Translations under genes and position numbers: made by a program
NCBI RefSeq assembly: GCF_001677475.2
Contig: NZ_CP015229.1
Direction: 5' to 3' (one strand)
Length of the DNA stretch: 64,000 nucleotides
DNA from: Escherichia coli
GTDB lineage: Bacteria > Pseudomonadota > Gammaproteobacteria > Enterobacterales > Enterobacteriaceae
The notes under the pieces: generated by a model
The model's database searches: none
What the model was told of the DNA's origin: nothing
What the model saw: only the letters and a program-made list of their open reading frames with translations
Shown here: piece after piece, positions 1 to 64,000 of the stretch
How positions within the stretch are numbered: the first letter of the stretch is position 1
Layout: the number at the start of each line of letters is the position of its first letter

Positions 1-265
1 TAACTGGCAGGAGAGCCGCCCCTCCGCGCTTACGACTTTGCTGGGCGCAGAGGCAGAAAACATCGATCTCTTCGACCGTATGCAACTGGAATACGTTATC
101 GCTATCTGCCGCCAGGCAAAGTCGCTTTCCGCAGCCGGACGCCAGCTTTTTGACGTTTCGCGCCAGGGCAAAGCCAGCGTCAATGACGCGGATCGGCTAC
201 GCAAATACCTGGCGCGTTTTGGTCTGACGTGGGAAGCCGTGCAGGATCAGCACAGCTCCAGTTGA
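1..265 (+). CDS. rtcR: C-terminal fragment of sigma-54-dependent regulator RtcR (5' end lies outside window)
   Basis: Open frame from window edge to stop at 263-265; translated tail matches the RtcR C-terminus as I recall it; convergent with glpR as in K-12. Confidence 0.7.
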   Translation, partial: NWQESRPSALTTLLGAEAENIDLFDRMQLEYVIAICRQAKSLSAAGRQLFDVSRQGKASVNDADRLRKYLARFGLTWEAVQDQHSSS

Positions 266-1005
266 ATATGGTGGTCCGTCAGCACCTGCATCACGCTTAC
301 TGGCGGCGGGGCGTCGGTGTAGACGGCATCTACCATGCTGATGCTACCCATATTGACCATCGCGTTACGGCTAAATTTCGAGTGATCGACAACCAGCATA
401 ACGTGGCGCGAGTTCTCAATAATGGCGCGTTTGGTGCGAACTTCGTGGTAATCGAACTCCAGCAGCGAGCCGTCGCTATCGATGCCGCTGATCCCCAGAA
501 TACCGAAATCAAGGCGGAACTGGGAGATAAAATCGAGCGTCGCTTCGCCTATGATCCCACCATCGCGGCTACGTAATTCGCCACCGGCGAGAATAATACG
601 AAAATCTTCTTTTACCATCAACGTGTTAGCGACGTTGAGATTGTTGGTGACAATGCGCAAATTGCTGTGATTAAGCAGCGCGTGCGCCACCGCTTCCGGG
701 GTGGTGCCGATATCGATAAACAGCGTCGAGCCGTTGGGGATTTGCTCCGCCACTTTGCGGGCAATACGCTCTTTTTCTTCGGTCTGGGTGGCTTTGCGAT
801 CGTGCCACGGCGTGTTAACCGAACTGGAAGGTAGCGCCGCGCCGCCATGATGGCGCAGGATCAGGTTTTGCTCCGCCAGCTCGTTGAGGTCGCGACGAAT
901 AGTCTGCGGGCTGACGGAGAAGTGCTCCACCAGTTCCTCGGTACTGACATAACCCTGCTGTTTAACCAGTTCGATAATACCGTTGTGACGTTGTGTTTGT
1001 TTCAT
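247..1005 (-). CDS. glpR: DeoR-family glycerol-3-phosphate regulon repressor GlpR
   Basis: 252-aa ORF, N-terminal HTH (VSTEELVEHFSVSPQTIRRDL), sugar-phosphate binding domain; start codon reverse complement 'cat' verified at 1003-1005. Confidence 0.95.
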   Translation of the reverse strand: MKQTQRHNGIIELVKQQGYVSTEELVEHFSVSPQTIRRDLNELAEQNLILRHHGGAALPSSSVNTPWHDRKATQTEEKERIARKVAEQIPNGSTLFIDIGTTPEAVAHALLNHSNLRIVTNNLNVANTLMVKEDFRIILAGGELRSRDGGIIGEATLDFISQFRLDFGILGISGIDSDGSLLEFDYHEVRTKRAIIENSRHVMLVVDHSKFSRNAMVNMGSISMVDAVYTDAPPPVSVMQVLTDHHIQLELC

Positions 1006-1021
1006 TTATAAATCCCTGGAA

Positions 1022-1864
<843 letters not shown>

Positions 1865-1896
1865 TTATTCCACACAAAAGGGGACAGTATAAAGCG

Positions 1897-2301
<405 letters not shown>

Positions 2302-2360
2302 TTATACATATCACTCTAAAATGTTTTTTCAATGTTACCCAAAGCGCGATTCTTTGCTAA

Positions 2361-2380
2361 TATGTTCGATAACGAACATT
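2361..2380. promoter_or_regulatory. GlpR operator palindrome in the glpE/glpD divergent control region
   Basis: Near-perfect inverted repeat tatgttcgat-aacgaacatt about 35 nt upstream of the glpD start; matches the known GlpR operator half-site TGTTCGATAACGAACA. Confidence 0.6.
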
Positions 2381-2412
2381 TATGAGCTTTAACGAAAGTG
2401 AATGAGGGCAGC

Positions 2413-3918
2413 ATGGAAACCAAAGATCTGATTGTGATAGGTGGCGGCATCAATGGTGCTGGTATCGCGGCAGACGCCGCTGGACGCGGTTTATCCGTGC
2501 TGATGCTGGAGGCGCAGGATCTCGCTTGTGCGACCTCTTCCGCCAGTTCAAAACTCATTCACGGTGGCCTGCGCTACCTTGAGCACTATGAATTCCGCCT
2601 GGTCAGCGAGGCGCTGGCTGAACGTGAAGTGCTACTGAAAATGGCCCCGCATATCGCCTTCCCGATGCGTTTTCGCCTGCCGCATCGTCCGCATCTGCGC
2701 CCGGCGTGGATGATTCGGATTGGTCTGTTTATGTACGATCATCTGGGTAAACGCACCAGCCTGCCGGGATCAACCGGTTTGCGTTTTGGCGCAAATTCAG
2801 TGTTAAAACCGGAAATTAAGCGCGGATTCGAATATTCCGACTGTTGGGTAGACGACGCCCGTCTGGTACTCGCCAACGCCCAGATGGTGGTGCGTAAAGG
2901 CGGTGAAGTGCTTACCCGGACTCGTGCCACTTCTGCTCGCCGCGAAAACGGCCTGTGGATTGTGGAAGCGGAAGATATCGATACCGGCAAAAAATTCACC
3001 TGGCAGGCGCGCGGCCTGGTTAATGCTACCGGCCCGTGGGTGAAACAGTTCTTCGACGACGGGATGCATCTGCCTTCGCCTTATGGCATTCGCCTGATCA
3101 AAGGCAGCCATATTGTGGTGCCGCGTGTGCATACCCAGAAGCAAGCCTACATTCTGCAAAACGAAGATAAACGTATTGTGTTCGTGATCCCGTGGATGGA
3201 CGAGTTTTCCATCATCGGCACCACCGATGTGGAATACAAAGGCGATCCAAAAGCAGTGAAGATTGAAGAGAGTGAAATCAATTACCTGCTGAAAGTGTAT
3301 AACGCGCACTTTAAAAAACAGTTAAGCCGGGACGATATCGTCTGGACCTACTCCGGCGTGCGCCCGCTGTGTGATGATGAGTCCGATTCGCCGCAGGCTA
3401 TCACTCGTGATTACACCCTTGATATCCATGATGAAAACGGCAAAGCCCCGCTGCTGTCGGTATTCGGCGGTAAGCTGACCACCTACCGCAAACTGGCGGA
3501 ACACGCGCTGGAAAAACTGACGCCATATTATCAGGGCATTGGTCCGGCGTGGACGAAAGAGAGCGTGCTGCCGGGCGGTGCCATTGAAGGCGACCGTGAC
3601 GATTACGCCGCGCGTCTGCGCCGCCGTTACCCATTCCTGACCGAATCGCTGGCACGTCATTACGCACGCACTTACGGCAGCAACAGCGAGCTGTTGCTCG
3701 GCAATGCAGGGGCGATAAGCGACCTCGGGGAGGATTTCGGTCATGAGTTCTACGAAGCGGAGCTGAAATACCTGGTGGATCACGAATGGGTCCGCCGCGC
3801 CGACGATGCCCTGTGGCGTCGCACAAAACAAGGAATGTGGCTGAATGCGGAACAACAATCTCATGTGAGTCAGTGGCTGGTGGAGTATACGCAGCAGAAG
3901 TTGTCGCTGGCGTCGTAA
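2413..3918 (+). CDS. glpD: Aerobic glycerol-3-phosphate dehydrogenase GlpD (FAD-dependent)
   Basis: Track ORF 506 aa; conserved start METKDLIVIGGGINGAG (FAD-binding GxGxxG); 501 aa. Confidence 0.95.
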   Translation: METKDLIVIGGGINGAGIAADAAGRGLSVLMLEAQDLACATSSASSKLIHGGLRYLEHYEFRLVSEALAEREVLLKMAPHIAFPMRFRLPHRPHLRPAWMIRIGLFMYDHLGKRTSLPGSTGLRFGANSVLKPEIKRGFEYSDCWVDDARLVLANAQMVVRKGGEVLTRTRATSARRENGLWIVEAEDIDTGKKFTWQARGLVNATGPWVKQFFDDGMHLPSPYGIRLIKGSHIVVPRVHTQKQAYILQNEDKRIVFVIPWMDEFSIIGTTDVEYKGDPKAVKIEESEINYLLKVYNAHFKKQLSRDDIVWTYSGVRPLCDDESDSPQAITRDYTLDIHDENGKAPLLSVFGGKLTTYRKLAEHALEKLTPYYQGIGPAWTKESVLPGGAIEGDRDDYAARLRRRYPFLTESLARHYARTYGSNSELLLGNAGAISDLGEDFGHEFYEAELKYLVDHEWVRRADDALWRRTKQGMWLNAEQQSHVSQWLVEYTQQKLSLAS

Positions 3919-3926
3919 GGATGATG

Positions 3927-3958
3927 CCCGGTTGAAGTGCAACCGGGCTATTTGGATT
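3927..3958 (+). terminator. Rho-independent terminator of glpD
   Basis: Perfect 8-bp stem cccggttg/caaccggg with 5-nt loop, followed by T-rich ctatttggatt, just after the glpD stop. Confidence 0.5.
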
Positions 3959-3969
3959 CCTTAGACTAT

Positions 3970-4575
3970 TTATTGTAAATAATTGAATAACGGCCCCTGA
4001 GCTAAAATCGCCAAACTTAAGCACGTTACCCACTCACCCCATTTCTGCCTCTGGCTTCTATTTTTGCTACACCAATGGCAATAATATCCCAATGCAAAAC
4101 CAACCTGTGCACTAATCGGGCCGACAAAATCAGTCCACGACTGCGGCCAAAAAGGGGAAAAATTCAGGGGAAGCCAGACAAACGTCAGAAAGAAATTTCG
4201 GATATTTTCCAGCAACGCTGATTTCTCTGGAGAAATATAAAGAATGAAATTCGAGAGAATTAACCAGAAATAGACCGGAGAAAAGACCAGCCAGCAATGC
4301 AGTCTGTTTTTTAATTCAGGAGGCGTTCTGCGGGAGAATTGCCAACCGATGCCCCACATTACACTGAAAAAAAATGCATATTCAACCATTAACTCAAGTT
4401 GTAATTCCTGAAGAGAAATACGCACAACCAGGAGCGGAAAGGAGAATGTTATTTCTGCCAGAAAAGTTAACGTGAATATAAGTACGGCTAAGACAATAAC
4501 CGTCGGCCATACCAATACTGGCACGATAACAAAACCGAGAATTACAGGGGGAATATAAAGCCGGAATTTAATCAT
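3970..4575 (-). CDS. Hypothetical small multi-pass membrane protein (island ORF-D), last gene of a four-gene operon
   Basis: 201-aa ORF, several long hydrophobic segments, AT-rich codon usage unlike flanking genes; start 2 nt after the stop of the upstream ORF (translational coupling). Confidence 0.6.
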   Translation of the reverse strand: MIKFRLYIPPVILGFVIVPVLVWPTVIVLAVLIFTLTFLAEITFSFPLLVVRISLQELQLELMVEYAFFFSVMWGIGWQFSRRTPPELKNRLHCWLVFSPVYFWLILSNFILYISPEKSALLENIRNFFLTFVWLPLNFSPFWPQSWTDFVGPISAQVGFALGYYCHWCSKNRSQRQKWGEWVTCLSLAILAQGPLFNYLQ

Positions 4576-4577
4576 TT

Positions 4578-5372
4578 TTATTTTCCTGGTGATTCGGATG
4601 ATGCGTCATACATCGCGCATAAACACTCATCAATCATCCAGTCGTCTACCCAGACCTGATGCTGTGTACCCTGTTCTGGCTGCTTTGGTGGGTTCTCAAT
4701 CGCCTGCCGCGCGCGTTCTTTCAGGATGGATTGATTGTTGAAGGCCCAGGCATTGATTTGGGCGGTAATGGCATTATCGATATCGTCATGGTTATCTCTG
4801 ATATAACCTTCACGATACTGGTTCAATAAACAGGCAAGTGAAGCTGCCGACCAAAAGCCGGGAATTGAATTAACGGCATCAAGCAACGGCGCAATGGCGA
4901 TATCGGCACGGAAAAACATTTCCAGCATATACTGTAATTCGACAGCTTCATCGCCGGATACCCAATCAGCCATATACTGGCAGGCAAATCGCTGCAATAT
5001 TGCCCGTTCATCCGCACGCCAGTTTTCTTTGTTGGCAAGGTTGATACGGCGCAGAGAAAAAACTTCGTGAATATTGTCAAAATACCCCTGTGCAACAAAT
5101 TCCAGTAAACGCGGAAGAAAATAGCGGACCTCATCGCTATTTTGCGGATCGGGTCCTGGGCTACTATTCCAGGCATTGATTAAGGAATACGAGATCGCTC
5201 GTAACGATGTACTCCGTAATACCTTTTGTTCCTGCTGACTCAGGCAATATTCACAACAAACCACAAATTTCTGCGGCACCGGATAGCGACGAAAAATATG
5301 ATAAATCTGCTCAATTAATGCCTGCATGGCGGGGCTGGGTTGCATAATTACCCCCTCGCCCGCTGGTCGCAT
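4578..5372 (-). CDS. Hypothetical protein, no recognisable family (island ORF-C); probably cytoplasmic
   Basis: 264-aa ORF with no TM segments; alternative start at internal Met (about 5345) lies 2 nt downstream of the ORF-B stop; tightly coupled to flanking ORFs. Confidence 0.6.
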   Translation of the reverse strand: MRPAGEGVIMQPSPAMQALIEQIYHIFRRYPVPQKFVVCCEYCLSQQEQKVLRSTSLRAISYSLINAWNSSPGPDPQNSDEVRYFLPRLLEFVAQGYFDNIHEVFSLRRINLANKENWRADERAILQRFACQYMADWVSGDEAVELQYMLEMFFRADIAIAPLLDAVNSIPGFWSAASLACLLNQYREGYIRDNHDDIDNAITAQINAWAFNNQSILKERARQAIENPPKQPEQGTQHQVWVDDWMIDECLCAMYDASSESPGK

Positions 5373-6055
5373 GTAAATGGTTGATAAACCAAACGAGCAT
5401 TCGCCGCATTCAGGCGAATAATGGCACTACGAGAGAGGGAAAAGCTGGGGCGAATGCAATAATTACAGTCCCGACAGCTATCCTCTGTGCAATTTTCCAC
5501 TGAGTAATGACGCGCGTAGAGTTTCAGTTCAGCCTGCTTATCGCGAAATCCGCGTAAACTGTTATCGCTATGAAATTTCCAGGCTTCTTTAAACACCTGA
5601 AAGATATAGACATCCTCAATCCAGGAGTCACATTTTTTAAGCGGGCGCTTTGCTATGATCACCCGCTCCGGGTTTAGCATCGCCGTAAAATGAACGGTGA
5701 AGTCATTTGTCGTATTCAGGTCACATTGAACATCTGGTACATCACTGATATAGGGGTCAAATCCAAAATCAGCACCACAGGCACAAAGACGACCGATCGT
5801 GGTGGTATCGAGGGAAAATCCCGGCCATACATTGCTGGACGTTAAGCCAATATTTAATGTGACATTATATCGAAGCAATCCCTCAAGACCGTCAGCACCG
5901 ACGAACTTTTCCCCTTCATCCAGGACCTGATTAATGAGTTGTTGAACAATACCTTCATCCCAGTATGCCGATTTGCAGTTGGCAATCGTAATATCCACGC
6001 CTGTGAAAGGATCAGTACCAGCGAGGCTTGCAAATAATGTATTAACTAATTCCAT
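5348..6055 (-). CDS. Hypothetical cysteine-cluster protein (island ORF-B), candidate metal or Fe-S binding
   Basis: 235-aa ORF with C-terminal C-x4-C-x2-C-x2-C cluster (NCTEDSCRDCNYC) and further Cys residues; not the CxxxCxxC radical-SAM spacing. Confidence 0.6.
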   Translation of the reverse strand: MELVNTLFASLAGTDPFTGVDITIANCKSAYWDEGIVQQLINQVLDEGEKFVGADGLEGLLRYNVTLNIGLTSSNVWPGFSLDTTTIGRLCACGADFGFDPYISDVPDVQCDLNTTNDFTVHFTAMLNPERVIIAKRPLKKCDSWIEDVYIFQVFKEAWKFHSDNSLRGFRDKQAELKLYARHYSVENCTEDSCRDCNYCIRPSFSLSRSAIIRLNAANARLVYQPFTCDQRARG

Positions 6056-6069
6056 TTTTATTACCCGCC

Positions 6070-7587
6070 TTAATGCAACGTTTTATACATCGGCACATAA
6101 CCCACGTCTTCTACCAAACTCTGCCCCTGCGGCGTTAAAAACCATTCAACCAGTTTTTGTGTTTCTGACGTCATATTTTCCCGCGTTACCATAAAGGCAT
6201 CGACGATATAGGGATATTTGCCATTGCGAATGTTTTCCGCAGTCGGTGCAATACCGTTAATCGCTAACAATTTGATATTCTTATCGGCATTCATTTGTGT
6301 TGCGTAATAGCGGAAGGTATAACCTATTGCGTTGTTTGTATTACGGTATTCGGCAACGACTTTAATCATTCCCTCCATCACACTTGCCACTTCGGTTTCC
6401 TGCGGCGAGATCATACGGACATTTTTCATGACCTGTAATTGCATCACCGTCTGACTGCCAGAGTCTTCCGGGCGTTGCCAGGTCTGGATCTCCTGATCGT
6501 TACCGCCAACAGTACGCCAGTTGGTAATTGCGCCACTAAAAATGTCTCGCACTTGTTGTTCAGTCAGGGAATTGACTGGATTATCAGCATTGACGATAAA
6601 AACAAATGCTTCACGGGCAAAGGGGGTGTACAGCAAAGTGACACCAGATTCCTTTGCACGTTTTTTCTGCCCACCGGAAGGTTGCGCCACGAAAATAATA
6701 TCAGCATCACCCTTAACGATTTTGTTATATGCTTCTGGCGTACGAGAGTTATCCAGATAATCCCAAACGTGAAAATCCTCTGGTATTATGCTTAACGCAT
6801 AAAAGGCAGAAGCATAAATTGGGTACGCCGCCGTGGCACCATCGATTCGCGGCCAGTTTTGCGTAAACTGAATTTGCGGTTTGCCACGCAGCGGCGTCAG
6901 TCGATTATTGAGTTTATCGGGTCGCCAGGCCCAGATATCAATATTTTCGCGTACACCAACACCAGGGTTTTGCTGCTTATATAAATGGGCCTGATACCCA
7001 GCGACAATACCAAGTAAGAGAAGTAGAAACAGGAGTAAGTTACGGCAACGTAGCCCGGACGTGCCGGTTAAAGGATGCCTTGTCGGCCAGCCGTATCCCA
7101 GCGAAAAACTGATATGCGTTCCAACGGGAATAATGACTATCCACCAGTACTCACCACCGACTAATGAGACTAACAAAACACCCAGCCAGGGAAGCATAAG
7201 ATCTGCCAACCAACCTGAAACCATCTGGCGAAATTGATAATCTGCCAGATGTAGCGTGATTATCCAGCCAACCAGGATTAATAAAGCAGGAACTAAAAAA
7301 AGACATTGTCGCCAGGCGGCTATTTCTCTGTTTTCTGGTGCGCTATCGCCCGCCCACACTCGCCCAGAGAAAAATAGCAGTAATGCGCCCAGCGTCAGCA
7401 TAAAGACGTTAAGTAGAAGATAAATTGTTGGCGTAAAGAGTAAATTGCAAAACTCAAGAATAGCGGCAAGCCCGGCCCCCAGCATGGCAATAACCGCCGC
7501 CAAAAACTGCGCCAGAATGGGGATGCCGAAAAAAGTCATTACCAGCGAGGTCAAAATCCATTTTCTGTTTTGCATTATTCTTTCCAT
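6070..7587 (-). CDS. Polytopic membrane protein fused to a PstS-like (type-2 periplasmic binding protein) phosphate/oxyanion-binding domain (island ORF-A)
   Basis: 505-aa ORF; N-terminal ~200 aa with about 6 hydrophobic helices; C-terminal ~280 aa with PstS-like motifs (AAYPIYASAF, DADIIFVAQPSGG, RPEDSGSQ, NAIGYTFRYYA); possible alternative start 4 codons downstream. Confidence 0.65.
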   Translation of the reverse strand: MERIMQNRKWILTSLVMTFFGIPILAQFLAAVIAMLGAGLAAILEFCNLLFTPTIYLLLNVFMLTLGALLLFFSGRVWAGDSAPENREIAAWRQCLFLVPALLILVGWIITLHLADYQFRQMVSGWLADLMLPWLGVLLVSLVGGEYWWIVIIPVGTHISFSLGYGWPTRHPLTGTSGLRCRNLLLFLLLLLGIVAGYQAHLYKQQNPGVGVRENIDIWAWRPDKLNNRLTPLRGKPQIQFTQNWPRIDGATAAYPIYASAFYALSIIPEDFHVWDYLDNSRTPEAYNKIVKGDADIIFVAQPSGGQKKRAKESGVTLLYTPFAREAFVFIVNADNPVNSLTEQQVRDIFSGAITNWRTVGGNDQEIQTWQRPEDSGSQTVMQLQVMKNVRMISPQETEVASVMEGMIKVVAEYRNTNNAIGYTFRYYATQMNADKNIKLLAINGIAPTAENIRNGKYPYIVDAFMVTRENMTSETQKLVEWFLTPQGQSLVEDVGYVPMYKTLH

Positions 7588-7599
7588 TCTTTCTGAATG

Positions 7600-7645
7600 G
7601 CGAAATTATACTCCCCGAGTCCCCTTGCCCCTTCTGGACACTTTT
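7600..7645 (-). promoter_or_regulatory. Candidate promoter of the island operon
   Basis: Minus-strand TATAAT (plus 'attata' about 7605-7610) roughly 20-35 nt upstream of the ORF-A start, directly downstream of the glgP terminator. Confidence 0.3.
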
Positions 7646-7659
7646 CCGAAATGATGGCG

Positions 7660-7685
7660 AAAAAAACGGGACCCTTTGGCCCCGC
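7660..7685 (-). terminator. Rho-independent terminator of glgP
   Basis: Minus-strand hairpin cggggcc-aaag-ggtcccg followed by a run of 7 U, about 20 nt after the glgP stop. Confidence 0.45.
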
Positions 7686-7702
7686 TCTATTTATTAGTGA
7701 AA

Positions 7703-10168
<2,466 letters not shown>

Positions 10169-11602
10169 CTATTTCAAGCGATAGTAAAGCTCACGGTACG
10201 ACTTCGCCGCGACCTGCCAGCTAAAATCCATTGCCATAGCCTGACGTTGCACAAACCGCCACAGTGAAGGACGGGACCACAGTACAAAAGCACGTCGAAT
10301 AGCCCGTAACAGCGACCAGGCATTACTATCTTCAAAGACAAACCCACTGGCGACGCCATCTGCAAGGTTCTCAAGAGAACAGTCAGAAACCGTATCAGCA
10401 AGCCCACCGGTGCGCCGCACTAACGGCAGCGTACCGTACTTCAATCCATAAAGTTGCGTTAAGCCGCACGGTTCAAAACGGCTGGGCACCAGAATGACGT
10501 CCGCGCCGCCCATAATGCGATGCGAAAATGCTTCGTGATAGCCAATCTGAACGCCCACCTGGCCGGGGTATTCCGCTGCCGCCGCAAGGAAACCTTCCTG
10601 CAGCACCGGATCGCCCGCGCCGAGTAGCGCCAACTGCCCGCCCTGCTCCAGAAGACCCGGTAAGGCTTCCAGCACCAGGTCGAGACCTTTCTGGCTGGTC
10701 AGACGGCTCACCACTGCAAAAAGCGGCACTTTATCGTCAACCTTAAGCCCCATTGCGATTTGTAACTGGCGCTTATTTTCCGCTTTATCTTCCAACGTAT
10801 CGCGGGTGTAGCGCGAGGCCAACAGTAAGTCCGTCTCTGGACTCCAGATTTTCTCGTCCACGCCGTTCAGTACGCCTGAAAGACGCCCTTCACGGTGACG
10901 CTGTTGCAACAGACCTTCCATACCGTAGGCAAACTGCGGTTCGGTGATCTCGCGAGCGTAGGTTGGACTGACCGCCGTAATGTGATCGGCATAGTACAGA
11001 CCGGCCTTCAGGAAAGAGATTTGTCCGTTGAATTCCAGCCCATGAATATTAAAGAATGACCATGGCAATTGGATGTCATTCATATGATGTGCATAAAACA
11101 TGCCTTGATAGGCCAGGTTGTGCACAGTAAACACCGACTTCGCCGGACGCCCGCGCGCCGCCAGATACGCAGGCGCAAGGCCTGCATGCCAGTCGTGCGC
11201 ATGCACCACATCAGGACGCCAGAATGGGTCAAGACCGCTGGCCATTTCTGCCCCAACCCACCCCAGCAGCGCAAAACGCAATACGTTGTCGGTATAGGCA
11301 AATAAGTTGGTATCGTGATACGGGCTTCCCGGACGATCATAGAGATGCGGCGCGTCAATCAGGTAAATGCCAACCCCGTTGTAATGACCGAACAACAGCG
11401 TGATATGTCCGGCGAAGGTATCACGACGGGATACTACCTGCGCATCGGTCACGCCACGGCGAATATCGGGAAATGCAGGCAACAGTACGCGAGCGTCAAC
11501 GCCGTCTGCGATTTGTGCTGCGGGTAATGCCCCAATAACATCAGCCAGACCGCCGGTTTTAAGCAGCGGGAACATCTCTGAACATACATGTAAAACCTGC
11601 AT
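10169..11602 (-). CDS. glgA: Glycogen synthase GlgA (ADP-glucose transglucosylase)
   Basis: 477-aa ORF; N-terminal KTGGLADV motif. Confidence 0.95.
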
Positions 11603-12897
11603 TATCGCTCCTGTTTATGCCCTAACTTCCGTAGCATTTCGCGCGTTACCAGCACGATGCCTTCTTCTGAACGATAGAAACGACGTGCATCTTCCTCTGC
11701 GTTTTCACCAATCACCATGCCTTCCGGAATAACACAAGCACGATCGATGACGCAGCGGCGCAGACGGCACGAGCGACCTACCCATACTTCCGGTAACAAT
11801 ACGGCGGAATCAATGTTGCAGAATGAATTCACGCGAACGCGCGAGAACAGAACGGACTGCACCACCACCGAGCCGGAGATTACACAACCGCCGGAAACCA
11901 GTGAGTTAAGGGTCATCCCGTGGCTACCGGAGCGATCCTGCACGAATTTCGCTGGCGGTAATGATTCATTGTAGGTGCGAATTGGCCAATTGCGATCGTA
12001 CATATCCAGTTCCGGCACCACAGAGGCCAGATCGAGGTTCGCTTTCCAGTAAGCTTCCAGCGTACCCACATCGCGCCAGTACGGCTCGGCATCCGGGTCG
12101 GATTGTACGCAAGAGAGCGGGAACGGGTGCGCATAGGCCAGACCGGCTTCGGTGATCTTGGGAATCAAATCTTTGCCAAAGTCGTGGCTGGAGTTCTCAT
12201 CGCGATCGTCTTCTTCCAGCAGTTCATACAGATAGTCGGCGTCAAAGACGTAGATACCCATACTCGCCAGAGATTTGCTCGGATCGTTCGGCATTGACGG
12301 TGGGTTAGCAGGTTTTTCAACGAATTCGATAATTTTATCGTTCTCATCAACCGCCATAACACCAAATGCGGAGGCTTCTTCAATCGGTACTGGCATACAA
12401 GCAACGGTGCAACGTGCGCCTTTTTCGACGTGATCGATAAGCATACGCGAGTAGTCTTGCTTGTAGATATGGTCGCCCGCCAGGATTACCACGTATTCCG
12501 CTTTATAACGGCGGATAATATCGAGGTTTTGGGTGACCGCATCTGCGGTGCCGCGATACCAGTTTTCCCCTTTCATTCTCTGCTGTGCTGGCAGCAGATC
12601 GACAAACTCGTTCATTTCTTCATTGAAGAATGACCAGCCGCGCTGAATGTGCTGCACCAGAGTGTGGGACTGGTACTGGGTGATCACGCCCATACGACGG
12701 ATCCCGGAGTTGATGCAGTTAGACAGCGCAAAGTCAATAATGCGGAACTTACCGCCGAAGTGTACGGCCGGTTTTGCTCGCTTATTGGTTAAATCCTTCA
12801 GGCGGGTACCACGTCCTCCCGCCAGTATCAGGGCAACAGATTTCAATGGCAGCTGGCGCGCCAACATTAAGTGATCGTTCTTCTCTAAACTAACCAT
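11602..12897 (-). CDS. glgC: Glucose-1-phosphate adenylyltransferase GlgC
   Basis: Track ORF 443 aa; conserved start [17 protein letters not shown] gives 431 aa; GGRGTRL nucleotide-binding motif; overlaps the glgA start by 1 nt. Confidence 0.95.
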
Positions 12898-12914
12898 GAC
12901 TAACTCCTTTTTTA

Positions 12915-14888
12915 TCATCTCTGGAACACACACAATCCGTGTGCAGGTCCCTGCCAGACAGCCGTAATCACTGGGTTATCCTCTCCAGCGAATGGGGGAA
13001 TGGCGTGCCACTCCCCAGCAGGTAAAACAATCTCTGTTACCTCAAGCGTGGCGTTAATTGCGATCAAAAAGCGATCCGAGAGCAGAATTTGCAGCTGTTT
13101 CGGCCCGTTTTGCCACTCATCCGTGCTTAAAGGTTGAGCATATCGATTTAGCCAACGGACATTGCCGTCGCCTTCTTCCCACCAGCGATTCTCCACCAAA
13201 GCGGGAATGCGCTTGCGCAGATGGATTAACGCGGCGGTAAATGCGGTTAAACCACTGCTTGCCTGCGACCAGTCCAACCAGGTTAATTGGTTATCCTGAC
13301 AGTAGGCATTGTTATTGCCATGCTGGCTGTGACCATGTTCGTCACCGGCCAGTAACATCGGCGTACCCTGGGAGAGCAACAACGTTGTTAACAGGGCGTG
13401 AATGCTGTCGCGCCGCCGTTCAACCAGGTCAAGAGTACCGCCTAACCCTTCTTTACCATGATTGTTACTGTAATTGTTGTTGGTCCCGTCGCGATTTTCT
13501 TCTCCGTTTGCTTCATTGTGTTTATGGTTGAAACAAACGCAGTCGCGAAGCGTAAAACCGTCATGCGCGGTGACGAGATTAATCGCGGCACTCGGCAGAC
13601 GACCATTACGTTTAAAAACATCGCTGGAGGCAGCAAAACGCCCGGCAAACGCCCCCAGAGGCAAATCATAATGTAGCCAGAAACGACGGGCAGCATCGCG
13701 GAAATGATCGTTCCACTCGGCAAACAGCGGCGGGAAATTTCCCACCTGATAACCACCAGGAGCGATATCCCACGGTTCAGCAATTAACTTCACCTGCGAG
13801 AGCACCGGGCAGTTCTGGATAGCGGTAAACAACGGCGCATCCTGACGGAACTCTGGCGTACGGCCCATGACTGCCGCCAGATCAAAGCGGAAACCATCGA
13901 CGTGGCAGGTTTCTACCCAATAACGCAGGCAGGCGCTGGCATAATCCACCACCGCCGGATGACTCAAATTGAGCGTGTTGCCACAACCGGTCCAGTTGTG
14001 ATAATCGCCGTCTTCTCTTATCCAATAATAGCTACGGTTGTCGATCCCACGCAGCGAGAATAACGGGCCGTCGAGGTCCAGTTCCGCACTATGGTTGAGC
14101 ACGATATCAAGAATGACTTCGATACCCGCTTTATGCAGTGCTTTGATTGCATCGCGAAACTCATCCAGCGCCGTTTCTGGCGAGCAGGCATACGCCGGAT
14201 GCAGCGCAAACATCGCCACCGGGTTATAACCCCAGTAGTTACTTAGACCCATACGTTGCAGGCGTGGTTCGCTGGCAAACTGCGCCACCGGCAGCAGTTC
14301 CAGCGCGGTAATGCCCAACTGTTTCAAATAGTTGATCATCACCGGATGCCCCAGGGCTTTATAAGTGCCACGGATCTCGACTGGGATCTCCGGGTGCAGG
14401 TACGTTAATCCTTTGACATGGGCTTCATAAATGATGGTGCTGCCCCACGGCGTGCGCGGCGGGGCATCATCTTCCCAGTCATAGTGATCAACCACCACTA
14501 CGCATTTCGGCGCAATGGCGGCGTTGTCGCGATAGTCAGGTTCATTATGACCGGCGTGCAGCAGCGGGTTATCTTTAAACTCCCCGTCAATTTGCCGCGC
14601 GCAAGGATCAATCAACAACTTCGCCGGGTTAAAGCGATGCCCCTCGGCGGGTTGCCAGGGGCCATGAACGCGATAACCATAACGCAAACCCGGGCGCGCA
14701 TCCGGCAGATAACCGTGCCAAATGTCGCCACTGTGCCCTGGCAAGTCATAGCGATGTTCCTGGCCATTGGCGTCAAAGACACACAGTTCTACCCGCTCGG
14801 CATGAGCGGAGAAAAGTGTGAAGTTGACGCCCTGACCGTCGTAATGCGCGCCGAGGGGAGCGGGTTTGCCAATGGCGAGTTGTGTCAT
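12915..14888 (-). CDS. glgX: Glycogen debranching enzyme GlgX
   Basis: 657-aa ORF; GH13 isoamylase-type domain; overlaps the glgB stop by 4 nt. Confidence 0.95.
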
Positions 14889-17071
14889 TCTGCCTCCCGA
14901 ACCAGCCAGATAGTGGCCAGCGGTGGTAGCGTCAGGCTTAGTGAATGCTGACGACCGTGGCTGGCAATCTCATCGCTGTGTACCGTGCCGCCATTGCCTG
15001 CATTACTGCCGTGATAGTGCATGGAATCGGTATTGAGGATCTCACGCCATTTGCCCGGCTGATTGATGCCGAAGCGATAATCATGACGCGGCACCGGCGT
15101 AAAGTTACTGGCAACGATGATTTCGTTACCCTCTTTATCGCGACGCACAAAGATCAGCACCGAGCGTTCTTTGTCATCCACCACCAGCCATTCAAAGCCG
15201 TACGGGTCAAAATCCAGTTCATGCATTGCTTTATGGTGGCGGTAGGTGAGGTTCAGATCGCGCACCAGACGCTGGACACCGTGGTGCCAGTTATCGCCGC
15301 CTTCCAACAGATGCCAGTCGAGGCTGGCGTCATGGTTCCACTCGCGGCCCTGGGCAAATTCGTTCCCCATGAACAGCAGTTTCTTGCCCGGGAATGCCCA
15401 CATCCAGCCGTAGTAGGCGCGCAGGTTAGCGAATTTCTGCCATGCGTCGCCCGGCATCCGGTCGAGAATCGATTTTTTACCGTGGACCACTTCATCATGC
15501 GACAACGGCAGGACGAAGTTTTCAGTGTAGTTGTAGAGCATCCCGAAGGTCAGTTTATCGTGATGATACTGACGATAAACCGGGTCGAGCTTCATGTAGT
15601 CCAGGGTGTCATGCATCCAGCCTAGGTTCCACTTGTACCAGAAGCCCAGACCGCCCATATCCTGCGGACGAGAAACGCCTGGGAAATCGGTAGACTCCTC
15701 AGCCATTGTCACCGCACCGGAAACCTGCTCACCAAGAATACGGTTGGTATTACGCAAGAATTCAATCGCTTCAAGATTCTCGCGCCCGCCAAATTCGTTC
15801 GGGATCCACTCCCCCTCTTTACGGCTGTAGTCGCGATAAATCATTGACGCCACCGCATCGACGCGCAGCGCATCAATACCAAAACGTTCAATCCAGTAAA
15901 GCGCGTTACCGACAAGGAAGTTACTGACTTCACGGCGACCATAGTTGTAGATCAGCGTGTTCCAGTCCTGATGATAGCCTTCGCGCGGATCGCTGTGTTC
16001 ATACAAGTTCGTGCCATCAAATTCGGCAAGCGCAAAGTCATCGGTCGGGAAGTGGCCTGGCACCCAGTCGAGAATCACGTTCAGACCAGCTGCGTGTGCA
16101 GCATCAATGAAATAACGGAAGTCGTCGCGAGTACCAAAACGGCGGGTCGGTGCATACAGGCCGGTTGGCTGATAACCCCAACTGCCATCGAAGGGATGCT
16201 CGTTAATGGGCAGTAGCTCGAGATGGGTAAAGCCCATCCATTTAGCATAAGGCACCAGTTGATCGGCCAGCTCGCGGTAGCTCAACCAGAAATTGTTGTC
16301 GGTGTGACGACGCCAGGAGCCCAGGTGAACTTCATAAATAGAGATTGGCGCATCAAACTGATTCGCTTTTTTGCGCTCTTCAGTCTGTACAACCTTTTCC
16401 GGCAGCCCACAAATAAGAGACGCGGTTTCCGGGCGCATTTGCGCTTCGAAGGCATAAGGGTCGGACTTCAGACGCAAGTTGCCATTGGCATCAATCATCT
16501 CGTATTTATAGAGCTGACCGTTATGCGCCCCAGGGATAAACAGTTCCCAGATGCCGCTCTCTTTACGCAGACGCATCGGGTGACGGCGACCGTCCCAGTA
16601 GTTGAATTGCCCAACCACCGAGACCCGACGGGCGTTTGGAGCCCAGACAGAGAAACGCGTACCTGTGACGCCATCCATAGTATCTGCATGCGCGCCTAAG
16701 GTTTCATACGGGCGCAGGTGAGTACCTTCAGATAATAGCCAGGCATCCATTTCCTGGATTAGCGGACCAAAACGGTAAGGATCATCAATCAGGTTTTGCT
16801 GACCATGCCAGACAACAGCCAACTGATAGCGGAAAAAATTCTTACGTCGCGGAATGACACCGCTAAAGAATCCCCGTGAGTCGAGACACTCCAGTTTTGC
16901 GAGTTTGCGCCCGGTTTTCGGTTCAATCACCCACACATCGGTAGCGTCGGGTAAAAGGGCACGGACTTCCAGTCCCGCGGTGGTTTTATGCATCCCCAGT
17001 ACGGAAAAAGGATCCGCAAAATGGCCTGCAATTAGCGCGTTAATCACGTCTCTATCGATACGATCGGACAT
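14885..17071 (-). CDS. glgB: 1,4-alpha-glucan branching enzyme GlgB
   Basis: 728-aa ORF; GH13 branching-enzyme architecture; first gene of glgBX. Confidence 0.95.
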
Positions 17072-17343
17072 GCTTGTCTTCCTGTTTTATTGTGTCACCC
17101 CATCCAACTGGATTTTTGACTTCTGGTTGTGACATTTTTTTGACCTGAACGGCGCAGCACTCTGTGCATCCTCTCTGCGTCGTCCTCACTTCAGGTAAGG
17201 CTGTGAATACTCATGTATTCAGCCACCCTTAAAGAATAGCCAATGCTCTATTTAACTCCCGGTAAATCATGAAACATCTGCGCTTACTCCTGTATTACGC
17301 ACTAACAGGGGCGGCATCGCGCCCCAGATTTAATGAATAAAGA

Positions 17344-18447
17344 TTACGCCAGTTGACGAAGCATCCGACGCAGCGGCTCCGCGGCCCCCCACAGCAGCTG
17401 GTCGCCCACGGTAAAGGCTGACAGGAACTCTGGTCCCATATTCAGCTTACGCAGGCGGCCTACCGGCGTGGTCAGCGTGCCGGTAACGGCAGCTGGGGTT
17501 AGCTCACGCATAGTGATTTCCCGATCGTTCGGAACGACTTTCGCCCACGGATTGTGCGCAGCCAGCAGTTCTTCCACGGTCGGAATAGACACATCTTTTT
17601 TCAATTTAATAGTGAATGCCTGGCTGTGGCAGCGCAATGCCCCGACACGCACACATAAACCATCTACCGGAATTACGGAAGATGTGTTGAGGATCTTGTT
17701 GGTTTCCGCCTGCCCTTTCCACTCTTCGCGGCTCTGACCGTTATCAAGCTGTTTGTCGATCCACGGAATCAGGCTACCCGCCAGCGGCACGCCAAAGTTA
17801 TCCACCGGCAGCTCACCGCTACGGGTTAAGGTTGTGACTTTGCGTTCGATATCGAGAATAGCAGAGGACGGGGTCGCGAGTTCATCTGCCACATGGCTAT
17901 ACAGATGGCCCATCTGGGTTAATAACTCACGCATATGTCGCGCACCACCGCCGGAAGCGGCCTGGTAGGTTGCAACGGACACCCAATCAACAAGATCATT
18001 GGCGAATAAACCACCCAACGACATCAACATCAGGCTTACGGTACAGTTACCGCCAACAAAAGTCCTGATGCCATTATTTAATCCGTCGGTAATGACGTCC
18101 TGATTGACGGGGTCAAGAATGATGATGGCGTCATCTTTCATGCGCAGAGATGATGCTGCGTCAATCCAGTAACCTTGCCATCCGCTTTCACGAAGCTTTG
18201 GATAGATTTCGTTGGTATAATCGCCGCCCTGACAGGTCACAATGATATCGAGGGCCTTTAGCGCCTCCAGATCAAAGGCATCCTGAAGTGTGCCAGTGGT
18301 TCCGCCAAAAGACGGCGCAGCCTGACCAAGCTGAGAAGTAGAAAAGAAGACAGGGCGAATGGCGTCGAAGTCGCGCTCTTCAACCATGCGTTGCATGAGA
18401 ACGGAGCCGACCATACCGCGCCAGCCGATAAAACCAACATTTTTCAT
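17344..18447 (-). CDS. asd: Aspartate-semialdehyde dehydrogenase Asd
   Basis: Track ORF 387 aa; conserved start [17 protein letters not shown] gives 367 aa; catalytic Cys region GGNCTVSLM. Confidence 0.95.
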
Positions 18448-18638
18448 AAGCGTTTTTTCCTGCAAAGATGTGTGCTGTATAAATGTGCCGGTCTCCTCTT
18501 GGCACATCTTTCACCATACAAAAAGCAGCCAAAGTCGCAAGTGAAATTAATCAATGATAGCGAAGCCATCAGTAATGCGACTTATCCTGCTTTGTTAGCA
18601 CGCAGAAAGTCCGCGGCAATTATCAGGGAATTTGAGTT

Positions 18639-19232
18639 ATGAATGAAATCATTTCTGCAGCAGTTTTATTGATCCTGATTATGGATCCGCTCGGAAACCT
18701 ACCTATTTTCATGTCCGTACTGAAACATACTGAACCGAAAAGACGGCGGGCAATCATGGTGCGAGAGTTGCTTATTGCTCTCCTGGTGATGCTGGTGTTC
18801 CTGTTTGCGGGTGAGAAAATTCTGGCATTTCTCAGCCTGCGAGCAGAAACCGTTTCCATTTCTGGCGGCATCATTCTGTTTCTGATCGCCATTAAGATGA
18901 TTTTCCCCAGCGCTTCAGGAAATAGCAGCGGGCTTCCGGCAGGTGAAGAGCCGTTTATCGTGCCGTTGGCAATTCCGTTAGTCGCCGGGCCGACTATTCT
19001 CGCCACGCTGATGTTGTTGTCTCATCAGTACCCGAATCAGATGGGACATCTGGTGATTGCTCTGCTGCTGGCCTGGGGCGGCACCTTTGTTATCCTTCTA
19101 CAGTCTTCGCTATTTTTACGTCTGCTGGGCGAGAAAGGGGTGAATGCACTTGAACGCCTGATGGGATTGATTCTGGTGATGATGGCAACCCAGATGTTCC
19201 TCGACGGCATTCGAATGTGGATGAAGGGGTAA
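18639..19232 (+). CDS. yhgN: MarC-family inner membrane protein YhgN
   Basis: 197-aa hydrophobic ORF; position between asd and gntU. Confidence 0.85.
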   Translation: MNEIISAAVLLILIMDPLGNLPIFMSVLKHTEPKRRRAIMVRELLIALLVMLVFLFAGEKILAFLSLRAETVSISGGIILFLIAIKMIFPSASGNSSGLPAGEEPFIVPLAIPLVAGPTILATLMLLSHQYPNQMGHLVIALLLAWGGTFVILLQSSLFLRLLGEKGVNALERLMGLILVMMATQMFLDGIRMWMKG

Positions 19233-19288
19233 CGAGGAGCGTTTTTCGAAAAGAGCCCGGTAGCGTCACAACTACCGGGCGAACAAAC

Positions 19289-20629
19289 TTAACTCAACAG
19301 CTGGAAAGCAATCATCCCAACGATGGCACCGACAGTGCCGAGGATGGTTTCCATCATGGTCCAGGTTTTCAGTGTTTCGGCTTCAGTCGCGCCGGTAAAT
19401 TTACCGAACAACCAGAAACCGGCGTCGTTAACGTGGCTGACAACAATCGAACCACCGGCGATACAAATCGACAGCGCCGCCATTTGCGCACCGGAGTAGT
19501 TCAGTTGTTCAATAACCGGCATCACCAGTCCCACCGCCGTTAAACAGGCAACGGTGGCAGAACCCTGAATGATGCGCACTGCAGCTGCCAGCACGAAGCA
19601 GGTGATGGCAATCGGCAGGCCCATGCCGGTTAACGCTTCGCCCAGTGCCGGACCTACGCCAGAGTCAACCAGCACCTGTTTGAACACGCCGCCTGCACCA
19701 ATCACCAGCAGAATGATCCCCGCCGGTTGCAGCGCGTGACCACAAATTTCCATCACTTTGTCTTTTGGCATGCCCTGACGCATTGCCAGGCCATAAATTG
19801 CTACCAGACAAGCAACCAGAATCGCAGTAAACGGATGACCGATAAACTCAAACCATTCGTAAGCAGTTGATCCTTCTGGTACAAAACGCGCGGCAATGGT
19901 TTTAAGCCCTACCAGTACCAGCGGCAGCAGGATCAGCGACAGGCTAAATCCGAAAGATGGCATTTTGCCTTCACCGAGATGCGGTTCGCTGATGTCGTCA
20001 GGAATATGCAGCTCAACGTAACGGCTGATGAAGTTACCCCACAGCGGCCCGGCAATAATCATTCCCGGAATTGCCGCACACAGGCCAATCAGGATCATCC
20101 AGCCAAAATCGGCGTTCATCTGCGATGCCAGCAGCATTGGCGCAGGTCCAGGCACCAGGAATGCCGCCGCTGCCGCCACGCCTGCGAATAATGGGATTAC
20201 AAGCTTCACCAGGTTCGTACCGGTGTGGCGCGCCATTGAGAAAGCAACGCTAATCAGCAGAACAATCGCCACTTCAAAGAACAGCGGTAGTGCACAGACC
20301 AGCCCCGCAAGGCCGATGGCATAATGCGCGCGGCTGTGACCGAAGGATTTGAGCATTTTGACGGCAATCTGATCGACTGCGCCGGTTTCATGTAAGATCT
20401 TGCCAAACATAGCTCCCAGGGCGACAACCACCGCCAGGAAGCCGAGGGTGCCTCCCATCCCTTTTTCCATCGTCGCTGCGATTTTATCGAGCGGCATACC
20501 GGAAAAAAGGCCAGCCCCCATGGACACCACCATTAAAGCCAGGAAAGCGTGCATACGCGCCTTCATGACTAAAAACAGCAGCAGTAAAACAGACCCTACT
20601 GCTGTTAAAACAAGCGTTAATGTAGTCAC
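19289..20629 (-). CDS. gntU: Low-affinity gluconate:H+ symporter GntU
   Basis: 446-aa polytopic GntP-family ORF; start codon reads as GTG on the minus strand. Confidence 0.9.
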   Translation of the reverse strand: MTTLTLVLTAVGSVLLLLFLVMKARMHAFLALMVVSMGAGLFSGMPLDKIAATMEKGMGGTLGFLAVVVALGAMFGKILHETGAVDQIAVKMLKSFGHSRAHYAIGLAGLVCALPLFFEVAIVLLISVAFSMARHTGTNLVKLVIPLFAGVAAAAAFLVPGPAPMLLASQMNADFGWMILIGLCAAIPGMIIAGPLWGNFISRYVELHIPDDISEPHLGEGKMPSFGFSLSLILLPLVLVGLKTIAARFVPEGSTAYEWFEFIGHPFTAILVACLVAIYGLAMRQGMPKDKVMEICGHALQPAGIILLVIGAGGVFKQVLVDSGVGPALGEALTGMGLPIAITCFVLAAAVRIIQGSATVACLTAVGLVMPVIEQLNYSGAQMAALSICIAGGSIVVSHVNDAGFWLFGKFTGATEAETLKTWTMMETILGTVGAIVGMIAFQLLS

Positions 20630-20632
20630 TAC

Positions 20633-21160
20633 TTATTTGCCTTTTTTAATAACCTCGATGGTGCTTGCCACAACACCTTCCAGCGGTTGATCGATATCCA
20701 CCACCAGTACATCGGTTTCGTCCGCACCCGGCTCCTGCAGCGTTTCAAACTGCGTCACCAACATTTGGGTTTTAAAGAAATGGCCTTTGCGCGCTTTCAG
20801 GCGGCTTTCAATCACATCAAAATCGCCTTTCAGGTAGATGAACGAGAGATTCGGATTACCTTCACGCAGCAAGTCGCGATAGTGTTTTTTCAGTGCAGAA
20901 CAGACGATCAGCGACACTTTATTGGTGCGCTGCATAGCAAACGCGGCGTCGTTCAGCGCCTGCAACCACGGTTTGCGATCGTCGTCATTCAGCGGTTCAC
21001 CAGACGCCATTTTTTCGATATTGCGCCGTGGATGGAGGAAATCGCCATCAAGAAACGCGGCATGAAGTTGATGCGCCACTTCACTGGCGACCGCAGATTT
21101 GCCGCTGCCCGATACGCCCATCAGAACGTAAATGTGGTGATCATGGTTAGTCGTGCTCAA
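20633..21160 (-). CDS. gntK: Thermoresistant gluconokinase GntK
   Basis: Walker A GVSGSGKS; conserved N-terminus (M)STTNHDHH begins at a TTG codon 7 codons inside the track ORF; 175 aa. Confidence 0.85.
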   Translation of the reverse strand: MSTTNHDHHIYVLMGVSGSGKSAVASEVAHQLHAAFLDGDFLHPRRNIEKMASGEPLNDDDRKPWLQALNDAAFAMQRTNKVSLIVCSALKKHYRDLLREGNPNLSFIYLKGDFDVIESRLKARKGHFFKTQMLVTQFETLQEPGADETDVLVVDIDQPLEGVVASTIEVIKKGK

Positions 21161-21192
21161 AGTGGTGCCCCCACAATACAAGAATTAAAAAT

Positions 21193-21222
21193 GTTACGGG
21201 TAACTGTTATCGGTAACATTGT
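21193..21222. promoter_or_regulatory. GntR operator(s) in the gntKU promoter
   Basis: Two adjacent palindromic motifs atgttacgggtaac / gttatcggtaacat just upstream of gntK. Confidence 0.5.
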
Positions 21223-21298
21223 CCAGCCGGACAATATCAGAAGCAATATCCATCCGTGCCTTAAGTGTATAAGTGTGAGCTACTTCAAATTTGTAGGC

Positions 21299-22294
21299 TT
21301 AAATAGATCCGCCCGGTGACAAGGTGAAACCTAAATCTAACATTTTCGGTGTCACAGATTCGCCACGAATACGCGCCAGCAGGCGTTCAGCGCCAATACT
21401 GCCCATCCGCTCACGCGGCGTCAGTACGCTCGCCAACCGTGGTTCCATCACCTGACCAATGTCATGACCATGGAAACCGGCAATCGCCATATCGTCAGGA
21501 ACTTTCAACCCCAGACGCTGGCATTCAAACGCCGCGCCGACTGCCAGGTCATCATTAGTACAGAACACGCCATCCAGCTGCGGATATTCCCGCCTCGCCT
21601 GGCGAATCAGTTCAATACCGGAAGAGTAAGAAGAAGATTGCTCAACCATCACGCTATATGGCACCAGGCCTGCATCCAGCATCGCCTGTTCGTATCCCTT
21701 CTGTTTGATGATAGTACGTTCGTCGAGACGTGCGCCGAGATAGGCAATGTGGCGATGCCCGCGAGCAATAATGGCGGTGGTCATCTGCCGTGCCGCTTCA
21801 AAGTTATCAAAACCGACGGCGATATCGAGGCACGGCGACTGGCTGTCCATCAACTCCACCACCGGGATCCCCGCCACTTCAATCATCTTTAAGGTGCGCG
21901 GCGTGTGGGTACGTTCGGTGAGGATCAGTCCGTCGATATTCCATGAGAGCATTGATTCGAGGCGTTCTTGCTCCATTTCCGGTTTATAACCGTAGTGGGC
22001 CAGCATGGTCTGATAACCGTGCGCGTCGGTGACGCTTTCGATTCCGCGTAATACTTCCGCGAAAACCTGGTTGGTGAGAGAAGGTAACAGGACGCCAATC
22101 GCCCGGCTGGTGGCGTTAGAGAGGATATCGGGCGCACGATTGGGAATATAGCCCAGTTCATCAAGAGCGGCGGCAATCTTGCCGCGTAGAGCGACGGAAA
22201 CCTGCTCCGGGTTGCGTAAAAAACGGCTGACCGTCATTTTGGTCACGCCTACACGGTCAGCCACATCCTGAAGTACGGGTCTTTTCTTTTTCAT
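21299..22294 (-). CDS. gntR: LacI-family gluconate repressor GntR
   Basis: 331-aa ORF; N-terminal HTH (VTKMTVSRFLRNP) plus periplasmic-binding-like effector domain. Confidence 0.95.
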   Translation of the reverse strand: MKKKRPVLQDVADRVGVTKMTVSRFLRNPEQVSVALRGKIAAALDELGYIPNRAPDILSNATSRAIGVLLPSLTNQVFAEVLRGIESVTDAHGYQTMLAHYGYKPEMEQERLESMLSWNIDGLILTERTHTPRTLKMIEVAGIPVVELMDSQSPCLDIAVGFDNFEAARQMTTAIIARGHRHIAYLGARLDERTIIKQKGYEQAMLDAGLVPYSVMVEQSSSYSSGIELIRQARREYPQLDGVFCTNDDLAVGAAFECQRLGLKVPDDMAIAGFHGHDIGQVMEPRLASVLTPRERMGSIGAERLLARIRGESVTPKMLDLGFTLSPGGSI

Positions 22295-22517
22295 CGTCCT
22301 GAAGGTACAAAAGAGATAGATTCTCTTAGTTTAACACGGACGCCTCAGAACCTTCCCGGGGAAAACAGTGCTTGTTTACAATTATTAGATATACACTAAA
22401 TCAATTGCATCGCATTGTGCTAACGACGCGGCAAAACCCCGGAAGCGTACATCAGCACGCGACCGGAGCGAGCGAGGAAGCCTGCAAAAAGGCAGGCTTC
22501 AAAGATGCCGTTGAGTT

Positions 22518-23213
22518 TTAAACCGGCGGCAGATCGAACAGTAACACTTCGCTGTCGCTATCCGCATGGATGGAGATTGCCTGCTCATCCCAGATTGCCA
22601 GACCATCGCTGGTCGAGGCTTTCACGCCGTTAATGGTGACATTGCCTTTCACCACCTGGATCCAGACGCGGCGTTCAGCGGCAATCTGATGCACCGACTG
22701 CTCATCTTTCAGCAATGCCCAACGATACAGTTCCATATCCTGATGCACTTTCAGCGAACCATCTCGCGCATCCGGCGAGAGCACCAGCTGTTTGCCCTGT
22801 ACGGCATCGAAGCGACGCTGTTCATAACGCGGCGTAATGCCGTTTTCTTCAGGCATGATCCAGATCTGATACAGATGCAGACGCTCGGTGCTGCTTGGGT
22901 TGTACTCAGAGTGACGGATACCCGTACCCGCACTCATAATCTGGAACTCACCCGCCGGAACCTGCTCTTTATTGCCCATGCTGTCCTGATGTTCAACAGT
23001 ACCTTCCAGCACGTAGGTCAAAATTTCCATATCTTTATGCGGGTGAGTGCCGAAGCCCTGCCCTGCTTCAATCACGTCGTCATTAATCACGCGCAGCGCG
23101 GAGAAACCCATAAAGTTCGGATCGTAATAGTTGGCAAAAGAGAAAGTATGCCAGGAGTCCAGCCAGCCATGATTTGCATGACCACGTTCATTTGCTTTGC
23201 GTAAGTAGATCAT
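22518..23213 (-). CDS. yhhW: Pirin-like cupin (quercetin 2,3-dioxygenase) YhhW
   Basis: 231-aa ORF; cupin metal-binding His motif (GFGTHPHKDMEI). Confidence 0.9.
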   Translation of the reverse strand: MIYLRKANERGHANHGWLDSWHTFSFANYYDPNFMGFSALRVINDDVIEAGQGFGTHPHKDMEILTYVLEGTVEHQDSMGNKEQVPAGEFQIMSAGTGIRHSEYNPSSTERLHLYQIWIMPEENGITPRYEQRRFDAVQGKQLVLSPDARDGSLKVHQDMELYRWALLKDEQSVHQIAAERRVWIQVVKGNVTINGVKASTSDGLAIWDEQAISIHADSDSEVLLFDLPPV

Positions 23214-23335
23214 TTGTATTCGCCCCCTGAATGTTTTCGATGGGCTTAGTGTGGACCCGATCTGCCTGGGATGATAGAGGGTGAAAATTGACCCCTCTGT
23301 TCAAAAAAATTGAACTATTCGAGGGGCCATCAAAC

Positions 23336-24373
23336 TTACTTCGCGAGAGTCACTGTGGAGGGAGAAGCTTGCTCAAAACCGCGTTCAAGGATTTCCAGAT
23401 TGGTAAGAACTTCAGATTCCTTGACGTAATTTGGCGCACCGTTGGTGATGGTTTGGTACAACGCATCATAAACGCGCCCATAATCGCCCATTTCTGGCTT
23501 CATCTCTTCTCTGACCGTCACGCCCTCTTCATTGACATACTCCAGCACACCGACCGAATCATCCGCCGCGAATCCCGGTTCGCCCGGCATAATATTAGCC
23601 TTCAGGCTGGTTTCCTGCTGGTCGATACCGTATTTAATAAACGAACCTTTCTTACCGTGAACGATAAATTTCGGATAATCGATTTTCACCAGATGGCTGG
23701 TTTTGACGATGGCTTTCAGGTCGCCATAAAACAGCTGCGCTTCAAAGGTGTCGTCAGGATTGGCTTTATTACGCAGGCTGCGGATGTCATAAGCGACGTG
23801 ATCCGGGCGACCGAACAGAGAAATAATCTGGTCCATCGTATGCACACCAAGGCCATAGAACGCGCCATCCTGCGGCAACCCAGGTTTGGTTTCTGCCACC
23901 GGGCGGTAATAGTCAAAATGGCTTTCCACTTCGACAATCTCTCCCAGCTTGCCGCTTTCAATCGCTTTTTTCGCTGTCAGGAAGCAGGAATCAAAACGAC
24001 GATTCTGATACGGCGTGACGGTCAACCCTTTGCTTTTCGCCAGTGCAAAAAGCTCTTTCGCCTGCGCAAGCGTCGGGGTGAACGGTTTTTCGACCAGCAC
24101 ATTTTTCCCGGCTTCCAGCGCGCGTTTCGCGTACTCGAAGTGGCTGTCCGCGTGGGTGCAGACAACAACCAGCTTAACATCGGGATCGTTTAGCACTTCG
24201 TCGAGATCGCTGGTGAAATGGATATGGGAATAAATGGGAGCCTGTTCTTCCGGCTTCGCATGGCGACGAAAAATATGCGCGACATGCCAGCTATCCTTGC
24301 GGTTAAGTACATACGGCAGATGGTAACGGGTGGTGCTTTTGCCGAAGCCAATAAAGGCGCAGTTGATGACCAT
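23336..24373 (-). CDS. yhhX: Gfo/Idh/MocA-family NAD(P)-dependent oxidoreductase YhhX
   Basis: 345-aa ORF; N-terminal Rossmann fold (INCAFIGFGKSTTRYHLP). Confidence 0.9.
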   Translation of the reverse strand: MVINCAFIGFGKSTTRYHLPYVLNRKDSWHVAHIFRRHAKPEEQAPIYSHIHFTSDLDEVLNDPDVKLVVVCTHADSHFEYAKRALEAGKNVLVEKPFTPTLAQAKELFALAKSKGLTVTPYQNRRFDSCFLTAKKAIESGKLGEIVEVESHFDYYRPVAETKPGLPQDGAFYGLGVHTMDQIISLFGRPDHVAYDIRSLRNKANPDDTFEAQLFYGDLKAIVKTSHLVKIDYPKFIVHGKKGSFIKYGIDQQETSLKANIMPGEPGFAADDSVGVLEYVNEEGVTVREEMKPEMGDYGRVYDALYQTITNGAPNYVKESEVLTNLEILERGFEQASPSTVTLAK

Positions 24374-24494
24374 GATTTCGTCCTTTTTAAGGTGATTATT
24401 TACACCTTAGCGCAAAGCGGACGTGGTTCCTACTGGAGTGCGCATAACGAACACAAGCACTTCCCGTGGATAAATTGAAAACGAAAGATCAAAA

Positions 24495-24584
24495 AAAAGC
24501 CAGCACCCGGCTGGCTAAGTAATACTGGAAGCAATGTGAGCAATGTCGTGCTTTCAGGTTCTCCGCGAGGGTCTTCCTGATCGC
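24495..24584 (-). ncRNA. ryhB: Iron-responsive small RNA RyhB
   Basis: Minus-strand sequence GCGATCAGGAAGACCCTCGCGGAGAACCTGAAAGCACGACATTGCTCACATTGCTTCCAGTATTACTTAGCCAGCCGGGTGCTGGCTTTT matches RyhB as I recall it, including the terminator hairpin and U-tail; ends are approximate. Confidence 0.9.
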
Positions 24585-24587
24585 GAG

Positions 24588-24625
24588 ACAATAATAATCA
24601 TTCTCATTCGCACTTGTCCAACACT
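24588..24625 (-). promoter_or_regulatory. ryhB promoter with Fur box
   Basis: AT-rich Fur-box-like sequence (minus strand aatgagaatgattattattg) immediately upstream of the RyhB 5' end. Confidence 0.65.
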
Positions 24626-24705
24626 TTTTGCAAAAAAATGCATTTGACTCGCATTTGAAAGTCAATGATGTTGAAAGGGACATTTACCCCAAAGAGGACA
24701 AAGGA

Positions 24706-25194
24706 ATGAGTGAGATAGTGATACGCCACGCAGAAACACGGGATTACGAGGCCATCAGGCAGATTCACGCCCAGCCGGAGGTGTATTGCAACACACTACA
24801 ACTACCTCATCCTTCGGAAGGCTGGTGGCCAGAAAGATTGAAAGATCGCCAGGGGTTTAAACAACTGGTTGCCAGCATTGATGGCATCGTGGTGGGTCAT
24901 CTTTTCATTGAGGCTTATCAAGGCCCACGCCGTAGTCATGTTGCAACTTTTGGTATCTGTGTTGACTCCCGCTGGCACAACCGCGGCGTCGCCAGCGCCC
25001 TGATCCGCGAATTGATTGAAATGTGCGACAACTGGTTACGGATAGATCGTATTGAGTTGACGGTGTTTGCGGATAACGCCCCGGCAATCGCCGTCTATAA
25101 AAAATTCGGCTTTCACATAGAAGGCACCGGCAAAAATTACGCTTTTCGTAATGGTGAATATGTCGATGCATATTATATGGCGCGGGTGAAATAA
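24706..25194 (+). CDS. yhhY: GNAT-family N-acetyltransferase YhhY
   Basis: Track ORF 188 aa; conserved start MSEIVIRHAETRDYEA gives 162 aa; acetyl-CoA motif RGVASALI. Confidence 0.9.
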   Translation: MSEIVIRHAETRDYEAIRQIHAQPEVYCNTLQLPHPSEGWWPERLKDRQGFKQLVASIDGIVVGHLFIEAYQGPRRSHVATFGICVDSRWHNRGVASALIRELIEMCDNWLRIDRIELTVFADNAPAIAVYKKFGFHIEGTGKNYAFRNGEYVDAYYMARVK

Positions 25195-25221
25195 AGAATT
25201 TGCAATATAAGTTTGTCATTT

Positions 25222-25248
25222 AAGCCCTCACCTACCGGGAGAGGGCTT
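25222..25248. terminator. Bidirectional terminator hairpin shared by convergent yhhY and ggt
   Basis: 8-bp stem aagccctc/gagggctt with 11-nt loop in the 60-bp gap between the two stops. Confidence 0.45.
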
Positions 25249-25254
25249 AAGATA

Positions 25255-26988
25255 TTAATAACCCGCCGTTAAATCATCCACCGAGCGCGGGTCAGATGCG
25301 CCGTACAACTCGCCGTCCGGCCCAACCATAATGCTTTGTGTGCTGCCCATCGCCTCTTTCAGCGCTACTTTCTGACCTTTTGCTTCCAGCAGCTTGAGCG
25401 TATCCGGGCTAAATCCTTTCTCGACACGCAGCTCGTCCGGCAACCACTGATGGTGGAAACGCGGTGCATTGGTCGCTTCGGCGACATTCATACCATAATC
25501 GATGCTATTCACCACCATTTGCAGCACGGTAGTGATGATCCGGCTACCGCCAGGGCTACCGGTGACCAGCCAGGTTTTACCGTCTTTCACCACAATGGTT
25601 GGTGACATCGACGACAGCGGACGTTTATTCGGCCCGACGGCGTTGGCATCACCGCCCACCAGCCCGTAAACGTTCGGTACGCCAGGTTTGGCGGAGAAAT
25701 CATCCATTTGGTTATTAAGCAGAATACCGCTATCACCCGCGACAATGCCCGTACCGAAGGTGGTGTTCAGCGTATAGGTCACCGCTACCGCGTTGCCGTC
25801 TTTATCCACCACTGAGTAATGGGTAGTTTGATTACTCTCATAAGGCGCAAGCTTGCCGGGGCGAATTTCGCTGGATGGCTTCGCTTTATTGATATCGATT
25901 TGATCGGCAATGGATTTGGCATAGGCTTTATTGGTCAGCGCCTGCCACGGCACTTTGACAAAATCCGGGTCGCCAAGATATTCCGAGCGGTCGGCGTAGG
26001 CGTATTTCTCAGCTTCAGCCATGATTTGCATCGCGTCGGCACTGCCAAAGCCGTATTTCTTCATATCGAAGTTTTCCAGAATATTGAGGATTTGTACGAT
26101 ATGGATCCCGCCGGAGGATGGCGGTGGCATGGAGTAAACCTGATACCCGCGATAATCGCCGCTTATTGGTGTGCGTTCGACCGCTTTATACGCCGCTAAA
26201 TCTTCTTTGGTGATCAAGCCACCGTTTTTCTGCATCTCCTGGGCAATCTGTTCCGCTATCGTGCCTTTGTAGAATTCGTCCGGGCCGTTTTCGGCAATCA
26301 TCTCCAGGCTCTTTGCCAGGTTCGCCTGCACCAGCTTGTCGCCCTTTTTCAGCGGCTCGCCCTCTTTCCAGAAGATAGCCTTGCTGTTTTCGTGGTTCGG
26401 CAGCACTTCACTGCCGTAGGTTTTGAGATCGTCTGCCAAAGCATCGTTAACGATAAAACCATCGCGTGCCAGTTTAAACGCCGGCTGCACGACTTTATTC
26501 AGCGGCATAGTGCCGTACTTATCCAACGCCAGCGAGAAACCTGCGACCGTACCGGGCGTGCCGGAAGCCAGATGCGAAGTGAGTGATTTTTTGCTGTCCG
26601 GGTTGCCCTGGTCATCAAGGAACATATCGCGGGTCGCTTTGGCGGGTGCCATTTCGCGGAAATCAATCGCCGTGGTGTTGCCATCTTTAGTGCGGATCAG
26701 CATAAAACCACCGCCGCCCAGATTCCCCGCCTGCGGATGCGTTACCGCCAGCGCATACCCCACCGCCACGGCGGCATCAACGGCATTACCACCTTCTTTA
26801 AGGATATTCACCCCCACCTGAGTGGCAGTAGCATCCACAGACGCCACCATCCCCTGTTTCGCGCGTACCGGATGAAAGACATCTTCCTCCACGCCATAAG
26901 AAACAGGAGGCGCGGCGGCGGCGCTAAAACAACTTCCTGAGAGCAGAGCAGCAATGGCCACCCGGCGTAAAAACGTCGGTTTTATCAT
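25255..26988 (-). CDS. ggt: Gamma-glutamyltranspeptidase Ggt (periplasmic)
   Basis: Track ORF 586 aa; conserved start MIKPTFLRRVAIAALL (signal peptide) gives about 580 aa; catalytic Thr in TTHYSVVD. Confidence 0.95.
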   Translation of the reverse strand: MIKPTFLRRVAIAALLSGSCFSAAAAPPVSYGVEEDVFHPVRAKQGMVASVDATATQVGVNILKEGGNAVDAAVAVGYALAVTHPQAGNLGGGGFMLIRTKDGNTTAIDFREMAPAKATRDMFLDDQGNPDSKKSLTSHLASGTPGTVAGFSLALDKYGTMPLNKVVQPAFKLARDGFIVNDALADDLKTYGSEVLPNHENSKAIFWKEGEPLKKGDKLVQANLAKSLEMIAENGPDEFYKGTIAEQIAQEMQKNGGLITKEDLAAYKAVERTPISGDYRGYQVYSMPPPSSGGIHIVQILNILENFDMKKYGFGSADAMQIMAEAEKYAYADRSEYLGDPDFVKVPWQALTNKAYAKSIADQIDINKAKPSSEIRPGKLAPYESNQTTHYSVVDKDGNAVAVTYTLNTTFGTGIVAGDSGILLNNQMDDFSAKPGVPNVYGLVGGDANAVGPNKRPLSSMSPTIVVKDGKTWLVTGSPGGSRIITTVLQMVVNSIDYGMNVAEATNAPRFHHQWLPDELRVEKGFSPDTLKLLEAKGQKVALKEAMGSTQSIMVGPDGELYGASDPRSVDDLTAGY

Positions 26989-27107
26989 CGTTATTCTCCA
27001 GAGATTAAGGGGCAACCCCAGCTAAGCCTGGTATATAACTCTGAATTAATCCTGATGATTGCAGGAAAGGAGTAAACTTAAAGAATATCTTCAGAGGAGG
27101 ATACGCG

Positions 27108-27500
27108 ATGAAACGACTTCTGATTCTTACGGCACTCCTGCCGTTTGTCGGCTTTGCACAGCCCATTAATACTCTGAACAACCCTAACCAGCCGGGGTAT
27201 CAGATCCCCAGTCAGCAGCGGATGCAAACCCAAATGCAAACGCAGCAAATCCAGCAAAAAGGGATGCTGAATCAGCAACTGAAAACGCAAACTCAGTTGC
27301 AACAACAGCATTTAGAAAACCAGATAAACAATAATTCTCAGCGGGTGTTGCAGTCACAGCCGGGGGAGCGAAATCCCGCCCGGCAGCAAATGCTGCCCAA
27401 CACCAACGGCGGGATGTTAAACAGCAACCGTAATCCGGATAGTTCGTTGAATCAGCAGCATATGCTGCCGGAGAGGAGAAACGGCGACATGCTGAATTAG
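27108..27500 (+). CDS. yhhA: Secreted Gln/Asn-rich low-complexity protein YhhA
   Basis: 130-aa ORF; N-terminal signal peptide ([17 protein letters not shown]), then Q/N-rich repetitive sequence. Confidence 0.8.
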
Positions 27501-27534
27501 CCCAGCACGCCGCAGCCTGATATTCCGTTGAAAA

Positions 27535-28278
27535 CTATTGGGCCGTAAAGTTCGGACCAATCACGTCAATCGCATCGGTACAGATGCAATCCACGCCCCA
27601 GCGCAGCAACTCTGTCGCGCGCTGGGGTTTATTGACGGTATAAACCAGAATCCGTAATCCGGCGTCTTTCAACTGCATCACTCGCGCTTTATCGAGTAAC
27701 TTATGATTGAGATGAATAGAGACGCAGCCCAGCCGCGCGGTCAGTTCTCGCCAGTCGTCGCGCCACTCATCAAGCAATAAACCGCGCGGCAGTTCTGGTA
27801 CTGCTTGTTGCGCGGCTTCTAAAGCATCAATCTCAAACGATGACAGCAGCGGCGGCGTCATATCGGCCCACAGTTCGCGTGCCGCCAGCGCCACCATTTT
27901 GCCCGTTAATGGTCCAGTGCCAGTGGTGGGTTTGATTTCGATATTCGCCATCATCCCGTGTTCACGACAGCGTTCCGCCACCTGCGAAAGCAACGGTAGC
28001 GGCTCACCTTTAAACATTTTGCTGTACCAACTGCCCGCATCCACGCGCAGTAAATCCTGCCAGTTCAGTTCACCCGCGACGCCCCAGCCGTTGCTGGTAC
28101 GTTCGAGATTGTCGTCATGAAGCAGGAAGATCTCGCCATCTTTCGATAACTTCGCGTCAAATTCGATCATCTTATGACCGTATTTTGCCCCGACGTCGAT
28201 TGCCGCCAGGGTGTTTTCGGGGGCCAGCTTACCGCCGCCACGATGAGCGACGATGCGGGGATAAGGCCAGTTACTCAT
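27535..28278 (-). CDS. ugpQ: Cytoplasmic glycerophosphodiester phosphodiesterase UgpQ
   Basis: 247-aa ORF; GDPD-family catalytic His (IVAHRGGG). Confidence 0.95.
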
Positions 28279-29345
28279 ACTCGTTGTCCTGTTTCACCAT
28301 CAAAAAGATGCAGCTGATTTTCCGCCAAATGCAGCCACAGCGTGCTGCCTGCCGTCGGGCGCTCCTGATGCGCCAGTCGCACCACCAGCTTCTGCTCGCC
28401 CCAGCGTCCGTGCGCCAGGTTATCTGCGCCGAGGATCTCCAGCGTATCCATCACCAGCGGTACGCCACCTTCTGCTTGCGAGCTTAGCGCAATATGTTCC
28501 GGGCGAATGCCGAGGGTCATTTTACGCCCGGCATACTGACGGTAGCCACCGTTTAGCGGCAGCTCAATACCGCCGTCCAGTTCGAAATGCGTGCCTTCGT
28601 TATTCACGCGGCCTGTCAGCAGGTTCATCGCCGGGCTGCCGATAAAACTCGCCACAAACAGGCTGGCGGGCTTTTCATACACTTCAACCGGAGTGCCAAT
28701 CTGTTCGGCAACGCCGCCGTTCATCACCATCACCCGCTGAGCGAGCGTCATCGCCTCAACCTGATCGTGAGTAACGTAGAGTGAAGTCGTTTTCAGGCGA
28801 CGGTGCAATTGCTGCAACTCAAGGCGCATCTGCACGCGCAGCTTGGCATCAAGGTTCGAGAGCGGCTCATCAAACAAAAATACCGCCGGATCGCGCACAA
28901 TCGCGCGCCCCATTGCCACGCGCTGGCGCTGCCCGCCGGAAAGCTCACGCGGGCGACGTTTGAGCAGACCGTCCAGCTCCAGAATGCGCGCCGCTTCTTT
29001 AACGCGCTCGGCTATTTGCTGCTTGCCCATGCCGCGAATTTTCAGCCCCCACGCCATGTTTTCTTCGACGCTCATATGCGGATAAAGCGCGTAGTTCTGG
29101 AACACCATCGCAATCCCGCGATCTTTCGGCTCCATTTCGGTCACACGCTCATTGTTGATCCAGATATCGCCTTCCGTTACCCGCTCCAGCCCGGCAACCA
29201 TGCGCAGCAGCGTGGATTTCCCGCAGCCAGACGGCCCGACCATCACGATAAATTCGCCATCCGCCACATCAAGGGTCAGCGGTTTAATCACCTGGGTTTT
29301 GCCATCCCAGCTTTTGGTTACTGCCTGTAATTTCAGTCCTGCCAT
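28275..29345 (-). CDS. ugpC: sn-glycerol-3-phosphate ABC transporter ATP-binding protein UgpC
   Basis: Track ORF 369 aa; conserved start [13 protein letters not shown] gives 356 aa; Walker [10 protein letters not shown] and signature LSGGQRQR. Confidence 0.95.
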
Positions 29346-29346
29346 C

Positions 29347-30192
29347 TTATTTCTCACTATCGACCAGGCCGCGCACGAAGGCACGCTGCATCACTAAAAC
29401 AATCACTACTGGTGGGATCAGGGTTAACAACATCGCCGCCATCACCGAGTTCCATTCCGTGGTGCCTTCGCCAGTGGCGATCATCCCTTTAATCCCTGCC
29501 ACGGTGGTGCCGAGATCAACGTCGGTAATAATCAACAACGGCCACAAATACTGGTTCCAGCCGTAAATAAAGGTGATCACAAACAGCGCCGCCAGATTAG
29601 TTTTGGAGAGCGGAAAAACGATGTCGCAAAAGAAGCGCATTGGTGACGCACCGTCGATCCGCGCCGCTTCCACCAGCTCATCCGGCAGCGTCATAAAGAA
29701 CTGGCGGAAAAGAAACGTGGCGGTCGCCGAGGCCATCAGCGGCAGCGTTAAACCGGCGTAGCTGTCGAGCATCTTCAGATTGGCGATGACTTCCACCGTC
29801 GGGAAAATACGCACTTCAACCGGCAGCATCAGGGTGATAAAAATCATCCAGAAGAATAGGTTACGTAGCGGAAAACGAAACCAGACAATGGCAAATGCCG
29901 AGAGCATCGAGACGGTAATTTTGCCGAGCGTAATGCTGAACGCCATCACAAAGCTGTTAAGCAACATCCGCCAGAACGGCGCGCTATTCGTGCCTACCCC
30001 GTTCACCCAGATGTTGTGGATGTTTTCCAGCAGATGCGTGCCGGGGATGAGCGTCATCGGCGCGGCGTAGACGGCCTGTTTATCCAGCGTCGCCGCGACA
30101 AACGCCACGTACAGCGGGAAGAGGATCACCGCGATCCCGAGGATCAGCATGGTATGGCTGAATATCGTCAGCCACGGACGGTTCTCAATCAT
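29347..30192 (-). CDS. ugpE: sn-glycerol-3-phosphate ABC transporter permease UgpE
   Basis: 281-aa polytopic ORF; operon position. Confidence 0.95.
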
Positions 30193-31076
30193 TGGTAACG
30201 CACCTTGCTTTCAACATAGCGGAACTGCACCACCGTCAGCACGATGACGAGGAACATCAACACCACCGACTGCGCGGCAGACGAAGCCAGATCCAGTCCG
30301 GTAAAGCCTTCGCGGTAAATCTTATAAATCAGCGTCGTGGTGGCCTGAACCGGCCCGCCGGACGTGGCGGCGTCGATCACCGGGAAGGTGTCGAAGAAGG
30401 CGTACACCAGGTTCACCACCAGCAGGAAGAAACTCACCGGGGCGATAAGCGGCAGAGCAATCTTAAAGAAGCGGCGAATCGGCCCTGCACCGTCGATGGC
30501 TGCGGCTTCGATCAACGAACGGGGAATGGATTGCAGCGCGGCATAGAAGAACAGAAAGTTGTAGCTGATTTGCTTCCACACCGAGGCAAACACCACCAGA
30601 AACATTGCCTGACCGCTGTTTTGCGCGTGGTTCCAGTCGTAGCCGAACTCAGCGAGAAAATGGGTGATCAGCCCACGGCCGGGGTTAAACAGGAAGATCC
30701 ACAATACTGCGGCAACGGCGGGAGCCACGGCATACGGCAGCAGCATCAAGGTTTGATAGAAACGACTGCCGCGCACGATGTACTCCACCAGCGCCGCGAA
30801 GAACAGCGACACCAGCAAACCGCTAACGGTGACAAAGGTGCTGAATTTTATCGTCGTCCAGAAGGAATCGAGATAGTAGCTGTCATGGAACAGCGTGACG
30901 AAGTTATCCAGGCCGACAAACTGGCTGGAGAAACCAAACGGATCGACGCTTTGTAGCGAGTACCACAACGCTTCGCCCGCAGGCCAGATAAAAAAGATAA
31001 CGGTGATGATGAGCTGCGGCGCGACCAGCAGATAAGGCAGCCAGCGCGAGCGGAACACCGGACGGGATGATGACAT
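30189..31076 (-). CDS. ugpA: sn-glycerol-3-phosphate ABC transporter permease UgpA
   Basis: 295-aa polytopic ORF; operon position. Confidence 0.95.
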
Positions 31077-31094
31077 TACGGTTAATTCCTGAAC

Positions 31095-31165
31095 TGTGCC
31101 GGATGCGCTTCGCTTATCCGGCCTACACGCGATGCCAGGTCAGATAAGCGAAACGCATCCGACAT
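31095..31165. repeat. REP/BIME element in the ugpB–ugpA intergenic region
   Basis: REP-type palindromes tgccggatgcgcttcgcttatccggcctac and gtcagataagcgaaacgcatccgac. Confidence 0.7.
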
Positions 31166-31173
31166 TACACTGA

Positions 31174-32490
31174 TTAAGACTTCGTCGATTTCTCAAAGCG
31201 GCGCAGTAACTGATTCCCACGCTCAACGGCGGTATCCAGCGCCTGCTGTGGCGTCTTCTTACCGGTCCACACGCTCTCCAGCTCTTCATCCACAATCACG
31301 CGGATTTGCGGCATGTTGCCCAGACGCAGCCCTTTGGTGAACGGCAACGGCGGCTTGTTCAGCATCTGACGCGTCGCGGTATCCGCCCCTGGGTTTTTCT
31401 CATAAAAGCCCTGCTCACGGGTCAGGTCATACGCTGCTTTGGTGATTGGCAGATAACCGGTTTTCTGATGCCACTCGGCAGCGTTTTCTGGCTTCGCGAG
31501 GAAGTCGAGGAACTTCGCCACGCCGGTATACGTTTCTTTATCTTTGCCCTGCATCACCCACAGGCTGGCTCCGCCGATAATGGCATTTTGTGGCGCATCT
31601 TTCGCGTCAGCGTCGTAAGGCATCATGCCTACGCCATAGTTGAATTTGGCGTACTCGCGAATGTTGGCAAGCGAACCGGAAGAGGCGGTGGTCATCGCGC
31701 AATCACCGTTATAGAACTTCTCGGTGGATTCATCCTTACGACCGACGTAGCTGAAGTCGCCCTTCTTGTTCATCTCCTCGAGCATGGCAATGTGTTTCAC
31801 CTGCTCCGGCTTGTTGAACTCCAGCACCGCGTCCGTGCCGTCAAAACCGTTGTTTTTGCTGGCAAACGGCAGACCGTTCCAGGCGCTAAAGTTTTCCAGT
31901 TGGATCCAGCCCTGCCAGCCGCTGGCGTAGCCGCACTTCATACCGGAGGCTTTCAATTTTGCGGCATAGTCCGCCAGATCCTGCCAGGTTTTCGGCGGCT
32001 GTTCCGGGTCTAATCCTGCTTTCTTGAAGGCGTCTTTGTTGTAATAGAGTACGGGGGTCGAGCTGTTGAACGGCTGGGAGAGTAAGTGGCCCGTTTTGCT
32101 GTCGGAGTAGTAACCGGAAACCGTCGGCACAAACTGCGATTCATCGAATTGAATCCCCGCCTCTTTAAACACGTCATATACCGGTTTAATGGCTTTCGAC
32201 GCCATCATGGTGGCGGTGCCAACTTCATAAACCTGCAAAATAGCCGGAGCGTTGCCGGTACGAAATGCGGCAATCCCCGCGCTTAAATTCTGTTCGTAGT
32301 TGCCTTTATAGGTCGGTACAATTTTGTAATCCGGGTTTTCGGCGTTAAAACGTTGGGCCAGAGAATCCACCTCTTTACCCAGTTCCCCTTCCATAGAATG
32401 CCAGAACGGAATGGTCGTCACTGCCTGTGCATTCCCCATTAACGCCAGTCCGAGCGCCAGTGCTGAAGCTGTATAATGTAACGGTTTCAT
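31174..32490 (-). CDS. ugpB: Periplasmic sn-glycerol-3-phosphate-binding protein UgpB
   Basis: 438-aa ORF with signal peptide; solute-binding protein heading the ugp operon. Confidence 0.95.
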
Positions 32491-32589
32491 CGTTTATCTC
32501 TCTTGTTGTACCGAATGCGCGAATTCACGCGTTTTATGCTCGCGGGGTAACATGACATGCTCGAATTACAGAAAAATAACTTTTTTGTT

Positions 32590-32640
32590 ACATTTGTAAG
32601 ATAGTAAGGTGTCAGAAAGATGACAAGGCAGTGACGGCGC
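32590..32640 (-). promoter_or_regulatory. Candidate PhoB boxes of the ugpB promoter
   Basis: Minus-strand sequence ttgtcatctttctgacac resembles the pho box consensus CTGTCAT-N4-CTGTCAT; the ugp operon is known to be Pho-regulated. Confidence 0.35.
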
Positions 32641-32727
32641 GGGTGAGGGAAAATGGGAGATGGGACACGGATAAGCGGGAAAATATAGAAGGTCTGAATC
32701 AAACTCTACAGATTGCTCATCGTTTCA

Positions 32728-32826
32728 TGCCGGATGCAGCGTAAACGCCTTATCTGGCCTACAAGATCGTACAAATTCAACATATTGCCACTCACCCAGT
32801 AGGCCTGATAAGCGCAGCGCATCAGG
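32728..32826. repeat. BIME: two inverted REP elements between ugpB and livF
   Basis: gccggatgcagcgtaaacgccttatctggcctac and inverted copy gtaggcctgataagcgcagcgcatcaggc. Confidence 0.8.
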
Positions 32827-32888
32827 CATTTTTACATTTGTCAGCTGTCTCAAAGGAGTCTTTTGACTCCTTATCAATCAACGTGTTA

Positions 32889-33602
32889 TTACCCGCCTAA
32901 ATACGCGCTTCTCACCGCTTCGTTCGCCAGCAGTGCGTCGCCGGTATCGGAGAGCACCACATGGCCGTTTTCCAGCACGTAGCCGCGATCCGCCAGCTTT
33001 AGCGCCTGGTTAGCGTTCTGCTCGACGAGGAAGATAGTCATCCCCTGCTCGCGCAGCTGCTCGATGGTGTCGAAAATTTGCTGAATGATAATCGGCGCAA
33101 GGCCGAGCGATGGCTCATCAAGCAACAACAAACGCGGGTTGCTCATCAGCGCACGACCAATCGCCAGCATCTGCTGCTCACCGCCGGACATGGTGCCCGC
33201 CCGCTGAACACGGCGTTCATGGAGACGCGGAAACAGTTCATACACCCACTTTATGCGTTCCTGGAACTGGTCGCGTTCGGCAAAAAAGCCGCCCATCGCC
33301 AGGTTCTCTTCCACCGTCATCCGCGAGAAGACGCGACGCCCTTCCGGGACAATCGCTACCGCTTCGCGCATGATTTTCGCCGTCTGCCAGTCGGTAATGT
33401 CTTTATCATCAAACACAATTCGCCCGCTGGTGGCGCGCGGATCGCCGCATAACGTGCCGAGCAAGGTGGTTTTCCCCGCCCCGTTCGCGCCAATCAGCGT
33501 GACAATCTCGCCCTGATTGATATGCAGGCTCACCTCATGCAGCGCCTGGATTTTGCCGTAGTGGGCGCTGACTTTGTCAAAGGACAACATGACTTTTTCC
33601 AT
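32889..33602 (-). CDS. livF: Branched-chain amino acid ABC transporter ATP-binding protein LivF
   Basis: Track ORF 241 aa; conserved start MEKVMLSFDKV gives 237 aa; Walker A GANGAGKTT. Confidence 0.95.
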   Translation of the reverse strand: MEKVMLSFDKVSAHYGKIQALHEVSLHINQGEIVTLIGANGAGKTTLLGTLCGDPRATSGRIVFDDKDITDWQTAKIMREAVAIVPEGRRVFSRMTVEENLAMGGFFAERDQFQERIKWVYELFPRLHERRVQRAGTMSGGEQQMLAIGRALMSNPRLLLLDEPSLGLAPIIIQQIFDTIEQLREQGMTIFLVEQNANQALKLADRGYVLENGHVVLSDTGDALLANEAVRSAYLGG

Positions 33603-33603
33603 C

Positions 33604-34371
33604 TTATGCCTCACCTAAATAGGCACGGATCACGTCCGGGTTATTACGGATCTGCTCCGGCGTACCGTTTGCCAGCGGCGTCCCCTGATTGACCACGTAA
33701 ATTCGGTCCGAAATTCCCATCACCAGCTTCATATCGTGTTCAATCAACAAGATAGTGGTGTTGTGATGGTTACGCAGTTCGGCAATCAGCTCATCCAGCT
33801 CTTTGGTCTCTTTCGGATTAAGACCTGCTGCCGGTTCGTCGAGCATTAAAATCTCCGGCTGCGTCACCATGCAGCGGGCAATTTCAAGACGGCGTTGGTC
33901 ACCGTAGGCCAGGTTACTCGCCTGGCGGTTAGCATGTTCCAGCAAACCAATGCGCTCAAGCCAGGTCGCGGCCCGGTCTAGCGCTTCACTCTGGGCGCGA
34001 CGGAAAGAGGGCGTTTTCAGCAGGCCAGAGAACAGCCCGGTTTTCAGTTGTTGATGCTGCGCCACCAGCAGGTTTTCAATTACCGTCATTTCACGGAACA
34101 GACGCACATGCTGGAAGGTGCGCACCACGCCCATGCGGGCAATTTGCTGCCCCGGTAAACCTTCCAGGTGCTGATCGCGCAGTAAAATGGTGCCGCCGGT
34201 GGGTTTGTAGAATCCGGTCAGGCAGTTGAAGACCGTGGTTTTTCCGGCACCGTTAGGGCCGATTAACGAGACGATCTCCTGCGGGTACAGTTCGAGATTG
34301 ACGTTGTTCACCGCCAGCAGGCCGCCGAAGCGCATCATCAGGCCGTTAACGGATAATAATGGCTGACTCAT
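33604..34371 (-). CDS. livG: Branched-chain amino acid ABC transporter ATP-binding protein LivG
   Basis: 255-aa ORF; Walker [10 protein letters not shown]. Confidence 0.95.
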
Positions 34372-35645
34372 GCCTGCTCTCCTTTCGCTGCGCCGTTTTT
34401 CAGCTTCAGTTGCGGGCGCGTCATGGGCAGCAAGCCCTGCGGACGCCAGATCATCATCAGCACCATCAAACCACCGAGCATTAACATGCTGTATTCGTTG
34501 AAATCACGCATCAATTCGCGCGACACCACCAGCAAAATTGCCGCCAGAATTACCGCAAATTGCGAGCCCATACCGCCGAGCACCACTATCGCCAGCACAA
34601 ACGCCGATTCGGCAAAGGTGAAGGATTCCGGGCTGACAAAGCCCTGACGCGCAGCAAACAGCGTTCCGGCAAAACCGGCAAACGCGGCACTGATGGTAAA
34701 GGCAGTCAGCTTGATACGACGCGGGCTTAAGCCCAGCGAACGGCAGGCGATCTCGTCTTCACGCAACGCTTCCCAAGCACGACCCAGCGGCATCCGCAGC
34801 AGGCGGTTAATGACAAACAGGCTTAATACCACCAGCAGCAACGCCACCAGGTACAGGAAGATAACGCGATCGGAGGGATCGTATTTCAGGCCAAAGAAAT
34901 TACTGAACGTGTCCCAGCCGCCTTCACGGGCGGTACGGCTGAACTCAAGGCCGAAGAAGGTCGGTTTCGGGATCTGACTGATGCCGTTCGGGCCGCCGGT
35001 GATTTCAGTGTTATTGAGCAGCAATATGCGCACAATTTCACCGAAACCGAGGGTAACGATCGCCAGATAGTCACCGCGCAGACGCAGCACCGGAAAACCG
35101 AGCAGAAAGCCCGCCGCCGCTGCCATTAATCCGGCAATCGGCAGGCAAGTCCAGAAGCCAAGGCCGTAATAGTGATTGAGCAGCGCAAAGGTGTAAGCGC
35201 CGATGGCGTAAAAGCCGCCGTAACCGAGCACCAGCAAACCAGAAAGCCCTACCACCACGTTCAGCCCGAGGCCGAGGATAATGTAGATCATGGTCAGAGT
35301 GGCAATATCCACCGTCCCGCGTGAAACCATAAACGGCCACGCCACCGCAAGCACCAACAGCGCCACGAGGAACAGTTTCTGCTTCACCGTGGAGCCATCA
35401 ATCGCGGGCAGAATAAACTTCGGCCCGGAAACGCTTTTTAGCCCTTTCTGGAAAGCCGGTCGCAAAAGCTGGAAGAAAAAGACCACCGCCGTGCCGATAA
35501 ACACCCACTGCCAACGGATCTCTGAAGCCGTGTCGACCACCAGTTTGGTGCCATCCAGCTCCAGTTGCACGCCCATAAAGACGCCCGCCAGGACAAAGAA
35601 CATAGCGGCAGAGAGCAGCGCCATTGCAATATGCATCGGTTTCAT
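34368..35645 (-). CDS. livM: Branched-chain amino acid ABC transporter permease LivM
   Basis: 425-aa polytopic ORF; operon position. Confidence 0.95.
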
Positions 35646-36568
35646 ACTTTCTCTACCTCCGGGCGACCCAGAATACCGGTCGGCATCACCAGCAACACCA
35701 GAATCAGCAGGGCGAATGAGACCACATCTTTATATTCCGTACTCAGATAGGCAGAAGAGAGCGCTTCCGCAATCCCCAGAATCAGGCCGCCAATCATCGC
35801 TCCCGGAATGCTGCCAATCCCACCGAGCACCGCAGCGGTAAAGGCTTTCATCCCGGCCATAAAGCCGATGTAGGGGTTAATTACGCCGTAGAACTGACCG
35901 AGCAGCACACCCGCCACCGCCGCCATCGCCGCGCCAATCACAAAGGTCAGCGCAATCACCCGATCGGTGTTGATGCCAAGCAGGCTCGCCATTTTCAGAT
36001 CTTCCGCGCAGGCACGACACGCGCGCCCCATACGGGAATAGCGAATGAAAATCGTCAGCGCCAGCATGGCGAGGAAGGTAACAATCCAAATCACCGCCTG
36101 CATGGTGGTAATAGAGGCAGAGAAGTTTTCGCTATGGCCCACCACCCACTGACCGTTAAATAGGCTCGGCAGCGCCACGTCGCGCGAACCTTCGGTCAGG
36201 CTGACGTAGTTTTGCAGGAAGATGGACATACCGATTGCCGAGATGAGTGCAATCAGGCGCTTAGAGTTACGCACCGGGCGATAGGCCACCCGTTCGATAC
36301 TCCAGCCGTAGGCGCTGGCGATGACTATCGCGCCGACGAATCCCGCCGCCACCAGCAGCCAGCCGGTATCAATGCCCATCATCATCAGCGCGGCGATGAT
36401 CATAAATGAGACGTAGCTGCCGATCATGTAAACCTCGCCGTGGGCGAAGTTGATCATGCCGATAATGCCGTAAACCATGGTGTAGCCGATGGCTATCAGC
36501 GCGTAGGTACTGCCAAGCGTGACGCCGTTAAACATCTGCTGCAAGAAATACAAAAACTGCTCAGACAT
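35642..36568 (-). CDS. livH: Branched-chain amino acid ABC transporter permease LivH
   Basis: 308-aa polytopic ORF; operon position. Confidence 0.95.
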
Positions 36569-36615
36569 AAGGTAACCTTTCTAAACCCGCCCGCATTTCA
36601 CGGGCGGTGGGATGA

Positions 36616-37725
36616 TCACTTGGCTGCCGTGGATGAACCGTCGGCGTGCCACTGGAAGACACCAAAATCAAATCCCTTAAGATCGCCTTTTTCATCCCAG
36701 TTCAGCGGCCCAATCACGGTGTTTGCACCGTTAGCTTTTAAATCTTTCACCAGCGCCAGCGGCTCATCGCTGCCGGTACGTTCAAGGGCAGTTGCCAGAG
36801 ATTGCACCGCCGCGTAGGTGATCCAGACATAAGGCCCGGACGGATCTTTCTTGTCTGCTTTCAGCGCATCAACGATGCCCTGGTTTGCCGGATCCTGGTC
36901 ATAGCGTTTTGGCATAGTGACCAACATGCCTTCGGCAGCATCGCCAGCAATATTCGACAGCGACGCATTACCCACACCTTCCGGCCCCATAAACTGGGTT
37001 TTCAGGCCAACGGAACGCGCCTGGCGCAGCATCTGCCCCATTTCCGGGTAGTAACCGCCGTAGTAAACAAAGTCGATGTTTTCTTTTTTCAGGCGGGCGA
37101 TCAGCGCGGAAAAATCTTTCTCGCCAGCGGTAATGCCGTCGAAGAAGACGACGTTGGCGTTAGCCACTTTCAGCCCGTCCTGCACCGAACGTGCCAGCCC
37201 TTCGCCATACTGTTGTTTGTCGTGAATGATGGCGATGCGCTGGGGCTTCACCGTCTCAAGAATGTATTTTGCCGCCGTTGGCCCCTGGGAGGAGTCCAGC
37301 CCGGCAGTGCGCATGATGTATTGATAGCCGCGTTGGGTCAGCTCCGGGTTGGTCGCGCCCGGTGAGATCATCAGGATACCTTCATCTTCATAGATATCTG
37401 ACGCAGGCTGGGTAGAAGAAGAACACAGATGACCGATAACGTATTTAATGCCGTCGTTAACGATTTTGTTGGCGACCGCAACGGCTTGTTTCGGGTCGCA
37501 GGCGTCGTCATATTCCACGCCAATCAGCTTGTCGCCCTTAATTCCCCCTTTGGCATTAATGTCTTTAATCGCCTGACGCGCGCCGTTAAATTCCATATCG
37601 CCCCACTGGGCAATCGGGCCGGACATCGCGCCGACAACGGCAACTTTAATATCGTCGGCTAAAGCGGTGTGTGATATTGCCAGTGCAATCATCCCTGCGA
37701 TGATAGTTTTCGCATTCCGTTTCAT
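36616..37725 (-). CDS. livK: Leucine-specific periplasmic binding protein LivK
   Basis: Track ORF 387 aa; conserved start [16 protein letters not shown] (signal peptide) gives 369 aa; close paralogue of livJ. Confidence 0.95.
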
Positions 37726-38148
37726 AGTCAAAAATCCCCATTCGTGATGTTGTGTTGCTTTGTTTTTATGTGTTAACAAATCAGACTGTTCTTTTTTTAT
37801 ACTGCACTGTTTTTGCCTGTTTGATTAAGGGTTTAGCGCAGTATTTTGTGATAATAGCGATTAAAATCCCTATTTTTCAGTCGATTAAGAACAGATAATA
37901 TTCTGAATTTATTGATAGATAAACAGAAAAAAGCGCCGTTGTCAGCATAAAATAACGGCACAAAGGGCGGAATAATTCACTACCATTCAGGGGATTATGC
38001 TGGGTATTTTTCATTCTCTAATGTTTTAACTTTGTAATTATTGCTGAAAAAAAATTAATCACCTGCCAAAAGAAATAAAAAAGAGAAAGCCTCCGATTAA
38101 ATTATTTCGCTACACTGGTTCCACTTTTGTGATTTACACGGGTTACCC

Positions 38149-38532
38149 ATGAAGCTGACCATCATTCGATTAGAAAAATTTAGCGACCAGGACCGGATTG
38201 ACCTGCAAAAGATCTGGCCGGAGTATTCCCCTTCCTCGTTACAGGTTGACGATAACCACCGTATCTACGCCGCGCGTTTTAACGAGCGCCTGCTCGCTGC
38301 CGTACGGGTAACCTTAAGCGGCACCGAGGGAGCACTGGATTCCCTGCGCGTGCGGGAAGTCACTCGACGTCGCGGTGTGGGGCAATATCTGCTGGAAGAG
38401 GTTTTGCGTAACAATCCTGGCGTTTCATGCTGGTGGATGGCGGATGCAGGCGTGGAAGATCGCGGTGTGATGACGGCGTTTATGCAGGCACTGGGATTTA
38501 CGGCACAGCAGGGCGGCTGGGAGAAGCGTTAA
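38149..38532 (+). CDS. panM: PanD maturation factor PanM/PanZ (GNAT fold)
   Basis: 127-aa ORF; divergent from livK. Confidence 0.85.
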   Translation: MKLTIIRLEKFSDQDRIDLQKIWPEYSPSSLQVDDNHRIYAARFNERLLAAVRVTLSGTEGALDSLRVREVTRRRGVGQYLLEEVLRNNPGVSCWWMADAGVEDRGVMTAFMQALGFTAQQGGWEKR

Positions 38533-38711
38533 TCGCTCTGTGTAAAAAGCAGTTCAATGGATTTGGTTGGGAAAAATAACGCATTTTCGTTTTCCCCGAC
38601 TAAAGGGATAAAGCCCAGCGATTTATAAAACGTATGGGCTTTTTCATTCAGCGCCTCGACAAAAAGACCGTGAATACCTACCGCTAAAGAGGCTGACCAG
38701 ACGACTTTCAT
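38529..38711 (-). pseudogene. C-terminal remnant of a GNAT-family (TacT/AtaT-like) tRNA-acetylating toxin; N-terminal ~100 codons absent
   Basis: 60-aa ORF whose sequence aligns by eye to the C-terminal third of GNAT toxins (e.g. TacT); lies in frame directly after the antitoxin stop. Confidence 0.5.
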
Positions 38712-38732
38712 GGCATGAGCAACAACTAGCGT

Positions 38733-39041
38733 TCAATCACCAGTTATCCCGGAAAACACCTCAAGTTGTTTTGCTGAGCGTTGTAATTTTTCGCCAGGTG
38801 AAGGCGATTTACCCAGTGCATCCATCACTCGCGCCCATGAAGTCTCATTAAGTATTATGCGCTGATGTTGTTCAATAATTTCTAACGCCTGCAGGTGAGC
38901 GCTACTCAATATAAACTGGCTTAAGGACTGTTGGGATATCGCAGCTGCCGTTTCAAACAAACATTTATCATCATCAGTTAAAGACAGCGCAATATGCTGA
39001 TTTTCAACAACAGACATAGTGATTTCCCTTCCACTCATCAA
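38733..39041 (-). CDS. DUF1778-family (TacA/AtaR-like) antitoxin, apparently intact; start may be an internal Met
   Basis: 102-aa ORF with the DUF1778 pattern (ALSLTDDDKCLFETAAAISQQSLSQFILSSA...); canonical position upstream of a GNAT toxin. Confidence 0.55.
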   Translation of the reverse strand: MMSGREITMSVVENQHIALSLTDDDKCLFETAAAISQQSLSQFILSSAHLQALEIIEQHQRIILNETSWARVMDALGKSPSPGEKLQRSAKQLEVFSGITGD

Positions 39042-39204
39042 ATGTACGAAATACTATCGAGTCTCCAGCATAACTCAATTGATCAATCTTTCTACAACCA
39101 TTTCGACAAACATAAAAAACCCGATGGCAGTGCAGCGCATCGGGCATTTTCATTTACGAGATTGCTGGCAAACTAGCTCACTTATTAATACGGGTACGGT
39201 TTTA

Positions 39205-39245
39205 CCCCTCACCCTAACCCTCTCCCCGAAGGGGCGAGGGGACTG
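39205..39245. repeat. GC-rich ~42-bp interspersed palindromic repeat, copy 1 (downstream of livJ)
   Basis: cccctcaccctaaccctctccccgaaggggcgaggggactg; near-identical inverted copy at 49421-49462; possibly a boxC-type element, family not confirmed. Confidence 0.5.
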
Positions 39246-39290
39246 TCCGAGCGCTTTTGAACTTTGTCATCAATCTGATTTATCTGACAA

Positions 39291-40394
39291 TTACTTCGCA
39301 TCGGTCGCCGTGCCGTTGGCGTGCCAGTCAAATACGCCGAACTCAAAGCCTTTCAGATCGCCTTTCTCATCCCACGTCAGCGGCCCCATCACCGTATCAA
39401 CCGAGTTCGCTTTCAGGTATTTGGCGATCTCCGCCGGATCGTCAGACTGATTCAGCCCCGCCTGCAAAGATTGCAGCGCCGCGTAGGTGGTCCAGACGAA
39501 TGCGCCGCTTGGATCCTGTTTTTTCGCTTTGATCGCGTCAACAATCGGTTTGTTCGCCGGAACCTGATCGTAGTTCTTCGGCTTGGTCACCAGCAGTCCT
39601 TCCGCTGACTCGCCCGCGATATTAGACAGCGAGACGTTAGCCACACCTTCCGGCCCCATAAACTGAGTTTTCAGCCCCGCCGCGCGCGCCTGACGCAGGA
39701 TCTGCCCCATTTCCGGGTGATAACCGCCGTAGTAAACGAAGTCGATATTCTCTTTCTTCAGGCGTGCCACCAGCGTCGAGAAATCTTTTTCCCCGGCGGT
39801 GATGCCATCAAAGAACACTACGTTAGCATTGCCTTTCTTCAGGCCGTCCTGCACCGCACGCGCCAGACCTTCGCCGTACTGTTGTTTGTCGTGAACGATA
39901 GCAATACGCTGCGGTTTCACTTTCTCAAGAATATATTTTGCCGCCGTCGGCCCCTGGTCGGAATCCAGGCCGGTGGTGCGCAGGATCAGCTGATAGCCAC
40001 GGGCAGTCAGCTCTGGCGCGGTTGCCGCTGGGGTGATCATTAAAATGCCTTCGTCTTCATAAATGTCAGACGCTGGCTGTGTTGATGAAGAACAGAGGTG
40101 ACCAATGACATATTTAATGCCGTCGTTAACCACTTTGTTCGCCACCGCGACGGCCTGTTTCGGGTCACAGGCATCGTCATATTTTACGATTTGCAGTTTA
40201 TTGCCTTTAATGCCGCCTTTAGCGTTGATATCCGCAACCGCCTGCTCTGCGCCGGTAAACTCCTGATCGCCGTACTGCGCAACCGGACCGGACATTGCGC
40301 CCACGACGGCGACTTTAATATCTTCTGCCAGAGCCATATTGCTGAATGCCAGCGCGATACATCCTGCCAGTAACGCTTTACCCTTTATGTTCAT
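39291..40394 (-). CDS. livJ: Leu/Ile/Val-binding periplasmic protein LivJ
   Basis: Track ORF 386 aa; conserved start [17 protein letters not shown] (signal peptide) gives 367 aa. Confidence 0.95.
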
Positions 40395-40665
40395 CCTGAG
40401 AATCCCCATTCTTCTGGTTATTACGTGTGTTGTGATGTTGTTGTTCAGCACTTTATTTCGTTTTATGCATGACTACCCGTGCTTTAGCAGCATACTCTGC
40501 TAAAACATACCCGATTTTTATGATATTGGAATAGCTATTTTGACAGTTTATTAACAATCTGCGTGGGGATTGGCGTTTTGCCGGAGGGGGAAACTGATTA
40601 TTGCAGAGGCCCAAAAAACAAAAACCCCGGATTCTCATCCAGGGTTCTCTGCTTAGTAGCGGAAA

Positions 40666-41520
40666 TTACGCTTCAATGGCAGCGCGAAGTTTTTTCATCG
40701 CGTTCTTTTCCAGCTGGCGCACACGCTCAGCGGAAACACCGTAACGGTCAGCCAGTTCCTGCAACGTGGACTTGTTGTCTTCGTCCAGCCAGCGCGCGCG
40801 GATGATATCCTGGCTACGCTCGTCCAGACCTTGCATCGCGTCGGTCAGACGGTTTGCCGCCTGCTCTTCCCAGTTATCATCTTCGATGCCGTCGGCAAAG
40901 TTAGATGATTTATCCTGCAGATAGAGCACCGGTGCCATCGGCTGGCTGTCGGAATCGTCGTCGGAAGACAGGTCAAAGGTCATGTCCTGTGCCGCCATAC
41001 GTGATTCCATCTCACGTACGTCTTTGCTGGTTACGCCCAGTTCACGGGCCACCATTTCGACTTCATCCTGGTTAAACCAGCCCAGACGCTGCTTGGTTTT
41101 ACGCAGGTTGAAGAACAGTTTGCGCTGCGCTTTGGTGGTCGCAACTTTGACGATACGCCAGTTACGCAGAACGTATTCGTGGATCTCTGCTTTGATCCAG
41201 TGAACGGCGAAGGAGACCAGGCGCACACCCACTTCCGGGTTGAAACGGCGCACTGCTTTCATCAGGCCGATGTTACCTTCCTGAATCAAATCCGCCTGTG
41301 GCAGGCCATAGCCCGCATAATTACGAGCAATATGAACAACAAACCGCAGGTGAGACAGGATCAGCGTTTTAGCTGCTTCCAGATCGCCATGGTAATGCAG
41401 CTTTTCAGCCAGCGCCCGCTCCTCGTCAGCCGACAACATCGGCCACGCGTTAGCTGCCCGGATGTAGGAATCCAGGTTGCCAACTGGGGCTAAAGCTAAA
41501 CTTTGCATTTTGTCAGTCAT
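40666..41520 (-). CDS. rpoH: Heat-shock sigma factor RpoH (sigma-32)
   Basis: 284-aa ORF; sigma-70-family regions 2 and 4. Confidence 0.95.
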
Positions 41521-41626
41521 TCAAATCCTCTCAATCGATATCTTCTGGCGCTTCAGTGGTAGCAACAACTGTGCCAGAGCTTAAGAGCAACGAGGTTATC
41601 ATTCACTGTTTTATCAGACCGTGATT

Positions 41627-41635
41627 TTATCCACA
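41627..41635. promoter_or_regulatory. DnaA box in the rpoH multi-promoter region
   Basis: Exact consensus 9-mer TTATCCACA about 110 nt upstream of rpoH. Confidence 0.5.
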
Positions 41636-41764
41636 AGTTCAATGCAAGCTTGTGAATAAATTACGCACAAAATGTGACATAGAGATGAAATACCGGGAAG
41701 AGACAACGGGGTCTCTTTCCCTGCTACGGAACCCATTGCAGGGAAAGAGTATAACACGCTTTTA

Positions 41765-42823
41765 TTATTCAGGCGTAAAGTGGCGTAAATGTTGTACCGT
41801 GGCAAGCCACGCTGCCACCCAGCCAATCATCGAGCATACCAGCAGCAATAGCAGGCATTCATCGAACGATAAACCATTGATATCAAACTTCGTTCCGAAA
41901 ACCTGTGCCACTTCCGCAACCGCCGATGACAATCGCAGTACCAGAATTTCTGACAAAATTAGTGACAACAATGCGCCAGAAAACCCCAGCAATGCGCCAC
42001 CATACAGGAACGGGCGCAGGATGAAACCATCCGTTGCACCAATCAGTTTCTGCACGTTAATGGAGTCACGACGAGCAAAGATACTCAGGCGTACACTGTT
42101 ACCGATGACGAGGAACACTGCCGCCACCATCAACACGCCGATCATCGCCGAAACGCGCCCGACCAGCCCGGTCAACGCCGCCAGACGGGCAAACCAGCTG
42201 TCATCCATCCGCACTTCGTCAATGCCGTTAATCTGCGTGATACGATCACGCAGCGTATTGAGTGATTCCGTCCCCTGAAAATCGAGTTTCGGGATCACCA
42301 CCGCCACTGCCGGAAGCGGGTTTTCTTCCAGCATATCCAGCGCACCACCAAAACCAGACCAGTTACGGAACTCGCCCAGTGCGTCTTCACGAGAAAGATA
42401 GTTCACTTTCTCCACGCCTTGCTCGGCCTGCAACTGTGCCACCACGCCCGCAGCGGCGTCATCGTCCAGCGTTTTTTGCAGATAAACAGTGATTTGCGGT
42501 GACGGATAATACTGCGTCGCCGCCTGATTAACGTTTTTGTACACCATATAACAGACGCTGGGCAGCGTCAGGGAGATGGCGATAACCATCACCGTTAAAA
42601 ATGTGGCGAACGGTTTGCTTTTCAGATCCTGCAATGCGCCGTGGAAGGCATAGCGCACCTGTTCGTTGAAAACGTTGGTTTTGCGATTAACCGGTTTTGG
42701 CGAGGATTTCGCGCGTTTCGGCGCGTTACGACCGCCGTCGCCAGAGCCGCCGACCGATTTACGGAAGCGATCAAGACGCCCGCCAAACTGCCGAATATGA
42801 TTGATTGCATCGCGCTTATTCAT
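41765..42823 (-). CDS. ftsX: Cell-division ABC-transporter-like permease FtsX
   Basis: Track ORF 361 aa; conserved start [15 protein letters not shown] gives 352 aa; overlaps the ftsE stop. Confidence 0.95.
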
Positions 42824-43484
42824 GGCCCACGCCTCCATGCAAGTGACCATCGCTCAGGGTGAGCATGCGATAGGAACGCCGCGAAATCAGGTTGATGTCG
42901 TGCGTTGCCATCAATACGGTTACCCCAACGCGGTTAAACTCTTCAAACAGACGTAAAATGCCTTCCGACAGCGCGTCGTCCAGGTTACCGGTCGGTTCGT
43001 CCGCCAGAAGTACCGCAGGCTTGTTCACCACCGCGCGGGCAATGCCAACACGCTGTTGTTCACCGCCGGAAAGCTGAATAGGAAAGTTCTTCGCTTTGTC
43101 CAGTAGCCCGACTTTATCCAGTGCCGCCGATACACGACGACGAATATCGTCACCGCTGGCACCGGCGATAATCAGCGGGATCGCCACGTTATCGTAGACA
43201 GTACGGTCCATCAGTAGATGGTGATCCTGGAAAATCATGCCAATCTGGCGGCGCAGAAACGGAACTTCACGGTTTTTCAGACGCGTGATGTCATGGCCGC
43301 TAAACCAGATTTTCCCGGCGCTGGGCCGCTCAATCCCACAGATCAGCTTCAGGAGGGTACTTTTCCCTGCGCCGGAATGACCGGTCAGAAACGCCATCTC
43401 ACCCGGCTGCATATGGAACGTAACGCCCTGCAGCGCCTGTCTCCCACCGAGATAAGCCTTGCTGACATGTTCAAAGCGAATCAT
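42816..43484 (-). CDS. ftsE: Cell-division ATP-binding protein FtsE
   Basis: 222-aa ORF; Walker [10 protein letters not shown] and signature LSGGEQQRV. Confidence 0.95.
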
Positions 43485-43486
43485 TG

Positions 43487-44983
43487 TTAATCCTCTCGGG
43501 CAAAAAGTGCCTCTATAAAGTCGTCCGCCTTAAACGGACGCAAATCCTCAATACGTTCGCCGACACCAATGTAGCGGATAGGGATACCAAACTGGTCAGC
43601 CACCGAGAAAATTACCCCGCCTTTCGCCGTGCCGTCCAGTTTCGTTAGCGTGATGCCGGTTAAGCCAACAGCTTCGTGGAACAGTTTGGCCTGGCTTACC
43701 GCGTTCTGCCCGGTGCTGGCATCAATAGTCAGCATAACTTCATGCGGCGCTTCAACGTCGAGTTTCTTCATCACGCGGACGATTTTCTTCAACTCTTCCA
43801 TCAGATGCGATTTGTTCTGCAGACGTCCGGCGGTATCGGCAATCAGGACGTCGATATTACGCGCTTTAGCGGCCTGAATGGCGTCGAAGATAACAGAGGC
43901 GGAATCCGCACCGGTATGCTGGGCAATCACCGGAATATTGTTGCGCTGACCCCAGACCTGAAGCTGTTCAACCGCTGCCGCACGGAAAGTATCGCCCGCC
44001 GCCAGCATCACCGATTTACCCTGCTGCTCAAACTGACGCGCCAGCTTACCAATCGTCGTGGTTTTACCCACACCGTTGACGCCCACCATCAGGATCACGA
44101 ACGGCGTTTTACCTTCAACATTCAGCGGCTCATCGACTTTCGCCAGAATCTCGCCCATCTCTTCTTTCAGCAGGCCATAGAGCGCCTCGGCATCACGAAG
44201 CTGCTTGCGGGATGCGCCTTCTGTCAGATTGGTGATAATTTTACGTGTGGTTTCCACGCCCACATCGGCGATCAACAGCTGTTCTTCCAGCTCTTCAAAC
44301 AGATCATCGTCGATTTTTTTACCGCGGAACAGGCTGATAAATCCGGAACCGAGATTTTCTTTAGTTTTTAACAGGCTGCGTTTCAGGCGCGCGAAGAAAC
44401 CTTCTTTGGTCGGTTTTTCCTGCTCCTGAGCGATTTCTTCTACCGGCTGCTCTTCTTCTGCCGGAGGAACCACCATCACCGCCTCTTCTGCCGCTTCAGC
44501 AGCCAGCGCCTGTGCTTCCAGCTCTTCGTCGGTGATTTCTTCTTTAGCCGCTTCTTCTTCCGCCGCTTCGACAATCTCTACGGTTTCCGCTTCGGCCTGC
44601 CACTCTTCTGGCGAAACCTCTTCGGCTTTGACGTCTTCCGGCAACGGCAGCTCTTCACGCTCGATAGCCACTGGCTCCGGCGTTTCTTCTACGACCAGTT
44701 CCGGCTGTGCAACGACTTCCGCTTCAGGCTGCGCTTTTTCACTTTCAGCAACCTGTTCAGTGACTTCCACAACGTCGGCAGCAAAAGTTTCCGCCTCAGC
44801 TTCAGTATGCGCCTGCGGCTGCTCTTCAACGGCGTGTTCAGAAGCCTTCACAGGCTCTTGCGCCTGAACGATTTCTTCTACAACCGGTTGTTCATTCTGA
44901 ACTTCTGTCTCTTTTTCCGGGGTCTGCTCTTTTTGACCAAAGCCCAGCCAGGAAAAAAAGCCACGTTTTTTTTCTTTCGCCAT
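43487..44983 (-). CDS. ftsY: Signal recognition particle receptor FtsY
   Basis: 498-aa ORF; acidic N-terminal domain and C-terminal SRP GTPase domain (GVNGVGKTTT). Confidence 0.95.
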   Translation of the reverse strand: MAKEKKRGFFSWLGFGQKEQTPEKETEVQNEQPVVEEIVQAQEPVKASEHAVEEQPQAHTEAEAETFAADVVEVTEQVAESEKAQPEAEVVAQPELVVEETPEPVAIEREELPLPEDVKAEEVSPEEWQAEAETVEIVEAAEEEAAKEEITDEELEAQALAAEAAEEAVMVVPPAEEEQPVEEIAQEQEKPTKEGFFARLKRSLLKTKENLGSGFISLFRGKKIDDDLFEELEEQLLIADVGVETTRKIITNLTEGASRKQLRDAEALYGLLKEEMGEILAKVDEPLNVEGKTPFVILMVGVNGVGKTTTIGKLARQFEQQGKSVMLAAGDTFRAAAVEQLQVWGQRNNIPVIAQHTGADSASVIFDAIQAAKARNIDVLIADTAGRLQNKSHLMEELKKIVRVMKKLDVEAPHEVMLTIDASTGQNAVSQAKLFHEAVGLTGITLTKLDGTAKGGVIFSVADQFGIPIRYIGVGERIEDLRPFKADDFIEALFARED

Positions 44984-45132
44984 TTGCGACTACACTCCTC
45001 GCTGTTGCTTCATGGCACAGCGTTAACGCTATGTACATAGCAGCTAAAAAAATGATGAAATAGTCTATCACTTAACTTAATTCACATCACCGCCTGCAAG
45101 TATGTGTTATCTGGCGGATTGAGCAATTTATC

Positions 45133-45729
45133 ATGAAAAAACCGAATCATTCCGGCAGCGGCCAAATCCGCATTATTGGCGGGCAGTGGCGAGGCCGTAA
45201 ACTCCCGGTTCCTGATAGCCCAGGTCTGCGCCCCACCACAGACCGCGTACGCGAAACGTTGTTTAACTGGCTGGCTCCGGTCATTGTTGATGCCCAATGT
45301 CTGGATTGCTTCGCCGGGAGCGGCGCGCTGGGGCTGGAAGCGTTATCGCGCTACGCTGCGGGGGCCACGTTGATTGAGATGGATCGCGTGGTTTCTCAGC
45401 AGTTAATTAAGAATCTGGCGACACTAAAAGCAGGCAATGCACGCGTGGTGAACAGCAACGCAATGTCATTCCTGGCGCAAAAAGGCACACCGCATAATAT
45501 CGTGTTTGTCGATCCACCGTTCCGCCGTGGCTTGTTAGAAGAGACGATAAATTTACTGGAAGATAACGGCTGGCTGGCTGACGAAGCCCTGATTTATGTC
45601 GAAAGCGAAGTCGAAAACGGTCTGCCCACTGTTCCGGCAAACTGGTCATTACATCGGGAAAAAGTGGCGGGTCAGGTGGCTTATCGGCTGTATCAACGCG
45701 AAGCACAAGGAGAAAGTGATGCTGATTAA
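45133..45729 (+). CDS. rsmD: 16S rRNA (guanine966-N2)-methyltransferase RsmD
   Basis: 198-aa ORF; SAM-binding motif (DCFAGSGALGLEALSR) and DPPF catalytic motif. Confidence 0.9.
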   Translation: MKKPNHSGSGQIRIIGGQWRGRKLPVPDSPGLRPTTDRVRETLFNWLAPVIVDAQCLDCFAGSGALGLEALSRYAAGATLIEMDRVVSQQLIKNLATLKAGNARVVNSNAMSFLAQKGTPHNIVFVDPPFRRGLLEETINLLEDNGWLADEALIYVESEVENGLPTVPANWSLHREKVAGQVAYRLYQREAQGESDAD

Positions 45730-45988
45730 TATTGGTCGTTTGTTAATGCTCTGCGTTTGGGGATTTTTAATCCTCAACCTGGTGCATCCCTTCCCACGCC
45801 CGCTGAATATTTTCGTTAACGTGGCGCTGATTTTTACCGTGCTGATGCATGGTATGCAGTTGGCGCTATTGAAATCCACCTTACCGAAAGATGGCCCGCA
45901 GATGACCACCGCCGAAAAGGTGCGGATTTTCCTTTTCGGCGTGTTTGAACTGCTGGTCTGGCAGAAGAAATTTAAAGTTAAAAAATAA
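45719..45988 (+). CDS. yhhL: Small inner-membrane protein YhhL (DUF1145)
   Basis: Conserved 89-aa product starts at internal Met (MLINIGRLLMLCVWG...) and overlaps the rsmD 3' end by about 11 nt. Confidence 0.8.
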   Translation: MLINIGRLLMLCVWGFLILNLVHPFPRPLNIFVNVALIFTVLMHGMQLALLKSTLPKDGPQMTTAEKVRIFLFGVFELLVWQKKFKVKK

Positions 45989-45990
45989 CC

Positions 45991-46350
45991 TTATTGTTCG
46001 CCTATAAAGCTGACAAAGCGCGTTCCTTTATAGCTCAGCGTACCTATATCGCCCACTGTCAGGGCGTGGTACTGCTGGGCGTCGAGGCGAAACGTCTGCT
46101 CCATTCCTCCGCTTTGCGGTTTGAAGCTTGCCTCATAGCGCATACTGGTGCCTGCCGGAGTCACTTCCTGCTGGCGCGAACGGCGATCGTTAATCGGTTT
46201 TTCCCGCTTGTTGCTCACCATCACCAGCTTTTGCTGGAGCGGCGCCATATCATTATCAGCTTTTTCCCGTCGTTGTTGCATAAAACGAAACGATGCGGCG
46301 ACGATGATTAAGCCAATGATAACAATAAAGAAAAGAGGTGGTTTACTCAT
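45991..46350 (-). CDS. yhhM: DUF2500 membrane-anchored protein YhhM
   Basis: 119-aa ORF with one N-terminal TM helix. Confidence 0.8.
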   Translation of the reverse strand: MSKPPLFFIVIIGLIIVAASFRFMQQRREKADNDMAPLQQKLVMVSNKREKPINDRRSRQQEVTPAGTSMRYEASFKPQSGGMEQTFRLDAQQYHALTVGDIGTLSYKGTRFVSFIGEQ

Positions 46351-46490
46351 CTTTATCCCTCATCGGAAAATGCGGAAATAAGCATACCCTGCCAGTTATG
46401 GTGTTGTCATCCGTCCACCCTCGCCACTAAACTGGAAGCAAGACCGTAGGCATTCCGCTTACGAAAAAATAACGAATTCAAGGAACTAAG

Positions 46491-47117
46491 ATGCTTTGGT
46501 CGTTTATCGCTGTCTGTCTTTCCGCATGGCTATCTGTGGATGCATCGTATCGTGGGCCAACCTGGCAACGCTGGGTGTTTAAACCGTTAACCCTTCTTCT
46601 CCTGCTGTTACTGGCCTGGCAAGCGCCGATGTTCGACGCCATTAGCTATCTGGTGCTGGCAGGGCTGTGCGCCTCACTGCTGGGCGATGCGCTAACCCTG
46701 TTGCCACGTCAACGTCTGATGTACGCCATCGGCGCGTTTTTCCTCTCGCACCTGCTGTACACCATCTATTTCGCCAGTCAGATGACGCTCTCTTTCTTCT
46801 GGCCTCTGCCACTGGTGTTGCTGGTTCTGGGTGCGCTGTTACTGGCGATTATCTGGACGCGGCTGGAAGAGTACCGTTGGCCTATCTGCACGTTTATCGG
46901 CATGACGCTGGTGATGGTGTGGCTGGCAGGTGAACTTTGGTTCTTCCGTCCGACCGCTCCGGCGCTCTCTGCGTTTGTTGGCGCTTCATTGCTGTTTATC
47001 AGTAACTTTGTCTGGCTGGGTAGCCACTATCGCCGCCGCTTCCGGGCAGATAACGCGATTGCTGCGGCCTGCTACTTTGCCGGTCATTTCCTCATCGTCC
47101 GCTCGCTGTATCTCTGA
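46491..47117 (+). CDS. yhhN: YhhN-family inner-membrane protein
   Basis: 208-aa polytopic ORF upstream of zntA. Confidence 0.85.
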
Positions 47118-47124
47118 TAAAACT

Positions 47125-47156
47125 TGACTCTGGAGTCGACTCCAGAGTGTATCCTT
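47125..47156 (+). promoter_or_regulatory. zntA promoter with ZntR (MerR-family) operator
   Basis: -35 ttgact and -10-like tatcct separated by about 20 bp, spanning a perfect 22-bp palindrome actctggagtcgactccagagt. Confidence 0.65.
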
Positions 47157-47190
47157 CGGTTAATGAGAAAAAACTTAACCGGAGGATGCC

Positions 47191-49389
47191 ATGTCGACTC
47201 CTGACAATCACGGCAAGAAAGCCCCTCAATTTGCTGCGTTCAAACCGCTAACCACGGTACAGAACGCCAACGACTGTTGCTGCGACGGCGCATGTTCCAG
47301 CACGCCAACTCTCTCTGAAAACGTCTCCGGCACCCGCTATAGCTGGAAAGTCAGCGGCATGGACTGCGCCGCCTGTGCGCGCAAGGTAGAAAATGCCGTG
47401 CGCCAGCTTGCAGGCGTGAATCAGGTGCAGGTACTGTTCGCCACCGAAAAACTGGTGGTTGATGCCGACAATGACATCCGTGCACAAGTTGAATCTGCGG
47501 TGCAAAGAGCAGGCTATTCCCTGCGCGATGAACAGGCTACCGACGAACCACAAGCATCACGCCTGAAAGAGAATCTGCCGCTGATTACGCTAATCGTGAT
47601 GATGGCAATCAGCTGGGGTCTGGAGCAGTTCAATCATCCGTTCGGTCAACTGGCGTTTATCGCGACCACGCTGGTTGGGCTGTACCCAATTGCTCGTCAG
47701 GCATTACGGCTGATCAAATCCGGCAGTTACTTCGCCATTGAAACCTTAATGAGCATAGCCGCTATTGGTGCGCTGTTTATTGGCGCAACGGCTGAAGCTG
47801 CGATGGTGTTGCTGCTGTTTTTGATTGGTGAACGACTGGAAGGCTGGGCCGCCAGCCGTGCGCGTCAGGGCGTTAGCGCGTTAATGGCGCTGAAACCGGA
47901 AACCGCCACGCGCCTGCGTAACGGTGAGCGTGAAGAGGTGGCGATTAACAGCCTGCGCCCTGGCGATGTGATTGAAGTCGCCGCAGGTGGACGTTTGCCT
48001 GCCGACGGTAAACTGCTCTCACCGTTTGCCAGTTTTGATGAAAGCGCCCTGACCGGCGAATCCATTCCGGTGGAGCGCGCGACGGGCGATAAAGTTCCTG
48101 CAGGAGCCACCAGCGTAGACCGTCTGGTAACGCTGGAAGTGCTGTCAGAACCGGGTGCCAGCGCCATTGACCGGATTCTGAAACTGATCGAAGAAGCCGA
48201 AGAGCGTCGCGCCCCCATTGAGCGGTTTATCGACCGTTTCAGCCGTATCTACACGCCCGCGATTATGGCCGTCGCCCTGCTGGTAACGCTGGTGCCGCCG
48301 CTGCTGTTTGCCGCCAGCTGGCAAGAGTGGATTTATAAAGGGCTGACGCTGCTGCTGATTGGTTGCCCGTGTGCGTTAGTTATCTCAACGCCTGCGGCGA
48401 TAACCTCCGGGCTGGCAGCAGCAGCGCGTCGTGGGGCGTTGATTAAAGGCGGTGCGGCGCTGGAACAACTAGGTCGTGTTACCCAAGTGGCGTTTGATAA
48501 AACCGGTACGCTGACCGTCGGTAAACCGCGCGTTACCGCGATTCATCCGGCAACGGGTATTAGTGAATCTGAACTGCTGACACTGGCGGCGGCGGTCGAG
48601 CAAGGCGCGACGCATCCACTGGCGCAAGCCATCGTACGCGAAGCACAGGTTGCTGAACTCGCCATTCCCACCGCCGAATCACAGCGGGCGCTGGTCGGGT
48701 CTGGCATTGAAGCGCAGGTTAACGGTGAGCGCGTGTTGATATGCGCTGCCGGGAAACATCCCGCTGATGCATTTGCTGGTTTGATTAATGAACTGGAAAG
48801 CGCCGGGCAAACAGTAGTGCTGGTAGTACGTAACGATGACGTGCTGGGTATCATTGCATTGCAGGATACTCTGCGCGCCGATGCTGCAACTGCCATCAGT
48901 GAACTGAACGCGCTGGGCGTCAAAGGGGTGATCCTCACCGGCGATAATCCACGCGCAGCGGCGGCAATTGCCGGGGAGTTGGGGCTGGAGTTTAAAGCGG
49001 GCCTGTTGCCGGAAGATAAAGTCAAAGCGGTGACCGAGCTGAATCAACATGCGCCGCTGGCGATGGTCGGTGACGGTATTAACGACGCGCCAGCGATGAA
49101 AGCCGCCGCTATTGGGATTGCAATGGGCAGTGGCACAGACGTGGCCCTGGAAACCGCCGACGCAGCATTAACCCATAACCACCTGCGCGGCCTGGTGCAA
49201 ATGATTGAACTGGCACGCGCCACTCACGCCAATATCCGCCAGAACATCACCATTGCGCTGGGGCTGAAAGGCGTTTTCCTCGTCACCACACTTTTAGGGA
49301 TGACCGGCCTGTGGCTGGCGGTGCTGGCAGATACGGGTGCGACGGTGCTGGTAACAGCGAATGCGTTAAGATTGTTGCGCAGGAGATAA
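47191..49389 (+). CDS. zntA: Zn(II)/Cd(II)/Pb(II)-translocating P-type ATPase ZntA
   Basis: 732-aa ORF; N-terminal metal-binding GMDCAAC, CPC motif, DKTGTLT phosphorylation site, GDGINDAP. Confidence 0.95.
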   Translation: MSTPDNHGKKAPQFAAFKPLTTVQNANDCCCDGACSSTPTLSENVSGTRYSWKVSGMDCAACARKVENAVRQLAGVNQVQVLFATEKLVVDADNDIRAQVESAVQRAGYSLRDEQATDEPQASRLKENLPLITLIVMMAISWGLEQFNHPFGQLAFIATTLVGLYPIARQALRLIKSGSYFAIETLMSIAAIGALFIGATAEAAMVLLLFLIGERLEGWAASRARQGVSALMALKPETATRLRNGEREEVAINSLRPGDVIEVAAGGRLPADGKLLSPFASFDESALTGESIPVERATGDKVPAGATSVDRLVTLEVLSEPGASAIDRILKLIEEAEERRAPIERFIDRFSRIYTPAIMAVALLVTLVPPLLFAASWQEWIYKGLTLLLIGCPCALVISTPAAITSGLAAAARRGALIKGGAALEQLGRVTQVAFDKTGTLTVGKPRVTAIHPATGISESELLTLAAAVEQGATHPLAQAIVREAQVAELAIPTAESQRALVGSGIEAQVNGERVLICAAGKHPADAFAGLINELESAGQTVVLVVRNDDVLGIIALQDTLRADAATAISELNALGVKGVILTGDNPRAAAAIAGELGLEFKAGLLPEDKVKAVTELNQHAPLAMVGDGINDAPAMKAAAIGIAMGSGTDVALETADAALTHNHLRGLVQMIELARATHANIRQNITIALGLKGVFLVTTLLGMTGLWLAVLADTGATVLVTANALRLLRRR

Positions 49390-49395
49390 GGCAAA

Positions 49396-49423
49396 CCGAT
49401 CGCAACATTGAGCGCGATCGGTC
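49396..49423 (+). terminator. Hairpin immediately downstream of zntA
   Basis: Perfect 9-bp stem accgatcgc/gcgatcggt with about 10-nt loop; no strong U-tract, so terminator function is uncertain. Confidence 0.35.
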
Positions 49424-49462
49424 CCCTCGCTCCTCTGGGGAGAGGGTTAGGGTGAGGGGAAA
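49421..49462. repeat. GC-rich ~42-bp interspersed palindromic repeat, copy 2 (inverted; between zntA and tusA)
   Basis: gtcccctcgctcctctggggagagggttagggtgagggga; reverse complement nearly identical to the copy at 39205-39245. Confidence 0.5.
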
Positions 49463-49490
49463 AGGCGGCATCGAAGCCAATCAGCCCCCA

Positions 49491-49736
49491 TCAACCGCCT
49501 TTGCGAATCAAATAACGATAAGGCAGTCCATCCGTCTCTTTAGCAACCAGTTCGTGTTCCATAAAGGTACAAAACCCAGGAATATCGCGGGTAGTGGCCG
49601 GATCGTCGGCGATAATCAGCAACGTTTCGCCAGGCTGCATATTGCGCACGGTTTTGCGCACCATCATCACCGGTTCCGGGCAGCGCAGGCCAAGCGCGTC
49701 GAGTGTGTGGTCAGGGCTGGAAAAGAGATCGGTCAT
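49491..49736 (-). CDS. tusA: Sulfur-carrier protein TusA
   Basis: 81-aa ORF with the CPxP active-site motif ([12 protein letters not shown]). Confidence 0.95.
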
Positions 49737-49957
49737 TTTCTTCTCATCACTTAAAAAAACGGCGCTAGTTTACGCCCTGTGAGTCCGTAAGCAAACCAGG
49801 TTAACGATTGCGTGAAAATTAACCATTGCATTGTCAACGTAAAGCAGTATCATGCGGCGGCTCGAAAAAAGGGTAAGAACGTTATTTAATCAAGGTAAAA
49901 TAGCGTGTCGTACGTATTGGGTTCCCTCACCCCAATGGTTAATCAAAAAGGTACAAT

Positions 49958-50623
49958 ATGAACGTTTTCTCGCAAACTCAACGCTATAAGGCGTTGTTCT
50001 GGTTATCGTTATTTCATCTTCTGGTGATCACCTCCAGTAACTATCTGGTTCAGCTTCCGGTCTCCATTTTTGGTTTTCATACCACCTGGGGCGCGTTTAG
50101 CTTTCCGTTTATCTTTCTCGCTACTGACCTGACCGTGCGTATTTTTGGCGCGCCGCTGGCTCGTCGTATCATTTTTGCGGTAATGATCCCCGCATTGCTG
50201 ATCTCCTACGTCATCTCATCGCTGTTTTATATGGGGTCATGGCAGGGATTCGGCGCACTCGCCCACTTCAACCTGTTTGTCGCCCGTATCGCCACCGCCA
50301 GTTTCATGGCCTACGCGCTGGGGCAAATCCTCGACGTGCACGTTTTTAACCGCCTGCGTCAGAGTCGTCGCTGGTGGCTGGCACCGACGGCTTCCACCCT
50401 GTTTGGTAACGTCAGCGACACGCTGGCCTTCTTCTTCATAGCCTTCTGGCGTAGCCCGGATGCCTTTATGGCTGAACACTGGATGGAAATCGCGCTGGTC
50501 GATTACTGTTTCAAAGTGTTAATCAGTATCGTTTTCTTCCTGCCAATGTATGGCGTATTACTCAATATGCTGTTGAAAAGACTGGCAGATAAATCCGAAA
50601 TCAACGCTTTGCAGGCGAGTTAA
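49958..50623 (+). CDS. yhhQ: Queuosine-precursor transporter YhhQ
   Basis: 221-aa polytopic ORF. Confidence 0.85.
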   Translation: MNVFSQTQRYKALFWLSLFHLLVITSSNYLVQLPVSIFGFHTTWGAFSFPFIFLATDLTVRIFGAPLARRIIFAVMIPALLISYVISSLFYMGSWQGFGALAHFNLFVARIATASFMAYALGQILDVHVFNRLRQSRRWWLAPTASTLFGNVSDTLAFFFIAFWRSPDAFMAEHWMEIALVDYCFKVLISIVFFLPMYGVLLNMLLKRLADKSEINALQAS

Positions 50624-50695
50624 AGGTTCGTTATCAGAGTTGTGATAAGATGGATGAATGAGCCGTTATGGCCGTTTATCGAAAGGAAGAAGTCA

Positions 50696-51253
50696 ATGCG
50701 CAATCTGGTTAAATATGTCGGAATTGGCCTGCTGGTTATGGGGCTTGCGGCCTGTGATGATAAAGACACTAACGCTACGGCGCAGGGTTCGGTCGCGGAA
50801 AGTAACGCTACCGGGAATCCCGTCAACCTGCTTGATGGCAAGTTAAGTTTCTCGCTGCCAGCGGATATGACCGACCAGAGCGGTAAGCTGGGAACGCAGG
50901 CCAATAACATGCATGTCTGGTCCGACGCCACCGGGCAGAAAGCAGTCATCGTCATCATGGGCGATGATCCGAAAGAAGATCTGGCGGTGCTGGCGAAGCG
51001 TCTGGAAGATCAGCAACGTAGCCGCGATCCGCAGCTGCAAGTGGTAACCAATAAAGCCATTGAGCTGAAAGGTCACAAAATGCAGCAGTTAGACAGCATT
51101 ATCTCCGCGAAAGGCCAGACGGCGTACTCTTCCGTTATTCTGGGTAACGTGGGTAATCAACTGCTGACCATGCAAATTACGCTGCCCGCTGACGATCAGC
51201 AAAAAGCGCAGACCACCGCAGAAAACATCATTAATACGCTGGTTATTCAGTAA
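50696..51253 (+). CDS. dcrB: Periplasmic lipoprotein DcrB
   Basis: Conserved product starts at internal Met ([20 protein letters not shown], lipobox LAAC); 185 aa. Confidence 0.85.
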
Positions 51254-51256
51254 GTT

Positions 51257-52474
51257 TTAAGATGATGAGGCGGCCTCAGGGACGTGTTCCGGAGGCCGTT
51301 TTTTTAATCGCCACGTCAGTAATAACGCGATTGCGACCAGTCCCGCCGCCGCCAGATAAATCACCGGTACGCCCGCCCAGCTCATCACCAGCCCAGCCAG
51401 TGGTCCGGTCACGCCAAGCGATAAATCCATAAATACGGTGTAGGTTGCCAGCGCCGCCCCCTGATTTTGCTGTGGAACCGCTTTTACCGCCACTACGCCC
51501 AATGCCGGGAACACCAGCGAAAACCCTGCCCCCGCCAGTAAGACGCCGATTTTCGCCATCCACGGCATAGTCGCCACGCCAACCAGTAGCAGGCCGATTA
51601 TCTCAACGCTAAAGCAAATCATCGCCACGTTTAAGCCGCCGATACGGTTAATGCCGTTAGGGAATAACAAACGCGTACCGACAAACGCACAGCTAAACAG
51701 CGTCAGCGCGAAAGCCGCACCGTCCCAACCTTTAGCGTCATAAAACAGCGTGATAAAAGTGGCGATAACGCCAAATCCGGCGGAAGCCAGTGCCAGCGCC
51801 ATACCGTACAGCCAGACGCGCCCAAGCACCGCGCGAAACGGCAGCGGTTTGCCTTTACTGGCTTTTACCGTCGGACGCGGGATCGCCAACAAAATGGCCA
51901 CCAGCGCCACGCCCATAATGATTAACGCTAACGCCTGCAAGCCGCCCCAGTGATAAAACACGACACCTAACGGCGCACCCATCGCCATCGCCCCGTAAGT
52001 GACAATGCCGTTCCACGAAATCACCCGCCCGATATGCAGCGAGCCAACCACGCCAACGCCCCACAGGGTCGATCCCGTTCCGGCAAAACTTTGCCCAATC
52101 CCAAGGATGACGCGTCCCAGGCAAAGTAATAACAGGCTGATGACGGGCAGACTGGCGGTTAATCCTGCCGTCAGATATCCCAGACCGCTCAAAAAGCAGC
52201 CGCATAAACCGAAGACGACAATCTTTTTGGGTCCCAGCAAATCGGCGTAACGTCCGGCATGAGGGCGGCTCAGCAAGGTGGCGAAATATTGCAGGCTGAT
52301 AACCAATCCTGCCCAAAAAGCGCTAAAGCCCATCACATCATGGACATAGCCCGGTAATACAGCGAGCGGCAACCCGATGGTGAGGTAGCTGGCGAAGTTA
52401 AACATGACAATGGAGACAATGCGCAAATTCAGGCGCAATCCGTTTAGCGCGGGTTCGGCTACGGGTTCGGGCAT
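51257..52474 (-). CDS. yhhS: MFS transporter YhhS
   Basis: Track ORF 419 aa; conserved start MPEPVAEPALNGLRL gives 405 aa; 12-TM MFS-like hydropathy. Confidence 0.85.
   Translation of the reverse strand: MPEPVAEPALNGLRLNLRIVSIVMFNFASYLTIGLPLAVLPGYVHDVMGFSAFWAGLVISLQYFATLLSRPHAGRYADLLGPKKIVVFGLCGCFLSGLGYLTAGLTASLPVISLLLLCLGRVILGIGQSFAGTGSTLWGVGVVGSLHIGRVISWNGIVTYGAMAMGAPLGVVFYHWGGLQALALIIMGVALVAILLAIPRPTVKASKGKPLPFRAVLGRVWLYGMALALASAGFGVIATFITLFYDAKGWDGAAFALTLFSCAFVGTRLLFPNGINRIGGLNVAMICFSVEIIGLLLVGVATMPWMAKIGVLLAGAGFSLVFPALGVVAVKAVPQQNQGAALATYTVFMDLSLGVTGPLAGLVMSWAGVPVIYLAAAGLVAIALLLTWRLKKRPPEHVPEAASSS
51271..51305 (+). terminator. Rho-independent terminator of dcrB, lying inside the 3' end of convergent yhhS
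   Basis: Stem cggcctc/gaggccg with 14-nt loop followed by a run of 7 T. Confidence 0.45.
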
Positions 52475-52605
52475 GAGGATCACCACATTTTTACAACAGT
52501 GTTTCATTTTTACCATGTGCTGACGTGAAAATCAGCAGTAAGAATCAGAATATTGCTGGCGTGACTCCCGCTACACTTAATACAAAAAGTCACAAGGAAG
52601 CCCCA

Positions 52606-53655
52606 ATGGAAACCCTTCAACCGGATAAAACAGGAATGCATATTCTGCTCAAGCTGGCCTCGCTGGTAGTGATTCTCGCCGGCATTCACGCAGCGGCAGA
52701 TATAATTGTGCAACTGTTACTGGCGCTCTTTTTCGCCATTGTCCTCAATCCGCTGGTCACCTGGTTTATTCGTCGTGGAGTACAACGCCCCGTTGCCATT
52801 ACCATTGTGGTGGTGGTGATGCTGATAGCACTTACTGCGCTGGTCGGCGTACTGGCGGCATCGTTTAACGAATTTATCTCTATGCTGCCGAAGTTTAATA
52901 AGGAGCTGACGCGCAAACTTTTTAAATTGCAGGAGATGTTGCCTTTTCTTAATTTGCATATGTCGCCGGAGCGAATGCTGCAGCGGATGGACTCGGAAAA
53001 AGTGGTTACCTTCACCACGGCGCTAATGACCGGGCTTTCCGGGGCAATGGCGAGCGTGCTTTTGCTGGTGATGACCGTAGTTTTTATGCTGTTTGAAGTG
53101 CGCCACGTCCCTTACAAAATGCGTTTTGCGCTGAATAACCCACAGATTCACATCGCAGGATTACACCGCGCACTTAAAGGCGTTTCGCATTATCTGGCGT
53201 TAAAGACGCTACTCAGTTTATGGACAGGTGTCATCGTCTGGCTGGGGCTGGAGCTGATGGGGGTGCAGTTTGCGCTGATGTGGGCAGTACTGGCGTTTTT
53301 GCTCAACTACGTGCCCAATATCGGCGCGGTAATTTCCGCCGTACCGCCAATGGTTCAGGTGCTGCTTTTTAATGGCGTTTACGAATGTATTCTGGTCGGC
53401 GCATTGTTTTTAGTGGTCCATATGGTCATCGGCAATATTTTAGAACCACGGATGATGGGCCATCGCCTGGGGATGTCCACCATGGTGGTATTTCTTTCAT
53501 TGTTAATTTGGGGATGGCTGCTCGGCCCGGTAGGGATGCTACTTTCGGTGCCATTAACCAGCGTGTGTAAAATCTGGATGGAAACCACCAAAGGCGGTAG
53601 CAAACTGGCGATTTTACTGGGACCAGGCAGACCGAAAAGTCGGTTACCGGGATGA
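52606..53655 (+). CDS. yhhT: AI-2E (PerM/YhhT) family transporter
   Basis: Conserved product starts at internal Met (METLQPDKTGMHILL...); 349 aa; polytopic. Confidence 0.85.
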   Translation: METLQPDKTGMHILLKLASLVVILAGIHAAADIIVQLLLALFFAIVLNPLVTWFIRRGVQRPVAITIVVVVMLIALTALVGVLAASFNEFISMLPKFNKELTRKLFKLQEMLPFLNLHMSPERMLQRMDSEKVVTFTTALMTGLSGAMASVLLLVMTVVFMLFEVRHVPYKMRFALNNPQIHIAGLHRALKGVSHYLALKTLLSLWTGVIVWLGLELMGVQFALMWAVLAFLLNYVPNIGAVISAVPPMVQVLLFNGVYECILVGALFLVVHMVIGNILEPRMMGHRLGMSTMVVFLSLLIWGWLLGPVGMLLSVPLTSVCKIWMETTKGGSKLAILLGPGRPKSRLPG

Positions 53656-53709
53656 GGCGACAAGTGATACGATACGCACTTTCATTTTCCATTATACGTT
53701 GGCCCTGAT

Positions 53710-54297
53710 ATGTATCGGATAGTTCTGGGGAAAGTTTCGACCTTAAGCGCAGCTCCACTGCCACCAGGTTTACGCGAGCAAGCCCCGCAAGGTCCACGAC
53801 GCGAACGCTGGCTGGCGGGGCGTGCATTACTTTCGCACACGCTTTCCCCGCTACCGGAGATCATCTATGGCGAACAAGGCAAACCGGCATTCGCGCCGGA
53901 AACGCCGCTATGGTTCAACTTAAGCCATAGCGGTGACGATATCGCCCTGCTGTTGAGCGATGAAGGCGAAGTCGGCTGCGATATCGAAGTGATTCGCCCG
54001 CGCGCCAACTGGCGCTGGCTGGCGAACGCCGTGTTCAGCCTCGGGGAACACGCTGAGATGGACGCCGTGCATCCCGATCAGCAACTAGAAATGTTCTGGC
54101 GCATCTGGACGCGCAAAGAAGCCATCGTTAAACAACGTGGCGGCAGCGCCTGGCAAATCGTCAGCGTAGACAGCACCTATCACTCATCACTGTCGGTCAG
54201 CCATTGCCAGCTTGATAATTTAAGCCTGGCGATCTGCACTCCCACCCCCTTTACGCTCTCCGCCGACAGTGTGCAATGGATCGATTCAGTTAACTGA
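53710..54297 (+). CDS. acpT: 4'-phosphopantetheinyl transferase AcpT
   Basis: 195-aa ORF; Sfp-type PPTase motifs (FNLSHSGDD, WTRKEAIVK). Confidence 0.85.
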   Translation: MYRIVLGKVSTLSAAPLPPGLREQAPQGPRRERWLAGRALLSHTLSPLPEIIYGEQGKPAFAPETPLWFNLSHSGDDIALLLSDEGEVGCDIEVIRPRANWRWLANAVFSLGEHAEMDAVHPDQQLEMFWRIWTRKEAIVKQRGGSAWQIVSVDSTYHSSLSVSHCQLDNLSLAICTPTPFTLSADSVQWIDSVN

Positions 54298-54342
54298 TCC
54301 GCCCACCCGACTGCCCATCTATTGATCCAGAACAGGTAATCA

Positions 54343-54370
54343 GTATGACGAATACTTAAAATCGTCATAC
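54343..54370 (+). promoter_or_regulatory. NikR operator in the nikA promoter
   Basis: Perfect GTATGA-N16-TCATAC dyad about 40 nt upstream of the nikA start. Confidence 0.75.
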
Positions 54371-54407
54371 TTATTTCCGCCATCTATTTTAATCCATTGG
54401 GGTTACC

Positions 54408-55982
54408 ATGCTCTCCACACTCCGCCGCACTCTATTTGCGCTGCTGGCTTGTGCGTCTTTTATCGTCCATGCCGCTGCACCAGATGAAATCACCACCGCC
54501 TGGCCGGTGAATGTCGGGCCACTAAACCCGCACCTTTACACGCCTAACCAGATGTTCGCCCAGAGCATGGTTTATGAACCGCTGGTGAAATATCAGGCAG
54601 ACGGTTCGGTGATCCCGTGGCTGGCAAAAAGCTGGACTCATTCAGAAGATGGTAAAACCTGGACCTTCACCCTGCGTGATGACGTGAAATTCTCCAACGG
54701 CGAACCGTTTGATGCAGAGGCGGCGGCAGAAAACTTCCGTGCAGTGCTTGATAACCGTCAACGTCACGCCTGGCTGGAGCTGGCAAACCAGATTGTTGAT
54801 GTCAAAGCACTCAGCAAAAACGAGCTGCAAATCACCCTGAAAAGCGCCTACTATCCTTTCCTGCAAGAACTGGCCCTGCCCCGTCCTTTCCGTTTTATCG
54901 CACCCTCGCAGTTTAAAAACCACGAAACCATGAACGGAATTAAAGCGCCAATTGGCACCGGGCCGTGGGTTTTGCAGGAATCGAAACTGAATCAGTACGA
55001 TGTCTTTGTCCGTAACGAAAACTACTGGGGCGAGAAGCCGGCGATTAAGAAGATCACTTTTAACGTCATCCCGGACCCGACTACCCGCGCGGTGGCGTTT
55101 GAAACTGGCGATATCGACCTGCTGTACGGAAACGAAGGGTTATTACCGCTCGATACCTTCGCCCGCTTTAGCCAGAACCCGGCTTACCACACCCAACTGT
55201 CACAGCCGATCGAAACCGTGATGCTGGCGCTCAATACCGCCAAAGCCCCCACCAACGAGCTGGCCGTACGTGAAGCTCTTAATTACGCGGTAAACAAAAA
55301 ATCGCTGATTGATAACGCGTTGTATGGCACCCAGCAGGTCGCCGACACCCTGTTTGCCCCTTCTGTGCCCTACGCCAACCTCGGCCTGAAACCGCGCCAG
55401 TACGATCCGCAAAAAGCGAAAGCGTTGCTGGAAAAAGCCGGTTGGACGCTGCCTGCGGGCAAAGACATCCGCGAGAAAAATGGTCAGCCGCTGCGCATTG
55501 AACTTTCGTTCATCGGCACCGATGCGTTAAGCAAATCGATGGCGGAAATCATTCAGGCTGATATGCGCCAGATTGGCGCAGATGTCTCACTGATTGGCGA
55601 AGAAGAGAGCAGTATCTATGCTCGTCAGCGCGACGGTCGTTTTGGCATGATTTTTCATCGCACCTGGGGCGCGCCATACGATCCACACGCCTTCCTGAGT
55701 TCAATGCGCGTACCGTCGCACGCTGATTTCCAGGCACAGCAAGGATTAGCCGACAAGCCGCTGATTGATAAAGAGATCGGCGAAGTGCTGGCGACCCATG
55801 ACGAAACGCAACGTCAGGCGCTGTATCGCGACATTCTGACCCGTCTGCATGACGAGGCGGTTTATCTGCCTATCAGTTACATCTCAATGATGGTGGTATC
55901 AAAACCGGAGCTGGGTAACATCCCCTACGCGCCGATCGCCACCGAAATTCCGTTCGAACAGATTAAACCGGTGAAACCTTAA
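54408..55982 (+). CDS. nikA: Periplasmic nickel-binding protein NikA
   Basis: 524-aa ORF with signal peptide; family-5 solute-binding protein heading nikABCDE. Confidence 0.95.
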
Positions 55983-56922
55983 TGTTGCGTTACGTATTAC
56001 GCCGCTTTCTGCTGCTGATCCCGATGGTGCTCGCCGCCTCGGTGATCATTTTTCTGATGCTGCGCCTCGGCACCGGCGACCCGGCGCTCGATTATTTGCG
56101 TCTGTCTAACCTGCCGCCGACGCCGGAGATGCTGGCCTCTACCCGCACCATGCTGGGACTGGATCAGCCGCTGTACGTCCAGTACGGCACCTGGTTGTGG
56201 AAGGCGCTGCATCTTGACTTTGGTATCTCATTCGCCAGCCAACGCCCGGTGCTCGACGATATGCTGAACTTCCTGCCCGCTACGCTGGAACTTGCAGGTG
56301 CCGCGCTGGTGTTAATTCTGCTCACTTCCGTGCCGCTCGGCATCTGGGCGGCGCGCCATCGCGATCGTCTGCCGGATTTCGCCGTACGTTTCATCGCGTT
56401 TCTCGGCGTGTCGATGCCCAACTTCTGGCTGGCGTTTTTGCTGGTGATGGCGTTTTCGGTATATCTGCAATGGCTACCCGCGATGGGCTACGGCGGCTGG
56501 CAGCACATCATTCTGCCTGCGGTTTCCATTGCCTTTATGTCGCTGGCGATTAACGCGCGACTGCTGCGCGCCAGTATGCTGGACGTCGCAGGTCAGCGTC
56601 ACGTCACCTGGGCGCGGCTACGCGGCCTGAACGACAAACAGACCGAACGCCGCCATATTCTGCGTAATGCCTCGCTGCCGATGATCACCGCCGTGGGGAT
56701 GCACATCGGCGAACTGATTGGCGGGACGATGATTATCGAAAACATCTTTGCCTGGCCGGGCGTCGGGCGCTATGCGGTGTCGGCGATTTTTAACCGTGAC
56801 TATCCGGTGATCCAGTGCTTTACGCTGATGATGGTGGTGGTTTTTGTGGTCTGTAATTTGATTGTCGATTTGCTAAACGCCGCGCTGGACCCGCGCATTC
56901 GTCGTCATGAAGGAGCGCACGC

Positions 56923-56926
<4 letters not shown>
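55982..56926 (+). CDS. nikB: Nickel ABC transporter permease NikB
   Basis: 314-aa polytopic ORF; DppB-like. Confidence 0.95.
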
Positions 56927-59730
<2,804 letters not shown>

Positions 59731-59738
59731 CCCCGTAA

Positions 59739-60863
59739 TCACGCCATTGTCCCAATCGTCTTCCTGAATCGCAGCAGTGCGATGGTGAAAAATGCGCCGC
59801 CAATTGCCATCAGCGTCAGGAACTGCGGCCAGACGATTTCGAATCCGGCACCACGGTAGAGAATGGCCTGCGCGAGGCTAACAAAGTGTGTCGTCGGCAT
59901 GGTCAGCATAATGTCCTGCACCATCTGCGGCATACTTTCGCGCGGCGTGGATCCACCGGAAAGCATTTGCAGCGGCAGCAGCACCAGAATCACCAGCAGC
60001 CCCAGTTGCGGCATTGAACGCGCGATCGTCCCCATAAAAATGCCGATTGACGTGGTGGCAAACAGACTGAGCGCCACGCCCAGCATAAACAGCGGGATCG
60101 AGCCTTCAATCGGTACACCCAGTACGCCTTTCACCATCAGCACCAGCGATAATCCCGACACCACCAGCACCACCAGCCCCATCGACCAGACCTTCGCCAT
60201 CATGATCTCAAACGGCGTTATCGGCATCACCAGTAAGTGTTCCACCGTGCCGTGTTCACGCTCGCGGATCAGCGCCGATCCGGTCAATACAATCGCCAGC
60301 ATGGTAATGTTGTTGATGATCGCCATCACCCCGCCAAACCACGCGGGATCAAGGTTCGGGTTAAAGCGCATCCGGGTTTCCAGCGATACCAACGGTTCGC
60401 TGTTATCACGGTAGCGCGCGACAAAGCTGTTCACTTCACCGTTGATAATATTCTGGATATACCCATTGCCGGTAAATGCCTGGCTCATGCGCGTGGCATC
60501 GACGTTCACCTGAATATCTGGCTGGCGTCCGGCGAGGACATCACGCTGAAAATTAGGCGGAATATTTATCGCAAAGGTATAGCGTCCGGCGTCCAGTCCG
60601 GCATCCATCTCATCGGCGGTGATCATCTCCGGTGGCAAAAACCACGGGCGATAGAAGCTGTTAACAATCCGGTTCGATAACTGCGATTGATCCATATCGG
60701 CAATGGCGATCGGCGCGAGGTTCAACGATCCTGGCGTAACGGTCGCTGACGAATACACCGACACCGTAAACGAGAAGACAATCAGCGTCAGCATCGCTTT
60801 ATCACCGAGCAAACTGCGCAACTCTTTGATACCCAGATTAAAAATATTGCGTAAATGGCGCAT
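59739..60863 (-). CDS. yhhJ: ABC-2-family permease YhhJ
   Basis: Conserved product starts at internal Met ([19 protein letters not shown]); polytopic; start overlaps the rbbA stop. Confidence 0.85.
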   Translation of the reverse strand: MRHLRNIFNLGIKELRSLLGDKAMLTLIVFSFTVSVYSSATVTPGSLNLAPIAIADMDQSQLSNRIVNSFYRPWFLPPEMITADEMDAGLDAGRYTFAINIPPNFQRDVLAGRQPDIQVNVDATRMSQAFTGNGYIQNIINGEVNSFVARYRDNSEPLVSLETRMRFNPNLDPAWFGGVMAIINNITMLAIVLTGSALIREREHGTVEHLLVMPITPFEIMMAKVWSMGLVVLVVSGLSLVLMVKGVLGVPIEGSIPLFMLGVALSLFATTSIGIFMGTIARSMPQLGLLVILVLLPLQMLSGGSTPRESMPQMVQDIMLTMPTTHFVSLAQAILYRGAGFEIVWPQFLTLMAIGGAFFTIALLRFRKTIGTMA

Positions 60864-63598
60864 CATCCCTCCTGTTTTTTCAGCAGCAGGATGCTTAAGC
60901 CCATCACCAGCGGGATGGCTATCAGCAACGGGATAAAAAGTTGCCACAAATCAGTCAGATCCAGCGCTTTCGAGAACGTCCCGCGGGCGATAGTCAGAAA
61001 ATGACTGGTCGGGTAAACCTCGCCGATCCAACGTCCTGGACCTTCCAGCGAAGCTACCGGATCGATCATCCCGGAAAACTGCGTCGCCGGGATCAACGTG
61101 ATAATCGCCGTTCCGAAAATGGCGGCAATCTGGCTTTTCATAAAGGTGGAGATCAGCAGCCCCATTCCGGTGGCGATGATGATATACAGCAGCGCCGCCA
61201 GGGTGAGCGTCAGGAAACTGCCTTTATGCGGTACGCCAAACACAAACACCGACAGGCCGCAGAGCAGGAAAAAGTTCAGCATCCCCAGCGCGATGTACGG
61301 TAGCTGTTTGCCAAGCAAAAATTCGCTACGGGTGGTGGGAGTCACGTAAAGGTTGATAATCGACCCCAACTCTTTTTCCCGCACCACGCTAAGGGCGCTT
61401 AGCATTGACGGGATCATCATCAGCAGAAGCGGGATCACCGCCGGAACAATCGCTGGCAGGCTTTTTACGTCCGGGTTATAGCGATAGCGCGTCTCAATGT
61501 TCATCAGCCCGCTTTGGCTGGAGGGTGTGGATTGTCGGCTCGCCACATCCTGTAGCCAGCTCTGGTGCATAGCCTGCACGTAACCTTTTACCGTTTCGGC
61601 ACGGCTCGGCATCGCACCGTCAATCCAGACACCGAGTTCCACAGGCGTACCACGCGCGATATCGCGCCCGAAATTGGGTGGAATCTCAATCGCCACCGTG
61701 ATATCGCCCGCACGCATCCGACGATCAAGTTCGTCATAACTGGTGAGCGGCGGCTGTTCGATAAAATAACGGGAACCGGAGAGATTGAGCGTCCACGCCT
61801 GGCTACTGACGGTCTGGTCGCGATCAAGCACCGCAAAGCGCAGATTTTCCACATCCATACTGATGCCGTAACCCATTATCAGCATCAGGATCACCGTTCC
61901 CATCAGCGCCAGCGTCGAACGTACCGGATCGCGGCGCAGTTCCAGTGCTTCGCGACGGCTGTAGCTAAACAGACGGCGCAGGCTAAATCCCTGACGCGGC
62001 GCGTGGGTGGTGTCGTGTATCACGGGCGGCGCTTCGGCTTCGTTGCTCTGCCCTGCCGCTTCCTGCAAATAGGCGATAAATGCCTCTTCCAGACTGGCGG
62101 CTTCGCGTTTCTCAACCAGTTCCTGCGGTGTACCGCTGGCGAGCACTTTTCCGGCGTGCATCAGTGAGATACGGTCGCAACGTTCCGCTTCGTTCATAAA
62201 GTGGGTGGAGATGAAGATAGTCACTTTGTCCTGGCGCGAGAGATCGACCATCAACTGCCAGAACATATCCCTCGCCACCGGATCGACGCCAGAAGTAGGC
62301 TCATCGAGGATTAACATCTCCGGGCGATGAATCACCGCCACCGCCAGCGAAAGCCGCTGGCGAATGCCGAGCGGCAATGACTCCGGCAGAACATCTTCAA
62401 CGTCGTTGAGCTTAAAACGCTCGCTCATTTCAGCCACTCTTGCGGGAATTTCCGCTTCCGGGATGTGAAATAAACGGGCATGTAACTCAAGGTTTTGCCG
62501 CACGGTGAGTTCGTTATAGAGCGAAAACGCCTGCGACATATAGCCTACCCGACGGCGAGTATCGATATCTTTTGGATCAACCGGTTGCCCGAACAGCCAC
62601 GCCTCACCTTCGCTGGCGGGCAGCAGCCCAGTAAGCATTTTCATGGTGGTGGATTTACCGCAGCCGTTCGAACCAAGAAAACCAAAAATCTCCCCGCGTG
62701 GAATGCGGAAATTGACGTGATCAACGGCAACGAAGGAACCAAAACGCATGGTCAGATCGCGCGCTTCGATGGCAATCTCTGCGTTTTCAGGTTGATATGG
62801 TGGGATCACTACCGCCTGATGCGCCTGGCGTTGCGCTTGCGGTAACAGATTTATAAATGCTTCTTCCAGCGTGGCGCTTTGCGTTTGCTGCCGCAGCTCT
62901 TCGGCGCTGCCGGTTGCCAGCACTTCTCCGGCATTCATCGCTACCAGCCAGTCGAAGCGTTCGGCCTCTTCCATGTAGGCGGTGGCGACCAGCACGCTCA
63001 TATTGCTCTGCCGCTGGCGAATACTGTCGATCAGATCCCAGAACTGGGCACGAGAGAGCGGGTCAACCCCCGTTGTTGGTTCATCAAGAATCAACAGTTC
63101 CGGGTCGTGGATTAACGCACAGCACAGCCCAAGTTTTTGCTTCATCCCGCCGGAGAGTTTCCCTGCCGGACGATCGCGAAACGGTGCTAACCCGGTGCTG
63201 GTCAGCAGCTCATTAATTCGGACTTCCCGCTCCGCTTTGTCGTGGCCAAACAGGCGGGCGAAAAAATCGACGTTTTCATACACCGACAAGGTGTGGTAGA
63301 GATTTTTTCCCAGCCCCTGCGGCATCCAGGCGATGCGCGGGCAGACGTCGCGGCGATGCTTCGGGTCGCGCATATCGCCGCCCAGCACGATCACGTTGCC
63401 CTGCTCAATGACGCGGGCACCGGAAATCAGCGATAACAAACTCGACTTCCCGACGCCGTCCGGGCCAATCAGCCCGACCATGCAGCGTGCCGGAATATCG
63501 AGAGTGATATTGTTCAGCGCAACGGTTTTTCCATAATGCTGGCTCACGCCCGCCAGTTGCGCGACAGGCGGAACGGGAACCAGTTCCAGATGCGTCAT
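60863..63598 (-). CDS. rbbA: Ribosome-associated ATPase RbbA (two ABC ATPase domains fused to an ABC-2 permease)
   Basis: 911-aa ORF; two Walker A motifs ([18 protein letters not shown]) and C-terminal TM domain. Confidence 0.9.
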
Positions 63599-64000
63599 TG
63601 CGGCAACCTCACCACCAGGTCTTCAGGCCACGGACGTTCTTCGTTCACCCGCACCCACGCTACGCCCGGCAAACCGGTTTTGACATATTCCAGATGTTGC
63701 TGGAGTAATTCCGGTGGGATACGCGCTTTGACGCGGAACATCAGTTTCAGCCGTTCATCGCTGGTTTCGACAGTTTTTGGCGTGAACTGGGCGACGCTGG
63801 CGACAAAACTGATGGTCGCAGGAATACGCAGATCTGGCGCGGCATCGAGGATCAGCCGTGCTTCGCCGCCTAGTTTCAGCGTACCCGCCTGTTCGGTTGG
63901 CAGGAAGAAGGTCATATAAACGTCGCTCAGATCGACCATATTCAGCACCCGACCGCCTGCCGCCAGCACTTCGCCTGGCTCGGCAACCCGATACTGCACG
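63595..64000 (-). CDS. yhiI: HlyD-family membrane-fusion protein YhiI, C-terminal part (5' end outside window)
   Basis: Open minus-strand frame to window edge ending at a stop overlapping the rbbA start; sequence typical of the MFP beta-barrel and C-terminal region. Confidence 0.7.

What the first reader, a model, noticed from the sequence alone, without database searches (positions are those of the whole stretch)
38529..39041. Toxin–antitoxin remnant between panM and livJ: intact DUF1778 antitoxin with a truncated GNAT toxin
A 102-aa ORF with the DUF1778 (TacA/AtaR-like) pattern is followed in the same frame, just after its stop, by only about 60 codons resembling the C-terminus of a GNAT tRNA-acetylating toxin. 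Full toxins are about 160-175 aa and begin near the antitoxin stop, so about 100 N-terminal codons appear to be missing. This looks like an orphaned antitoxin. The panM–livJ spacer here is about 760 bp.
Basis: partly seen in the sequence, partly recalled or inferred. Interest (0 to 1): 0.55.

Follow-up and report, generated by a model that had tools for sequence, protein, structure and literature searches.

The report
Decayed ataRT toxin–antitoxin locus, orphan antitoxin
Between panM and livJ lies a broken copy of the known E. coli AtaR–AtaT toxin–antitoxin pair: the toxin gene has lost its first 111 codons and is dead, and the surviving antitoxin is a rare, fast-evolving relative of AtaR that also seems to have lost its DNA-binding control circuit, so this is ordinary gene decay with one mildly interesting twist.

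Summary
On the minus strand there is a DUF1778/TacA antitoxin gene. Its real start is ATG 39017, giving 94 aa rather than 102. One in-frame TGA later come the last 64 codons of the GNAT toxin AtaT, 100% identical to E. coli O157:H7 AtaT residues 112-175.

This is the known ataRT site. 1,613 of 5,426 complete E. coli genomes carry intact ataR-ataT here. Salmonella, Pluralibacter and Metakosakonia carry intact orthologous pairs between livJ and panM. RefSeq already annotates the remnant as an ataT/N-acetyltransferase pseudogene in the 10 complete E. coli genomes that carry this allele.

It is not a fresh deletion inside canonical ataRT:
- The antitoxin and its upstream region are only 73% and 50% identical to ataR (dS about 0.94). 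The flanks are 95-100% identical, so the locus is a mosaic.
- No toxin-linked relative closer than 66% was found.
- The orphan lineage changed 16 of 44 positions that are invariant in toxin-linked relatives, including the basic N-terminal strand.
- It lost half of its Lys/Arg residues.
- It lacks the conserved palindrome found upstream of the antitoxin gene.

Selection within the lineage is weak (omega about 0.4-0.6, not significantly below 1). Whether the orphan still neutralises AtaT-type toxins is untested.

The parts
38149..38532 (+). panM (aspartate decarboxylase activator). It is the convergent neighbour, and its stop codon overlaps the toxin remnant's stop by 4 nt.
   Evidence: ORF. Annotated as panM in homologous loci. 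98.7% identical to O157.
38529..38723 (-). ataT pseudogene remnant: codons V112-D175 plus the stop. It keeps the catalytic Tyr144. It lacks Gly108 and the QGQGWG acetyl-CoA motif and all mapped tRNA-binding residues except K165. The 60-aa ATG ORF is 38529-38711.
   Evidence: 194/194 nt identical to O157 ataT over 38529-38722. 64/64 aa identical. RefSeq pseudogene, 'missing N-terminus'. Residue roles from PMC7595197.
38724..38759 (-). Junction or filler sequence of unassigned origin. It encodes the antitoxin's novel tail VFSGITGD (38736-38759), the TGA stop (38733-38735) and 9 nt, ACGCTAGTT (38724-38732). Those 9 nt match 7 of the 9 ataT bases at codons 110-112, with an extra GTT.
   Evidence: No significant similarity to the missing part of ataRT (P=0.59 and 0.40 against shuffles). 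Junction sequences compared. Nearly invariant in all carriers.
38760..39017 (-). Core of the orphan antitoxin gene: codons 1-86, homologous to AtaR 1-86 (N-terminal DNA-binding part plus C-terminal neutralisation domain 44-86). The whole CDS is 38733-39017 (94 aa plus stop).
   Evidence: Pfam PF08681 at E=1.4e-17. AtaR PDB chains at E=4.6e-31. 65% aa and 72.9% nt identity to AtaR/ataR. The exact protein is in NCBI as an E. coli DUF1778 protein.
39018..39077 (-). Upstream region of the orphan antitoxin. It holds a Shine-Dalgarno-like GGAAGGGA (39025-39032) and a single surviving half-site, ATGTACG (39042-39048), of the palindrome conserved in toxin-linked relatives. It is 50% identical to the canonical ataRT upstream region but almost invariant among orphan carriers.
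   Evidence: Identity. No inverted repeat here, against 8-14-nt arms in E. coli, Salmonella, Pluralibacter and Metakosakonia. 2 variable sites in the 85 nt upstream of the ATG across the 15 loci, both within these 60 nt, against 10 of about 58 synonymous sites, Fisher p=0.015.
39114..39144 (-). Hairpin plus T-run downstream of livJ (likely the livJ terminator). It separates livJ from the antitoxin gene and is shared with canonical ataRT loci.
   Evidence: Read from the sequence. The homologous CCCGATG/CATCGGG inverted repeat occurs in O157. The region is 95% identical to O157. The consensus terminator scan did not call it because its loop is 11 nt.
39291..40394 (-). livJ, the upstream neighbour on the same strand.
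   Evidence: ORFs. Annotation of homologous loci. Translation checked.

Best explanation
This is a degraded allele of the chromosomal ataRT-type type II toxin-antitoxin locus, which pairs a GNAT aminoacyl-tRNA acetyltransferase toxin with a DUF1778 antitoxin. That locus occupies the livJ-panM spacer in about 30% of E. coli and, as an intact pair, in several other Enterobacteriaceae.

Shown. The toxin gene lacks codons 1-111. It therefore lacks the acetyl-CoA loop (Gly108) and almost all mapped tRNA-binding residues, so it cannot be a toxin. Codons 112-175 remain and are identical to canonical E. coli ataT. The antitoxin gene is complete over the 86 residues shared with AtaR. It belongs to a separate lineage (65% aa identity, dS about 0.94) that was only ever seen next to this same truncated toxin. 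The locus is a mosaic: a divergent block at 38724-39077 sits inside E. coli-like flanks.

Inferred. The toxin was lost once, long ago, in a diverged sister allele of ataRT. Homologous recombination with ataRT-bearing strains has since homogenised the flanks up to the junction. Freed from its toxin, the antitoxin has evolved under relaxed constraint (omega about 0.5, against about 0.05 in toxin-linked orthologues). Its self-repression circuit has come apart: four of the five basic residues of the N-terminal strand are replaced, and the conserved upstream palindrome is reduced to one half-site.

The most likely present state is a solitary, probably still expressed but dispensable antitoxin relic. 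It performs no toxin-antitoxin addiction or growth-arrest function in this strain.
For: Identity of the parts.

The site is the ataRT locus. Intact ataR-ataT lies between panM and livJ in O157:H7 and ST131. 1,613 of 5,426 complete E. coli genomes carry ataR there and 10 carry this allele. K-12 has a 187-bp spacer instead, with no ataRT. Intact 89-aa plus 172-aa pairs occupy the same livJ-panM position in Salmonella, Pluralibacter and Metakosakonia.

The toxin is dead. G108D abolishes AtaT toxicity, and residues 27-95 are needed for tRNA recognition (PMC7595197). All of these lie in the deleted part.

Mosaic, window against O157: remnant 100%, panM 98.7%, terminator region 94.9%, antitoxin 72.9%, upstream 50%, junction 57%. 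The remnant carries the same O157-type and ST131-type polymorphisms as intact ataT alleles.

Old split and fast protein evolution. dS is 0.94 and dN is 0.227 against AtaR. Between genera, AtaR shows dN 0.07-0.10. Three-taxon branch lengths are about 0.22 for the orphan and about 0.007 for AtaR. 16 of 44 invariant positions are changed, against 0-4 in any toxin-linked sequence. K+R is 7 against 13-15. The net charge of residues 1-13 is -1 against +3.

Palindrome. ATGTACGGT-N5-ACCGTACAT is conserved across four genera despite saturated synonymous sites. It is absent here.

Single event. The junction is identical in 15 loci.

No toxin-linked close relative was found in 5.8 billion protein clusters, in about 100,000 species-representative genomes or in 72,556 plasmids.
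Against: - The antitoxin reading frame is open in nearly all of the 34 protein variants.
- Within the lineage omega is about 0.4-0.6 rather than 1.
- The 60 nt upstream are more conserved than synonymous sites (p=0.015).
- 14 of 19 invariant positions of the toxin-binding C-terminal domain are kept.
All four points hint at some retained function.

Transcription and translation were not tested. The promoter scan was uninformative for both the orphan and the canonical allele. That the palindrome is the AtaR operator is inferred from its conservation and position, not from a binding experiment I could read. The order of events (loss in a diverged allele followed by flank conversion, or a chimeric recombination) is not resolved.
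Confidence: 0.75

Rival explanations
1. The orphan antitoxin is kept by selection as an antidote acting in trans. It would neutralise AtaT-type toxins arriving by recombination at this locus or on plasmids (anti-addiction or immunity). Losing self-repression would make it constitutively expressed.
For: - The ORF is open in almost all variants, across hundreds of contigs.
- omega is about 0.4-0.6, an estimate biased upward because haplotypes were chosen by protein difference.
- The upstream region is conserved.
- The C-terminal neutralisation domain (AtaR 44-88, crystallised alone with AtaT in 6GTQ) is 70% identical to AtaR and keeps 14 of 19 invariant positions.
- The flanks show repeated recombination with ataRT carriers.
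- Non-cognate neutralisation within this family has been seen once: KacA3 against KacT2 (PMC9431474).
Against: - GNAT/RHH pairs are usually insulated from one another (TacAT1-3; KacAT1, 3 and 4).
- omega is not significantly below 1 (P=0.07-0.14 at realistic transition bias).
- Truncated alleles of 62, 79 and 83 aa occur in at least 32 contigs.
- Family-invariant C-terminal residues R52, P71 and R84 are changed.
- The allele is rare: 10 of 5,426 complete genomes.
- No neutralisation test was possible.
Confidence: 0.2
2. A recent, simple internal deletion of about 330 bp inside an ordinary E. coli ataR-ataT operon, which is how the first reader's text reads.
For: The toxin remnant is 100% identical to O157 ataT, and gene order and site are the same.
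Against: - The antitoxin is 72.9% identical to ataR, with dS 0.94, and its upstream region is 50% identical.
- No intermediates exist among 1,623 E. coli genomes with a match: 10 lie at 95-99% and 1,613 at 60-80%.
- 36 nt at the junction are unmatched.
- Carriers differ from each other by dS up to 0.14 while sharing the same junction.
Confidence: 0.03
3. The antitoxin has been re-tooled as a transcription factor with a new DNA specificity. The changed N-terminal strand residues H8, A/V10 and S/C12 would read a new site and regulate other genes.
For: All five changed residues of the N-terminal strand are fixed or nearly fixed across the lineage. The upstream region is conserved within the lineage.
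Against: - Four basic residues in residues 5-12 are lost, giving a net charge of -1.
- No inverted repeat is left upstream.
- Positions 10 and 12 are themselves polymorphic, A/V and S/C.
- By published accounts AtaR alone binds DNA weakly without AtaT (PMC8138530).
Confidence: 0.05

Closest known systems
AtaR-AtaT of enterohaemorrhagic E. coli O157:H7 (GNAT toxin that acetylates aminoacyl-tRNAs, with a DUF1778 antitoxin; PDB 6AJM, 6GTO-6GTS)
   Same: Same chromosomal site between livJ and panM, same gene order and strand. The toxin remnant is identical to AtaT 112-175. The antitoxin aligns without gaps to AtaR 1-86.
   Different: The toxin lacks residues 1-111. The antitoxin is only 65% identical to AtaR, has an 8-residue replacement tail and has lost 7 of 14 Lys/Arg. 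The upstream palindrome is missing. RefSeq names it 'DUF1778 domain-containing protein' or 'TacA family antitoxin', not AtaR.
Syntenic AtaRT orthologues in Salmonella enterica (serovar Isangi and others), Pluralibacter and Metakosakonia
   Same: Same livJ-[antitoxin-toxin]-panM-livK arrangement and the same upstream palindrome.
   Different: Those pairs are intact (89 aa plus 172 aa) and strongly constrained (omega 0.04-0.10). The window's antitoxin is 55-59% identical to them and sits on a long branch.
KacA-KacT (Klebsiella pneumoniae) and TacA-TacT (Salmonella): the wider GNAT/RHH type II toxin-antitoxin family
   Same: Same Pfam family for the antitoxin. KacA (PDB 5ZGN) matches at E=8.5e-25 and KacT matches the remnant at E=6e-25.
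   Different: More distant relatives at other loci or on plasmids. Plasmid homologues are at most 52% identical.
Orphan antitoxins of degraded chromosomal toxin-antitoxin loci in E. coli generally (surveyed in PMC10790755), and the anti-addiction idea (chromosomal ccd of Erwinia against F-plasmid ccd, as cited in PMC9431474)
   Same: Toxin-first decay that leaves a solitary antitoxin. The same proposed roles apply: anti-addiction or regulator.
   Different: That survey does not mention AtaR, AtaT or DUF1778. No function has been demonstrated for this orphan.

Membership tests
DUF1778 / TacA1 antitoxin family (Pfam PF08681) | Significant match to the family profile over most of its length | tested here: met
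   E=1.4e-17, model positions 3-78 of 80. The precomputed PF08681 hit is also on record for the identical database protein.
AtaR (cognate antitoxin of AtaT) | Close sequence identity to AtaR, of the kind seen among AtaR orthologues (76-98% even between genera) | tested here: not met
   65% identity to O157 AtaR and 51-59% to orthologues. AtaR is 76-86% identical to those same orthologues. RefSeq does not name it AtaR.
AtaR (cognate antitoxin of AtaT) | Encoded immediately upstream of, and co-transcribed with, a full-length GNAT toxin | tested here: not met
   Only codons 112-175 of the toxin follow it. This holds in all 15 loci examined.
AtaR (cognate antitoxin of AtaT) | Conserved basic N-terminal strand (KKQRIDLRL) and a palindrome upstream of the gene for self-repression | tested here: not met
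   The strand reads ENQHIALSL, with net charge -1 against +3. No inverted repeat is present and one half-site is left. That these features mediate repression is inferred from conservation and from the published AtaR model (PMC8138530).
AtaR (cognate antitoxin of AtaT) | Binds and neutralises AtaT through its C-terminal domain | not testable with these tools
   The C-terminal domain 44-86 is 70% identical to AtaR. A co-expression or binding assay is needed.
AtaT / GNAT aminoacyl-tRNA acetyltransferase toxins | Complete GNAT fold with the acetyl-CoA-binding loop (QGQGWG, Gly108) and the catalytic Tyr144 | tested here: not met
   Only residues 112-175 are encoded. Tyr144 is present, but Gly108 and the loop are absent. 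Pfam GNAT profiles are not significant (E=0.21).
AtaT / GNAT aminoacyl-tRNA acetyltransferase toxins | Sequence derived from ataT (homology, as opposed to function) | tested here: met
   64/64 residues and 194/194 nt identical to O157 ataT.
Functional type II toxin-antitoxin module | An active toxin plus a neutralising, self-repressing antitoxin in one operon | tested here: not met
   The toxin is truncated and the operator-like palindrome is absent.

The most novel reading that the evidence does not exclude
The orphan is not junk. It would be a domesticated 'pure antidote' allele of the ataRT locus: an anciently diverged AtaR-like protein that shed its toxin, its DNA-binding head and its operator, is expressed constitutively, and still neutralises AtaT. 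It would then compete as an allele with intact ataRT at the same recombination-active site. Its carriers could lose or resist the addictive allele without being killed.
Probability: 0.12. Interest if true: 0.5.

Novelty: new member of a known kind. Interest (0 to 1): 0.25.

Why it matters
The main value is as a clean, datable example of how a chromosomal toxin-antitoxin module decays. The toxin goes first. The antitoxin then evolves roughly ten times less constrained than its toxin-linked orthologues and loses its operator and basic DNA-reading residues. Recombination overwrites the flanks.

It also gives a natural reagent for the specificity question in GNAT/RHH systems: does a 65%-identical AtaR relative without self-repression still neutralise AtaT?

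For annotation, the protein should not be called AtaR, and strains carrying it should not be counted as having an ataRT system.

It does not open a new kind of biology. Orphan antitoxins are common in E. coli, and RefSeq already marks the pseudogene.

Tried and rejected
- Pfam on the 67-aa remnant gave only Acetyltransf_7 at E=0.21. Homology had to be shown by direct comparison with AtaT.
- NCBIfam holds no AtaR or AtaT model, so it gave no membership test.
- The sigma-70 and terminator consensus scan found nothing on the minus strand here. It also found nothing in the canonical O157 upstream region, so it is uninformative.
- Rfam gave nothing above threshold in 38000-39400.
- Search for an intact sister module:
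  - E. coli complete genomes, near and distant modes.
  - Plasmids by tblastn, at most 52% identity.
  - GTDB species representatives by peptide patterns, which returned only canonical AtaR and a Superficieibacter fragment.
  - Two searches of 5.8 billion protein clusters.
  - None found one. The pattern scans need exact 8-mers or shared words, so moderately diverged relatives in unsampled taxa could be missed.
- MAFFT aligned part of the junction (31 nt within 38724-38759) to the LGRLAIDRS region of ataT at 58% identity. Shuffle tests show this is not above chance (P=0.59 and 0.40), so I rejected the 'two deletions' reading. Only ACGCTAGTT against ACACTGGTT, next to the breakpoint, is suggestive (my rough estimate is p about 0.01).
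- Enrichment of changes in the N-terminal strand relative to the rest of the protein is not significant (Fisher p=0.27).
- I suspected that the window's divergent livJ (about 95% identical to K-12 and O157) was co-imported with the antitoxin. I dropped this because livJ is generally very polymorphic among the strains compared.

Full report
**What is there.** All features below are on the minus strand between panM (38149-38532, plus strand) and livJ (39291-40394).
- The ORF 38733-39041 is the maximal TTG frame, 102 aa.
- Alignment with AtaR, the RefSeq annotation of homologous loci and 34 database variants place the true start at ATG 39017, giving 94 aa.
- The protein matches Pfam TacA1/DUF1778 at E=1.4e-17. 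It matches the AtaR chains of PDB 6AJM, 6GTO and 6GTS at E=4.6e-31 over residues 1-86.
- One in-frame TGA (38733-38735) follows. The frame then continues as TLVVAHAMKVVW...TQSD*.
- From V112 to D175 this is 64/64 identical to AtaT of E. coli O157:H7. The DNA is 194/194 identical.
- Pfam GNAT profiles alone do not reach significance on this fragment (E=0.21).
- The spacer is 758 bp.

**It is the known ataRT site.**
- In O157:H7 and ST131 the same spacer holds intact ataR (88 aa) and ataT (175 aa).
- K-12 has a 187-bp spacer with no ataRT genes.
- Of 5,426 complete E. coli genomes, 1,613 carry ataR at this site and 10 carry the window's allele.
- In those 10, RefSeq already annotates an 'ataT' or 'N-acetyltransferase' pseudogene, 'incomplete; missing N-terminus'. 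Next to it is a 'DUF1778 domain-containing protein' or 'TacA family antitoxin'.
- The window's locus is base-for-base identical to one in draft assembly GCA_027552025.1.
- Intact orthologous pairs (89 aa plus 172 aa) lie between livJ and panM in Salmonella, Pluralibacter and Metakosakonia. The module is therefore an old resident of this site.

**The toxin is dead.** The deletion removes residues 1-111. According to PMC7595197, G108D abolishes toxicity by blocking acetyl-CoA binding. L27, F30, H34/R37/R40, R71, S76-K82, Y85 and R95 are needed for tRNA recognition or toxicity. All of these are gone. Only the catalytic Y144 remains. The 60-aa ATG ORF (38529-38711) has no obvious ribosome-binding site, judged by reading the sequence.

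**It is not a simple deletion in canonical ataRT.** Segment-wise identity of the window to O157 is:

| Segment | Identity to O157 |
|---|---|
| panM | 98.7% |
| Toxin remnant | 100% |
| Junction, 37 nt | 57% |
| Antitoxin codons 1-86 | 72.9% |
| 60 nt upstream of the antitoxin | 50% |
| livJ terminator region | 94.9% |

- The divergent block (about 38724-39077) therefore sits inside E. coli-like flanks.
- Between the orphan and ataR, dS is 0.94 and dN is 0.227.
- E. coli genomes show no intermediates: 10 lie at 95-99% and 1,613 at 60-80%.
- In other carriers the remnant carries the same O157-type or ST131-type polymorphisms as intact ataT alleles. I read this as repeated homologous recombination of the flank with ataRT-bearing strains, reaching as far as the junction.
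- The 36 nt between AtaR-homologous codon 86 and the first ataT-identical base (38724-38759) match nothing in the missing part of ataRT above chance (P=0.59 and 0.40).
- Only the 9 nt next to the breakpoint (ACGCTAGTT against ACACTGGTT, codons T110-V112, plus an extra GTT) look like a trace of a diverged toxin or a microhomology join.

**The antitoxin lineage exists only as an orphan, as far as can be seen.**
- Two searches of 5.8 billion protein clusters found two clusters (34 variants, 90-100% identical, nearly all 94 aa). The next best hit was AtaR at 66% or less.
- Plasmid homologues are at most 52% identical.
- A pattern scan of about 100,000 species-representative genomes found only canonical AtaR and a fragment in Superficieibacter.
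- All 15 loci fetched share exactly the same junction. They include complete E. coli genomes, drafts, metagenome contigs and Escherichia sp. E4208. The truncation therefore happened once.
- Carriers differ from each other by dS up to 0.14, so the orphan state is not recent.

**The antitoxin has evolved quickly and in a telling way.**
- Toxin-linked orthologues from seven genera and a plasmid are 72-98% identical to each other. The orphan is 64-66% identical to AtaR and 51-59% to the rest.
- With Salmonella as outgroup, dN on the orphan branch is about 0.22, against about 0.007 on the AtaR branch (from the distances). Toxin-linked antitoxins show omega 0.04-0.10 between genera.
- The orphan lineage has changed 16 of the 44 positions that are invariant in the nine toxin-linked sequences. 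Any single toxin-linked sequence changes 0-4.
- Five of the changes hit the N-terminal strand: KKQRIDLRL became ENQHIALSL, with A/V at position 10 and S/C at 12.
- Lys plus Arg fell from 13-15 to 7. The net charge of residues 1-13 went from +3 to -1.
- A palindrome, ATGTACGGT-N5-ACCGTACAT, lies upstream of the antitoxin gene in E. coli, Salmonella, Pluralibacter and Metakosakonia, although synonymous sites between these genera are saturated. In the orphan allele only one half-site (ATGTACG, 39042-39048) is left and no inverted repeat is detectable.
- From the published model, the AtaR-AtaT complex binds the operator tightly and AtaR alone binds it weakly (PMC8138530). I infer that the self-repression circuit of this allele is dismantled. 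This is an inference from conservation, not a binding result.

**Is the orphan still doing something?** The evidence is mixed.

For retention:
- The frame is open in almost all variants.
- Among eight DNA haplotypes the core has 10 synonymous and 14 non-synonymous variable sites. That gives omega about 0.4-0.6, biased upward because I picked haplotypes by protein difference.
- The 60 nt upstream have 2 variable sites, against 10 at about 58 synonymous sites (Fisher p=0.015).
- The C-terminal neutralisation domain keeps 14 of 19 invariant positions and is 70% identical to AtaR.

Against retention:
- omega is not significantly below 1 at realistic transition bias (P=0.07-0.14).
- Truncated alleles of 62, 79 and 83 aa occur in at least 32 contigs.
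- The allele is rare.
- GNAT/RHH pairs are usually specific, with one known exception, KacA3 against KacT2.

I put about 0.2 on a retained antidote role in trans. Most of the weight goes on a slowly decaying, probably still expressed relic.

**Comparison with what is known, and verdict.**
- By homology the remnant is ataT. The antitoxin is a DUF1778/TacA-family protein whose nearest relative is AtaR.
- It fails the tests for being AtaR itself: identity level, linkage to a full toxin, conserved basic strand and upstream palindrome.
- The locus fails the test for a functional type II module.
- Toxin-first decay and orphan antitoxins are well documented in E. coli (PMC10790755). That survey does not mention AtaR, AtaT or DUF1778, and no paper in the searched library combined 'ataRT' with 'livJ'.
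- I rate it a new member of a known kind, of low to moderate interest (0.25).

Noticed in passing
window 39153-39280 (core 39208-39242); second copy at 49422-49456 (minus strand): A G+C-rich palindromic dispersed repeat of about 126 bp (…CTCACCCTAACCCTCTCCCCGAAGGGGCGAGGGGA…) is inserted between the livJ stop and the livJ terminator. It is present in most orphan-allele carriers but absent from O157, ST131 and strain VCSW5. A second copy with 3 mismatches lies about 10 kb away, and related copies occur elsewhere in E. coli genomes (hit H37). It resembles what I recall as E. coli 'box C' intergenic repeats, but that is from memory only. Rfam gave nothing significant.
   Followed up: partly
L014-L017 (E. 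coli drafts, e.g. GCA_014911505.1), locus coordinates 1980-2360: In the haplotype carrying antitoxin variant P0003, panM is cut to its last 55 bp or so and fused to a second copy of the 3' end of a livJ/livK-type gene. A TRAP-transporter DctM gene follows instead of panM-livK. This is a rearrangement or insertion right next to the remnant.
   Followed up: no
L011 (Superficieibacter sp. 1612_C1), locus coordinates 2929-3210: Downstream of livJ in this other genus there is a different wreck of the same module. An ORF holds only the C-terminal half of an AtaR-like antitoxin (55% identical to residues 43-86) and runs on into unrelated sequence. A P-loop kinase-like gene stands where the toxin and panM would be. 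Decay at this site therefore looks recurrent.
   Followed up: no
window 39291-40394 (livJ): The window's livJ is only 94.6-95.7% identical to livJ of K-12, O157, ST131 and the other orphan carriers. Those alleles themselves differ by 1-4%. About 45% of the window-specific differences (21 of 47) match the paralogue livK in the same window, which hints at livK-to-livJ gene conversion. The whole neighbourhood looks recombination-rich.
   Followed up: partly
L003 (K-12 MG1655), locus coordinates 1662-1761: In the 187-bp K-12 panM-livJ spacer RefSeq annotates a 100-bp 'hypothetical protein' pseudogene (frameshifted, missing both ends). I did not check whether it is a last trace of ataRT or just the repeat-like sequences (from memory, REP elements) seen in the alignment.
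   Followed up: no
window 38733-38735: The antitoxin and the toxin remnant are in the same reading frame, separated by a single TGA that is conserved in all carriers. Read-through would give a 159-aa antitoxin / toxin C-terminus fusion. There is no evidence that this happens.
   Followed up: no

Follow-up and report, generated by a model that had tools for sequence, protein, structure and literature searches.

BoxC repeats downstream of livJ and between zntA and tusA in Escherichia coli, and an association of BoxC with DUF559 gene ends

Introduction

The BoxC repeat of Escherichia coli reportedly takes its name from Bergler et al. 1992, and the name PIT element is said to come from Hoyne et al. 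2000. Among other repeat families, REP elements have a GCCGGATGCGGCGTGAACGCCTTATCCGGCCTAC-like palindrome as their consensus and are tied to RAYT, a tyrosine transposase of the IS200/IS605 type, and the RSA and ERIC/IRU repeats have consensus units of 152 bp and 127 bp, respectively. For BoxC, we know of no enzyme.

The motif CCCTCNCCC-N3-6-GGGNGAGGG-N3-GGGNGAGGG defines the TMECO elements, which were stated to be identical to the earlier BoxC and PIT element (Holder et al. 2015, PMC4666352), and HPG1 and HPG2, the G-quadruplex/hairpin groups of Kaplan et al. 2016 (PMC5100583), are again the same element as BoxC. In K-12, 23 strict TMECO copies have been catalogued, the G.A “mismatch” form being the commonest among the K-12 copies; inverted doublets occur at five loci, and 18 loci divide into 7 convergent, 9 tandem and 2 divergent ones, with no fixed orientation of the repeat (Holder et al., PMC4666352). 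Here, we describe two such sequences in a 64-kb window of E. coli DNA (“the window” being the whole stretch analysed) and compare them with copies in other genomes. Locus numbers with the prefix L are our own.

Results

Two inverted BoxC copies in the window

A sequence-only reading of the window had pointed to a segment at 39205–39245 and its reverse complement at 49421–49462, and both are present. The 22-mer CCCTCACCCTAACCCTCTCCCC occurs exactly at 39206–39227 (+) and at 49437–49458 (−); the 64-kb window holds no further match at up to three mismatches, and 100 dinucleotide-preserving shuffles gave 0 matches. The aligned 37-nt cores of the two copies, referred to below as sites A and B, show about three differences: two in the loop and one C-to-T change in the C-rich block of site B.

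Both copies have the BoxC layout, in which a C-rich block (CCCTCGCCC) is followed by two G-rich blocks (GGGAGAGGG and GGGTGAGGG) within a core of ~37 bp. By regular expression, site A matches the consensus exactly on the minus strand (39206–39240), and site B matches with one mismatch, the C-to-T change in block 1, its K-12 orthologue being an exact match (L002, 13185–13219). Both are type A copies, with TTA as the second loop (the alternative in the family is type B, with CCG), and both carry the G.A “mismatch” form. Their placing is intergenic, A lying between livJ and an antitoxin ORF and B between zntA and tusA. The K-12 zntA/tusA copy is catalogued as TMECO no. 16 (3608684–3608719; PMC4666352) and as HPG1 no. 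40 (Kaplan et al. 2016, PMC5100583), and this catalogue identity excludes a convergent consensus match for site B. Judged by their sequence, both are BoxC copies and hence an ordinary, already known finding; the earlier suggestion of a small interspersed element, possibly of the boxC type, agrees with the consensus fit and with the cataloguing of site B in K-12. The features of both sites are collected in Table 1.

Table 1. Features at sites A and B (window coordinates), RNA 3′ ends at BoxC hairpins (Term-seq, K-12 coordinates) and further DUF559 loci
Feature	Position or locus	Strand	Reading, basis or distance
BoxC core, site A, type A “mm”	39206..39240	−	reads CCCTCGCCC-CTTCG-GGGAGAGGG-TTA-GGGTGAGGG
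Extended shared segment round site A	39151..39281	−	alignment, megablast
Terminator-like hairpin, 7-bp G+C stem, 11-nt loop, then TTTTTT	39114..39150	−	sequence and RNA fold of 39105–39250
Antitoxin ORF and truncated ataT toxin remnant	38529..39041	−	Pfam, RefSeq annotation of L001
BoxC core, site B, type A	49424..49458	+	reads CCCTCGCTC-CTCTG-GGGAGAGGG-TTA-GGGTGAGGG
Adjacent hairpin, 9-bp stem (ACCGATCGC...GCGATCGGT)	49395..49422	+	RNA fold; abuts site B
Term-seq end, primary end of lldD	3781065	+	3 nt past BoxC hairpin
Term-seq end, yjbD transcript	4231270	−	3 nt past BoxC hairpin
Term-seq end, after cstA	632098	+	~10 nt past BoxC hairpin
Term-seq end, fepB leader	624567	−	~11 nt past BoxC hairpin
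Term-seq end, ppiC terminator read-through	3959467	−	4 nt past block 1/2 hairpin
Further enteric DUF559 loci with gene-end BoxC	L133, L135, L142		DNA read

A 55-nt query found BoxC in 5,425 of 5,426 complete E. coli genomes, at a median of 19 places per genome (range 2–34), so that the two sites are not unique. An Rfam scan of 38400–50200 at E ≤ 1 returned chance-level matches only, Rfam having no family for BoxC; the only match at site A was Antizyme_FSE, with 22 bits against a gathering score of 40 (E 0.63). Of the families proposed for comparison, BoxC fits and REP does not: neither site resembles the REPs of the K-12 panZ–livJ spacer or those of locus L003 (described below). Given the 37-bp unit and the exact BoxC match, membership in the RSA or ERIC families need not be invoked.

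Across 39291–50623, the ORFs livJ, rpoH, ftsX, ftsE, ftsY, rsmD, yhhM, yhhN, zntA, tusA and yhhQ have the order, strands and lengths that they have in K-12, and the match in ORF positions and lengths places the window in the E. coli chromosome near 3.6 Mb. The same comparison bears on the idea that the pair is a footprint of past rearrangement, that is, a scar of an inversion or another rearrangement between the two sites. The copies are indeed inverted and 10.2 kb apart, but the livJ-to-tusA ORFs are unchanged relative to K-12, which has only site B, and the family has ~20 copies per genome in both orientations, making such a scar extremely unlikely. What stands of the rearrangement idea is local: the intergenic segment that contains site A has been replaced as a whole.

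Site A belongs to a replaced panZ–livJ spacer

Site A lies in the 3′ untranslated region of livJ, 45 nt past the stop codon of this minus-strand gene, whose end is at 39291, and its G-rich strand is the sense strand of the livJ mRNA. Similarity to other copies extends well beyond the core: ~88 nt (39192–39279) resemble BoxC copies that follow rluF, gabT and argE in other strains, and 131 nt round the site share 84% identity with the argE-downstream copy. Since these flanks are common to other BoxC loci, site A arose by copying of a segment longer than the core.

The panZ–livJ spacer measures 758 bp in the window, as compared to 187 bp in K-12, where it contains REP elements and no BoxC. In the window, a truncated ataT, an antitoxin ORF, a hairpin followed on the livJ strand by a T6 run and the BoxC together replace the K-12 REPs, and the replacement starts directly at the livJ stop codon. 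The antitoxin ORF (38733–39041) is an intact orphan of the TacA/AtaR type (PF08681 TacA1, E 1.2e-17), called by RefSeq at 285 nt in the near-identical locus L001. The hairpin is downstream of the BoxC and is likely the livJ terminator; its loop is longer than 8 nt, for which reason a consensus terminator scan did not detect it. Among the 5,426 complete genomes, BoxC is joined to livJ in 9 and the 758-bp spacer occurs in 10. Site A has no K-12 orthologue, and these comparisons show that it came into a rare lineage together with the replaced spacer.

Site B is old and nearly fixed

Site B separates the convergent genes zntA (+, ends 49389) and tusA (−, ends 49491), with its G-rich strand in the sense of the zntA mRNA and its C-rich strand in that of tusA. 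The C-to-T change that distinguishes its block 1 from TMECO no. 16 is also found in other strains. With a 391-bp zntA–tusA query, 5,145 genomes aligned over at least 80% of its length. Several strains depart from this arrangement: in STLEFF_47 (L003), a REP cluster is inserted directly before the BoxC, in THO-006 block 3 is mostly gone, and the SMS-3-5 spacer has no BoxC, with REP elements and an extra ORF in its place. Across 56 strains, TMECO no. 16 was unchanged in 14 and mutated in 42 (Holder et al., PMC4666352). Site B is shown by these data to be old and nearly fixed, yet decaying in some strains.

In SMS-3-5 (L005, 273–581), the extra ORF encodes a hypothetical protein of 102 aa, and the last tusA codons read RKSG-stop as compared to RKGG-stop.

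It had been claimed that each copy sits next to another hairpin. This holds for site B, where the hairpin abuts the core, and not for site A, where the nearest one (39114–39150) is 55 nt off. The hairpin at site B is not part of the repeat, since its left arm is replaced by the REP cluster in STLEFF_47.

BoxC and REP spacers as alternative alleles

At panZ–livJ, gabT–gabP and argE–ppc, the BoxC spacer of one strain is an allele of a REP/BIME spacer in K-12, and at all three loci the replaced segment begins at the stop codon of the upstream gene (window 38533–39290, L128 and L126). A constant orientation of BoxC relative to the upstream gene was considered; it held for site A and its three closest paralogues and failed in the K-12 table. 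The mixed arrangement and orientation of the K-12 loci agree better with copies being tolerated in promoter-free spacers than with a fixed regulatory role.

The K-12 rluF–yjbD spacer (L131, 3228–3359) contains a degenerate BoxC, with GGGAAAAGGG as block 2, which the published catalogue of 23 K-12 copies does not include and which carries a Term-seq 3′ end.

RNA hairpins, termination and 3′ ends

The sequences had been described as a 42-bp imperfect palindrome. They are not a simple palindrome: with one C-rich block followed by two G-rich blocks, pairing is limited to ~10 nt per arm and can take either of two registers. The predicted RNA folds have energies of −23.7 and −24.4 kcal/mol, with block 1 pairing to block 3 via a G.U pair, and the hairpin z-scores are modest (−1.6 and −2.5), as any similarly G+C-rich sequence folds well.

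The proposal that each copy is a Rho-independent terminator of its upstream gene draws on the presence of a G+C-rich hairpin shortly after the stop codon at each site. Against it, neither copy is followed by a T-run on either strand (the flanks read GTAAAACC and GAAAAGGC), a consensus promoter and terminator scan found no match at either site, and downstream of site A there is another hairpin, which does have a T-run. The published assays are likewise negative: as summarised in PMC4666352, Hoyne and Maher report no promoter or terminator activity for PIT elements, and Term-seq data have the ilvC transcript reading through BoxC to a downstream terminator (PMC7815308). The terminator function is therefore abandoned here as very unlikely.

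RNA 3′ ends were taken from the curated Term-seq set of Adams et al. 2021 (PMC7815308, supplementary file 1), in which the listed sequences span −50 to +10 round each 3′ end, as verified on the ppiC terminator entry. Mapping of 3′ ends had been proposed as a check, and its outcome is divided: K-12 ends lie at five BoxC loci (Table 1), a raw tally, and none is listed on either strand at the zntA–tusA copy (PMC7815308). BoxC hairpins can carry RNA 3′ ends, and we infer a stop to exonucleases as the simplest mechanism.

These ends also bear on the possibility that the two copies are selected RNA elements of 3′ untranslated regions, whose hairpin would set or protect the 3′ end of livJ, zntA or tusA and tune expression as REP does. 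The two copies are located in 3′ regions that are transcribed, site A between the livJ stop codon and the terminator; the K-12 ends fall at the hairpin base and include the primary end of lldD, and the published assays covered promoter and terminator activity, not RNA stability. However, the zntA–tusA copy is without a listed K-12 end, the K-12 copies are inconsistently oriented to the upstream gene, more than 99% of E. coli genomes lack site A and have REP-bearing spacers there instead, and copies decay or vanish without obvious consequence. On balance, we consider such selection unlikely.

Behaviour at the DNA level

The G-rich strand of both window copies displays a G3-N3-G3-N3-G3-N3-G3 motif. 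[quoted passage not shown] Holder et al. proposed that replication or repair stalls at a transiently formed triplex, G-quadruplex or hairpin, so that the locus becomes a rearrangement hot spot. The canonical motif, the variability of both window loci between strains and the allelism of BoxC- and REP-bearing spacers at three loci are in line with this proposal. On the other side, the triplex was undetected by in vivo DMS footprinting and did not form in duplex DNA in vitro (PMC4666352), the gene order is unchanged round both copies, and the variability may reflect repeats of any kind gathering in dispensable spacers, where REPs fill the same slots. As an explanation of the two window copies, a DNA-level action is rather doubtful.

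BoxC copies at the ends of DUF559/YcjD genes

A scan of species-representative genomes with the TMECO consensus gave, among the matches listed, three organisms, mostly Mitsuaria, with no E. coli copies among them. In the betaproteobacterium Mitsuaria chitosanitabida, at least 142 distinct copies form a sharply bounded unit of ~50 nt (L014–L125) that shares with E. coli BoxC both its three blocks and the T/G alternative in block 1. Across the scanned loci, mostly of Mitsuaria, close BoxC pairs are inverted in 31 of 34 cases. Inverted doublets in Mitsuaria are often 46–200 nt apart. Two paralogous DUF559 proteins of this organism (139 aa; PF04480, E 1e-39) are bracketed by BoxC, and a third DUF559 gene is bracketed likewise (L049, L050 and L052).

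At all 12 DUF559 loci read as DNA, a BoxC of the genome's own variant overlaps or abuts a gene end. The set comprises E. coli (two lineages), Enterobacter (two assemblies), Klebsiella, Kluyvera, the three Mitsuaria paralogues and three metagenome contigs. In most cases, the DUF559 stop codon is covered by a BoxC in C-rich orientation, which is translated as a terminal PSPRPSP (general form PSPxPSP), and outside the enterics an additional BoxC in G-rich orientation sits just upstream of the start codon. Enteric DUF559 loci have a type A BoxC 11–180 nt further downstream, the type to which both window copies belong.

E. coli K-12 itself has a DUF559 gene, ycjD (L132, 1908–2261), 167 nt upstream of TMECO no. 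9, which we take to be the founding BoxC next to fabI/envM. In K-12, ycjD ends in a decayed BoxC in C-rich orientation, formed by its last codons; in another E. coli lineage (L141) this gene-end BoxC is intact and lies 49 nt from a type A copy. In Enterobacter, Klebsiella and Kluyvera DNA, a full BoxC covers the DUF559 stop codon. Two metagenome contigs (L137 and L138) have a G-rich-orientation BoxC at the gene start and a C-rich-orientation one over the stop codon; contig L140 has the gene-end BoxC and only the tail of an upstream one, at which the contig starts, and contig L139, which ends soon after the stop codon, has the upstream copy only, in G-rich orientation.

The association is also visible in proteins. 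Among the best 120 YcjD homologues, which come from Enterobacter, Klebsiella, Kluyvera, Lelliottia, Leclercia, Phytobacter, Franconibacter and other genera, nearly all end in PSPRPSP, which is coded by CCC TCA CCC CGG CCC TCT CCC, the complement of a type B BoxC. A BoxC-like peptide is found in 48% of 146 diverse representatives of DUF559 50%-identity clusters, as compared to 2% of enterobacterial ORFs and 6.6% of G+C-rich ORFs used as controls; the strict form of the motif lies 19–25 residues past the RFWN motif in 27 of 35 cases. These results show that BoxC is consistently associated with DUF559 gene ends.

In Enterobacteriaceae, the DUF559 gene occupies three different loci, gene and repeat thus moving together. 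The genome table of Holder et al. lists 70–143 copies of the motif for Enterobacter, 1–38 for Klebsiella and some for Shigella, and lists none for Salmonella, Citrobacter, Cronobacter and Yersinia (PMC4666352); no Salmonella protein appears among the top YcjD homologues. The DUF559 fold is a Vsr-like PD-(D/E)XK fold, as indicated by a sequence match to PDB 3hrl (E 1.5e-28), and the published fold classification groups DUF559 with Vsr and the homing endonuclease I-Bth0305I.

Three further features were seen at these loci. In K-12 (L132, 1836–1965), the last ~23 nt of ycjD before its BoxC (GGAGACGGTGCTGGAGAATATTC) recur downstream and are followed by BoxC fragments; this recurrence, between ycjD and TMECO no. 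9, suggests a local duplication or recombination at the repeat. In Klebsiella quasipneumoniae (L135, 3364–3549), three tandem units of ~66 bp, each with a half-BoxC (CCCTCTCCCTCAGCGAGAGGGAG), are placed downstream of DUF559 between the gene-end BoxC and the type A BoxC. Just upstream of the E. coli ycjD start there is a perfect 15-bp inverted repeat, CACCTCATTCTGACA ... TGTCAGAATGAGGTG, which is not BoxC (L132, 2262–2328; L141, 2431–2500).

Discussion

Overall, sites A and B are BoxC copies and very probably passive members of the repeat family; the default position, that no function is selected at these particular sites, is probably correct. BoxC may persist where promoters stay undisrupted, mainly in spacers downstream of genes. 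In RNA, for example in the livJ, zntA and tusA 3′ untranslated regions, its C-rich block could pair with either G-rich block to form a hairpin of about −24 kcal/mol, which would hold an RNA 3′ end, probably by stopping 3′-to-5′ exonucleases as REP hairpins do, and would not terminate transcription. In single-stranded DNA, the blocks could fold into a hairpin, a triplex or a G-quadruplex, and the turnover of loci carrying them is faster than that of other spacers. A nuclease-like gene of the DUF559 (YcjD) type, with BoxC copies at its ends, would be the likely source of BoxC.

The finding of the two copies itself adds little, as BoxC has been catalogued three times in K-12 and the question of its function is 30 years old. 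Two aspects go further. Public Term-seq ends at BoxC hairpins make the question of an effect on mRNA directly testable at named loci, and the presence of BoxC at DUF559/YcjD gene ends offers a candidate enzyme for a repeat family without one and, conversely, a candidate substrate for a very large protein family (~25,000 DUF559 clusters at 50% identity).

By analogy with REP and RAYT, BoxC could be the cognate flanking repeat of the DUF559 family, and its dispersed copies would then descend from, and may be spread or maintained by, the nuclease unit. We regard this as a tentative proposal, somewhat short of probable. Any action of a DUF559 enzyme on BoxC is likewise an inference; that it might recognise a G.T-mismatched BoxC hairpin, as Vsr recognises T/G mismatches, is speculation. 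In the open-access literature, we found no report of the BoxC–DUF559 arrangement and no paper that connects BoxC or REP-like repeats with DUF559, YcjD or Vsr-like proteins.

Comparison with known systems

When compared with BoxC/PIT/TMECO/HPG1 as described, the window copies are alike in the three blocks, the TTA loop, the intergenic placing and the copy number, and nothing essential differs. With intrinsic terminators they share a G+C-rich stem-loop downstream of a stop codon, but BoxC is without a U-tract. REP/BIME elements are similar in being short G+C-rich hairpin repeats that gather downstream of genes and have RNA 3′ ends at the hairpin base; their sequence is unrelated, however, BoxC has a third block duplicating the G-rich arm, and its ~20 copies contrast with several hundred for REP. 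The arrangement at DUF559 genes resembles REP/RAYT. It has in common with REPIN–RAYT systems, where repeat doublets accompany a flanked transposase gene present in single copy, that the repeats often form inverted doublets and a small gene is flanked by the genome's own repeat variant. The proteins differ, DUF559 having a Vsr-like nuclease fold and RAYT being an HUH tyrosine transposase, and it is peculiar to the BoxC–DUF559 arrangement that one of the repeats overlaps the stop codon and is translated as PSPxPSP.

Follow-up and report, generated by a model that had tools for sequence, protein, structure and literature searches.

The rpoH locus, which encodes sigma-32, is a textbook case of dense regulatory input, in which sigma-70, sigma-E, sigma-54, CRP, CytR and DnaA act within about 250 bp. 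In Escherichia coli K-12 the rpoH regulatory region carries the promoters P1, P3, P4, P5 and P6 together with sites for DnaA, CRP and CytR, and EcoCyc (as quoted in PMC9032294) gives RpoD, RpoE, RpoN and RpoS as the sigma factors of the gene and includes DnaA, CRP and CytR among its regulators. Reviews and recent papers name rpoH as a DnaA-repressed gene, citing Wang and Kaguni 1989. The P3 promoter, as P3::lacZ, is a standard sigma-E reporter and has also been used as a template for in vitro transcription. In the 1989 work of Wang and Kaguni, DnaA binding reportedly repressed both P3 and P4.

Two further groups of promoters are close to rpoH in their design. The dnaA promoter region, mioC and uvrB have, like rpoH, a consensus 9-mer at a place where bound DnaA would exclude RNA polymerase, and the three are listed together with rpoH both among the regions bound in ChIP-seq and among the negatively regulated targets. 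rpoH is unlike them in that its box lies in the spacer of a promoter for an alternative sigma factor (sigma-E) and shares bases with a CRP-like site; moreover, its ChIP signal is far below those of mioC, polA, purH and datA. The second group is formed by the CRP/CytR promoters of the deoP2 type, which have tandem CRP sites about 53 bp apart. rpoH is likewise a CytR target, and its CRP-like elements, which are also centred 53 bp apart, flank a GTTGCAT-like segment; unlike in the deoP2 type, the distal CRP element of rpoH is a half-site only and its proximal one is overlaid by a DnaA box.

In this work we describe the interval between ftsX and rpoH in a 64,000-nt stretch of E. coli DNA (contig NZ_CP015229.1; hereafter the window, to whose first letter all positions refer unless a reference genome is named). 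A preliminary description, made from the letters of this DNA, had noticed an exact DnaA box about 110 nt upstream of rpoH and had related it to a multi-promoter architecture and to repression of the gene by DnaA. The interval is, base for base, the control region of E. coli rpoH, well characterised as a multi-promoter region; both the control region and its DnaA box were already known, and the current understanding of them is unchanged. The best explanation of the interval as a whole, to which we give a probability of about 90%, is that it is this known control region, in which DnaA bound at box 1 would block P3 and P4. The comparative additions are modest: a consensus box with an inverted partner at fixed spacing, the bases between them varying, and a box that appears to have arisen within a more ancient sigma-E promoter, the spacer of which is free to vary in other lineages. 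Two further small points are that the partner box proposed in the ChIP-seq work is not conserved and that a conserved stem-loop is found near P1.

Experimental procedures

Window positions were converted to NC_000913.3 coordinates by adding 3559263. Upstream sequences from other enteric bacteria were collected from metagenome contigs by a DNA-pattern scan anchored on the ribosome-binding site and first codons of a non-E. coli enteric rpoH allele; because it consists of these elements, the anchor is independent of the promoter. This yielded 79 loci, for 75 of which 300 nt of upstream sequence were available; the 47 distinct upstream sequences among these made up, together with the references, 50 distinct Enterobacteriaceae upstream sequences, which are 69–86% identical to that of E. 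coli. Species genomes were scanned separately with the RpoH protein, and the matches listed in this case were mostly distant Proteobacteria, with two close relatives among them.

Results and discussion

The interval is the K-12 rpoH control region

Positions 41521–41764 comprise the whole ftsX–rpoH intergenic region (244 bp). The two flanking genes are on the minus strand. The rpoH ORF (40666–41520; sigma-32, 284 aa) carries that name in the annotation of MG1655 and of other E. coli genomes and was 100% identical in the alignment, and the upstream neighbour is the ftsX ORF (41765–42823), which corresponds, with the offset of 3559263, to the MG1655 annotation 3601028–3602086. The Shine-Dalgarno sequence of rpoH is GAGAGG (41527–41532, minus strand), with ATTGAGAGGATTTGAATG invariant in E. 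coli, Enterobacter and Citrobacter.

MG1655 and the window are 100% identical across 350 nt spanning the intergenic region, and the flanking genes are the same; the intergenic sequence is that of the K-12 regulatory region base for base, we saw no difference between the two, and this is the same locus. Furthermore, a 501-bp query around the region was found in 5425 of 5426 complete E. coli genomes, every time between ftsX and rpoH. The DnaA box, the sigma-E promoter and the sigma-54 promoter of the window all agree with published genome-wide data for K-12 rpoH. The multi-promoter architecture proposed in the preliminary description is thus borne out, with a region identical to that of MG1655 and with sigma-E and sigma-54 promoters in it. 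An Rfam scan of positions 40400–42000 (E ≤ 1) gave zero matches.

DnaA boxes and the sigma-E promoter P3

The exact DnaA consensus TTATCCACA is present once in the 64-kb window, at 41627–41635 on the plus strand (box 1; TGTGGATAA on the rpoH sense strand). Box 1 is an exact high-affinity R-type 9-mer, antisense to rpoH, and it lies 107–115 nt upstream of the ATG, so that the exact box placed at about 110 nt from the gene in the preliminary description was correct and is, in addition, the only one in the window. That it should be a chance motif without any role for DnaA is highly improbable. At least one exact box appeared in 28 of 100 shuffles of the window, and the count by itself is therefore not significant; yet only about 0.0013 exact boxes are expected in these 244 bp, a second box fitting the relaxed consensus stands 15 bp away (chance of about 0.006), DnaA occupies the site in vivo, and it has been retained in 49 of 50 diverged sequences whose upstream regions are 69–86% identical to that of E. 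coli. We therefore rejected a chance origin of box 1, on the grounds of the 0.0013 expectation, the binding in vivo and the 49/50 conservation.

The second box, TTATTCACA (box 2; 41651–41659, minus strand), fits TTATNCACA and has the relaxed form TTWTNCACA, and it is convergent with box 1 at a distance of 15 bp. Box 2 is presumably the second box of the 1989 study. The rpoH region has, in consequence, at least two DnaA boxes and not the single one of the preliminary description. A possible weak third box, TTACGCACA (box 3; 41661–41669, plus strand), agrees with the consensus at 7 of 9 positions and lies in a conserved block, and its quality is at chance level, with 176 such sites in 64 kb. A DnaA ChIP-seq table (PMC11317965) has the same 9-mer upstream of purH, as the weak partner box there.

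Box 1 is surrounded by the sigma-E promoter P3 (41614–41640, minus strand), composed of the -35 element GAACTT (41635–41640), a 16-nt spacer and the -10 element TCTGA (41614–41618). On the sense strand it reads tGAACTT-GTGGATAAAATCACGG-TCTGA, and cGG precedes the -35 element as in the consensus. GAACTT-N16-TCTGA occurs at no other place in the window, and 100 shuffles contained none. According to Rhodius et al. (PMC1312014), the sigma-E consensus has GGAACTT at -35, a spacer of 15–19 nt with 16 strongly preferred, (T/C)GGTCAAAA (TCAAA-like) at -10 and a discriminator of 5–6 nt, and the P3 elements agree with both the consensus and the spacing rules of that study. With the discriminator rule the transcription start is predicted near 41607–41608, and box 1 would then occupy about -28 to -20, inside the 16-nt spacer and with one base common to the -35 element. 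The scan for sigma-E and CRP motifs that the preliminary description had proposed gave a sigma-E promoter around the box and a CRP-like site overlapping it; the box, far from lying outside any promoter, is inside P3.

DnaA binding in vivo and the reported repression of rpoH

A 2024 ChIP-seq study of DnaA (PMC11317965) reported 16 bound regions, among them "rpoH" with the coordinate 3600944. The sequence given there for rpoH, tTTATCCACAagTTCAATGCAa, is identical letter for letter to window positions 41626–41647 and contains box 1, and the peak centre maps to window position 41681, that is, 22–54 bp from boxes 1–3. Box 1 (41627–41635) is a real DnaA binding site. As regards repression by DnaA, which had also been put forward in the preliminary description, the reviews and the ChIP-seq paper list rpoH as a DnaA-repressed and DnaA-bound target.

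Table 1 of the same study (PMC11317965) cites NC_000913.2 in its footnote, and the rpoH value of 3600944 fits only NC_000913.3. In fact, this value falls within the intergenic region of version 3 (3600784–3601027), whereas the version 2 locus is near 3598855. The NC_000913.2 label is probably a labelling slip, and it matters for the mapping of those peaks.

Steric repression of P3 and P4 by DnaA is the most likely mechanism, with an uncertain weight in vivo. DnaA on box 1 would keep RNA polymerase off P3 and off P4, the sigma-70 promoter next to it, and rpoH transcription would be lowered as a result; box 1 would overlap the -35 region of P4. The inverted box 2 (41651–41659), 15 bp upstream, would probably aid or stabilise the binding of DnaA, and P6 (sigma-54) and the distal P1 would both be clear of box 1. 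P3 and P4 are presumed to be the repressed promoters, and the start sites of P4 and P5 are presumed from consensus matching; for P4, the sequence contains weak candidate hexamers only.

It could be argued that DnaA does bind box 1 but mainly as a bystander or titration site, that the sequence is conserved for the sigma-E promoter, P4 and the CRP site, and that DnaA has little effect on rpoH under normal conditions. In agreement with this, the rpoH peak was the weakest of the 16 regions, with 4-fold enrichment over the control, and of 32 consensus boxes in the genome only 13 were bound, that of rpoH being one of them, which means that a consensus box is not sufficient for binding (PMC11317965). 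Moreover, in proteomics of strains in which the DnaA-ATP level or DnaA titration was altered, the protein levels of most of the DnaA regulon were unchanged. Against it, the literature does report repression of rpoH by DnaA, and the pattern of conservation bears on the same question, as described in the next section.

Conservation of the DnaA boxes in Enterobacteriaceae and beyond

Box 1 (TGTGGATAA) is kept in 49 of the 50 upstream sequences, with a column identity of 0.998. The corresponding values are 0.99 for the sigma-E -35 element, 1.0 for the -10 element and 0.94 for the sigma-E spacer, and that of the whole intergenic region is 0.74. The GATAA within box 1 is invariant though it is not needed by either the CRP or the sigma-E consensus. 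Box 2 has an invariant CACA end and fits TTATNCACA in 32 of the 50 sequences, and its distance to box 1 is 15 bp in all of them (50/50). Between the two boxes, the 15-nt segment occurs in 24 variants, and it is the first ten bases that vary. The two close relatives from the scan with RpoH, Enterobacter sp. Bisph1 and Citrobacter werkmanii, have retained both boxes as well as the sigma-E and sigma-54 promoters.

As judged from these alignments, box 1 is conserved beyond the flanking non-coding DNA, and this conservation is confounded by the sigma-E, probable sigma-70 and CRP signals that overlap it; because of that overlap, it should not be credited to DnaA alone. The coincidence of box 1 with the best CRP-like site and with the edge of the sigma-E -35 element speaks for a site that is kept for reasons other than DnaA. 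On the other hand, the invariance of GATAA, which CRP and sigma-E consensus sequences do not require, the unrelated spacers of rpoH sigma-E promoters in other taxa and the maintenance of box 2 at a fixed distance of 15 bp all argue for a role of DnaA. Owing to the weak ChIP-seq signal, the unchanged proteomics of the regulon and the confounded conservation, the possibility that DnaA acts at rpoH as a bystander, or modulates it only to a minor extent, carries in our view a substantial minority weight, and the reading that we favour is still repression of P3 and P4 from box 1.

The ChIP-seq table lists another partner for box 1 at rpoH, separated from it by 2 bp, in a 'double box' TTATCCACA-ag-TTCAATGCA, and in that study double boxes predicted binding across the genome better than single boxes did (PMC11317965). 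That DnaA binds in this way, and not through the inverted upstream box, seems unlikely to us: TTCAATGCA matches 5 of the 9 consensus bases, the equivalent 9-mers match 3/9 in Enterobacter and 2/9 in Citrobacter, and, beyond three bases common to the sigma-E -35 element, TTCAATGCA falls in a hypervariable segment. It is the inverted box 2 that is conserved, at fixed spacing, instead, and at 2–3 bp from box 1, the distance of the 'double DnaA box' in PMC11317965, we found no conserved second box.

Differences from the window inside the 81-bp core were present in 1694 E. coli genomes. Three divergent E. coli alleles have their differences only in the inter-box segment and at spacer position 41621, and the DnaA boxes are untouched in them. 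Positions 41641–41650 form the core's sole polymorphic hotspot in E. coli, and across genera this stretch is hypervariable.

In Acerihabitans, an Enterobacterales MAG, Haemophilus and Rodentibacter, a sigma-E-like promoter is present upstream of rpoH, with an unrelated spacer and no DnaA box. Sigma-E therefore needs no such spacer sequence and, since these same taxa have a promoter without the box, the DnaA box would be an addition to an older sigma-E promoter made at the level of the Enterobacteriaceae. This agrees with what Ramirez-Santos et al. 2001 reportedly found. Upstream of rpoH in Photorhabdus and in Pantoea symbionts, neither a sigma-E-like promoter nor a DnaA box was found. In Vibrio hannami there is an exact TGTGGATAA about 103 nt upstream of rpoH, oriented as in E. 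coli and about as far from the gene. Two other Vibrio species carry TTTATGCATAATAAC in the corresponding position instead, and the V. hannami box is therefore probably a coincidence or a lineage-specific feature.

CRP-like and CytR-operator-like elements around box 1

The CRP-like site TGTGGATAAAATCACG (41620–41635) has two mismatches to TGTGA-N6-TCACA and overlaps box 1. It is conserved and is the only site with three or fewer core mismatches in 41480–41830, and there are 14 sites as good or better in the whole 64 kb. Box 1 overlaps the promoter-distal half of this site, and the TGTGG of box 1 is common to the proximal CRP half-site. Judging from its geometry, TGTGGATAAAATCACG is the probable class II site of the cAMP-dependent promoter P5. 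A distal CRP half-site could also exist at 41673–41688 (four core mismatches), its centre 53 bp farther upstream than that of the proximal CRP-like site; its TGTCACA is invariant in the alignment of the 50 sequences.

The hypervariable inter-box segment (41641–41650, minus strand) contains CTTGCATT in the window, and many of its 24 variants in the 50 sequences have GTTGCAT; both CTTGCATT and GTTGCAT resemble the CytR operator. rpoH is a documented CytR target, and the scores of its CytR cassettes were called low in a comparative study. Since box 1 and the CRP-like site have bases in common, there is probably competition or interaction between DnaA, CRP and CytR within one 60-bp stretch.

An extension of this idea is that the functional DnaA unit would be the two convergent boxes, TTATTCACA and TTATCCACA, kept 15 bp apart around a freely evolving CytR-operator segment, in place of the 2-bp-spaced double box, and that DnaA would compete there directly with CRP and CRP–CytR. 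We offer this proposal tentatively, as a real possibility that falls clearly short of even odds. If it were true, the level of the initiator would gate the inputs that sigma-32 synthesis receives from catabolite control, nucleosides and envelope stress.

Other promoters and an upstream stem-loop

The rpoH region also includes the sigma-54 promoter P6, CTGGCACAGTTGTTGCT (41561–41577, minus strand), a refinement to the preliminary description; its start is predicted about 30 nt before the ATG. The sequence TGGCACAGTTGTTGCT (41561–41576) conforms to the -24/-12 sigma-54 consensus TGGCAC-N5-TTGCW, and TGGCA-N-TTGC is kept in 50 of the 50 sequences. The motif is identical to that of the sigma-54 ChIP-seq peak OS36, with a FAT of 47, which is marked in EcoCyc as experimentally confirmed. 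This promoter, absent from the preliminary description, gives with that FAT of 47 one of the stronger intergenic sigma-54 ChIP-seq signals.

Farther upstream, the extended -10 element TGTTATACT (41748–41756, minus strand) is a candidate for the sigma-70 promoter P1, from which transcription would start near 41741, at a distance of about 221 nt from the ATG. Among the 33 distinct sequences that cover this segment, TGNTATA(A/C)T is conserved in nearly all. The element would correspond to the mapped P1, a distal sigma-70 promoter more than 200 nt upstream. A simple sigma-70 scan, insensitive to weak or activator-dependent promoters, found neither P1 nor P4 and gave a spurious promoter-like match across the start codon.

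Between ftsX and the proximal promoters there is a conserved stem-loop (41713–41749, minus strand), with the arms CTCTTTCCCTGC (41738–41749) and GCAGGGAAAGAG (41713–41724). Its 9-pair stem is kept across 20 enteric sequences with compensatory changes in three pairs, and the folding of an 80-nt RNA containing it gave -27.8 kcal/mol (z = -4.0). A terminator scan of the region found none, and no T-run terminator was called at the stem-loop. It could be the 3' end or the terminator of ftsYEX, or a 5' structure of P1 transcripts. The stem-loop starts within the P1-like -10 element, and in E. coli it is followed by a second hairpin (41711–41721 and 41695–41704), with some bases common to both.

Follow-up and report, generated by a model that had tools for sequence, protein, structure and literature searches.

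The stretch of Escherichia DNA analysed here (the window, 64,000 nucleotides in all) carries, between yhhN and zntA, a perfect palindrome set between two promoter-like hexamers. The locus raises the question of what this palindrome is for: whether it serves as the operator of the metal-responsive regulator ZntR, as an RNA hairpin of the yhhN transcript or as the site of another regulator, and whether the short leader between the promoter and zntA has a part of its own in the control of the gene.

Architecture and setting of the zntA promoter

By direct reading, a -35-like hexamer, TTGACT, was found at 47124-47129 and a -10-like hexamer, TATCCT, at 47150-47155, both on the + strand and separated by the spacer CTGGAGTCGACTCCAGAGTG (47130-47149, +), whose counted length is exactly 20 bp. 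The whole stretch runs ...TGATAAAAC TTGACT CTGGAGTCGACTCCAGAGTG TATCCT TCGGTTAATGAGAAAAAACTTAACCGGAGGATGCC ATG.... The original prediction had given a separation of about 20 bp, which the count makes exact, and had placed the element at 47125-47156, one base too high (+1), the element being 47124-47155. The perfect 22-bp palindrome that it described is present at 47127-47148 as ACTCTGGAGTC followed directly by GACTCCAGAGT (together ACTCTGGAGTCGACTCCAGAGT), 11+11 nt with 0 nt between the arms and 100% complementarity, the dyad centre falling between 47137 and 47138. The further claim that the spacer is itself a perfect inverted repeat holds nearly, the palindrome covering most of the spacer, but its 5' end takes in the last 3 nt of the -35 hexamer and its 3' end stops 2 nt (TG) short of the -10. 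The features of the locus are as follows.

46491..47117, + strand: yhhN, the upstream gene (ORF list; RefSeq annotation of the matching region)
47124..47129, + strand: -35 hexamer TTGACT of PzntA (sequence; the same as the hexamer published for PzntA; kept in 106 of the 107 listed zntA-linked loci)
47127..47148, unstranded: ZntR operator, a perfect 22-bp palindrome (symmetry; identity to the published ZntR consensus; unique in the window)
47130..47149, + strand: 20-bp spacer (counted; 20 bp kept in 102 of the 107 listed orthologous promoters)
47150..47155, + strand: -10 hexamer TATCCT (sequence)
47150..47188, + strand: leader inverted repeat with arms TATCCTTCGGTTAA and TTAACCGGAGGATG (repeat search; RNA folding; cross-genus conservation)
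47162, + strand: predicted transcription start, an A 7 nt after the -10 hexamer (from sigma-70 geometry)
47181..47185, + strand: Shine-Dalgarno (SD) sequence GGAGG of zntA, 5 nt before the ATG (sequence)
47191..49389, + strand: zntA, Zn(II)/Cd(II)/Pb(II)-translocating P-type ATPase, the regulated gene (ORF list; NF033775; RefSeq)
47193..47205, + strand: coding copy of the operator right half and centre (repeat search; GTCGACTCCTGAC against GTCGACTCCAGAG, 11/13)

MerR-type promoters are marked by hexamers 19-20 bp apart, as against 17 +/- 1, and by a dyad operator that lies between the hexamers and overlaps the region of both. Here the separation is 20 bp, and the operator at 47127-47148 matches the ZntR site ACTCTGGAGTCGACTCCAGAGT in 22/22 positions. 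A standard promoter scan, which allows spacers of 16-18 bp, did not report PzntA, as expected because the spacer is over-long. When the standard sigma-70 geometry is applied to the -10 hexamer at 47150-47155, transcription is predicted to start near 47162, which would place the operator centre at about -24.5.

The open reading frame downstream (47191-49389) was identified as ZntA by the NCBIfam model NF033775, with a score of 1449 bits against a cutoff of 1240 over the full length (1-732), which bears out the gene named in the prediction; its ATG comes 36 nt downstream of the -10 hexamer. The gene before it, yhhN, has the same orientation, and its stop codon ends 6 nt before the -35 hexamer; a terminator scan gave nothing terminator-like on the + strand in the interval from yhhN to zntA. 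In RefSeq, the corresponding region of E. coli reads yhhN-zntA-tusA. The gene for the regulator is not a neighbour: tblastn found no zntR or ZntR-like gene in the 64-kb window (best E = 2.4), and zntR of K-12 lies at 3,438,705-3,439,130, about 168 kb from the zntA site.

Over the 181 bp that surround the element, E. coli K-12 MG1655 differs by two substitutions, both inside yhhN, and the yhhN-zntA intergenic region is 100% identical; a window position plus 3,559,260 gives the position in NC_000913.3. The surroundings of the element were also compared more widely. Among 5,426 complete E. coli genomes, the best match to window positions 46400-49500 is 98.3% identical over 3.1 kb and comes from a soil and leaf-litter isolate, and the window ZntA is 97.5% identical to that of the Escherichia whittamii representative (L083) and 96.4% to that of the E. 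coli representative (L034). The window is therefore not from K-12; nevertheless, it shares the whole yhhN-zntA intergenic sequence with K-12, while the surrounding genes are about 2% off the best E. coli match.

ZntR and related metal-sensing systems are well described. The published ZntR site consensus is the same 22-mer with a 20-bp spacer, letter-identical to the window sequence, and zntR is as a rule unlinked to zntA and does not regulate itself (Permina et al. 2006, PMC1526738). The -35 hexamer TTGACT is common to PzntA, PmerT and PpbrA, and the ZntR promoter is the exception of the family in that its spacer has 20 bp and not 19 (Hobman et al. 2012, PMC3431237). According to the same source, MerR, CueR and ZntR protect the -35, the spacer and the -10 from DNase I (PMC3431237, citing Brocklehurst 1999 and Outten 1999). 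With titrated ZntR, PzntA was weakly repressed when zinc was low and activated about 10-fold when it was high; a stronger promoter carrying the ZntR site was no longer activated, and a site moved downstream of a promoter became a pure repressor site (2022, PMC9189660). By fluorescence anisotropy, the Salmonella ZntR dimer binds the zntA operator-promoter. The spacer length is disputed, being given as 20 bp (PMC1526738, PMC3431237) or 19 bp (PMC9189660); the count from TTGACT to TATCCT here is 20. The predicted assignment to a MerR-type promoter under ZntR control thus finds agreement in the K-12-identical intergenic region, the published consensus, the reported protection and the zinc-dependent reporter switch. 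The reading as a MerR-type promoter that ZntR activates by distorting the DNA is supported and was known before; for the binding of ZntR, its dependence on zinc and the distortion itself, the source is the literature. The supplements of the SMRT-Cappable-seq and Cappable-seq studies contain no entry for zntA, yhhN or the expected coordinates.

The mechanism, the textbook one for such promoters (DNA distortion reviewed in PMC9909328) and almost certainly the one at work here, would run as follows. A homodimer of ZntR, a member of the MerR family, would bind the 22-bp palindrome between and partly over the hexamers. With 20 bp instead of about 17, the hexamers would be out of phase and too distant for RNA polymerase, so that PzntA would be weak, and apo-ZntR would repress it slightly. 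Binding of Zn(II), and also of Cd(II) or Pb(II), by ZntR would then kink and under-wind the operator, and the distorted spacer, shortened and re-phased, would allow the -35 and the -10 to be contacted together, raising transcription of the exporter. In the literature on this class (a review, and reporter and spacer-swap experiments with PzntA), promoters whose spacer has been shortened are described as constitutive.

Three known systems serve for comparison. PzntA with its ZntR operator in E. coli K-12 is identical to the element, with the same 22-mer, -35, -10 and 20-bp spacer. PmerT under MerR (Tn501, Tn21), the founding MerR-type promoter, shares TTGACT and the dyad operator in an over-long spacer, as well as a regulator that stays bound and turns from repressor to activator on metal binding via DNA distortion; it differs in its 19-bp spacer (20 in PzntA), in its operator sequence and metal, and in that merR adjoins its target divergently whereas zntR is unlinked. 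The CueR promoters PcopA and PcueO of E. coli belong to the same family and share the mechanism, but have a 19-bp spacer, a specificity for Cu(I)/Ag(I)/Au(I) and another operator sequence. CueR structures are the best models for the action of ZntR, and the CueR-DNA and CueR-RNA polymerase complexes 4WLW, 6LDI and 6XH7 can stand as proxies; no ZntR-DNA complex was found in the PDB, where the ZntR entry 1Q08 is without the DNA-binding domain.

Conservation of the element and the competing readings

Within E. coli the element is nearly universal. A 121-nt query around it was found once per genome in 5,424 out of 5,426 complete genomes, and in 5,342 of the 5,425 records that matched, the best place had an identity of at least 99%. 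Across species, one genome for each of 100,044 species was scanned with the pattern CTCTGGAGTNNACTCCAGAG, and at least 120 loci were found; the cross-species figures given below hold among the matches listed. Conservation of the operator core in this set is there by construction, as 18 of its bases were fixed in the pattern, and the independent positions are TTGA at the flank, the two bases at the centre, the final 2 nt of the spacer and the -10 hexamer.

A ZntA homologue was found downstream in the correct orientation, about 43-330 nt away, in 107 of the 120 loci among the matches listed. TTGACT, whose first four bases lay outside the search pattern, is kept in all but one of these 107 zntA-linked loci, and TAnnnT stands at exactly 20 bp in 102. 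The hexamers 20 bp downstream in the listed loci are led by TATCCT (29) and TATGCT (21), followed by TAGGAT (11), TAGCAT (10) and TAACAT (8); in the other genera listed T1, A2 and T6 of the -10 are constant and positions 3-5 drift. TG forms the last two spacer bases in most listed loci, and GGAGG or a 4/5 variant of it is present in nearly all orthologous leaders among the matches listed. The flanks upstream of the -35 and downstream of the -10 are unconserved between the listed genera. Seen species-wide, TTGACT, the exact 20 bp and T1, A2 and T6 of the -10 are fixed across Enterobacterales in the listed loci, while the surroundings drift.

The other 13 listed loci had no detected ZntA. Five of them precede a merR-family gene, and in most of the rest the contig or the locus breaks off; a single locus, L094, has no promoter context. 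In the five, the operator core with TTGACT stands directly before the merR-family gene (L004 102-121, L041 11438-11457, L051 4496-4515, L063 5559-5578 and L011 3868-3887), in metagenome-assembled genomes (MAGs) labelled Acidobacteria, Bryobacterales and Gemmatimonadetes. TAnnnT lies at 20 bp in 4/5, and the Gemmatimonadetes locus L011 reads AGTGTG there. Their layout is presumably regulator-first and autoregulated, unlike that of the unlinked E. coli zntR.

The proximity of yhhN invites another reading, in which the palindrome acts mainly as RNA, closing the yhhN transcript with a 3' hairpin that serves as a terminator or stabiliser, with the promoter context incidental. The palindrome begins 10 nt past the yhhN stop codon and folds as RNA into a 9-bp stem with a 4-nt loop (-14.9 kcal/mol), and in 83 of the 89 listed loci with enough flank a YhhN homologue in the same orientation ends no more than 400 nt before it. 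The terminator scan does flag the palindrome, but on the - strand only, where a T-rich tail follows; on the + strand, on which yhhN is transcribed, no T-run comes after it. The - strand candidate (47127-47148 with a tail to about 47117, CAAGTTTTAT) was rejected because no gene is transcribed towards the palindrome on that strand, and is regarded as an artefact of the palindrome and the A-rich yhhN-proximal flank. Terminator stems drift with compensatory changes, whereas the sequence of this palindrome is invariant across the listed genera and is conserved alongside a -35 and a -10 at fixed spacing. Furthermore, six listed loci keep the operator without yhhN upstream, the five distant MAGs carry it before merR-family genes, and binding of ZntR has been published. 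It is therefore very improbable that the palindrome is mainly a yhhN hairpin, although, judging from its predicted fold, it may in addition form an RNA hairpin with a minor function in read-through transcripts.

Even less probable is a reading in which the operator is used mainly by another MerR-family regulator, be it CadR/PbrR-like or a CueR paralogue. The promoter layout is common to the metal sensors of this family, and the merR-family genes behind the same core in the Acidobacteria, Bryobacterales and Gemmatimonadetes MAGs are of unassigned specificity. E. coli K-12 is not known to have CadR or PbrR, and CueR sites are 19-bp-spacer operators of a sequence unlike that of the ZntR operator. 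Footprinting and genetics in the literature assign the E. coli site to ZntR, and the CueR targets named in a review are copA and cueO, not zntA (PMC9909328).

A chance co-occurrence of palindrome and hexamers with no regulatory role is already refuted by the conservation data: a palindrome of at least 22 bp was reached in 7 of 200 first-order Markov simulations of the 64-kb window, but the combined architecture in 0 of 300, and the site is identical to a characterised operator and kept in more than 100 species beside the same gene. The palindrome is the sole perfect one longer than 14 bp in the 64 kb. Since 7/200 simulated windows reached its length, it is by itself only moderately unlikely, suggestive but not compelling. 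Within the window there is a single occurrence of the combined pattern, in which TTGACN and TAnnnT stand 19-20 bp apart and enclose a perfect palindrome of 14 bp or more. No second match of the 22-mer at up to 3 mismatches was found in the window, and none in 100 shuffles. With its architecture, K-12 identity, downstream gene and cross-genus conservation of the promoter-defining positions all observed here, the element is almost certainly PzntA, the sigma-70 promoter of zntA with a built-in ZntR operator.

The inverted repeat of the zntA leader

Downstream of the operator, a second and longer inverted repeat links the promoter to the start of the gene. One arm, UAUCCUUCGGUUAA (47150-47163), runs from the -10 hexamer to the predicted start, and the other, UUAACCGGAGGAUG (47175-47188), holds the SD sequence GGAGG; as RNA the two pair over 14 bp around a loop at 47164-47174. 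The segment 47150-47193 folds with -17.6 kcal/mol. A read-through RNA spanning 47115-47223, from the yhhN stop to ATG+30, reaches -42.5 kcal/mol (z = -6.9 against dinucleotide shuffles) and is predicted to form two hairpins, that of the operator and the leader stem. The RNA from the predicted start, without the 5' arm, has z = -0.1.

The same layout recurs in other genera with different sequences. In Pluralibacter UAAGCUUCCGG pairs with CCGGAAGCUG, and in Klebsiella CGGGUAAUGA pairs with UCAUUACCCG; the stems of Erwiniaceae leaders are rich in GC, but their outer pairs still involve the final bases of the -10 and end beside the SD. In an alignment of 55 Enterobacteriaceae leaders from the listed loci, 85.7% of cells are paired as against 32-55% with the partners slid, and changes on both sides occur in 8/16 pairs, a number that 0/500 shuffles reach; these counts used a structure from single-sequence folds of member sequences, and the sequences are related, which makes them weaker evidence than a consensus. 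RNAalifold predicted no consensus structure on the 55-leader alignment. The pairing appears to be conserved across genera with compensatory changes, as far as the aligned sequences can indicate.

The dependence of the fold on the bases before the start was evaluated by permuting the 12 pre-start nucleotides. The median z was -3.5, and in 67 of the 92 distinct listed leaders no more than 5% of the permutations were as stable as the real sequence. In 54 of these 92, at least three SD bases are paired with pre-start bases in the minimum-energy fold, a count that depends on the predicted position of the start. In the Escherichia/Citrobacter/Salmonella/Klebsiella group, the predicted probability of an unpaired SD is 0.00 in the read-through RNA and 0.2-0.7 in the RNA from the predicted start. 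Over all listed loci the difference is modest, with medians of 0.15 for read-through versus 0.24 from the start, the latter being higher in 72 of 105. The 5' arm would lie upstream of the gene's own start and the 3' arm over the SD, in a fold-back arrangement that depends on where the start is placed.

Such fold-backs are known from insertion sequences. The classical case, said to go back to Davis, Simons and Kleckner in 1985, is the IS10 transposase gene, which is reportedly shielded from outside transcription by an RNA fold-back. The zntA leader resembles IS10 and IS200 in having a 5' arm upstream of its own start and a 3' arm over the ribosome binding site, so that outside transcripts alone carry both. 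The transposase gene of IS200 offers a further likeness with its two successive hairpins, one acting against impinging transcription and one sequestering the SD. The differences are that zntA is a chromosomal housekeeping gene rather than a transposase gene, that its 5' arm includes the gene's own -10 hexamer, and that the arrangement is predicted here from sequence and folding.

The folding predictions suggest that the hairpin forms only in RNA that starts upstream of PzntA and that yhhN read-through transcripts would consequently be untranslated for zntA. A transcript reading through from the unterminated yhhN would contain the two arms and hide the ribosome binding site, with the operator palindrome forming a second hairpin upstream, whereas transcripts from PzntA would begin inside the 5' arm and leave the ribosome binding site free. 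A fold-back insulation model can be proposed on this basis, though rather tentatively and with the odds against it, in which the zntA promoter and leader are built in such a way that only ZntR-initiated transcripts are translatable. Such a design would put a constraint on the -10 element at the RNA level, which could explain its non-consensus CC. In the searchable literature, no description of a zntA leader hairpin or of yhhN read-through was found, and the leader hairpin may be new. An array study in Y. pestis treated yhhN-zntA as one unit and grouped it with the Fur regulon.

Two other explanations of the leader were considered and rejected. An Rfam scan of 46900-47400 with E up to 10 returned only sub-threshold miRNA precursors (mir-1179 with 20 bits and MIR851 with 15 bits, at gathering thresholds of 80 and 90), and these matches, at 47129-47204, reflect the long, imperfectly matched inverted repeat that stretches from the operator as far as codon 5 rather than a known RNA family. 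The AT-rich leader core TAATGAGAAAATTATCATTA is found in many Enterobacteriaceae (listed leaders L002-L121, for example L106 at 10463-10509; window 47160-47180) and bears a superficial likeness to a Fur box; part of it has been lost from the leader of E. coli. As a Fur box the core is weak: its best matches to the 19-mer consensus mostly score 10-12/19, and 11/19 in the window leader, whereas shuffled sequences average 9.1 with maxima of 12-13.

The half-site copy in zntA and the meaning of the locus

The right half of the operator together with its centre is repeated on the same strand within codons 1-5 of zntA, where GTCGACTCCTGAC (47193-47205) agrees with GTCGACTCCAGAG in 11/13 positions. 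The copy reaches 12-13/13 in 20 of 102 distinct listed loci, always at ATG+2, while a control segment of the gene never exceeds 8/13. Copies of 13/13 include those of L030, L037, L069 and L092, and a variant centre is found in L062, L087 and L105; in Buttiauxella, the operator centre is CA, not CG, and the coding copy carries the same variant. Several origins are possible. The copy may stem from conservation of the N-terminal peptide MSTPE together with common descent, or it may be a putative second ZntR half-site, to judge from its sequence. At the RNA level, it may provide a CUCC that would pair with the SD in the mRNA, or a segment complementary enough to pair with the left half of the operator in read-through RNA. 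It may also be part of the fold-back design.

PzntA is the output stage of a metal sensor that ranks among the most sensitive known and is a standard part in biosensors for zinc, cadmium and lead, and the boundaries of the PzntA fragments used in reporters decide whether the hairpin is present. The ZntR site in this Escherichia window is a rediscovery with nothing new in it, and only the leader hairpin and the coding half-site copy are possibly worth an experiment. If the fold-back is true, control of a metal exporter would be enforced at translation as well as at transcription, and zntA would be a chromosomal counterpart of the fold-back protection of IS10 and IS200.

Follow-up and report, generated by a model that had tools for sequence, protein, structure and literature searches.

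Intrinsic terminators consist of a GC-rich stem of ~5–14 bp with a short loop, followed by a U-rich tract of ~7–9 nt. The element that follows dcrB in Escherichia coli resembles the canonical intrinsic terminators of this species in its GC-rich stem-loop, in its tract of 7 U, in RNA 3′ ends that coincide with the end of this tract, in its partial termination and in the presence of Rho action downstream. Unlike them, it lies wholly inside the CDS of a convergent gene, yhhS, and not in an intergenic spacer, so that every base of the stem and of the U-tract is also a base of a codon. Terminators in such a position are allowed for by TransTermHP, which searches 500 nt past the stop codon when the spacer is short and can thereby find terminators inside a convergent neighbour (PMC1852404).

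Three other described systems are close to this locus. The bidirectional terminators of the SEnd-seq class (Ju et al. 2019), as far as they are presented in bioRxiv 10.1101/2022.10.23.513370, also have one hairpin at a convergent junction; the dcrB element differs from them by having neither a 5′ A-tract nor a − strand U-tract, by selection that seems to act on one strand, and by a partner transcript that is likely ended by Rho. The convergent excludons (PMC12288877) typically present overlapping transcripts and a short intergenic distance, as found here, but the dcrB/yhhS overlap is asymmetric, with ~50 nt of dcrB transcript into yhhS and ~450 nt of yhhS transcript into dcrB; excludon status is assigned in that work from RNA-seq coverage only, and dcrB-yhhS is thus listed by coverage. 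Sequences with a dual use as RNA structure and reading frame share with this locus the frozen synonymous sites and the amino-acid changes that track compensatory pairs; unlike them, the two functions are here divided between the two strands and between two genes.

The window, which is the whole stretch of 64,000 nt of E. coli DNA that was analysed, is collinear with MG1655 (NC_000913.3) over positions ~50050–53700, with point differences only. The addition of 3,559,259 to a window coordinate gives the MG1655 coordinate, and this offset was checked. The 3′ end of dcrB and its junction with yhhS are identical to K-12, and RefSeq presents an identical dcrB/yhhS layout for K-12 and two other E. 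coli strains. The locus comprises the following features:

50643–50651 (region 50643..50657), + strand: putative dcrB promoter, extended −10 motif TGaTAAGAT, read from the sequence
50657, + strand: dcrB transcription start site (TSS), A50657, equal to MG1655 3609916 and six bases past the −10 motif (SMRT-Cappable-seq, PMC6131387 Suppl. Data 1)
50696..51253, + strand: dcrB CDS, 185 aa, with its TAA stop at 51251–51253 (RefSeq b3472, 3609955..3610512)
51254..51256, no strand: GTT spacer of 3 nt from the dcrB stop to the yhhS stop, from the sequence, with equal spacing in RefSeq
51257..52474, − strand: yhhS CDS, MFS transporter, 405 aa (RefSeq b3473, 3610516..3611733)
51270..51299, + strand: proposed terminator hairpin of the dcrB transcript, 30 nt, GC-rich, with an 8-bp outer stem, an A/G mismatch, a 4-bp inner stem and a CGUG loop
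51270–51277, + strand: 5′ arm of the hairpin, GCGGCCTC
51278 and 51291, + strand: mismatch of the hairpin, A51278/G51291
51279–82 and 51287–90, + strand: inner stem of the hairpin, GGGA/TTCC
51283–86, + strand: loop of the hairpin, CGTG
51292–51299, + strand: 3′ arm of the hairpin, GAGGCCGT
51299..51305, + strand: T7, the proposed terminator U-tract, whose last T is the mapped dcrB RNA 3′ end

The earlier note had described the two genes as convergent with stops 3 nt apart, which is what the coordinates give (51251–53 and 51257–59, the yhhS TAA being read as tta on the + strand). With this spacing, the same 49 bp encode, on the − strand, the C-terminal tail of YhhS, which is cytoplasmic. The note had also placed a hairpin and T7 within the last ~16 codons of yhhS, and this is confirmed: the segment spans the yhhS stop and the last 15.3 codons, and the last 16 codons of the gene (51257–51305) overlap the dcrB 3′ UTR and terminator.

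Read in order over 51270–51299, the hairpin is GCGGCCTC-A-GGGA-CGTG-TTCC-G-GAGGCCGT. It begins 16 nt past the dcrB stop, a position kept in ~60 loci. Its stem of 8 + 4 bp, with nine G-C pairs and a 4-nt loop, is that of an intrinsic terminator, and T7 stands directly 3′ of the stem as the corresponding U-tract; from this anatomy we infer that the element is Rho-independent. The segment 51254–51310 folds in RNAfold at −24.3 kcal/mol (z = −4.2), with one of 200 shuffles equally good. Hairpins of −14 kcal/mol or stronger with a run of at least six T directly after them occur at five sites on both strands of the 64-kb window, against a mean of 1.3 in first-order Markov simulations, and the dcrB site is the strongest. 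A simple promoter and terminator scan of the window did not report the dcrB hairpin, because of the internal mismatch; its terminator-like matches were at background level (12 found, 7.0 ± 2.5 expected). One of the weak candidates, at 51220..51207 on the − strand inside dcrB, was considered as a terminator of yhhS and dropped, being at background level.

The hairpin element is single-copy in the window even with up to 3 mismatches allowed, and is found at a median of 1 place per genome among 5070 E. coli genomes; an origin from REP or another dispersed repeat is ruled out by this single copy. A search in Rfam at E ≤ 1 gave no match to the element.

Published transcript ends agree with the anatomy. 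In the SMRT-Cappable-seq data of Yan et al. 2018, a forward transcript of dcrB (b3472) only, with TSS 3609916 and termination site (TTS) 3610564, is reported in both media (PMC6131387). This TTS corresponds to window position 51305, the final T of T7, so the 3′-end mapping that the earlier note had asked for already exists on the dcrB side, with a published end at the last T of the hairpin element in two media. In M9 medium, 25 reads begin at the TSS; 12 stop at the TTS, and 5 continue for 50 nt or more past it. The corresponding numbers in rich medium are 35, 23 and 2 (PMC6131387). Termination at the dcrB hairpin is then ~70–90% by these counts, in which the reads ending at the TTS are few (12 and 23). 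The site is labelled ‘novelTTS’, that is, it was absent from RegulonDB at that time (PMC6131387). For yhhS (b3473), the same data hold no defined transcript end, its expression being too weak for a TTS (PMC6131387). No 3′ end in the range 36105xx–36106xx, where the hairpin lies, appears in the curated Term-seq list of Adams et al. 2021 (PMC7815308). This is weak counter-evidence, because the list holds dominant ends only: 882–1175 per condition, about a quarter of them gene-terminal (PMC7815308).

The same work maps Rho-dependent termination with the Rho inhibitor bicyclomycin (BCM), and two of its regions are located at this locus:

51535, + strand: peak of a Rho termination region, equal to MG1655 3610794, 230 nt beyond the hairpin and in antisense orientation to yhhS (PMC7815308 Suppl. 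file 2)
50807, − strand: peak of a Rho termination region, equal to MG1655 3610066, ~450 nt beyond the stop of yhhS and in antisense orientation to dcrB (PMC7815308 Suppl. file 2)

At 3610794 (+), coverage without BCM is 171 upstream and 16 downstream, and with BCM 183 and 124 (Rho score 7.2; p = 1.1e-15); at 3610066 (−), the values are 73 and 23 without BCM and 119 and 121 with it (Rho score 3.2; p = 9.4e-6) (PMC7815308). The − strand region is likely the end of the yhhS transcripts. No − strand 3′ end is reported at the hairpin itself, the − strand Rho region lying 450 nt further on (PMC7815308). On the + strand, the coverage past 3610794 is 9% of that before it without BCM and 68% with BCM, a larger rise than would be expected from leakage of 10–30% through the hairpin. 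The excess may reflect a hairpin that is weaker in vivo, or antisense starts inside yhhS that are suppressed by Rho; the comparison uses 800-nt windows, too coarse to separate a leaky hairpin from yhhS-internal starts.

A scan for DcrB with one genome per species gave 80 loci across Enterobacteriaceae. In almost all of them a GGCCUCC...GGRGGCC hairpin with T7 is present 3′ of dcrB, and its conservation, with covariation, spans ~20 genera. In a gapless alignment of 38 distinct orthologous 30-nt hairpins, 93.5% of the cells at paired positions are base-paired, against 35–55.5% when the partners are slid; changes on both sides occur in 7 of the 13 pairs, and the observed values were reached by none of 500 shuffles. 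The G·U cells of the alignment, which can pair only in RNA of the dcrB sense, number 49, whereas there are 3 A·C cells, the kind that RNA of the yhhS sense would present as G·U. The + strand fold is the stronger one in 31 of the 38 sequences (mean −21.6 vs −18.6 kcal/mol), and columns T32–T37 are invariant. To judge from these alignments, it is the structure, and not the sequence, that is under selection, on the dcrB-sense strand.

The hairpin and its T-run are also retained in genomes that lack yhhS and have yhhT as the next gene after dcrB, as in the E. cloacae complex, Cedecea, Buttiauxella warmboldiae and others. The breakpoints of yhhS loss differ between lineages, being at the T-run in E. 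cloacae while B. warmboldiae retains the last ~50 nt of yhhS; the losses were therefore independent, and the terminator was spared each time. A weakened hairpin is found in S. enterica subsp. arizonae (−9.8 kcal/mol). Within E. coli, the K-12-like 49-mer occurs in 3891 of 5426 complete genomes, at least 1119 have a copy that is 80–90% identical, and at least three alleles of the hairpin circulate.

On the opposite strand, YhhS ends with ...W-R-L390-K-K-R-P-P-E-H-V-P-E-A-A-S-S-S405-stop, and each part of the terminator can be read in it. T7 is A7 on the − strand, and provides the third base of Leu390 and the codons of Lys391-Lys392 (AAA AAA); the 3′ arm encodes Arg393-Pro394-Pro395 (CGG CCT CCG); the loop and inner stem encode Glu-His-Val-Pro; and the 5′ arm encodes Glu400-Ala401-Ala402. 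Synonymous choice is restricted at these codons. All 56 loci have AAA at both Lys391 and Lys392 (112/112 codons), with ~21% AAG across seven other conserved Lys columns of yhhS; and in 46 of 47 loci Arg393 is encoded by CGG, a codon otherwise uncommon, with a mixture of synonymous codons at most of the other Arg columns.

Among homologues the tail follows the pattern LKK-[R/W]P[P/L/Q/S]-(3–5 variable residues)-[P]EA-x-SSS. Where the loop is translated, the residues vary widely (EHV, VEA, VEI, SAL, VVS, VAE, TQT, VEQ and others), the first three of these being E. coli alleles. In S. enterica, a compensatory change of C-G to U-A distinguishes two alleles and alters two residues at once (RPPSALPEA vs RPSAALPKA), and, folded in an 81-nt segment, both alleles retain a hairpin of about −26 to −30 kcal/mol. 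Tail variants with WRLKTASGTRP also occur among the homologues. The search for YhhS homologues had only close relatives from Enterobacteriaceae among the matches listed.

Conservation of the YhhS C-terminus at the length found here, which the earlier note had set as a check, was borne out in part: in 56 of 64 orthologous loci the yhhS ORF enters the hairpin or passes through it, but the length of the tail varies between genera. Kluyvera YhhS stops in the hairpin loop (KKRPLA*), and that of Buttiauxella is three residues longer, the tails thus ranging from KKRPLA* to ...SSSQQQ*. In Kosakonia, Atlantibacter and L055, YhhS ends upstream, the genes are 60–260 nt apart, and a separate intergenic terminator, an A-tract/hairpin/T-tract element, occupies the spacer. 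In Kosakonia, T7 is broken to T5GT4 (KQK), and YhhS stops after 5–8 more residues (RLKQKPVLVG* or similar). From these comparisons, the basic cluster past the last transmembrane helix seems to be wanted by the YhhS protein itself, and the perfect T7 and all YhhS residues after it seem to be imposed by the terminator.

Then, we propose that the hairpin at 51270–51299 and T7 are, with high probability, the Rho-independent terminator of a monocistronic dcrB transcript. The reading of this element as an intrinsic terminator of dcrB, already made in the earlier note, is sustained by the mapped 3′ end, the covariation, the strand asymmetry and the frozen synonymous sites. RNA polymerase starts at 50657, transcribes dcrB past its stop and makes the hairpin 16 nt further on, and the RNA is released at the end of the U-tract, at 51305. 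The 10–30% of dcrB transcripts that would leak through the hairpin are, from the BCM data, probably ended by Rho within ~100–250 nt, antisense to yhhS. The hairpin would act in one direction, its − strand copy being translated, weaker and devoid of a U-tract. Transcription of yhhS would continue antisense across most of dcrB and, as the BCM data suggest, be ended by Rho ~450 nt on, near the dcrB 5′ end. The tail of YhhS is in this sense a passive translation of the dcrB terminator, with selection mainly on the dcrB-sense RNA structure.

That the hairpin arose by chance and has no function is scarcely credible. Terminator-like matches do occur at background level in coding DNA, but the z-score, the rarity of such sites in the window, the covariation, the strand asymmetry, the mapped 3′ end and the frozen synonymous sites all stand against it. 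It is also very improbable that the hairpin is bidirectional and ends both the dcrB and the yhhS transcripts. The palindrome of the perfect stem folds on the − strand too (−16.8 to −18.6 kcal/mol), convergent E. coli genes often have such terminators between them (bioRxiv 10.1101/2022.10.23.513370), and at the dcrB-yhhS junction of Kosakonia and Atlantibacter a true A-tract/hairpin/T-tract element is present. Here, however, the hairpin is followed on the − strand by CCUCAUCAUCUUAAAAC, and the 8 nt past it on that strand contain on average 2.8 T, at most 4 (61 loci), against 7.0 on the + strand; the + strand 5′ flank is AAGATGATGAG, with no A-tract 5′ of the hairpin; the − strand copy lies within the translated yhhS ORF, 8–10 nt before the stop; G·U pairs weaken the − strand stem; and the Rho-dependent region of that strand is located 450 nt downstream. 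A further explanation inverts the proposed dependence: the tail KKRPP...PEA..SSS would be conserved as a functional motif of YhhS, and its palindromic code would produce the RNA hairpin as a side effect. Basic residues are expected after the last transmembrane helix by the positive-inside rule; they are kept there even in Kosakonia, as KQK or KLR, and LKKRPP and PEA are nearly invariant among YhhS proteins. Against this, the hairpin and T7 are kept in lineages without yhhS, synonymous positions are frozen, paired substitutions swap two amino acids together while base pairs are retained, the tail varies in length (KKRPLA* to ...SSSQQQ*), and where the terminator is located elsewhere the tail shares only the basic cluster, which makes a peptide motif a most improbable source of the conservation.

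The coupling of the two genes, which the earlier note had suggested, would add to the terminator function and not replace it: the overlap would be a regulatory convergent excludon, acting by RNA polymerase collision or by RNase III cleavage of the duplex. The pair belongs to the 165 convergent excludons that recur in half or more of 58 MG1655 transcriptomes (ExcludonFinder, Table 1, PMC12288877), the Rho regions at 3610066 (−) and 3610794 (+) indicate that each transcript extends into the partner gene, and head-on RNA polymerase collisions affect termination at convergent pairs (bioRxiv 10.1101/2022.10.23.513370). An overlap of 49 nt between the dcrB and yhhS transcripts follows from the mapped TTS; but the 3-nt spacer alone yields an overlap, and the listing is almost automatic, since with such a spacer any 3′ UTR makes one. 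Moreover, the structure seems to be selected for the dcrB transcript alone, yhhS is without a defined transcript end in SMRT-Cappable-seq, the terminator is retained where yhhS is absent, and several genera keep the genes 60–100 nt apart with a terminator of their own in the spacer; as the terminator outlives yhhS and the genes are apart in several genera, coupling is not a conserved requirement. Anticorrelated expression of dcrB and yhhS was not found in the datasets examined. To our knowledge, no mutual-exclusion phenotype has been described for this pair, and we consider a regulatory excludon unlikely. A more elaborate version, an asymmetric excludon gated by the terminator, is distinctly improbable: the terminator would shield yhhS from antisense transcription, and yhhS, when induced and without a terminator, would run ~450 nt antisense through dcrB and lower the level of this envelope lipoprotein; the terminator would also impose the YhhS tail, in which the Lys-Lys derives from the U-tract and the slippage-prone A7 could occasionally swap the tail.

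As a terminator of dcrB placed in the coding end of yhhS, the case is ordinary and largely known, with its mapped 3′ end on record since 2018 and the overlap since 2025, and it opens no new question in termination or gene regulation. What is added here is the view of the YhhS tail as a passive translation of the dcrB terminator, which is an illustration and not a new kind of system. For annotation, the end of the dcrB transcript can be fixed at MG1655 3610564, and the YhhS residues past Lys392 can be regarded as dictated by the terminator and not as a functional motif. In strain engineering, deletion, tagging or recoding of the yhhS 3′ end, as in C-terminal fusions and Keio-type deletions, harms the dcrB terminator, and edits in the dcrB 3′ UTR alter YhhS. 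The locus also serves as a teaching example of how an RNA structure needed on one strand freezes the synonymous sites, and drives the amino-acid changes, of a gene on the opposite strand.

On the plus strand, coverage antisense to yhhS at window 51535 (MG1655 3610794), taken relative to the coverage upstream, rose from 9% to 68% when Rho was inhibited with bicyclomycin (Adams et al. 2021, PMC7815308). This rise is greater than leakage through the dcrB terminator alone would predict, and it may reflect Rho-suppressed antisense starts within yhhS. The same study reports, with more than one listing in its supplementary tables, a reproducible Term-seq 3′ end at window 50733 (+), equivalent to MG1655 3609992, which has an intrinsic-terminator score of about 1 and lies outside the Rho regions. 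It is located 37 nt into the dcrB ORF and approximately 77 nt from the dcrB TSS (window 50657), and it could be a site of premature termination or processing in the signal-peptide region of dcrB.

The comparison of the window with MG1655 revealed only one mismatch across 50441-51406. The tusA-yhhQ region, upstream of dcrB (window ~49741-50440), presented many substitutions and far more differences from K-12 than dcrB, and upstream of ~50020 an indel or a strongly divergent stretch makes the fixed-offset comparison fail. This mosaic pattern of divergence between tusA-yhhQ and dcrB suggests recombination.

The T-run of the dcrB terminator is read on the minus strand as an A7 run of yhhS (window 51299-51305). 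YhhS protein clusters P0040 and P0096 present the C-terminus WRLKTASGTRP, which is the tail that results when the frame shifts by 1 nt within this run and agrees with the alternative-frame ORF 51276..51563 (-) of the window; since these tails fit such a frameshift, the T-run is also a frameshift-prone homopolymer of yhhS. Another YhhS variant, P0094 (438 aa, six members), has a C-terminus that matches the antisense translation upstream of dcrB (ORF 50620..50958 (-), at window ~50620-50680 (-)), which suggests strains in which a deletion has removed dcrB and the yhhS frame continues. In Salmonella enterica, the hairpin alleles of loci L085 and L086 (1495-1575, minus strand) differ by a compensatory change of a C-G to a U-A pair, which at once replaces Pro395 by Ser and Glu400 by Lys in YhhS.

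Some orthologous junctions carry another terminator, within a spacer of 60-260 nt.

Junctions with an A-tract, hairpin and T-tract terminator
Kosakonia L046, L056, L057, L059, L064, L067: ~20-50 nt after the dcrB stop
Atlantibacter L073, and L055: ~20-50 nt after the dcrB stop

This element looks bidirectional. At these loci YhhS has RLKQKPVLVG* or a similar end, and T5GT4 stands in place of the unbroken T7.

In other genomes yhhS is absent and yhhT directly follows dcrB.

Loci without yhhS
L020, L030, L032 (E. cloacae complex)
L049, L079 (Cedecea)
L074 (B. warmboldiae)
L076, L077

All of these loci keep the dcrB hairpin and T-run. The yhhS of L045 (Salmonella enterica subsp. arizonae; 3073-3110) may be a pseudogene, because tblastn with yhhS returned only fragmentary matches; its hairpin folds at -9.8 kcal/mol with two mismatches in the stem, and T7 is intact. 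Among the loci without yhhS, the breakpoint depends on the lineage: in E. cloacae it coincides with the T-run, and in B. warmboldiae it lies about 50 nt inside the 3′ end of yhhS. Since the breakpoints differ among lineages, yhhS seems to have been lost more than once, in independent events.

What the first reader, a model, noticed from the sequence alone, without database searches (positions are those of the whole stretch)
54343..54370. Perfect NikR operator dyad upstream of nikA
GTATGA-N16-TCATAC is present without mismatch, overlapping the probable nikA promoter, consistent with nickel-dependent repression by the NikR encoded at the operon end.
Basis: partly seen in the sequence, partly recalled or inferred. 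Interest (0 to 1): 0.2.

Follow-up and report, generated by a model that had tools for sequence, protein, structure and literature searches.

The report
Known NikR operator at nikA promoter
This is the well-known binding site through which the E. coli nickel sensor NikR shuts off the nickel-uptake operon; it is identical to the laboratory-strain sequence, so it is real but ordinary.

Summary
GTATGA-N16-TCATAC lies at 54343-54370 without mismatch; none of 100 shuffles gave an exact match. It sits 37 nt upstream of the nikA start codon, in the acpT-nikA intergenic region of an E. coli chromosome.

The 151 bp around it are identical to K-12 MG1655, where reviews describe this sequence as the NikR operator. 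The nikR gene at the operon end (59329-59730) matches the crystallised E. coli NikR, including the operator complex 2HZV, at all 132 aligned residues.

An N16 dyad with at most one mismatch lies upstream of nikA in 75 of 80 other species. None occurs elsewhere in 1.11 Mb of those loci.

A weight matrix built only from non-Escherichia operators scores this site 43.5 of 49.1 bits. The next best hit in the window scores 4.9.

Conservation also shows the promoter. An FNR box lies at 54322-54335 and a -10 hexamer TAAAAT (54357-54362) lies inside the operator spacer. With the published FNR position of -40.5, the transcription start falls near 54369, so the operator spans about -26 to +2.

Mechanism: Ni-NikR occludes the core promoter.

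Verdict: already known, low interest.

The parts
54343..54370 (.). NikR operator, GTATGA-N16-TCATAC (28 bp)
   Evidence: Exact match, unique in the window, 0 of 100 shuffles. Identical to K-12. PWM from non-Escherichia operators scores it 43.5 of 49.1 bits.
54343..54348 (.). Left half-site GTATGA
   Evidence: Nearly invariant in 67 unique non-Escherichia promoter sequences, 1.62-2.0 bits per column.
54365..54370 (.). Right half-site TCATAC
   Evidence: Nearly invariant in 67 unique non-Escherichia promoter sequences, 1.39-2.0 bits per column.
54335..54378 (.). Extended imperfect inverted repeat around the operator (17-nt arms, 88% complementary; perfect 10-bp core at 54342-54351 and 54362-54371)
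54357..54362 (+). Probable -10 hexamer TAAAAT of the nikA promoter, inside the operator spacer
   Evidence: TAnAAT at this fixed position in 64 of 70 non-Escherichia loci; only hexamer position 3 varies. Its spacing to the FNR box fits a class II promoter. This is inference.
54322..54335 (+). FNR box TTGATccagAACAG (centre 54328.5)
   Evidence: TTGAT at a fixed offset of -21 from the dyad in 60 of 70 non-Escherichia loci. FNR ChIP-seq peak at nikABCDE, motif at -40.5, operon directly FNR-activated (PMC3688515).
54369..54369 (+). Inferred transcription start of nikABCDE (within about 1-2 nt)
   Evidence: Inference: FNR centre 54328.5 plus 40.5. This puts the -10 hexamer at -12 to -7.
54408..55982 (+). 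nikA, periplasmic nickel-binding protein
   Evidence: TIGR02294, 839.6 bits against a cut-off of 393
55982..56926 (+). nikB, permease
   Evidence: NF007677, 643.4 bits against a cut-off of 433
56923..57756 (+). nikC, permease
   Evidence: NF007738, 536.9 bits against a cut-off of 335
57756..58520 (+). nikD, ATPase
   Evidence: TIGR02770, 352.6 bits against a cut-off of 318.7
58517..59323 (+). nikE, ATPase
   Evidence: NF007739, 509.9 bits against a cut-off of 354
59329..59730 (+). nikR, nickel-responsive ribbon-helix-helix repressor that binds the operator
   Evidence: NF002815, 235.3 bits against a cut-off of 83. Identical to PDB 1q5v/2hza/2hzv/3od2 at all 132 aligned residues.

Best explanation
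The dyad is the canonical operator of the E. coli nickel repressor NikR in the nikABCDE-nikR promoter. When cytoplasmic nickel is sufficient, the Ni-loaded NikR tetramer places one ribbon-helix-helix dimer in the major groove at each GTATGA half-site, two helical turns apart. The operator covers the -10 hexamer (in its spacer) and the transcription start (in its right half-site). Bound NikR therefore blocks RNA polymerase from the FNR-activated promoter and shuts off synthesis of the nickel importer. Shown here: the sequence, its identity to K-12, its conservation and position, and the identity of NikR. Taken from the literature: Ni-dependent binding to this sequence and FNR occupancy. Inferred: the exact -10 hexamer and start site, and occlusion as the repression mechanism.
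For: The dyad is exact and unique. The surrounding 151 bp are identical to K-12 MG1655. Of 5425 complete E. coli genomes holding the site, 5156 are identical over 42 bp centred on it. nikABCDE-nikR lie directly downstream, all above equivalog cut-offs. NikR matches the crystallised protein, including the operator complex entry 2HZV, at all 132 aligned residues. Reviews state that Ni-NikR binds GTATGA-N16-TCATAC in the nikABCDE promoter with nanomolar affinity (PMC7055735; PMC4486848; PMC545781). An N16 dyad with at most 1 mismatch is present upstream of nikA in 75 of 80 species loci and 0 times elsewhere in 1,110,506 bp. An independent PWM scores the site 43.5 bits against 4.9 for the next best hit. 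Half-site columns are the most conserved in the promoter: about 1.9 bits, against 0.53 upstream and 0.18 downstream. A NikR gene is linked in 62 of 80 loci, and the N-terminal strand RVTITL/RITITL is conserved. The FNR box, -10 hexamer and published FNR position of -40.5 place the operator at about -26 to +2.
Against: No binding or expression experiment can be run here. The primary papers (Chivers & Sauer 2000; Schreiter 2006; Rowe 2005) are not held in the library, so the biochemistry is cited through reviews. The simple sigma-70 scan found no promoter. That is expected for an activator-dependent promoter without a -35 element, but it means the -10 hexamer and start site rest on conservation and on the FNR distance rather than on a direct mapping that I could read.
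Confidence: 0.97

Rival explanations
1. The palindrome works mainly as an RNA hairpin, for example an intrinsic terminator for the upstream acpT transcript, and not as a protein-binding site.
For: The + strand RNA folds into a 10-bp stem with a 10-nt loop at -15.6 kcal/mol, z = -4.8. The stem is followed by a T-rich CTTATTT and lies 46 nt after the acpT stop codon.
Against: Any palindrome folds well. The terminator scan found nothing; the loop is 10 nt and the T tract is weak. The half-sites are conserved as sequence, not by covariation: positions 2, 4 and 5 and their partners are invariant in 50 unique operators. The dyad persists in four alphaproteobacterial loci where nikR lies divergently upstream, so no co-directional nikR transcript needs terminating there. 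The dyad stays at a fixed 21-bp offset from the FNR box. A secondary role in stopping acpT read-through is not excluded.
Confidence: 0.02
2. The dyad is conserved only because it contains the core promoter (-10 hexamer and start site) or the site of another regulator such as FNR or NarL, and NikR is incidental.
For: A -10 hexamer lies in the spacer, and a NarL-type heptamer TACTTAT overlaps the right half-site.
Against: The half-sites are more conserved than the -10 hexamer and have no promoter-element identity. The left half-site lies at -26 to -21, where a class II promoter needs no specific sequence. The FNR motif is a separate block 21 bp upstream. The NarL heptamer is poorly conserved outside Escherichia: its M position is A or C in only 24 of 67 sequences. 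Reviews report direct Ni-NikR binding to exactly this sequence.
Confidence: 0.01
3. The dyad is a chance palindrome without function.
For: None beyond the general abundance of short palindromes in AT-rich intergenic DNA.
Against: 0 of 100 shuffles gave an exact match. The dyad is present in 75 of 80 orthologous promoters and nowhere else in 1.11 Mb.
Confidence: 0

Closest known systems
E. coli K-12 nikABCDE operator of NikR (Chivers & Sauer 2000, as cited in PMC7055735; co-crystal PDB 2HZV)
   Same: The sequence is identical over the whole 151-bp stretch compared, which spans the acpT-nikA intergenic region. The position relative to nikA is the same. The operon is the same, and NikR matches the PDB chain at all 132 aligned residues.
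   Different: Nothing at the operator itself. The strain differs from K-12 only in flanking polymorphisms and in lacking rhsB downstream of nikR.
Enterobacterial NikR signal GTATGAT-N13/14-ATCATAC from comparative genomics (PMC545781, citing Rodionov et al.)
   Same: Same dyad architecture. The consensus of 67 unique non-Escherichia promoter sequences here is GTATGATGAAT...AATCrTCATAC.
   Different: Escherichia has C rather than T at position 7 (GTATGAC). The seventh position is not strictly symmetric across genera: it is complementary in 17 of 50 unique operators.
Delta-proteobacterial NikR boxes, GTGTTAC-N13/14-GTAACAC (PMC545781)
   Same: An inverted repeat of 27-28 bp with two half-sites two helical turns apart, upstream of nickel transporter genes.
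   Different: The half-site sequence is different. Consistent with this, the Desulfovibrio nikA locus fetched here (L081) lacks the E. coli-type dyad.
Class II FNR-activated promoters such as dmsA, narG and yfiD
   Same: An FNR box centred about 40.5-41.5 bp upstream of the start, no recognisable -35 element, and a good -10 hexamer.
   Different: The right FNR half-site is degenerate, AACAG against ATCAA. A metal repressor operator is overlaid on the -10 hexamer and the start site.

Membership tests
E. coli-type NikR operator | Two inverted 6-bp half-sites, GTATGA and TCATAC | tested here: met
   0 mismatches at 54343-54348 and 54365-54370
E. coli-type NikR operator | 16-bp spacer, so the half-sites are two helical turns apart | tested here: met
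   The spacer 54349-54364 is 16 bp. N16 is kept in 75 of 80 orthologous loci.
E. coli-type NikR operator | Located in, and overlapping, the core promoter of a nickel-uptake operon | tested here: met
   The dyad ends 37 nt before the nikA ATG. The -10 hexamer lies in the spacer, and the FNR position of -40.5 puts the start near 54369. The start site is inferred, not read from a mapping experiment.
E. coli-type NikR operator | A cognate NikR (ribbon-helix-helix N-domain plus nickel-binding C-domain) is encoded in the genome | tested here: met
   nikR at 59329-59730: NF002815, 235 bits against a cut-off of 83; identical to PDB 1q5v/2hzv at all 132 aligned residues
E. coli-type NikR operator | Sequence identity with the experimentally characterised K-12 operator | tested here: met
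   151 of 151 bp identical to MG1655
E. coli-type NikR operator | Conservation in orthologous nik promoters | tested here: met
   53 perfect and 22 one-mismatch dyads in 80 species, none elsewhere in 1.11 Mb
E. coli-type NikR operator | Nickel-dependent binding of NikR and nickel-dependent repression in vivo | not testable with these tools
   Reported for the identical K-12 sequence in reviews (PMC7055735, PMC4486848). The primary papers are not held.
Class II FNR-dependent promoter | FNR box TTGAT-N4-ATCAA centred near -41.5 | tested here: met
   TTGATccagAACAG at 54322-54335: left half 5 of 5, right half 3 of 5. TTGAT is conserved at a fixed offset in 60 of 70 loci. Myers 2013 gives the motif at -40.5.
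Class II FNR-dependent promoter | FNR occupancy and FNR-dependent activation in vivo | not testable with these tools
   Literature: ChIP-seq peak, increased sigma-70 occupancy and increased expression without oxygen; Category 1, direct activation (PMC3688515)

The most novel reading that the evidence does not exclude
The single perfect NarL-type heptamer TACTTAT at 54368-54374 overlaps the right NikR half-site and the inferred transcription start. It could be the NarL site behind the reported nitrate (NarLX) repression of nikABCDE, for which PMC2718512 says no NarL binding site could be detected. Two repressors would then share the same few base pairs of the promoter.
Probability: 0.1. Interest if true: 0.25.

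Novelty: already known. Interest (0 to 1): 0.04.

Why it matters
It matters little as a discovery. This is a textbook metalloregulator operator in its textbook location, and the sequence is identical to the one studied biochemically and crystallographically. It is useful for annotation: it marks the nikA promoter and confirms that this strain keeps intact nickel- and oxygen-responsive control of nickel import for [NiFe]-hydrogenase maturation. The cross-genus footprint adds a compact view of the composite promoter: FNR box, then 21 bp to the NikR dyad, with the -10 hexamer inside the dyad's spacer. That layout is conserved across Enterobacterales.

Tried and rejected
(1) I tried to read the primary papers: Schreiter 2006 (PMC1564233), Rowe 2005 (PMC1236639) and Phillips 2008 (PMC5914170). 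None is held, so I used reviews and Myers 2013 instead.

(2) The sigma-70 and terminator consensus scan of 54150-54500 found nothing. I read this as an activator-dependent promoter without a -35 element, not as absence of a promoter.

(3) My first ortholog scan used only 300 bp upstream of nikA. It wrongly suggested that Escherichia sp. E1V33 (L006) had lost the dyad. Searching the whole locus showed the operator intact about 500 bp upstream, displaced by an insertion.

(4) The RNA hairpin or terminator reading was considered and rejected as the main function.

(5) The 2-mismatch dyad at 11054 was rejected as chance. It scores 10.0 bits on the half-site-only matrix, against 23.3 for the real site.

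(6) One literature query failed on syntax.

Full report
**Observation.** The 28-mer GTATGACGAATACTTAAAATCGTCATAC lies at window 54343-54370. It is the only exact match to GTATGA-N16-TCATAC in the 64 kb window, and none of 100 dinucleotide-preserving shuffles produced one. With two mismatches allowed, a second site appears at 11054. That is what chance gives: mean 1.41 expected, and 41 of 100 shuffles had at least 2. The perfect arms are 10 bp (54342-54351 and 54362-54371), and an imperfect 17-nt inverted repeat spans 54335-54378.

**Context.** The dyad lies in the 110-bp gap between acpT (53710-54297) and a six-gene + strand cluster at 54408-59730. Those genes match the NCBIfam equivalogs for NikA, NikB, NikC, NikD, NikE and NikR, all above the curated cut-offs. 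The window is E. coli: 301 bp around the site match 5425 of 5426 complete genomes, always between acpT and nikA.

**Comparison with K-12 and within the species.**
- The 151 bp from the end of acpT into nikA are identical to K-12 MG1655 at every position. Three other strains differ at only 1-2 positions each, all outside the dyad.
- Over 42 bp centred on the operator, 5156 of 5425 genomes are identical and 269 differ at one or two positions.
- In the four variant genomes I fetched, plus the GTDB E. coli representative L005, the changes were mostly in the flanks or the spacer. One strain (EC23-1020) has G1 to A in the left half-site.
- The NikR protein matches the chain in PDB entries 1Q5V, 2HZA, 2HZV and 3OD2 at all 132 aligned residues.

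**What is known.**
- Reviews state that Ni(II)-NikR binds the palindrome GTATGA-N16-TCATAC within the nikABCDE promoter with nanomolar affinity. They cite Chivers & Sauer 2000 and 2002 and Bloom & Zamble 2004 (PMC7055735).
- In the co-crystal structure, the antiparallel beta-strands of the ribbon-helix-helix domains occupy the major groove of each half-site (PMC4486848).
- Comparative genomics gives the enterobacterial signal as GTATGAT-N13/14-ATCATAC (PMC545781).
- The primary papers are not in the held library.

I fetched nikA loci from 80 species representatives and scanned them.
- An N16 dyad with at most one mismatch occurs exactly once in each of 75 loci, always within 600 bp upstream of nikA. 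It occurs nowhere else in 1,110,506 bp.
- 53 of these dyads are perfect.
- Samsonia has two mismatches and Stappia has an N15 variant.
- Only a Desulfovibrio MAG, Paenibacillus and Domibacillus lack the dyad. These three have the most distant NikA (49-51% identity) and no linked nikR.
- NikR is encoded at the operon end in 57 loci. It lies upstream of nikA in five alphaproteobacterial-type loci, divergently in four of them. The N-terminal strand RVTITL/RITITL is conserved.
- The dyad is therefore present in orthologous promoters, and the interpretation survives its own test.

**Weight-matrix scan.** I built a log-odds matrix from the 50 unique non-Escherichia operators, so it is independent of the window. 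It scores the site 43.5 bits of a possible 49.1. The next unrelated site in the window scores 4.9 bits, and the background is -60.5 ± 13.4. A matrix using only the 12 half-site columns gives 23.3 bits here and 10.0 for the runner-up.

**Promoter anatomy.** I anchored 67 unique non-Escherichia promoter sequences on the dyad and looked at per-column conservation. Three blocks stand out.
- The two half-sites are the most conserved, at 1.4-2.0 bits per column.
- TTGATCC..CA lies at a fixed offset of 21 bp upstream of the dyad in 60 of 70 loci. In the window this is TTGATccagAACAG at 54322-54335, an FNR-type box with a perfect left half.
- TAnAAT lies in the operator spacer in 64 of 70 loci. In the window this is TAAAAT at 54357-54362, and only hexamer position 3 varies, as expected for a -10 element.

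Myers et al. 2013 list nikABCDE among operons directly activated by FNR. They report a ChIP-seq peak, one motif located at -40.5 relative to the known start site, and higher sigma-70 occupancy and expression without oxygen (PMC3688515). Adding 40.5 to the box centre of 54328.5 gives a start near 54369. That puts TAAAAT at -12 to -7 and the NikR operator at about -26 to +2.

The consensus promoter scan found nothing, as expected for a class II activator-dependent promoter without a -35 hexamer. The start site and the -10 hexamer are my inference from these two lines of evidence.

**Mechanism.** Ni-loaded NikR bound at both half-sites covers the -10 element and the start site. It therefore excludes RNA polymerase from the FNR-activated promoter. 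Nickel import is made only when oxygen is absent (FNR active) and nickel is not in excess (NikR free). The steps are graded as follows.
- Shown here: the sequence, its identity to K-12, its conservation, its geometry and the presence of the regulator.
- From the literature: binding and FNR occupancy.
- Inferred: steric occlusion as the repression mechanism.

**Rivals.**
- The palindrome folds as RNA at -15.6 kcal/mol, z = -4.8, and is followed by a T-rich stretch, so an acpT terminator role was considered.
  - Against it as the main function: the half-sites are conserved as sequence rather than by covariation.
  - The dyad also persists where nikR lies divergently upstream.
  - Its distance to the FNR box is fixed.
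  - The terminator scan is negative.
- Conservation due only to promoter elements is rejected, because the left half-site lies at -26 to -21, where no promoter element is needed.
- Chance is excluded.

**Verdict.** This is the already-known NikR operator of E. coli, unchanged from K-12, and interest is low.

Noticed in passing
window 54368-54374 (+): A single perfect NarL-type heptamer TACTTAT (TACYYMT) overlaps the right NikR half-site and the inferred start; about 0.05 are expected per 110 bp from the window's own frequency. PMC2718512 lists nikA among NarL-bound promoter regions in which no NarL site could be detected. The heptamer is poorly conserved outside Escherichia and has no 7-2-7 partner.
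   Followed up: partly
L008 6366-6482 (Escherichia sp. MOD1-EC7003): An insertion of about 112 bp sits in the nikA 5' leader, about 20 nt downstream of the intact operator, and moves the dyad to -177 from the ATG. The inserted DNA is a dispersed intergenic repeat: median 8 copies per E. coli genome at 80-90% identity. From memory of the ERIC2 primer sequence, it resembles an ERIC/IRU element.
   Followed up: partly
L006 6030-6460 (Escherichia sp. E1V33): About 430 bp of repeat DNA is inserted immediately after TCATACT, including 3.1 tandem copies of an 81-bp unit. The FNR box and operator are intact about 500 bp upstream of nikA, and a degenerate partial copy of the right operator arm lies next to nikA. 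Together with L008, this suggests the leader just downstream of the operator tolerates or attracts repeat insertions.
   Followed up: partly
window 59731-59738: nikR and the convergent yhhJ-like ABC-2 permease ORF are only 8 bp apart. At this same junction K-12 carries the rhsB element and strain ETEC1738 carries a hicAB toxin-antitoxin pair. The junction is therefore a variable insertion point, and it is empty in this strain.
   Followed up: partly
window 24491-24555 (-): The RyhB small RNA gene: Rfam RF00057, 83.1 bits against a gathering score of 55. It was the only Rfam hit at gathering threshold in the window.
   Followed up: no
L071, L072, L073, L076 (Rhizobium and related alphaproteobacterial-type loci): The same GTATGA-N16-(T/A/G)CATAC dyad lies in the intergenic region shared by nikA and a divergently transcribed nikR. 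Three of the four (L071-L073) have a TTGAC (-35-like) motif where the enterobacterial FNR box sits; L076 has GGCTGGACGA there instead. NikR specificity is conserved, but the oxygen-sensing input is not.
   Followed up: no
window 11054-11081: GAATGA-N16-TCATTC, a two-mismatch relative of the NikR dyad. It is at chance level and scores only 10.0 bits on the half-site matrix, against 23.3 for the real site.
   Followed up: yes
L086 (E. coli EC23-1020), aligned to window 54343: A natural operator variant with G1 to A in the left half-site (ATATGA). The same change is seen in Klebsiella indica and a Pluralibacter MAG. Its effect on NikR affinity is unknown.
   Followed up: no
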